From an uncultured Terrimonas sp. (GTDB lineage: Bacteria; Bacteroidota; Bacteroidia; Chitinophagales; Chitinophagaceae), in the NCBI GenBank assembly GCA_964528095.1, contig CAZGSG010000029.1:1-28677 (forward strand): a DNA stretch of 28,677 nucleotides. Reading direction: 5' to 3'. Shown one piece after another: positions 1 to 28,677 of the stretch; within the stretch, counting starts at the first letter, position 1; each line of letters begins with the position of its first letter. The notes under the pieces were generated by a model. That model had not been told where the DNA came from. It did not search any database and saw nothing but the letters and a program-made list of their open reading frames with translations. The translations under genes were made by a program, and so were the position numbers.

Positions 1-6319: not shown

Positions 6320-7423
6320 ATGATGAAAAATGTAAAAGTGAATGCCTACCAGGTTGGATTGGTATTTAAAAATGATGGGTACAAAAGAATGCTGACAGAA
6401 GGTTCATACTGGTTCTGGGGTAATGAAACGGTTTTGATAGCTGATGTTACCAAACCATTCATTGCACCCGTGGAGTTGAACATCCTTTTGAAGGATGAAC
6501 AATTGGCAAGTGCATTACATGTTGTTGAGGTTGCTGACAATGAGATCGTATTGTTATACGAAAATGGTTTATTGAAGCAGGTATTGACAGCAGGCAGGTA
6601 TGCTTACTGGAAATCGGTAATAAAATATGAATTTATCAGGGCGGATATCAGTCGTATCGATATTGATCCGGCAATTGACCGGGCCACATTACAAAATAAA
6701 CTGGTAATACCATATGTTCGTACCATCGAAGTACAGAGCTATGAGAACGCCTTGTTGTTTGTAGATGGTCAGTTTGTAAAACAATTGCAGAGCGGTGTGT
6801 ACTATTGGTGGAAGAACAGCATCCTTGTACATATTGGCAAAACAGACAACAGGCAACAGCAGTTGGAAGTAAATGGTCAGGAGATCCTTACAAAAGATAA
6901 GGCAGCCTTGCGGATCAATGCCTGGGCGCAGTATAAAGTGGTGAACATCGAAAAAGCATTGCTGGATAACAAGGAATACAGCATGCAGTTGTACATGGTG
7001 TTCCAGTTGGCCTTGCGGGAATATATCGGTGGTTTGGGTTTTGATGAATTGCTGGAGAAAAAAGAGACCATTTCATCTTTTATATTAACAGCTGTACAGC
7101 AAAAAGCGACAGCGCTTGGTGTGGAGGTAAATGATTTTGGTATCAGGGATATCATATTACCAGGGGATATGAAAGAGATCATGAACCAGGTATTGGTTGC
7201 GGAGAAGAAAGCACAGGCCAACACGATCACCCGGAGAGAAGAAACTGCCAGTACCCGGAGCTTATTGAACACTGCCAAACTGATGGAAGATAACGCGATG
7301 TTGTGGAAGTTGAAGGAGATGGAGTATGTTGAAAAGATCGCGGAGAAAATCAGTAATATCAGTGTGAGTGGCAACGGTGCATTAGTAGAACAATTGAAAC
7401 AGATCTTTGTACCGGCAAAATGA
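6320..7423 (+). CDS. SPFH/band-7 domain protein with three N-terminal repeats of a G-x-Y-x-[FYW]-W motif (EGSYWFW, AGRYAYW, SGVYYWW).
   Basis: C-terminal SPFH-like region (AALRINAWAQYKVVN...REETASTRSL). The repeats were read from the translation. Confidence 0.6.
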   Translation: MMKNVKVNAYQVGLVFKNDGYKRMLTEGSYWFWGNETVLIADVTKPFIAPVELNILLKDEQLASALHVVEVADNEIVLLYENGLLKQVLTAGRYAYWKSVIKYEFIRADISRIDIDPAIDRATLQNKLVIPYVRTIEVQSYENALLFVDGQFVKQLQSGVYYWWKNSILVHIGKTDNRQQQLEVNGQEILTKDKAALRINAWAQYKVVNIEKALLDNKEYSMQLYMVFQLALREYIGGLGFDELLEKKETISSFILTAVQQKATALGVEVNDFGIRDIILPGDMKEIMNQVLVAEKKAQANTITRREETASTRSLLNTAKLMEDNAMLWKLKEMEYVEKIAEKISNISVSGNGALVEQLKQIFVPAK

Positions 7424-7529
7424 ACGGAATCAGTTTAAAGTCCAGAGTTTGATAGTTCAAAGCCACAGGGAAGCAACGGGTGAGTACAAGAACTAAAAAC
7501 CCTGGACCTTAAACTTTAAACCAATAGTA

Positions 7530-8987
7530 ATGGCAAAATTAAAATTAACAGGAAAAGAAATAAGAGCGATAGGCTACCCGGAAGGACCGGTGGTAAGCAT
7601 TGCTATGCAGGTGATGGAGAAGAATTATAAACATCACACAAAGGAAGAAGTCATGGAGATATTACAAAGAGTATTGACGGCGCCGGTAGAATATAAAAAT
7701 GATGCCGTGTTAGCGTTGATCGCAGAACAATTAATACCGGAAGAAGAAACGGGAGCTGATATTTCATTGAATCAAAAAGGGATACAGTTCAATGTTTTTG
7801 GGACTGAACATATCGAGGAAGGCGCTATGCACCAGATGTACCAGGCAGCAAAATTGCCGGTAAGTGTAGCCGGCGCATTAATGCCGGATGCTCATTCGGG
7901 GTATGGTTTACCTATTGGAGGCGTATTAGCTACTGAAAATGCAGTGATCCCCTATGGTGTAGGAGTAGATATTGGTTGCCGGATGTGTTTAAGTGTATTT
8001 GATATTGATCCGAAGGAGTTGGTACAAAAAGAAAACTATTTCACCCGGGAATTGAACGAGGCGACATTATTTGGAAGCGGAAGACAATTCGATCATGCAT
8101 CCGATCATGAAGTAATGGAAAGAGAAGAGTTTTATCAACTTCCATTGCTGAAGAACTTACATGGACGTGCATGGAAACAATTGGGCTCCTCCGGATCCGG
8201 TAATCACTTTGTAGAATTTGGTATAGTAGCGATTACTGAAAAGGATGCGGTGTTGGGTATAGAGCCGGGGACTTATTTGGGATTATTATCCCATTCAGGA
8301 TCGAGGGCGCTAGGCGCCAATATTGCGAACCACTATACAAAGATCGCCAAACAAATGAGGCGCTTACCTGGTGAAGCCAATAACCTTGCGTGGTTGACAT
8401 TGGATGAAGAAGCCGGTATTGAATACTGGATGGCCATGAATCTTGCAGGCGACTATGCATCAGCATGTCATCATATCATTCATGCAAAGATCGCAAAGCA
8501 ATTGGGGCGAAAGCCAATCAAGCGGGTAGAGAATCATCACAATTTTGCCTGGAAGGAAAAGATCCAGGTAGAAGGAGGGGTCAGGGAAGTGATCGTACAC
8601 AGGAAAGGCGCTACACCAGCCGGTAAAGATGTGCTCGGTATTATCCCGGGCAGCATGACAGCCGATGGTTTTATCGTGAAAGGGAAAGGCGAAGAGGCTT
8701 CCGTCAATTCTGCCTCACACGGAGCGGGAAGAAAGATGAGCCGGACAGCTGCAAACAAATCGATCACAGAGCATGCTTTAAAAGATGAATTAAAAAAGTA
8801 TGGTGTGAAACTGATCGGTGGTGGCCTTGATGAAGCTCCTTTTGCTTATAAGGATATTGAAATGGTCATGAAGAGTCAGCAAAACCTGGTAGAAGTATTA
8901 GGAAGGTTTACTCCCAGGATCGTAAAAATGGACGGTGCTAAGCATAAAGTGTGGGGGAAGAAAAGTGACCAGGTGGCAGGCGAGTAG
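7530..8987 (+). CDS. rtcB: RtcB RNA 3'-phosphate/5'-OH ligase.
   Basis: 485 aa. The N-terminus MAKLKLTG..IRAIGYPEGP, plus GSGNHF and the His-rich metal-site motifs (HSGSR, NHHNFAW), are typical of RtcB. Confidence 0.85.
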   Translation: MAKLKLTGKEIRAIGYPEGPVVSIAMQVMEKNYKHHTKEEVMEILQRVLTAPVEYKNDAVLALIAEQLIPEEETGADISLNQKGIQFNVFGTEHIEEGAMHQMYQAAKLPVSVAGALMPDAHSGYGLPIGGVLATENAVIPYGVGVDIGCRMCLSVFDIDPKELVQKENYFTRELNEATLFGSGRQFDHASDHEVMEREEFYQLPLLKNLHGRAWKQLGSSGSGNHFVEFGIVAITEKDAVLGIEPGTYLGLLSHSGSRALGANIANHYTKIAKQMRRLPGEANNLAWLTLDEEAGIEYWMAMNLAGDYASACHHIIHAKIAKQLGRKPIKRVENHHNFAWKEKIQVEGGVREVIVHRKGATPAGKDVLGIIPGSMTADGFIVKGKGEEASVNSASHGAGRKMSRTAANKSITEHALKDELKKYGVKLIGGGLDEAPFAYKDIEMVMKSQQNLVEVLGRFTPRIVKMDGAKHKVWGKKSDQVAGE

Positions 8988-9072
8988 CTAAGAGTTAAAA
9001 GAAGAAAGGAGGTTAAAGAGTATTTCTTATGAATATTTTCTTTAGCCTCCTTTCTTCTTTTAACTCTTAGCT
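8988..9072. repeat. Long palindromic intergenic element: tagctaagagttaaaagaagaaaggagg ... cctcctttcttcttttaactcttagcta. It lies between the convergent 3' ends and probably acts as a bidirectional terminator. It is copy 1 of a repeat family.
   Basis: A 28-bp perfect inverted repeat flanks a ~22 nt loop. It shares ctaagag..taaaaga.aaaggaagg.aaaagag with the element at 14177-14328. Confidence 0.65.
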
Positions 9073-9668
9073 AACTGATTGGCTATTTCCCTCAGGTTGG
9101 TGATAATGATCTTATATCTTTTTTCTTCCCGTCGCATACCCCGCTTACCCAATACAAAATAGGCGTACAACATCCATCCTCCATAAACGGTACTGGCTAA
9201 AATAATGTTTTGCGTAGACCAGTTACGAAAGATCTCGATAAAATAAATAACCATAGCAAGATTGAGTGCAATAAAATAGAATGGCATGTTCCATTTTATG
9301 TGTTTTTTGCTGGAAGAATAATAGGCTTCCCATTGTTGCAAATGTTCTGCTGGAGGAAGGGTATCATCTATGTTTTTTAATTTTCTCCATCCTTTGAACA
9401 TAACAAGGCTTTGCACGAGAACTACCAGCACGATCATGACAAGACCGGCATATGTTAAGGAGGAATGGAAATACAGCCGGGCAAAGAAGCCCGAACAGGC
9501 AATGAAAATACCTGTGATCAATAGCAGGATCGCAGCAATGAGTTTTTCCCGCATCAATTTATTTTTTGAACTGGCAGATTGTTTGATCAGCGTGGCTGCA
9601 TCGATCTTGTTTTTTTCAGCAGGATCAGACTGCTGCCATAGATCTTTTATAGCATCAAAGTCTTTCAT
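9060..9668 (-). CDS. Membrane protein, putative anti-sigma factor partner of the upstream ECF sigma.
   Basis: It overlaps the sigma gene by 14 nt. Hydrophobic helices are present (LIAAILLLITGIFIACSGFF, MVIYFIEIF). Confidence 0.5.
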   Translation of the reverse strand: MKDFDAIKDLWQQSDPAEKNKIDAATLIKQSASSKNKLMREKLIAAILLLITGIFIACSGFFARLYFHSSLTYAGLVMIVLVVLVQSLVMFKGWRKLKNIDDTLPPAEHLQQWEAYYSSSKKHIKWNMPFYFIALNLAMVIYFIEIFRNWSTQNIILASTVYGGWMLYAYFVLGKRGMRREEKRYKIIITNLREIANQLAKS

Positions 9669-10158
9669 AACTGTTATATATTTCGCTTAATTGTTTTTTG
9701 ATACGATGGATCTTTACTCGCAGGTTATTTTCGGTTATGCCTGTTATGTCCGCAATCTCATCATAGGGTTTATCTTCAAGTACCAGGGAAATGATAAGCC
9801 TGTCTGTTTCCGCAAGCCGGCTGATGCATTTATACAAAACCTTTACTTCCTGTTCTTTTTGCTGACCATCTTCCGCTATTGCTATCATTTCCGCATCTAT
9901 TTCTGCAAACGATAATTTCTTTTTTCGCAGGTGAGTAAGACAGGTATTTACGGCTATCCGGTAGATCCATGTACTCCATTTTGCATCGCCCCTGAACCGG
10001 GCCATGGCATTCCAGGCTCGCAGAAAAGTTTCCTGAAGCAGGTCTTGCGCAAGCGCCGTGTCGCCCGTATAGCCGAGACAGAGTTTGCCAATGCCTTCAG
10101 CGTATTGATTATACAAAGAAGTGAATTCTTTTTCCTGCTCTTTCATGAATGGCTGCAA
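9655..10158 (-). CDS. ECF-type RNA polymerase sigma-70 factor.
   Basis: Region 2 LLQETFLRAWNAMARFRG...WIYRIAVNTCLTHLRKKK and region 4 DEIADITGITENNLRVKIHRIKKQL. Confidence 0.8.
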   Translation of the reverse strand: MQPFMKEQEKEFTSLYNQYAEGIGKLCLGYTGDTALAQDLLQETFLRAWNAMARFRGDAKWSTWIYRIAVNTCLTHLRKKKLSFAEIDAEMIAIAEDGQQKEQEVKVLYKCISRLAETDRLIISLVLEDKPYDEIADITGITENNLRVKIHRIKKQLSEIYNSYERL

Positions 10159-10174
10159 ATTACCTGAGTACTGT

Positions 10175-11029
10175 TTATTTTAGAAAACTATCTATTTCAT
10201 TATAAAACCAATCTGGCTGATCATACATGATAAAGTGTTTGCTATTGGCAACATGTATCGTTTTATTTTGGAGGTTGCGGTATTGGTGTTGCAATATGCG
10301 ATAGCTGTTGGCTTCGTTTCCATAAAGACTACCCAACACAAGTACGGGCTGGGTGATCTTTTTTATGTTTTGGCGAAGATCTGTAGTAGACATTTCAACA
10401 AGTGTATAACCCAGTGTTTTCCTGTCGCAGGTATAGCCCCAGGTCGCTATTTGCCTGGCACGCAGGGTATCATTTACCTGGAACAGCATTGCTTTTGTAT
10501 TTTGATCGATATAGCCGGAGTCAGGGATATTCTCAAAACTTTTTGCCGTTGCCGCCGCATCATAACGCGGATCGTTTTTTATAGCCCCGGCTGTAACGGT
10601 TGAATCTGCCATGGCAGAAATAAAGGGAACTCCATCTACACAGATCATTTTCCCGAAAAGACCTGGCTCAAGACTGCTTATCCATAAGCTCATAAATGCT
10701 CCCAGGCTGTGCCCGATCAGCATGGGTTTAGTGATTTGTTTTGTTTTTACATAGCGGATTATTTCATCCCGAACGGTTTTTAATACCGGCGTATCAATAG
10801 CGGGTACGCCGGCATAACCTGCTAAAGTGAACACATGGCATTCGTAGCGCTGTTTCAGGTGATCTACCGTTTCTTTCCATACATCGCCGCTGCAACTATA
10901 ACCCGGGATAAGCAAAATGGGTTTGCCTTTACCGGTTACTTCCACTTTAAATGCTGTGAACGGTTGCGCGGATGTTTGCGCTGCGAACAATAGTGTAAAG
11001 GACCACAGGAATAAAAATATCTTCTTCAT
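10175..11029 (-). CDS. Secreted alpha/beta hydrolase (esterase/lipase-like) with nucleophile motif GHSLG.
   Basis: Signal peptide MKKIFLFLWSFTLLFAAQTSAQ and GHSLGAF. Confidence 0.7.
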   Translation of the reverse strand: MKKIFLFLWSFTLLFAAQTSAQPFTAFKVEVTGKGKPILLIPGYSCSGDVWKETVDHLKQRYECHVFTLAGYAGVPAIDTPVLKTVRDEIIRYVKTKQITKPMLIGHSLGAFMSLWISSLEPGLFGKMICVDGVPFISAMADSTVTAGAIKNDPRYDAAATAKSFENIPDSGYIDQNTKAMLFQVNDTLRARQIATWGYTCDRKTLGYTLVEMSTTDLRQNIKKITQPVLVLGSLYGNEANSYRILQHQYRNLQNKTIHVANSKHFIMYDQPDWFYNEIDSFLK

Positions 11030-11206
11030 TGATTACTATTTAATTACTGGCGGAGCAAGAATATGCGTTTGCTTTCTATAGTTATTGGATGCAAAGGCGA
11101 AAGAATTATTACACGAGCACAACTATTTTTTTTTAAAATCTTGTTGTGCTGAGCTGTTTTGGAGTTTCCGGCGGTATAAATAAACTGTAGAACTTATCTT
11201 CGTCTC

Positions 11207-11896
11207 ATGAAAACAATTGGACTGATCGGAGGGCTCACCTGGCTCTCTACCATGGATTATTACCGGCTGTTGAATCAACTGGTAAATGAAAAGTTGGGCG
11301 GGGTGGAATCTGCGAAAATTATTTTATACTCTGTCAATTTTTCGGAAATAAAGACCCTGACAGAGGCCGGTGACTGGGAGACCATTGCTGATATAATTGG
11401 TGATGCGGGTAAAAAACTGGAAGAAGCCGGTGCAGATTGTTTATTGATCGGTGCCAATACTATGCACAAGATTGCAGATATTGTTCAGGCGGCAATAGGT
11501 ATTCCTGTTATTCACATCGCGGAGGAAACCGCTGCTGAAATACAGAAACAACGCTTAAAAAAAGTGGCGTTGTTAGGAACGAAGTATACAATGCAACTTG
11601 ATTTTTACAAGGAGAAATTAAAGAGACAGGGTATTGAGACCATTATCCCGGATGAGAAAGATATTTATTATATCAATGAAGCTATTTATACGGAAATGGG
11701 CAAAGGGATCTTTTTGCCGGAAAGAAAAGCGGGTTTTATTGCTATTATTAATAAACTAATGAAGGAAGGTGCTGAGGGAGTGATCCTCGGGTGTACGGAA
11801 ATTCCGATTCTGCTGAAGCAGGAGGATCTTACAATCCCTGTGTTTGACACTACAAATATTCATGCGAAGGCTGCCGTGCGATTTGCCCTCGCATGA
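11207..11896 (+). CDS. Asp/Glu/hydantoin racemase family protein (aspartate-racemase-like).
   Basis: MKTIGLIGGLTWLSTMDYYRLLN, plus the later GCTEIP cysteine motif. Confidence 0.7.
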   Translation: MKTIGLIGGLTWLSTMDYYRLLNQLVNEKLGGVESAKIILYSVNFSEIKTLTEAGDWETIADIIGDAGKKLEEAGADCLLIGANTMHKIADIVQAAIGIPVIHIAEETAAEIQKQRLKKVALLGTKYTMQLDFYKEKLKRQGIETIIPDEKDIYYINEAIYTEMGKGIFLPERKAGFIAIINKLMKEGAEGVILGCTEIPILLKQEDLTIPVFDTTNIHAKAAVRFALA

Positions 11897-11925
11897 ATAA
11901 ACCCGGAAAGCAGGGCCGTGTTTTC

Positions 11926-12186
11926 TCATAGACTGGCGCGATTTTCATTTCTTGGTAGTACATCATCAGCATAATCCAGTAATTCGAAAAGATCATACAA
12001 TTCTCCGAGGTAAATATCAAAGTCAGCGGGAAACCCGCTTCTTACCTGGATACTCAAATAATCAAAAAATACACTCCGCAGGTGGCGGCTGAACTCTGCG
12101 GGTGGATGTTGAGAAATGAATTGTTCGAATCTTGTAAACAGGGCCTTTTTCAAATCCTTTCTACGGACACGTTTCTTTTTAGGCAT
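11926..12186 (-). CDS. Small hypothetical protein, 86 aa, with a basic N-terminus.
   Basis: ORF track only. Convergent with the racemase gene. Confidence 0.35.
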   Translation of the reverse strand: MPKKKRVRRKDLKKALFTRFEQFISQHPPAEFSRHLRSVFFDYLSIQVRSGFPADFDIYLGELYDLFELLDYADDVLPRNENRASL

Positions 12187-12319
12187 ATAAAAGAGCTAAT
12201 AATACCGGGACTTCCTTACCACTTGTTGAATATCCTTAGCTGTCTTTTTGTATTTGTGGTCCCAATATCTTTGGAAAGACAGCCTCTATCAGCAAAACAT
12301 CCCGTTTCCTGATTAATTT

Positions 12320-12365
12320 GTTTATTTGTAAGGAAATTGTCTACAAATATAAACAAATTGCTAAT
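12320..12365. promoter_or_regulatory. Near-perfect inverted repeat aatttgtttatttgta ... tacaaatataaacaaatt, upstream of the HTH gene. Candidate operator.
   Basis: Read directly. It lies inside the over-extended ORF-track N-terminus. Confidence 0.4.
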
Positions 12366-12398
12366 TTATTTAGACTTTTTTCTATTAATTTTTTTACC

Positions 12399-12794
12399 AT
12401 GACAGTAGTAGACCGGTTATTTAAATACCTGAAATATAAAAACCTGAATGCCCGCAATTTCGAGCAGGCCTGCAAAGTGGCCAATGGCTATCTTAAAAAG
12501 CAACAAAAAGGCAAGGGCTCAATCGGGTCGGATATTATTGAACGCATTCATAAGCAATATTTCGATCTGAATATACTATGGCTATTGTCTGGCAAGGGCG
12601 ATATGCTTGGCGAAGACCCCAATGCGAATAATACAAAAGCGGAAGAGCATGCACCCCTTTATACTACAGAGGAAAAAATAAAGCTATTGTCTGAGCGTAT
12701 CAGTATGCTTGAAGCGGCGCTGGCCGATAAGGAAAAGATCATTGCCCTGCTTGAAGCGGAGATAGTTAATTCAAAATTTAAAAGTAAAAATTAA
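12399..12794 (+). CDS. Putative DNA-binding protein with a coiled-coil C-terminus. Start revised to MTVVDRLFKYL.
   Basis: The ORF track starts at 12318, but that frame covers an AT-rich palindrome. The internal ATG at 12399 is more plausible. The HTH call is weak. Confidence 0.45.
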   Translation: MTVVDRLFKYLKYKNLNARNFEQACKVANGYLKKQQKGKGSIGSDIIERIHKQYFDLNILWLLSGKGDMLGEDPNANNTKAEEHAPLYTTEEKIKLLSERISMLEAALADKEKIIALLEAEIVNSKFKSKN

Positions 12795-12962
12795 AAAATA
12801 GCCTCTGGAGATAGGGACGGTTTTTGAATTCATTGCAATGTACTATCAATAAATCCGATACAATGTATAAGCGGAAAAATGCAATTCCGGGATGCAAGAC
12901 CAGTTTAAGGACATTATTTTTTAATTTTTACTTTTGAATTTTGAATTTTGCATTTACCCCGG

Positions 12963-14147
12963 CTATACTTTTATATAAATCTTCCTCTTATCCATCCAGT
13001 AACAAATGGCCCACATAAAGGTGATCACACAAAGTGCATATAGTAACGAGCCGAGTTTAGGATCGCCGGGTACGTTCACCAATAACTTAGTATAGAGAAA
13101 ATTCCAGGGATTCACTCCATTTCCCAACTTGATCAGTCCAAGTCCCTTTGGTAAAAATGCGCTCAATGCAAAAACGAATAGCGCGTTTTTCCCAAACACG
13201 GTAAAGAATTGACTAAGCCAGCCCCTTGCGTTCTTTATTTCGATCATATAGATCATTGTGGCAATAGTAATAGTGGCCAATCCTGCGGTATATACAGTGA
13301 AAGAGCTTGTCCAGATCTTTTTATTAATAGGGAAAAGCATGTCCCAGCAAAAACCGGTCACGATTAATGCAACACCGGTTATGAACAGACCTGTAAGCAT
13401 AGGGTAGAGATTGGCAGTTGCGGGCGCATTTTCAAGACCAGGCTGTGGTATTCTGCTTTTTTTCTGTATATAATCTCCGATCAGGTAACCAAAAATGACC
13501 TCGGTTATGGCAGGCAGGGTACTCACAAATCCTTCAGGGTCAAATGGCACTCCCTCGCCTTTATACATATGTGCCACACCCAATAATTTTTTATCGATAT
13601 CGGTTCCGAACCAGCCTGCGAGACTATATGGGTCAGCGGGATTTGCAGCATAACATAAGATCCAGTAGACCAGCAAAAGGAGGAGGCCCGCATAAAAAGC
13701 TTTGCGGAGTTTGAGGTAGTAGATGATAACGGAAGCGAAGAAATAACAAAGAGCGATCCGTTGTAAAACGCCTAAGATCCTGACACCGCTCAGCGGATTG
13801 TTTGGATCTGTCCAGGGCCGGAAAACGAGGCTGCCATCCGCCCATTTTACAAAAGGCCACCAATTGAGAAACAGGCCGATCAGGAAAATAAGGGCTGTTC
13901 TTTTAATCACTTTTCGCCAGAAAGCCGCGTCGCCACCTGCTTCCAACCGGGGCATTACAAAAGCCATTGCATTGCCTACAGCAAATAAAAAGAAAGGGAA
14001 AACAAGATCTGTAGGAGTGAGGCCATGCCAGGGAGCGTGTTCCAGCGGCGCATAGATATGTCCCCAGCTACCTGGATTATTTACCAGGATCATGAGGCAG
14101 ACGGTAGCGCCACGAAAAACATCAAGTGAATAGAATCGTTGGTTCAC
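12963..14147 (-). CDS. Polytopic membrane protein, HGSNAT/DUF1624-like acyltransferase family.
   Basis: The N-terminus MNQRFYSLDVFRGATVCLMILVNNPGSWGHIY is characteristic of that family. About 10 TM helices. Confidence 0.55.
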   Translation of the reverse strand: MNQRFYSLDVFRGATVCLMILVNNPGSWGHIYAPLEHAPWHGLTPTDLVFPFFLFAVGNAMAFVMPRLEAGGDAAFWRKVIKRTALIFLIGLFLNWWPFVKWADGSLVFRPWTDPNNPLSGVRILGVLQRIALCYFFASVIIYYLKLRKAFYAGLLLLLVYWILCYAANPADPYSLAGWFGTDIDKKLLGVAHMYKGEGVPFDPEGFVSTLPAITEVIFGYLIGDYIQKKSRIPQPGLENAPATANLYPMLTGLFITGVALIVTGFCWDMLFPINKKIWTSSFTVYTAGLATITIATMIYMIEIKNARGWLSQFFTVFGKNALFVFALSAFLPKGLGLIKLGNGVNPWNFLYTKLLVNVPGDPKLGSLLYALCVITFMWAICYWMDKRKIYIKV

Positions 14148-14176
14148 AAGAAAGTATTTTGGTTGCTAAATGTAGT

Positions 14177-14328
14177 GAATAACTAAGAGGATAAAAGAGA
14201 AAAGAAGGTAAAAGAGTTAGGCCTATCATAACAGAAGTTGCTGCTTAATATGCGAAACATTCGTGGATATACAACCCGAAGAAGGGCTCTCTTCAACCCT
14301 TTTTCTCTTTTATCCTCTTAGTTAATTG
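14177..14328. repeat. Copy 2 of the palindromic element family: arms aactaagaggataaaagagaaaagaaggtaaaagag / ctttttctcttttatcctcttagtt around a ~70 nt loop.
   Basis: A 24-bp perfect plus an imperfect extended inverted repeat. The arm sequence is related to 8988-9072. Confidence 0.6.
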
Positions 14329-14342
14329 TATTATTTTGCAAC

Positions 14343-14924
14343 ATGCCCCAAGAATCATTTTTTGCCCATCCTACCGCTGTGATCGACCCGGGAGCAACGA
14401 TTGGCACCGGAACCAGGATATGGCATTTTTGTCACCTGATGCCTTTAGCTGTTGTCGGTAGCAACTGTATCCTGGGCCAGAATGTATATATAGACAACAA
14501 TGTTGTTATTGGAAATGGGGTGAAGATCCAGAACAATGTATCCGTGTACACAGGAGTGACTATCGAAGATGATGTATTTCTTGGCCCATCAATGGTCTTT
14601 ACAAATGTGATCAATCCGCGCAGTTTTATAGAGCGAAAAAATGAATTTAAAAAAACCCTGTTGCGCAAGGGATGCAGTATTGGTGCAAATGCCACACTGC
14701 TTTGCGGAGTTGAGATCGGTTCTTACGCAATGATCGGCGCGGGCACCGTAGTGGTAAGTACTGTACCTGCTTATGGATTGGTGCTGGGTAATCCGGGTCG
14801 CCGGGTGGGCTGGATCAGCGAGGCGGGCAGCACACTTAGCTTCACTATCGACGGTTGGGCAGTATGTGAAATAAGCGGCAAAAAATACCGGCTGGAAAAT
14901 GAAATGGTCTTCCCCGTTTTGTGA
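14343..14924 (+). CDS. Hexapeptide-repeat (left-handed beta-helix) sugar N-acetyltransferase, WbpD/PglD/WxcM-like.
   Basis: Repeated [LIV]-G-x-x-x-x-I motifs across IGTGTRIWHF...IGNGVKIQNNVSVY...IGANATLLCGVEIGSYAMIGAGTVV. Confidence 0.7.
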   Translation: MPQESFFAHPTAVIDPGATIGTGTRIWHFCHLMPLAVVGSNCILGQNVYIDNNVVIGNGVKIQNNVSVYTGVTIEDDVFLGPSMVFTNVINPRSFIERKNEFKKTLLRKGCSIGANATLLCGVEIGSYAMIGAGTVVVSTVPAYGLVLGNPGRRVGWISEAGSTLSFTIDGWAVCEISGKKYRLENEMVFPVL

Positions 14925-15011
14925 CTGATTTTCCCGGTTTTTCCGCATCTTAACCCCCTGCTCTCAGTTATCAACTCATGGGGACAAATCCTTCAGAATC
15001 TGCCCATTTTA

Positions 15012-15044
15012 TTGCTTTGCCAGTCCCAATTCCCATTATATTTG
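15012..15044 (+). promoter_or_regulatory. Putative Bacteroidota sigma-A promoter: TTG (-33-like) and TATATTTG (-7 TAnnTTTG), upstream of upxY.
   Basis: Motif at 15037-15044 with a TTG 17-22 nt upstream. A ~100 nt leader follows before the upxY ATG. Confidence 0.3.
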
Positions 15045-15151
15045 CAGCCAAATAACTAACAGATCATCAAAATCTTATTGGTCTGATCGTACCGGTCATG
15101 CAAAAAAAACCTGTGACTGAGGTGGCGAAGCCATCTAAAAATTTATCGGGG

Positions 15152-15649
15152 ATGCGAAAGTGGTTAGCTGTTTATAGCCGGCCGCGATGGGAAAAAAAGG
15201 TAAACCAGCTTCTGGCAGAAAAGGGTTTTGAAAGCTATTGTCCCCTAAACAAAATCCGAAGGAAATGGAGTGATCGGGTGAAGCTGGTAGAAGAACCTCT
15301 TTTTAAGTCCTATATATTTGTCAAAGTGACTGAAGAAGACCGGACTGCCGTTCGCATGACGCCTGGTGTAGTGAATTTTGTATACTGGGACGGTAAGCCG
15401 GCAGTGATCAAAGAAAAGGAAATCAATGCGATCCGGCGTTTCTTGAATGAATATGAGAACGTAGCAGTAGAGTCTCTCGATCTGCGTCTTCGTCAGCGGG
15501 TTAAAATAACTACAGGTCCATTGATGGACCAGGAAGGCGAAGTGTTGAGTGTACGGCACAAAACAGTGAAAGTAGCTATTGATAGTCTGGGATATGTGCT
15601 GGTGGCACATATTGATAGAAGTAGATTAACTTCGGCGCGCCCTCATTGA
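15152..15649 (+). CDS. upxY: UpxY-family (NusG-like) transcription antiterminator for polysaccharide loci.
   Basis: MRKWLAVYSRPRWEKKV...FESYCP...LFKSYIFVKV are typical NusG-N/KOW features. The start was chosen at the internal ATG, not the ORF-track 15098. Confidence 0.75.
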   Translation: MRKWLAVYSRPRWEKKVNQLLAEKGFESYCPLNKIRRKWSDRVKLVEEPLFKSYIFVKVTEEDRTAVRMTPGVVNFVYWDGKPAVIKEKEINAIRRFLNEYENVAVESLDLRLRQRVKITTGPLMDQEGEVLSVRHKTVKVAIDSLGYVLVAHIDRSRLTSARPH

Positions 15650-15691
15650 TTACTTAATGCATTTTTAAACCTTACTAATAAAGGTCATTTC

Positions 15692-16486
15692 ATGAAAGTT
15701 TTCCGTTTTTTATTATTGCTGGTTTTACCAATATACCTTATTTCCTGTGGCACCCAGCAGCAATTGCCCAACTACCTCGAAAACATAAAAGATACTACTG
15801 GTAAAGATGACCTGAAGATCCCGGAAATGCGGATACAGAAAAATGATCTTTTGTCTATACAGGTTTACAGCGCAAGTACCAGGCCTGATAAGTCAGATTT
15901 AATCTACAATCTCCCTTCTTCTGCACAGACGTCCGGCAACTCCATGGGTACCAGTTCGGGAACGAGCGGTTTTCTTGTAGACGCATATGGTAATATTGAA
16001 TACCCGCAAATAGGTTTATTGCATGCAGAAGGATTGACCAAACAACAGCTCGCGGATATGATAAAAATAAAGATCAATGAAAAGGATTCTGTGTTGACAA
16101 AGCCTTCTGTCATCATACGTTTTCAGAATCTCAAGATCACGGTACTTGGCGAAGTAAAAGCTCCGGGCGTTATTAATTTCCCCGGAGAAAGAGTTACAAT
16201 TCTTGAAGCAGTTGGTCTTGCAGGTGACGTTACAGAATATGGACTGAAAAATTCTGTCAGGGTAGTTCGTGAAAAAGACGGAAAAATAGAAACCGGTACT
16301 ATAGATCTTTCATCAAAAGATGTATTTGCCTCTCCTTATTATAATCTTATGCAGAACGATATCGTGTTGGTAGAGCCCTCAAAGAAAAAGGCCAAAAAGG
16401 CTGAGCAGGATGTGGTTTTACAAAGAGTCAGTTTTGGGCTAAGTATCGTTACAGCTATAGCGCTTCTGTATAATGTATTCAAATAA
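15692..16486 (+). CDS. wza: Polysaccharide export outer-membrane lipoprotein, Wza-like.
   Basis: Lipoprotein signal LISCG. Poly_export/SLBB-like motifs are present. Position is directly before wzc. Confidence 0.7.
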   Translation: MKVFRFLLLLVLPIYLISCGTQQQLPNYLENIKDTTGKDDLKIPEMRIQKNDLLSIQVYSASTRPDKSDLIYNLPSSAQTSGNSMGTSSGTSGFLVDAYGNIEYPQIGLLHAEGLTKQQLADMIKIKINEKDSVLTKPSVIIRFQNLKITVLGEVKAPGVINFPGERVTILEAVGLAGDVTEYGLKNSVRVVREKDGKIETGTIDLSSKDVFASPYYNLMQNDIVLVEPSKKKAKKAEQDVVLQRVSFGLSIVTAIALLYNVFK

Positions 16487-16489
16487 AGC

Positions 16490-18922
16490 ATGCCTGTCAA
16501 TCCACAACCTAATTTAATGGAAGATCAGATCAGCAGTAATAAAAGTGAGCTCTGGAACCTGACTGTTAAAGATTTATTCTATAAGTATGTACGGTTCCTG
16601 CCGTTATTTTTACTATCGGTAGCATTTGCATTACTTATTGCATTCGCCTATTTGCGATATGCCACCAAGATATATAGCGCTGGCGGTACGCTACAGATAA
16701 GAACTGAGAAACAATCTGGTCAGGGTAACGATAAAGTGGAAGAACTGATCAGCGGGAACAACCGGAGCCAGGGGATACAGAATGAAATTGAAGTGCTGAA
16801 GTCAAGACCCTTAATGAGACGGGTAGTTGATCGGTTAAATCTTGAATATAGTTTTACCGCTAAAGGGAAGATCAAAGACTTCAATATATACAAACAAGGT
16901 GTTTTCCATCTTAAGACATTTGAAATAGTCGATCACGAAGGGGCATTCAGTATTAAAATCAAGTTTGTTGATGATTCCCATTTCAAAGTAAACAATGAGT
17001 CGGCCACCTTTACGTTTGGTGATATTTTTAAAAACCAGTACGGTGTTTTTTCTCTCGAAAAAAGAGGAGTTGCCGTTGCTGGATCTGAATTCGTAATCAG
17101 ACGCGATGCTCCGGAATCAATGGCCGCTGTTTATGCGTCTGCTATAAAAGTTCAGCCGAAAACCCCAGGTACAAGCATTCTTTCCCTGAGTATACTTGCA
17201 GACAACCCGATACTTGCAGCTGATATTATTAATACATTGATGATTCAATATGATTCACTGACTATTGAACAAAATAATTTTTCAACCGATCAGACAATGG
17301 CATTCATCAATGGCCGGCTGGATACACTCAAGAATGAACTGGATAGCTTGCGCATAATCGAATTGGATACAAGGCAAAAGGGAAAATTATTTGATATCGA
17401 TATTCAATCAGGCGAGTATTTTGACAATGTAAAGGAATCCAATAAATCCATTAGTGACCAGGAAATGAGAATCGGCATTGTGGATATGGTGAATGCATAT
17501 GTTGCCAGAAAAGAGTACCAGTATACATTGGTGCCTTCTTCACTTGGCCTTGAAGATCCTACCTTATTAGAGCTGGTAGGTGGTTATAATAAGGCGCAAT
17601 TGGAAAGACAGGCTTTGCTAAATGCAAATATTCCACCAGCTAATCCTGCTATTAAAGAGGCCGAAGGGATCATTGAAAAGCAACGCCAGAATCTTATTGA
17701 GAATTTAAGGAATATCAAACTATCCTATGCGGCAAACATTGGAACATTAAGAAGAAAAAGCCTGTCTGAGGAAAGTACGATTAGCCAGTTGCCTGCAAAA
17801 ATCAAAGACCTGGTAGAGATCCAGCGTCAGATCAGTACAAAAATGGCGCTGTATAACCTGCTTGAACAGAAAAAAGAAGAAGCCGCTATTTCACGGGCAT
17901 CTACTATTTCCAATTCCAAGATACTTGATAGGGCGCTGCCTTCGAGTATGCCTGTTAAGCCGAATAAAAGAACTATTCAGCTTATCGCTGTGCTTATCGG
18001 CATTGGGCTTCCCGCACTTATTATTTTTATGGGTGAGGTGTTGAATGATAAAGTCAGTACCCGTTATGATATTGAAAGAATAACACAAGCCCCCGTACTT
18101 GGCGAGATCGGGCATTCTTATTCTGAAGACGTATTGATTGTGAATAAGACAAGCCGCAGTATGGTGGCAGAGCAATTCAGGATCATACGATCGAACCTTC
18201 AATATGTAATGACCAAATCAGAAAGAGGGGTGATCCTGGTAACCTCTTCATTTAGCGGCGAAGGAAAATCATATATCAGCACAAATATCGGAGCGGTCAT
18301 TGCATTGACTGGTAAAAAGACGGTCATTCTTGAGTTTGATATTCGTAAGCCGAAAGTATTATCCGGTCTTCGTATGAATAAACAACGCCAGGGGATATCC
18401 AACTACCTGGTAGGCAGATCATCACTGGAAGAACTAATACTGCCGGTTCCAAATCAGGACAATCTTTTCGTGTTGCCCTGCGGACCAATACCGCCTAACC
18501 CTTCCGAACTCCTGCTGGGTCCGAAAGTAACGGAAATGTTCGAGTGGCTTCGCCGCAACTATGATATGGTCATCGTAGATACCGCTCCTGTCGGAATGGT
18601 AAGTGATGCCATGACGCTCGGAGAGTTTGCTGATTGTACAATGTATATTGTACGACAGGGGCATACGTTTAAAAAACAGGTTGCACTTATCGACGAACTA
18701 TATAAAGAAAGTAAACTGCCTAAAGTTTCCATTATTATCAATGATGTAAAAGTGAAACCAGGCTATGGTTATTATGGCTATGGACGTTACGGTTACGGTT
18801 ATGGATATGGCGGTAAAAAAGGCAGCACCTATTACACGGAAGAAACTCCGCCTCCGAATTTACTCGATCGTTTATTGAACAAGCTGGACTTCAGGAAGTG
18901 GTTCCGGCGCTCAAGCAAATAA
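16490..18922 (+). CDS. wzc: Wzc-like chain-length determinant / tyrosine autokinase with a Tyr/Gly-rich C-terminal tail.
   Basis: Two TM segments flank a long periplasmic coiled-coil region. Walker A is SSFSGEGKSY. The C-terminal tail is GYGYYGYGRYGYGYGYGG. Confidence 0.8.
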   Translation: MPVNPQPNLMEDQISSNKSELWNLTVKDLFYKYVRFLPLFLLSVAFALLIAFAYLRYATKIYSAGGTLQIRTEKQSGQGNDKVEELISGNNRSQGIQNEIEVLKSRPLMRRVVDRLNLEYSFTAKGKIKDFNIYKQGVFHLKTFEIVDHEGAFSIKIKFVDDSHFKVNNESATFTFGDIFKNQYGVFSLEKRGVAVAGSEFVIRRDAPESMAAVYASAIKVQPKTPGTSILSLSILADNPILAADIINTLMIQYDSLTIEQNNFSTDQTMAFINGRLDTLKNELDSLRIIELDTRQKGKLFDIDIQSGEYFDNVKESNKSISDQEMRIGIVDMVNAYVARKEYQYTLVPSSLGLEDPTLLELVGGYNKAQLERQALLNANIPPANPAIKEAEGIIEKQRQNLIENLRNIKLSYAANIGTLRRKSLSEESTISQLPAKIKDLVEIQRQISTKMALYNLLEQKKEEAAISRASTISNSKILDRALPSSMPVKPNKRTIQLIAVLIGIGLPALIIFMGEVLNDKVSTRYDIERITQAPVLGEIGHSYSEDVLIVNKTSRSMVAEQFRIIRSNLQYVMTKSERGVILVTSSFSGEGKSYISTNIGAVIALTGKKTVILEFDIRKPKVLSGLRMNKQRQGISNYLVGRSSLEELILPVPNQDNLFVLPCGPIPPNPSELLLGPKVTEMFEWLRRNYDMVIVDTAPVGMVSDAMTLGEFADCTMYIVRQGHTFKKQVALIDELYKESKLPKVSIIINDVKVKPGYGYYGYGRYGYGYGYGGKKGSTYYTEETPPPNLLDRLLNKLDFRKWFRRSSK

Positions 18923-19896
18923 TACTATACCTTTTTATGCGCATACTAGTTACCGGCGGCGCTGGTTTTATCGGGTCTAATCTTGTAGAGGCCTTATTGA
19001 AGCATGCAGATATCAACCAGGTGCGGGTGCTTGATAACCTGGCAACCGGCTCCATGCAAAACATAGCACCGTTTACCGAAGATCCAAAATTCCAGTTTAT
19101 TCAGGGCGATATCCGTGATTTTCAAACCTGCCTGGATGCTGCTGATGGTATGGACATAATAGATCACCAGGCCGCATTGGGTTCTGTGCCCCGCTCGATT
19201 GCAGACCCGCTGACGACCAACAACGTAAATATCACCGGAACACTAAATATTTTCACTGCCGCCAAAGAGAAAGGAATTAAACGTATAGTATATGCGGCAA
19301 GTTCCTCTACCTATGGCGATCATCCAGGCCTGCCTAAAGTAGAAGACATAATCGGTAATCCTCTCTCTCCCTATGCTGTTACAAAATATGTGAATGAGCT
19401 GTATGCAAAAGTTTATGCGAGTCTTTACGGCATAGAGTTTATTGGCTTACGATACTTTAATATTTTTGGTCCACGTCAAAATCCGCAGGGCCCTTATGCG
19501 GCAGTGATCCCGCTCTTCGTAAAAGCGCTGATTGAAAACAAATCACCGGTCATCAACGGAGATGGCAGCCATAGCCGTGATTTTACATTTGTTGCCAATG
19601 CGGTACAGGCAAATATTGCAGCTATGTTTGCAAAAGAACAGCAGGCTGTAAACCAGGTATACAATATAGCCTGTGGTGAACAAACTTCGCTGCTGGAACT
19701 GTATGATGCGCTGAAAGAACAGGCGGGTAGCTCTTTGCAACCGGTACATGGACCGGATAGAAAAGGAGATGTAAAACATAGCCTCGCGGATATTTCCAAA
19801 GCAAAAACGTTAATAGGCTATTTACCTAATATATCTGTACAAAAAGGGTTGGAACTTACATTCAACTGGTACAAGAATAATCCCGGAAGATTGTAA
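18917..19896 (+). CDS. NAD-dependent sugar epimerase/dehydratase (SDR family, UDP-GlcNAc/Glc 4-epimerase-like).
   Basis: MRILVTGGAGFIGSNLV and the YxxxK motif (YAVTKYV). The start is set at the ATG at 18917 inside the longer ORF-track frame. Confidence 0.75.
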
Positions 19897-19940
19897 ACAC
19901 GGATCCTGGTTTTCCTTATTCTTAAACAAACTATTTATCG

Positions 19941-20993
19941 TTGTCAAAAACAATTATTATTACAGGCGGAGCCGGATTTATCGGATCGCATGTTGTCCGG
20001 CTGTTTGTATTAAAATATCCCGGTTATAAAATCGTCAACCTGGATGCGCTCACTTATGCGGGCAATCTTGAAAACCTGAGTGATATCGAACATAGCGCTA
20101 ACTATTTTTTCGAAAAGGCCGATATTCTCAATGTTGAAGCGCTCGAACGTATTTTCTCTTTTCACAAGCCTGACGCGGTCATTCACCTGGCTGCAGAAAG
20201 TCATGTGGACAGATCAATTGTTTCTCCACTCGATTTTGTGTATACAAATGTGATAGGCACGGTCAATCTGCTCAACACCGCCAAACAGTTTTGGAAAGAC
20301 GATGTAGCAGGGAAAAGATTTTATCACGTATCTACGGATGAAGTGTATGGCGCCCTGGGTAATACCGGTTTTTTTACAGAGGAAACAAAATATGATCCGC
20401 ATTCACCGTACAGCGCGTCAAAAGCAGCCAGCGATCATTTTGTGCGGGCTTATGCAGATACCTATGAGCTGCCAACTGTTATAAGTAACTGTTCCAATAA
20501 TTACGGACCTAATCATTTCCCGGAAAAACTGATTCCTTTATTTATCAATAATGTAATTCAGAAAAAGCCCTTGCCTGTATATGGCGATGGTTTGTATACA
20601 AGAGATTGGTTATTCGTAAAAGATCATGCTACGGCGATCGATAAAGTATTTCATTATGGAGAAAACCACGCTACTTATAATATCGGCGGCTTTAACGAAT
20701 GGAAGAATATTGATCTCGTAAAGCTTTTATGTAAACTTATGGATGAAAAACTGGGTAATCCTGTTGGCACAAGCGAGCAACTAATTACTTATGTAAAGGA
20801 CAGGCCAGGTCACGACCGACGTTATGCTATTGATGCTACAAAAATCAATAAAGAGCTTGGATGGGAGCCTTCTGTAACATTTGAAGAAGGATTAAAGCTG
20901 ACCATTGACTGGTATTTTGATAATACTGAATGGTTGAAACATGTAACAAGCGGCGCTTATCAACAGTATTATGAAAAGCAATACGGTAAGTAA
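19941..20993 (+). CDS. rfbB: dTDP-glucose 4,6-dehydratase, apparently using a TTG start.
   Basis: (M)SKTIIITGGAGFIGSHV...YSASKAASD. There is an in-frame stop at 19923 and no ATG before the GxxGxxG motif. Confidence 0.8.
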   Translation: MSKTIIITGGAGFIGSHVVRLFVLKYPGYKIVNLDALTYAGNLENLSDIEHSANYFFEKADILNVEALERIFSFHKPDAVIHLAAESHVDRSIVSPLDFVYTNVIGTVNLLNTAKQFWKDDVAGKRFYHVSTDEVYGALGNTGFFTEETKYDPHSPYSASKAASDHFVRAYADTYELPTVISNCSNNYGPNHFPEKLIPLFINNVIQKKPLPVYGDGLYTRDWLFVKDHATAIDKVFHYGENHATYNIGGFNEWKNIDLVKLLCKLMDEKLGNPVGTSEQLITYVKDRPGHDRRYAIDATKINKELGWEPSVTFEEGLKLTIDWYFDNTEWLKHVTSGAYQQYYEKQYGK

Positions 20994-21033
20994 ATAACGG
21001 TATAAAATTAAATCCTGTTCCAGGAGTCAAACT

Positions 21034-21897
21034 ATGAAAGGAATTATACTTGCTGGCGGCAGCGGCACCCGGCTATATCCTATTACAAAGGCAATATCCA
21101 AGCAACTGATGCCGATCTACGATAAGCCGATGATCTATTACCCGTTATCCACTTTAATGATGGCTGGTATTCGCGAAATACTGATCATAACAACACCGGA
21201 AGACAATTCTTCCTTTAAGAGATTACTTGGAGATGGCAGTCATGTTGGTTGCCGGTTCGAATATGCAGTACAGGAAATACCGAATGGCCTGGCACAGGCA
21301 TTTGTTATCGGAGCCTCATTTATCGGGAACGATAAGGTTGCTCTTGTGCTGGGGGATAATATTTTTTATGGAAGCGGCCTCGGAAGCCAATTAAAAAAAT
21401 TAGCAGAGGTAGAAGGGGGATATATATTCGCATACCATGTAAGTGATCCTCAACGATATGGGGTAGTGGAGTTTGATGATAAGATGACAGCCATCTCCAT
21501 TGAAGAAAAGCCAGGTATACCTAAATCAAACTATGCGGTTCCTGGCCTGTATTTTTATGATAACGAAGTGGTACAGAACGCAAAAAATCTGCAACCTTCG
21601 CCGCGGGGCGAATATGAGATTACCGATGTAAATAAAGTGTATCTCGAAAACCACAAATTGAAAGTAGCTATACTTGATCGCGGTACTGCATGGCTTGATA
21701 CCGGAACATTTGATTCACTTCATGATGCCAGCGAATTCGTAAGAGTGATCGAAAAAAGACAATCAACAAAAATTGGTTGTATTGAAGAAGTGGCATACAA
21801 TATGGGCTTTATTGAAAAATCACAACTCCTTAAAATAGCAAAGGACCTCGCAAAAAGCGGCTATGGAGAATATTTAAGAGCATTGATCAAGGACTAA
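21034..21897 (+). CDS. rfbA: Glucose-1-phosphate thymidylyltransferase.
   Basis: [39 protein letters not shown]. Confidence 0.85.
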
Positions 21898-21954
21898 TGG
21901 ACTTCAAACTGGTGGATTCAGCCAGGAAACTCCCTGTAATAAATTATCTCTCTC

Positions 21955-24420
21955 TTGCGTATTTCTGCTAAATATCCTTTGTTATTCTTTTTTCTCGCCC
22001 TACTCTGTTATAGGAGTAATGGCCAAACCAGGGTGAGTCTATTTGCGGATATCGAAGGCAATGATACGCTTACCCGTCTTTTGGGGATCCTTCAAAAAGA
22101 GTTAAACAAGCCAGGAGAGATTAGCATAGAGCTGAAAAAAACGGCACTATACGCAGGGAAAGGAATTTATATCGCTAATATTTCCCCGGGAAAACAAAAA
22201 GTAAAGATATCTCCAGCGCTAATAAGTGCAGGAGTGGAAGGGTTTGCCATAACAGGGGATAATTCCACTGTCAGGATCCTTGGGAATTCGAATATGGCCC
22301 TGGGACATGGCATATTCACCTGGTTAGAAACATTAGGCTACCGGTATTATTTCCCTCATCCTGATTGGTACATAACGCCGCTGACGGTAAATTTATTTAC
22401 GAATATTTCAATTACTTCCAGTCCATCTTTTGCTCATCGGAATATTTTCTACGGATATGGAACAGGATCAGCAAAGGCAGATGAAGATTTTCGTTTCTGG
22501 CAATTGGCAAACAAAATGGGAGGATCGCTTAATGCGATTTTTGGACATGCATATGATGACATCATGTTGAGGAATGCGCAGGTCTTTAAAGAACACCCTG
22601 AATATTTCTATCCTGTTCCGGCAAAAGGTATTTTACCCGAAAGCCCCAAGTTTGATATGAGCAATGAGGGACTGGTGCAGGTAGTAATAAAGGACGTGAA
22701 AAAACAGATAGAGACTTCCCTGAAGAATAAAACACAAAGCTATAAAATGATAACACTGGGGCCTTCCGATGGTCCTGGTACCTGCAACAGCCCTGCCTGT
22801 CAAAAGCTGGGTAATATTACCGACAGGGTCTTTTACTTAATTAACCGGGTAGCTAAATCTATTCAGAAAGAGTATCCTGATACAAAGATCGGGTGTCTTG
22901 CATATAGCGAATATATCATTCCACCGACAATCAGGATCGAACCCAATGTATATGTATCTGTCACAACGGCTTTCAATAATTCCAGTTATACAACCGAACA
23001 ACTAATTGATATCTGGAAACAAAAAGGCCCGATGGTAGGGGTGTATGATTATTTCAGCTGGTTTGCCTGGGATGAGGACATACCGGGACAAAGTACAGCA
23101 TCACGGCCTGTAGAAATTGCATCCCAAATAAGAAAATATTATAAGAAAGGAGTGAAGGGATATGATGCGGAATCTTCCATTGGCTGGGTGAGCAAGGGCC
23201 TGGGTTATTACGAAGCATCGAAATTGATGTGGGATGTCAACGCAAATGAAGAGAAATTAAAGAAAGAATTTTTCGATCTCTGCATCAGAAAATGCGCGGG
23301 GATCATGAAGAATTTATGGAATGACTGGGAGAATTATGGCTTTACACAGGTTCGTGAATCTGACCTTGCCCGGTGGATAGATTGGGTGAGTGAAGCAGAA
23401 AAAATGGAAACAGATCCAAAAGTTCAAAAAAGGATCTATCAAATAAAATCCTATCTGCATTATCTCTTTGTTTTCAGGAATTATAAACTCTCGAAAACAG
23501 AACAAAATTTATTGGCTGTATTGACGTATGGTTATCGGATGCTTGATTTTGGATCAGTGTCCGGGTATCCTGCATTTTTTGAACTTGGAAATCGTTCTGG
23601 TATAGAAGGAATGGCCTGGGGCGAAAAGGCAAAATGGCGAACTACCGCCGGGCCGGTCACTACAAGCGAAATGAATTCAATGTTAAAGGAGGATAGAGCT
23701 AAGCTAAAAGTGGCCATACCGGTAAATAAATGGGAAATAGCGGGGCAATTCAAAACTATACCACTAAAGGGTTCTTATAAGAACCTGGTGGCCGATAGCG
23801 CCCAGGCGGATAACGCTTTCTGGTTAACAGATGAATGGGTTGTGCAGATAAAAACCAAAGGAGCGCAAAATTATATCGAGTTTACGGGTGACTACATTGG
23901 AGATAAAACAAATATTCAACCGATCAGGATAAATGTATACCCGTTTACTCCGGGCGGTAATCTAACAGGGCTTACTCCAATCATTACGTACGACTATACG
24001 GCTGAAAAAGTGAAAAATAAGATCAGCCTGCAAAAGCTGGCAGCAGGCATGTATACTATTCTCATTGAAGATCCGGTTAAAATATACCGGCTAAAGTTCA
24101 GTCCTTCTGTCAACTACAGCGTGGTAATGCGTCCGTCAAGACAACTCAAAACGACCTCTTTGAATTATGCGTTTATCTATGTGCCTGAAAATGTGAAGCG
24201 GTTTAATGTGATCAAAAGCAGGGTGATAAAATTCACTACTCCTACCGGCAGGCTGGTTGATCTTGTAAACGATAAGGAAGAAGACTTACAGGTTGAAGTA
24301 AAAGAAGGGGAAGCTGGTCTTTGGCGAATCAGGCTTTTGGCCGATCGGTTATATATTGAAGGGATTCCTCCTTTTGTTGGCACATCTCCAGGTCAGATGC
24401 TGGTAAATGAAAATAAATGA
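21955..24420 (+). CDS. Large secreted protein of unknown function, 821 aa, embedded in the polysaccharide locus. Possibly glycan-modifying or hydrolase-like.
   Basis: Signal peptide. No motif recognised with confidence. Confidence 0.6.
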   Translation: MRISAKYPLLFFFLALLCYRSNGQTRVSLFADIEGNDTLTRLLGILQKELNKPGEISIELKKTALYAGKGIYIANISPGKQKVKISPALISAGVEGFAITGDNSTVRILGNSNMALGHGIFTWLETLGYRYYFPHPDWYITPLTVNLFTNISITSSPSFAHRNIFYGYGTGSAKADEDFRFWQLANKMGGSLNAIFGHAYDDIMLRNAQVFKEHPEYFYPVPAKGILPESPKFDMSNEGLVQVVIKDVKKQIETSLKNKTQSYKMITLGPSDGPGTCNSPACQKLGNITDRVFYLINRVAKSIQKEYPDTKIGCLAYSEYIIPPTIRIEPNVYVSVTTAFNNSSYTTEQLIDIWKQKGPMVGVYDYFSWFAWDEDIPGQSTASRPVEIASQIRKYYKKGVKGYDAESSIGWVSKGLGYYEASKLMWDVNANEEKLKKEFFDLCIRKCAGIMKNLWNDWENYGFTQVRESDLARWIDWVSEAEKMETDPKVQKRIYQIKSYLHYLFVFRNYKLSKTEQNLLAVLTYGYRMLDFGSVSGYPAFFELGNRSGIEGMAWGEKAKWRTTAGPVTTSEMNSMLKEDRAKLKVAIPVNKWEIAGQFKTIPLKGSYKNLVADSAQADNAFWLTDEWVVQIKTKGAQNYIEFTGDYIGDKTNIQPIRINVYPFTPGGNLTGLTPIITYDYTAEKVKNKISLQKLAAGMYTILIEDPVKIYRLKFSPSVNYSVVMRPSRQLKTTSLNYAFIYVPENVKRFNVIKSRVIKFTTPTGRLVDLVNDKEEDLQVEVKEGEAGLWRIRLLADRLYIEGIPPFVGTSPGQMLVNENK

Positions 24421-25682
24421 TAGGCAGGCTAAAAAAAATTGTCTCCAGGTCTCCTTCAATTCAGTCAATCGGGATCTATGCGTTCAGCAATTTTTTCACA
24501 AAAGCCATATCATTTGCGTCACTGCCATTATTTACTTATATCATTTCGGAAAGGGATTTTGGCATCATCAGTATTTTTAGCGCTACAATCGGATTTGTGA
24601 TGCCTTTCACCTCACTGGGGATTTTGTATTCTACCTCTACGGATTTTTTCAAACTGGATAAAAAGAAATTTGCTTCTTTTATCCGAACCACATCTTTTTT
24701 GCCATTGTCTATGGCAATCCTGATGGCCCTGGTTTTTTTTATTTTTTTTCCATTCTTTAAGGAAAAAGTCGGGTTTGTACCTTTATTTATATTGTTGATT
24801 CCGCTTACAGCCTATTGCAATTTTCTTTTCGAACAAAGTCTTTTGCTGATAAGGAATAATAATGAGGCGAAACTATACCTGTGGGTAAACATATCCAAGA
24901 TCATCATTGAGCTCGGGCTGGCCTTCTTACTCATCTGGGTATTACAGGTAGGATGGTTGGGAAGAATATGGGGAATAACAGGAGCATTTATTGCATGTGG
25001 TATCTTTACTTTCTGGTATTTTTTTAAGAAATCCTATTTCAAGGGATCGTTCGACCTGAGTATAATTAAGCAGGAACTGGCGTACAGCCTGCCTGCGCTG
25101 GCCATGCAGTTTAGTATCATTTTTCTTAACTACTCTGACCGGTTTTTTATCAATTATTATTATGGGGCTGATAGAACAGGGGTATATAGTATTTCAGCAA
25201 CATTTGCCTCTGTAATTTTTATATTTAATTCTGCAGTGACACAACATGTTTTTCCAAAACTGTTTAATTCCTTTTCGAACAACGGAGAACTGACATACAT
25301 TAAGAGGCTGTTTAAAAAATATCTTCTCTTAATGCTGGCCGGGAGTGTGGCACTGGTCGCATTCACTTTTTTTTGCTATCAGTTCCTGCTTAAAAGTACG
25401 TATTACGGCGGCCTGAAATTTTTCTTTATACTACTTATCGCCTATCTAGTTTGGTCAGTAGCTTATTTCTTTTATTCCATGATGTTTTATTTCAAGGAAA
25501 AGAAAAAGATGTTATTCCTGGCTTTCGTTTCTACAGCTTTTTGTGCGATAATAAGTAATTATTTTATAAAAAATGAACAGGAATACGGCGCTACCAAAGC
25601 GGTCGTTATATCTTATTTTTTTATTCTGTTAGTTACAATAATCTTAAACAGGAAAAGACTCCGTAGCATTTTTTCGAGTTAA
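24417..25682 (+). CDS. wzx: Polysaccharide flippase, Wzx-like (MOP superfamily). About 12 TM helices.
   Basis: Hydrophobic profile. The N-terminus IGIYAFSNFFTKAISFASLPLFTYI is typical. An ATGA overlap joins it to the upstream gene. Confidence 0.65.
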   Translation: MIGRLKKIVSRSPSIQSIGIYAFSNFFTKAISFASLPLFTYIISERDFGIISIFSATIGFVMPFTSLGILYSTSTDFFKLDKKKFASFIRTTSFLPLSMAILMALVFFIFFPFFKEKVGFVPLFILLIPLTAYCNFLFEQSLLLIRNNNEAKLYLWVNISKIIIELGLAFLLIWVLQVGWLGRIWGITGAFIACGIFTFWYFFKKSYFKGSFDLSIIKQELAYSLPALAMQFSIIFLNYSDRFFINYYYGADRTGVYSISATFASVIFIFNSAVTQHVFPKLFNSFSNNGELTYIKRLFKKYLLLMLAGSVALVAFTFFCYQFLLKSTYYGGLKFFFILLIAYLVWSVAYFFYSMMFYFKEKKKMLFLAFVSTAFCAIISNYFIKNEQEYGATKAVVISYFFILLVTIILNRKRLRSIFSS

Positions 25683-25705
25683 TATTGATTAAGAGATTCT
25701 AAAAA

Positions 25706-26818
25706 ATGCGTATTCTTATTTATACACCGACTAACTCAAGGGCCGTAGATCTCCAAAGCGTAATGGAGTTATTCGTTGAGTTAGGTCATGAGGTTTATTT
25801 TTTATCACTGCTGGAGGAAGGAGATTTACATAGAAATGTAAAAAAGTATCGAGTAAAAACGTTTAGCGCAAATAATAAAGAAGTGCGTGGCATGCGGCTT
25901 TATTTCTCCCAGGTAAAATTCCTTGCAGGATTTATAAGAAATAACAAGATAGAGGTTGTTTTTGCCCATTTGCAGGGAGCCGGCCTGATAGCTGGCCTGG
26001 CCAGGTGGTTTGTGAAATTCAGGTTGTTTTATATAAGGCATAATACAGATGAACATATACTGCAAAAAAGCAGGAAGAGTTCTTTCCTGAATTCATTAAC
26101 GAACCGGGTTGCCCCGGTCATCATTGCCCCTTCTGCAAAAGTTTATAATTACCTGGCACAAGTTGAAAAGATCAGTCCTGCCAGGATCGTCAGGATCAAT
26201 TACGGATACAATTTTGAACAATACCTGCAGACAGATAAGACCGGTAACGCGAATGAGATCAGGGCAAAGTATAGCTGCAAGATGCTGCTGGCGTCGGTAG
26301 CCCGCCTGATTCCTGTAAAACGACATCTTTTGATGTTTGCTGTCGTTAAACAATTAGTGCAGGAGGGCATGGATGTAAAATTAATTTGCCTGAGCGGAGG
26401 CCCTTGTATGGAACAACTGGGAAAATATATAGCGGACAACGGGCTGGAAAATAATGTTTTTCTTCTTGGAGCTCAAAAAAACGTTTTTGATTACCTGGAG
26501 GCTGCGGATATTTTCTTCCATCTTTCAGAAACAGAAGCCAGTAATAGCGCGGTAAAGGAAGCAGGGTTTTGTAAAAGGACCGCTATTGTTTGCAACGAAG
26601 TAGGAGACTTTGATGATTATATACAAAATGATATAAACGGATATACGGTTGATAAATCAGACCCCGTTCCCGCTTCATTAAGTATATTAAGATCACTATA
26701 CACAGATCCCCGGAAAGTAAAAGCCCTGGGAGAAAATTTATACCAAACTATAATAGCGGAGTTTGATATAAGCAAGGTAAAACCGGAGTATATAAAACTA
26801 CTCAGCGGTAAAAACTGA
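25706..26818 (+). CDS. Glycosyltransferase family 4 (GT-B fold).
   Basis: C-terminal E-x7-E-like region FHLSETEASNSAVKEAGFCKRTAIVCNEVGDFDDYI. Confidence 0.7.
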   Translation: MRILIYTPTNSRAVDLQSVMELFVELGHEVYFLSLLEEGDLHRNVKKYRVKTFSANNKEVRGMRLYFSQVKFLAGFIRNNKIEVVFAHLQGAGLIAGLARWFVKFRLFYIRHNTDEHILQKSRKSSFLNSLTNRVAPVIIAPSAKVYNYLAQVEKISPARIVRINYGYNFEQYLQTDKTGNANEIRAKYSCKMLLASVARLIPVKRHLLMFAVVKQLVQEGMDVKLICLSGGPCMEQLGKYIADNGLENNVFLLGAQKNVFDYLEAADIFFHLSETEASNSAVKEAGFCKRTAIVCNEVGDFDDYIQNDINGYTVDKSDPVPASLSILRSLYTDPRKVKALGENLYQTIIAEFDISKVKPEYIKLLSGKN

Positions 26819-26823
26819 AAATA

Positions 26824-27699
26824 ATGTTTCGAAAAAAAATAAGACGGATAGTTCATTTCCCGTTCACAATTAAGCCCTTCGACTCTTTACTGGCGGGTTT
26901 GATGACGCATTGCAAAGACGGCAATGTGTTACGTAAACTTATACCAGGCAACGACGAGTTTAAACCAGGCACATTCAGAAACTGTACCCGGCACGGGATT
27001 AGTTACAGGTTGGATATAAATGATTATCAATCATGGCTTATTTATTTTTCTTTTGAAGCAGACTCTTCAGCGAAAATCCTTGAATTTGTAAACCAGGGCG
27101 ATTGTGTGATCGATATTGGAGGGAATATTGGCCAGACGGCATTATCTCTTTCGGGAAAAGTAGGAGAAAAAGGCAAAATTCTTTCTTTTGAGCCCTACCC
27201 CCGAACAGCAGGTCAATTCAAAACAAATTTACAGTTGAACAGGACTATCGGCAATATTAAACTTGTGGAGCTTGGATTGGGTGATAAGCCCGGCTCGTTT
27301 ACTATGTACCAGGATTGTGTTACCAATTCCGGGGCAAACCGCGTTTCATTAAATGAGGGGATTGAACTGGAGGGAATGCAAACCATAAATATCACGACAC
27401 TTGATAACTATTTATCTGCTGATCCCCTGCCAGCAATAAATCTGTTGAAAATAGACGTGGAAGGATTTGAAATGAGAGTATTGAAAGGAGCTTCCAAAAC
27501 GATTGATGCCTACAAGCCGCGTATTTTTATGGAGGTCAACGAAAAAAATTTAAAATCGCAGGGTGATAGCGCCAGGGACATATTTGACTATCTCAAAACT
27601 TTTAAATACAATATCAGGGATGTAGATGAAGATATTGTTATTGAAAATTATCAGTATCTCCAGAACAAACATTGTGATATATATTGCTGGGTAGACTAA
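26824..27699 (+). CDS. FkbM-family SAM-dependent methyltransferase.
   Basis: VIDIGGNIGQTALSL...FEPYP...IDVEGFEMRVLKGA. Confidence 0.7.
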   Translation: MFRKKIRRIVHFPFTIKPFDSLLAGLMTHCKDGNVLRKLIPGNDEFKPGTFRNCTRHGISYRLDINDYQSWLIYFSFEADSSAKILEFVNQGDCVIDIGGNIGQTALSLSGKVGEKGKILSFEPYPRTAGQFKTNLQLNRTIGNIKLVELGLGDKPGSFTMYQDCVTNSGANRVSLNEGIELEGMQTINITTLDNYLSADPLPAINLLKIDVEGFEMRVLKGASKTIDAYKPRIFMEVNEKNLKSQGDSARDIFDYLKTFKYNIRDVDEDIVIENYQYLQNKHCDIYCWVD

Positions 27700-27742
27700 A
27701 AGAGTTCCAGTTACTCTTAAATAAAATATAACCAGACCTTAC

Positions 27743-28654
27743 ATGGATCAAAAACAGTTTTTCTTTTCCATAATCATTCCCTCTTATAATCGCGCATACC
27801 TGATTGAAAAGACATTAGATAGCCTTTTTAACCAGACTTTCCAGGATTTCGAAATTATTGTGGTAGATAATAAATCAACTGACAATACCGTTGAGGTGCT
27901 GGAAAAATACGTAAAGGATAACAGGATCAGGTTATTTGTACAGGACAAAAACTATGAAAGAGCGCGTTCCCGTAACAAAGGATTTGATGAAGCGAAAGGA
28001 AAATTTGTAACGCTGCTGGATTCGGATGATATTTTGTATCCTTCGTGTCTTGAGGATGCATATCAATACCACCTGTCCAATCCCGGTATAAAACTTTTTC
28101 ACTGCGGTTACCAGGTCATTGATGAACAGAACAGGGTAGTATCAAAAGGCAGTATTACGCCACCTGTCAATCCTTTTAAAGAACTGGCGATGGGGAATTA
28201 TATTTCCAATATCGGGGTTTTTATAAGCAGGGAACTGGTTACGAAGATAAAAGTGGACGAAACACCGGTTTTGATCGGTATGGAGGACTATGATTTTATC
28301 ATGCATCTTCTCTTTGAAGCAAAAGAAATCGGGTTTATTAAAAAAATCAATTGTGGGGTTTTGCTTCATCCACAGCGTACTGTTTTGACACAGGAGATGC
28401 CGACAATTGTGAGAAGGGTTCAATACTTTGTAGATAAAAATATCAATAGTGAGTTATTCCGGAAGGATTTTGCGGATTACAGGAAAGCATTTATATCAAG
28501 TAATCAGCTATATCTTTGCGGGGCTGCGGCCACAAGAGGCTTGTCTGTACAGGCTTTTGGGTTCCTGTTCAAATCGGCAAAAAGTAATATAGTTGATATT
28601 TTCACTATTAAATACTGGAAGCATTTTTTAGTTATCATAAAATACATGTTTTAA
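27743..28654 (+). CDS. Glycosyltransferase family 2.
   Basis: FSIIIPSYNRAYLIEKTLDSLFNQTFQDFEIIVVDNKSTDNT and a DxD-like LLDSDD. Confidence 0.8.
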   Translation: MDQKQFFFSIIIPSYNRAYLIEKTLDSLFNQTFQDFEIIVVDNKSTDNTVEVLEKYVKDNRIRLFVQDKNYERARSRNKGFDEAKGKFVTLLDSDDILYPSCLEDAYQYHLSNPGIKLFHCGYQVIDEQNRVVSKGSITPPVNPFKELAMGNYISNIGVFISRELVTKIKVDETPVLIGMEDYDFIMHLLFEAKEIGFIKKINCGVLLHPQRTVLTQEMPTIVRRVQYFVDKNINSELFRKDFADYRKAFISSNQLYLCGAAATRGLSVQAFGFLFKSAKSNIVDIFTIKYWKHFLVIIKYMF

Positions 28655-28677
28655 TGAAGACGATACTGATCACCGGG
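28654..28677 (+). CDS. 5' fragment of the next gene (MKTILITG...), probably an NAD-dependent epimerase/dehydratase. Truncated by the window end.
   Basis: ATG overlaps the preceding stop (taATG). Only 8 codons are visible. Confidence 0.3.

Follow-up and report, generated by a model that had tools for sequence, protein, structure and literature searches.

The two long palindromes that lie between genes in the window, the whole 28,677-nucleotide stretch of uncultured Terrimonas sp. DNA that was analysed, are copies of a dispersed, modular and Chitinophagaceae-specific repeat family with probable non-autonomous mobile or amplifiable behaviour of the MITE, REP/BIME or Correia type, for which a GxxExxY nuclease gene is the candidate partner. 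The sequence features of both palindromes described in the initial annotation were confirmed. Copy 1 spans 8985-9073 (89 nt), its first 28 nt, TAG/CTA included, are perfectly paired and its arms (8985-9019 and 9039-9073, 35 nt) are 97% complementary, giving an RNA fold of -62.7 kcal/mol (z = -10.8) that was equalled by none of 200 shuffled sequences. The palindrome opens with the TAG stop codon of rtcB (8985-8987), and this rtcB retains the native, conserved C-terminus (AGE before the stop) found in relatives. From the other side, the minus-strand ORF 9060-9668, which terminates in LAKS, places its last five codons and TAA stop within the right (CT) arm.

Copy 2 spans 14180-14331 (152 nt; fold z-score -7.4) and comprises 24 perfectly paired nt (14180-14203 with 14301-14324) that are separated by 97 nt and extended by imperfect pairing to about 14217/14290. 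The HGSNAT-like gene (12963-14147, minus strand; Pfam match over residues 4-236) has its N-terminus at 14147, where the start codon is GTG, and the hexapeptide transferase gene begins at 14343; copy 2 is thus flanked by the starts of two divergent genes and is unable to terminate either of them. The proposed location at gene 3' ends thus held for copy 1, where rtcB and ORF 9060-9668 converge, and not for copy 2. Both the TACATTTA motif beside the left head of copy 2 and the TATTTTGC box beside its right head are conserved in the relatives L002 and L004, which lack the element. The former is a putative promoter of the HGSNAT-like gene and the latter may have a role upstream of the hexapeptide transferase, and copy 2 would be an insertion that separates the core promoters of the two genes. 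Its internal segment matched no fetched locus except the same-genome contig L001.

Coordinates of the two palindromes and their adjoining features in the window
Feature	Position	Strand	Remarks
Copy 1 5' purine-rich (AG) arm, head TAG-CTAAGAG	8985..9023	+	36/39 positions paired; nhmmer arm-profile match 8986-9022, E = 0.0027 (1.66-Mb search)
Copy 1 terminator-like core	9001..9057	.	A-rich AAAGAAGAAA, stem GGAGG...CCTCC, T-rich TTTCTTCTTTT; identical on both strands; putative function
Copy 1 apical loop	9024..9034	.	
Copy 1 3' pyrimidine-rich (CT) arm, ending CTCTTAG-CTA	9035..9073	+	nhmmer arm-profile match 9074-9037, minus strand, E = 0.0024
Short leader and promoter-like box (TACATTTA) of HGSNAT-like gene	14148..14179	-	just outside copy 2 left head
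Copy 2 AG arm, head TAA-CTAAGAGG	14180..14217	+	nhmmer match 14182-14218, E = 0.00027
Copy 2 internal segment	14218..14289	.	unique sequence
Copy 2 CT arm, ending CCTCTTAG-TTA	14290..14331	+	nhmmer match 14324-14290, minus strand, E = 0.0015
TATTTTGC box	14332..14342	+	directly upstream of hexapeptide-transferase ATG (14343); just outside copy 2 right head

The arm motif noticed in both copies is real and exceeds what composition would give, as the Smith-Waterman score between arm 1 and arm 2 (39) was reached by none of 5000 shuffles and the highest score among 148 equally purine-rich 38-mers from 0.85 Mb of related DNA was 26. A pattern scan of 185,579 species genomes returned at least 118 loci, about 90 of those listed being Chitinophagaceae or Chitinophagales MAGs, so a wider family exists and the two copies do not stand alone. 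The arm profile located 157 arms in 105 of the at least 118 pattern loci listed and exactly four arms in the window (nhmmer). Other loci yielded 36 short hairpins of 67-112 nt, of which 35 came from family genomes and the remaining one, in an alphaproteobacterium, was a chance match; a scan of viral contigs gave 14 matches, all of them chance-like. No family copy was found by blastn-short or nhmmer in 0.82 Mb of related or orthologous metagenome loci (L002-L085), and the family is therefore patchy.

The unit of the family is a module of about 35 nt, TWRG-CTAAGAG-N1-2-TAAAAGAGAAAA-GAG-AAAGAG, which occurs singly, in tandem arrays (about 10 units in the longest) or in inverted pairs. In the loci among the matches listed, the inverted pairs were all head-outward (29 '+-', 0 '-+'), and direct neighbours and arrays numbered 19. 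Conservation extended beyond the search pattern to G at -1 (116 of 137 arms), T at -4 (96 of 137) and the distal GAG..AAAGAG, while partner arms that the pattern did not select had a nearly invariant head, CTCTTAG being present in 26 of 29. The arms consist of tandem purine repeats of about 8 nt, are about 90% purine over about 30 nt and cannot self-pair, so that a hairpin needs an inverted doublet; the long hairpins of the window are two modules placed inverted and head-outward. Arms within one element (identity 0.78) were no closer to each other than arms from different genomes (0.79). RNAalifold detected no covariation (term ~0), and no strand bias was seen in G-U versus A-C pairs, sense and antisense being equally stable (9/18). 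The search against Rfam returned only tRNAs at gathering thresholds, with sub-threshold matches to generic miRNA precursors and hairpins at E-value thresholds, and our literature search found no description of a CTAAGAG palindrome family. Besides, the window contains a GTAG-headed doublet at 4330-4400, of which no other copy occurred in the fetched loci.

The family is strictly intergenic, with heads flush against stop codons or start regions, and the module head carries stop codons in all three frames. Among long ORFs ending between -30 and +45 of a head, 43 of 56 stop inside it (offsets -5 to +9), and 43 of 137 arms in the loci among the matches listed either provide the stop codon of a long ORF or touch it. 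The gene contexts in these listed loci were tandem in 55 cases, convergent in 15 and divergent in nine; gene 3' ends are thus no rule for the family, copy 2 itself being situated in a divergent promoter region. The family fills the space between genes, and its head halts translation in all three frames.

The REP- or MITE-like character first ascribed to the repeat was borne out by its intergenic location, by the inverted pairs and tandem arrays it forms and by its absence from orthologous sites in relatives, but not by REP-defining features or a target-site duplication. Like MITEs, the two window copies have long inverted repeats (35-39 nt), small total size and no coding capacity, and both sites are empty in relatives, which constitutes an insertion polymorphism. 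Target-site duplications were absent at all 29 hairpins, whose flanks merely extend the palindromic TWRG/CYWA consensus with no direct repeat; the TA beside both window copies is self-complementary and therefore uninformative in this respect. No recognised transposase was present among the 565 ORFs near the elements, and clustering of these ORFs yielded only housekeeping orthologues and no recurrent transposase. Mobility, which we infer for the family, has also to be reconciled with the persistence of its copies: 18 orthologous arm pairs kept the same gene offset and were 0.83 identical against a third-codon identity of ~0.52 between species, in a test partly biased by the choice of loci through the search pattern. 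Such conservation points to long retention under sequence constraint and not to simple selfish turnover.

We consider it rather unlikely that the modules are functional sites and not mobile DNA, that is, binding sites for a protein or RNA factor or a clade-specific terminator cassette, kept at gene boundaries by purifying selection, with the hairpin as a by-product of two such sites lying back to back. The identity and constant offset of the orthologous arms would fit such sites, as would the equal intra- and inter-element arm identities, the nearly invariant head of the unselected partner arms and the failure to find either a target-site duplication or a transposase, whereas orthologous sites without copies in close relatives, tandem arrays of up to about 10 units, copies in every intergenic context including divergent promoters and the company of a GxxExxY gene at four different sites argue for a mobile family. 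Moreover, we know of no candidate binding factor for the module.

In relatives, rtcB is followed by canonical hairpin-plus-T-run terminators at the position occupied by copy 1, which itself lies between convergent genes. Each strand of copy 1 presents an A-tract, a GGAGG/CCTCC stem and a U-rich tract, and of the two copies only copy 1 is a plausible bidirectional terminator. No T-run (U-run) follows the full hairpin. If transcribed, a copy would fold as a long A-U-rich hairpin, the inner part of which, a GGAG stem followed by the UUUUCUCUUUU tract, is built like an intrinsic terminator whichever way it is read. Copy 1 is most likely the 3'-end hairpin shared between rtcB and the membrane-protein/ECF-sigma operon that converges on it, and may function as a terminator, in RNA stability or as an RNase III site. 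These features of copy 1 might also suggest that each element originated in place as an ordinary bidirectional intrinsic terminator and that the two resemble each other through convergent A-tract/stem/U-tract composition. This is improbable, and is largely refuted because sequence is conserved across the family, arm similarity being far above the compositional expectation and the 35-nt consensus with its non-structural GCTAAGAG head recurring in about 90 genomes among the matches listed. Furthermore, copy 2 is located between gene starts, single arms and tandem arrays are unable to terminate and the simple terminator consensus scan called neither copy.

That copy 2 is an inverton of the Bacteroides kind controlling the capsule/exopolysaccharide locus downstream of it (hexapeptide transferase, UpxY-like NusG, Wza, Wzc) was rejected as highly improbable: inverted repeats of 24-42 nt do flank a segment of about 100 nt directly upstream of this locus with its UpxY-like gene, but the arms are of the dispersed-family type, no TAnnTTTG promoter box was seen by reading the 72-97-nt spacer on both strands, no adjacent gene encodes a recombinase, the conserved promoter-like boxes lie outside the repeats and a single orientation occurs in two assemblies, L001 being the only independent one.

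Returning to the mobile family, one subfamily of GxxExxY genes (PD-(D/E)XK, PF13366) sits among its arms at four genomic sites. When GxxExxY genes were fetched by protein identity, all 25 of 25 loci, distributed over the four sites, had the gene among arms, and five pattern-fetched loci repeated the arrangement at three of those sites. At site C, the order arm-gene-arm is present in L141 and L234, a bare hairpin in L123 and a single arm in L088. GxxExxY protein identities do not track the genomic site, the arm-gene architecture differs from site to site and GxxExxY is not a known transposase. The presence of the gene among arms at four sites suggests that the short palindromes are gene-less, MITE-like kin of a small nuclease-carrying element, with GxxExxY, which has a putative nuclease role, as the leading candidate for a partner that is autonomous or co-mobile. 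Its structure model was mediocre (pLDDT 64.8), a Foldseek search of this model against the PDB gave nothing significant (top match Cas4 SSO0001, E = 0.23), no sequence relative was found in the PDB and the literature search returned only three papers that mention the protein. The internal segment of copy 2 had no similarity to the GxxExxY units. Other small genes are associated with repeats as well: in L116 a four-helix-bundle gene occupies the loop of a long stem formed from flanking inverted repeats, and in L122 one RAYT-like ORF is flanked by a repeat other than the CTAAGAG arms, while no RAYT lay beside CTAAGAG arms among the 565 ORFs. Tentatively, the CTAAGAG palindromes could be the gene-less form of undescribed tiny mobile elements whose autonomous unit of about 0.5 kb is the GxxExxY gene within long inverted repeats, with parallel systems in Chitinophagaceae. 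The AAAAGT-type, ATTGAATATTGA-type and GCAGAAATC-type palindromes would in that case each belong with a small nuclease or selfish gene of their own (candidates being GxxExxY paralogs, GIY-YIG, four-helix-bundle and RAYT genes), and each system would land precisely on gene boundaries, bringing a three-frame stop and a bidirectional terminator-like hairpin.

Among known systems, the RAYT-mobilised REP/BIME/REPIN elements of Proteobacteria and this family are alike in being short intergenic repeats that occur singly, as inverted hairpin doublets and in tandem clusters, in lacking target-site duplications and in their proposed roles in termination and mRNA stability. However, a REP is itself an imperfect palindrome of 20-40 nt, whereas the module here is homopurine and cannot self-fold, and REPs are linked to RAYT, whereas the gene within the arms here encodes a PD-(D/E)XK GxxExxY protein. 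REP/REPIN sequences end on one side in a conserved tetranucleotide, GTAG (or CGTC), and with GTAG REPs the flanking ORF often takes its stop codon from the repeat terminus (PMC3733652). The termini of this family also often supply such a stop, but its head is TWRG-CTAAGAG and G at -4 is rare, copy 1 happening to read GTAG-C and copy 2 ATAA-C. Correia elements (CREE/NEMIS) of Neisseria, the hairpin of which is an RNase III substrate, and MITEs resemble this family in size (~80-150 bp), long terminal inverted repeats, intergenic location near genes, a long transcribed hairpin and insertion polymorphism between lineages. In contrast to them, it has no TA or other target-site duplication and no DDE transposase with the same ends, its arms are built of the ~8-nt purine repeats and many copies have been retained at orthologous sites in different species. 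BOX elements of Streptococcus pneumoniae are likewise modular, intergenic and stably structured with a tandem-repeatable module, but comprise three distinct modules (A, B and C) of other sequence and host clade, compared with one module in two orientations here. Paired DUS/USS of Neisseria and Pasteurellaceae form terminator-like hairpins as inverted pairs downstream of genes, and each copy independently matches a clade-wide consensus as in this family, which nevertheless is confined to intergenic DNA, is much longer (35 nt) and, on a rough estimate, is far rarer. The 23S rRNA intervening-sequence-type elements carry a small ORF inside a long stem and may be comparable to the GxxExxY gene and the four-helix-bundle gene of L116 in long-stem loops, though the present elements lie outside rRNA.

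Small dispersed palindromes such as REP, BIME, Correia and BOX influence how operons are expressed, how mRNA decays and how genomes rearrange in model bacteria, and we found no description of such palindromes for Chitinophagaceae, whose members abound in soil and wastewater. The family provides a ready-made marker of gene boundaries and a natural cassette combining a three-frame stop with a hairpin. It also accounts for places where the contigs of MAG assemblies break: Logan contig L001 begins within the left arm of copy 2, and GxxExxY-carrying contigs are in many cases short. If the link with GxxExxY is causal, it would assign PF13366/TIGR04256, a large protein family listed as of unknown function, its first biological role and would extend the repeat-enzyme partnership of the REP-RAYT type to another nuclease fold.

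Both long palindromes claimed in the initial annotation, copy 1 on the 3' side of rtcB and copy 2 beside the HGSNAT-like gene, are present in the window where they had been placed. The 35-nt arms of copy 1 are 97% complementary with perfect pairing over the first 28 nt, the pairing reaches 36 of 39 positions when extended, and as RNA the element folds at -62.7 kcal/mol (z = -10.8). In copy 2, 24 nt pair perfectly, an imperfect extension runs to ~14217/14290 and the fold z-score is -7.4. Alignment of the copy 1 and copy 2 arms needs a single gap and matches 31 of 37 positions. Since the arms consist almost wholly of A and G, composition was tested as an explanation with 5000 shuffles and 148 equally purine-rich 38-mers from 0.85 Mb of related DNA; the Smith-Waterman score of 39 between arm 1 and arm 2 was reached by none of the shuffles, and the best 38-mer scored 26. 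The kinship of the arms beyond composition is real, and the shared motif described earlier is borne out.

Coordinates of features in the window and at comparison loci from other genomes (L-numbers)
Feature	Locus	Position	Strand	Remark
Three direct repeats, ~22 nt	window (left end)	38-124		TTATACTG......CTTTACAG, spacing 32-33 nt
tRNA match	window	2279-2351		Rfam, absent from ARAGORN calls
ORF	window	3824-4333	+	
Palindromic doublet	window	4330-4400		units 21 nt apart
ORF	window	4397-5419	-	
tRNA match	window	5915-5977		Rfam, 32 bits, just above threshold; absent from ARAGORN calls
RtcB gene	window	7530-8987	+	Pfam
Copy 1 arms	window	8985-9019, 9039-9073		
Three-gene block	window	9060-11029	-	
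Membrane protein ORF	window	9060-9668	-	
ECF sigma factor gene	window	9655-10158	-	Pfam
Second long palindrome family	window	12766-12949		arms AATTCAAAATTTAAAAGTAAAAATTAAAAAATA (33 nt, 97%), 114-nt spacer
Small-ORF stop (TAA)	window	12792-12794		in arm of 12766-12949
HGSNAT/DUF5009-like acyltransferase gene	window	12963-14147	-	Pfam
Copy 2, perfectly paired arms	window	14180-14203, 14301-14324		
Hexapeptide transferase gene	window	14343-14924	+	Pfam
UpxY-like NusG gene	window	15098-15649	+	Pfam
rtcB 3'-end palindromes, ATTGAATATTGA-type or AAAAGT-type	L018; L020; L038; L067	9613-9697; 12546-12630; 12218-12368; 12355-12481		
Other small genes with own inverted repeats	L184; L189; L122; L116	5540-5989; 4454-4918; 2553-3169; 6672-7105		
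Distant GxxExxY paralogues with own inverted repeats	L125; L077; L093	7052-7599; 4699-5295; ~2100-2900		29 nt, 97% (CCCGCAGAAATCGCAGAGATTCGCAG); 39-56 nt (TTGAACCACGGAGACACAG...); 28 nt, GACGCTAATT-type

The two copies belong to a real family, which makes them more than a two-copy curiosity, and the wider dispersed set that had been supposed was found. The pattern CTAAGAGN{1,2}TAAAAGARRAAA, scanned over one genome per species from 185,579 species, matched at least 118 loci; among the matches listed, about 90 were in Chitinophagaceae, Chitinophagales or unclassified Bacteroidota MAGs, including Ferruginibacter, Flavisolibacter and Chitinophaga, and the other listed matches were scattered chance matches in coding DNA. 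Viral contigs, used as a noise control, gave 14 matches to the same pattern, none with family features. Conservation was also seen outside the pattern-fixed positions, namely G at -1 in 116 and T at -4 in 96 of 137 arms (numbered relative to CTAAGAG) and the distal GAG..AAAGAG. An nhmmer profile built from 77 arms and run over 1.66 Mb detected exactly the window's four arms, at E = 3e-4 to 3e-3, and, among the matches listed, 105 pattern loci with 157 arms between them. As the same profile found zero arms in orthologous metagenome loci totalling 0.82 Mb, the family is widespread but patchy. The nearest named relative, GCA_016787085.1, carries it elsewhere (L167) but lacks it at the copy 2 site (L002). 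Family-type arms were also observed on two contigs of a MAG labelled Citrobacter freundii (QFQQ01; L147 and L192), the latter with AAAAGT-type palindromes as well; these contigs are probably from Chitinophagaceae and mis-binned.

The unit of the family is a module of ~35 nt with about four degenerate 8-9-nt purine repeats, and the arms carry the head sequence GCTAAGAG. Neighbouring arms formed head-outward inverted pairs in 29 instances and direct repeats in 19, the opposite inverted order being absent. Besides, one locus holds an array of one purine-strand (AG) arm followed by about ten inverse (CT) units (L181), and whole hairpins stand in tandem in L125 and L190. Compared with 36 short hairpins extracted from other loci (67-112 nt, one of them a chance match in an alphaproteobacterium, L097), which typically fold at -20 to -40 kcal/mol, copy 1 was the most stable by a wide margin, at -54.5 kcal/mol. 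Across 27 hairpins, arm likeness was 0.78 within one element and 0.79 between genomes; in the RNAalifold result, 15 outer pairs were consistent and the covariation term was close to zero, and the sense fold was more stable than the antisense in 9 of 18 co-directional gene contexts. The hairpin is thus a consequence of two sequence-conserved modules rather than a co-varying RNA structure. The elements matched no Rfam family.

Eighteen arm pairs stand beside orthologous genes at an identical offset in different species, with flanking proteins 70-91% identical and a third-codon identity of ~0.52. These pairs are 0.83 identical, including partner arms outside the pattern selection, although choosing the loci by the search pattern biases this test of arm retention; the conservation argues for constraint on the sequence or for homogenisation. 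Pure retention is opposed by the emptiness of both window sites in relatives, by the absence of the block 9060-11029 in relatives and by local array expansion. This minus-strand block, with copy 1 at one junction, encodes a membrane protein, the ECF sigma factor and an alpha/beta hydrolase, and it is missing in L040, L046 and a JGI contig, all of which have a racemase gene immediately after rtcB.

Element clusters, assigned to contexts with simple ORF calls, were tandem in 55 cases, convergent in 15, divergent in nine and at a contig edge in 18, and the six inside an ORF had arms that were not family-like. Heads abut genes: for 56 of the 137 arms a long ORF stopped between -30 and +45 relative to the head, and 43 of these had the stop codon within the head (offsets -5 to +9). 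The commonest stops were TAA/TAG at -4 or -3, the TAA of CTAAGAG at +1 and that of TTAAAAG at +8 or +9, and in the common head version with a 2-nt spacer they spanned all three reading frames. Such stop donation is not unique to the family, as REP termini also donate TAG stops (PMC3733652).

The placement of both copies at gene 3' ends proved right for copy 1, which lies between convergent 3' ends. Its first triplet is the rtcB stop TAG, rtcB retaining its native C-terminus (...AGE*), and the minus-strand ORF 9060-9668 enters its right arm by 13-15 nt to end in ...LAKS*. This ORF overlaps the ECF sigma gene and probably encodes its membrane partner, for which an anti-sigma function is plausible. 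With the HGSNAT-like gene on the minus strand, copy 2 instead stands between two divergent gene starts, so that the placement was wrong for it; short conserved promoter-like boxes immediately outside both of its heads are present too in relatives without it.

A hairpin follows rtcB in nearly all relatives, usually as a canonical G+C-rich stem with a T-run (L014, L025, L030-L032, L034), and no terminator-like site besides copy 1 was found near rtcB in the window. In L018/L020, L038 and L067, rtcB is followed by a long palindrome of another sequence family, so the rtcB stop region has repeatedly been held by different palindromic repeats; those of L067 and L038 change the last rtcB codons. On both strands, the core of copy 1 reads as an A-rich tract, GGAGG, a stem-loop, CCTCC and then TTTCTTCTTTT, and the family consensus has the same layout with GAG..AAAGAG / CTCTTT..CTC and then TTTTCTCTTTTA. 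Such a layout, with A- and U-tracts that pair, is that of a bidirectional intrinsic terminator, in which the UUUUCUCUUUU tract, on both strands, would be the candidate 3'-end position; the long perfect stem would be an RNase III substrate as well. Among these elements, only copy 1 is a plausible terminator; the role cannot apply to copy 2, single arms or arrays.

Apart from these, other repeats were noted. The doublet at 4330-4400, made of GTAG-AGACGCAATGCCTTGCGTCTC and a near-identical inverted copy ending in CTAC, lies between two convergent ORFs, the TAG of each GTAG head being the flanking stop. It resembles a classical GTAG-tagged REP doublet (REPIN), a type not given for Bacteroidetes (PMC3733652). 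The palindrome at 12766-12949 lies between the small-ORF stop and that of the HGSNAT-like gene, and AAAAGT-type arms like its own are found in L067 (right at the rtcB stop), L139, L192, L038, L114 and L110. A TTGAACCACAG-type hairpin stands upstream of the HGSNAT gene in L009. Rfam gave five tRNAs in the window against three by ARAGORN.

As a small dispersed palindromic repeat, the family is of a known kind, and to this extent the REP- or MITE-like label holds; it is not REP by definition, and it departs from classical MITEs in that the flanks of 29 hairpins, checked for the target-site duplications suggested earlier, had no direct repeat of this type. The association of its arms with the gene for a GxxExxY protein (PF13366/TIGR04256, PD-(D/E)XK nuclease type), a family whose function is listed as unknown (PMC3424549), is solid. 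In L141, a 131-aa ORF between an AG and a CT arm with heads outward encodes such a protein (PF13366 109.6 bits, TIGR04256 113.8 bits), and arms likewise enclose close homologues (71-78% identical) in L108, L131, L090 and L109. Some of these have decayed, through an internal stop, a frameshift or a lost ATG. In a bias-free test, where homologues were fetched by protein identity, all 25 loci had family arms within ~100 nt of the gene, at four genomic sites. The order is arm-gene-arm at site A, by PaaZ-like/enoyl-CoA hydratase genes (L218-L227, also L090 and L109), at site B, after an SDR gene (L228-L233, also L108 and L131), and at site C, by PheS/arginase-like genes (L234-L237, L141). Site C is hairpin-gene-hairpin in L238, with the gene stop within an AG head; L123 has a bare hairpin of 120 nt at this site and L088 just one arm. 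Site D, by LysS-like/SDR genes (L239-L242), is hairpin-gene-CT-like arm. Protein identities do not track genomic site, and the fold could not be assigned from a weak GxxExxY structure model.

Distant GxxExxY paralogues had other long inverted repeats, exceeding the 95th percentile of 424 control ORFs in 9 of 11 cases, and those in L125, L077 and L093 are unrelated to CTAAGAG. Judged by sequence, the controls whose flanking repeats were strongest appear to resemble GIY-YIG, RAYT-like and four-helix-bundle small genes. The small genes with their own inverted repeats in L184, L189, L122 and L116 look like two GIY-YIG nucleases, one RAYT-like gene of IS200 type and one four-helix bundle (IVS-type), with a perfect 28-nt CTGTCATGCTGAGGCACGAAGCATCTCC repeat around the GIY-YIG-like gene of L184. 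The GxxExxY gene may be an autonomous partner of the palindromic repeat, its cargo or a gene homing into hairpins, and its repeated pairing, as a nuclease gene, with the family is the part worth follow-up.
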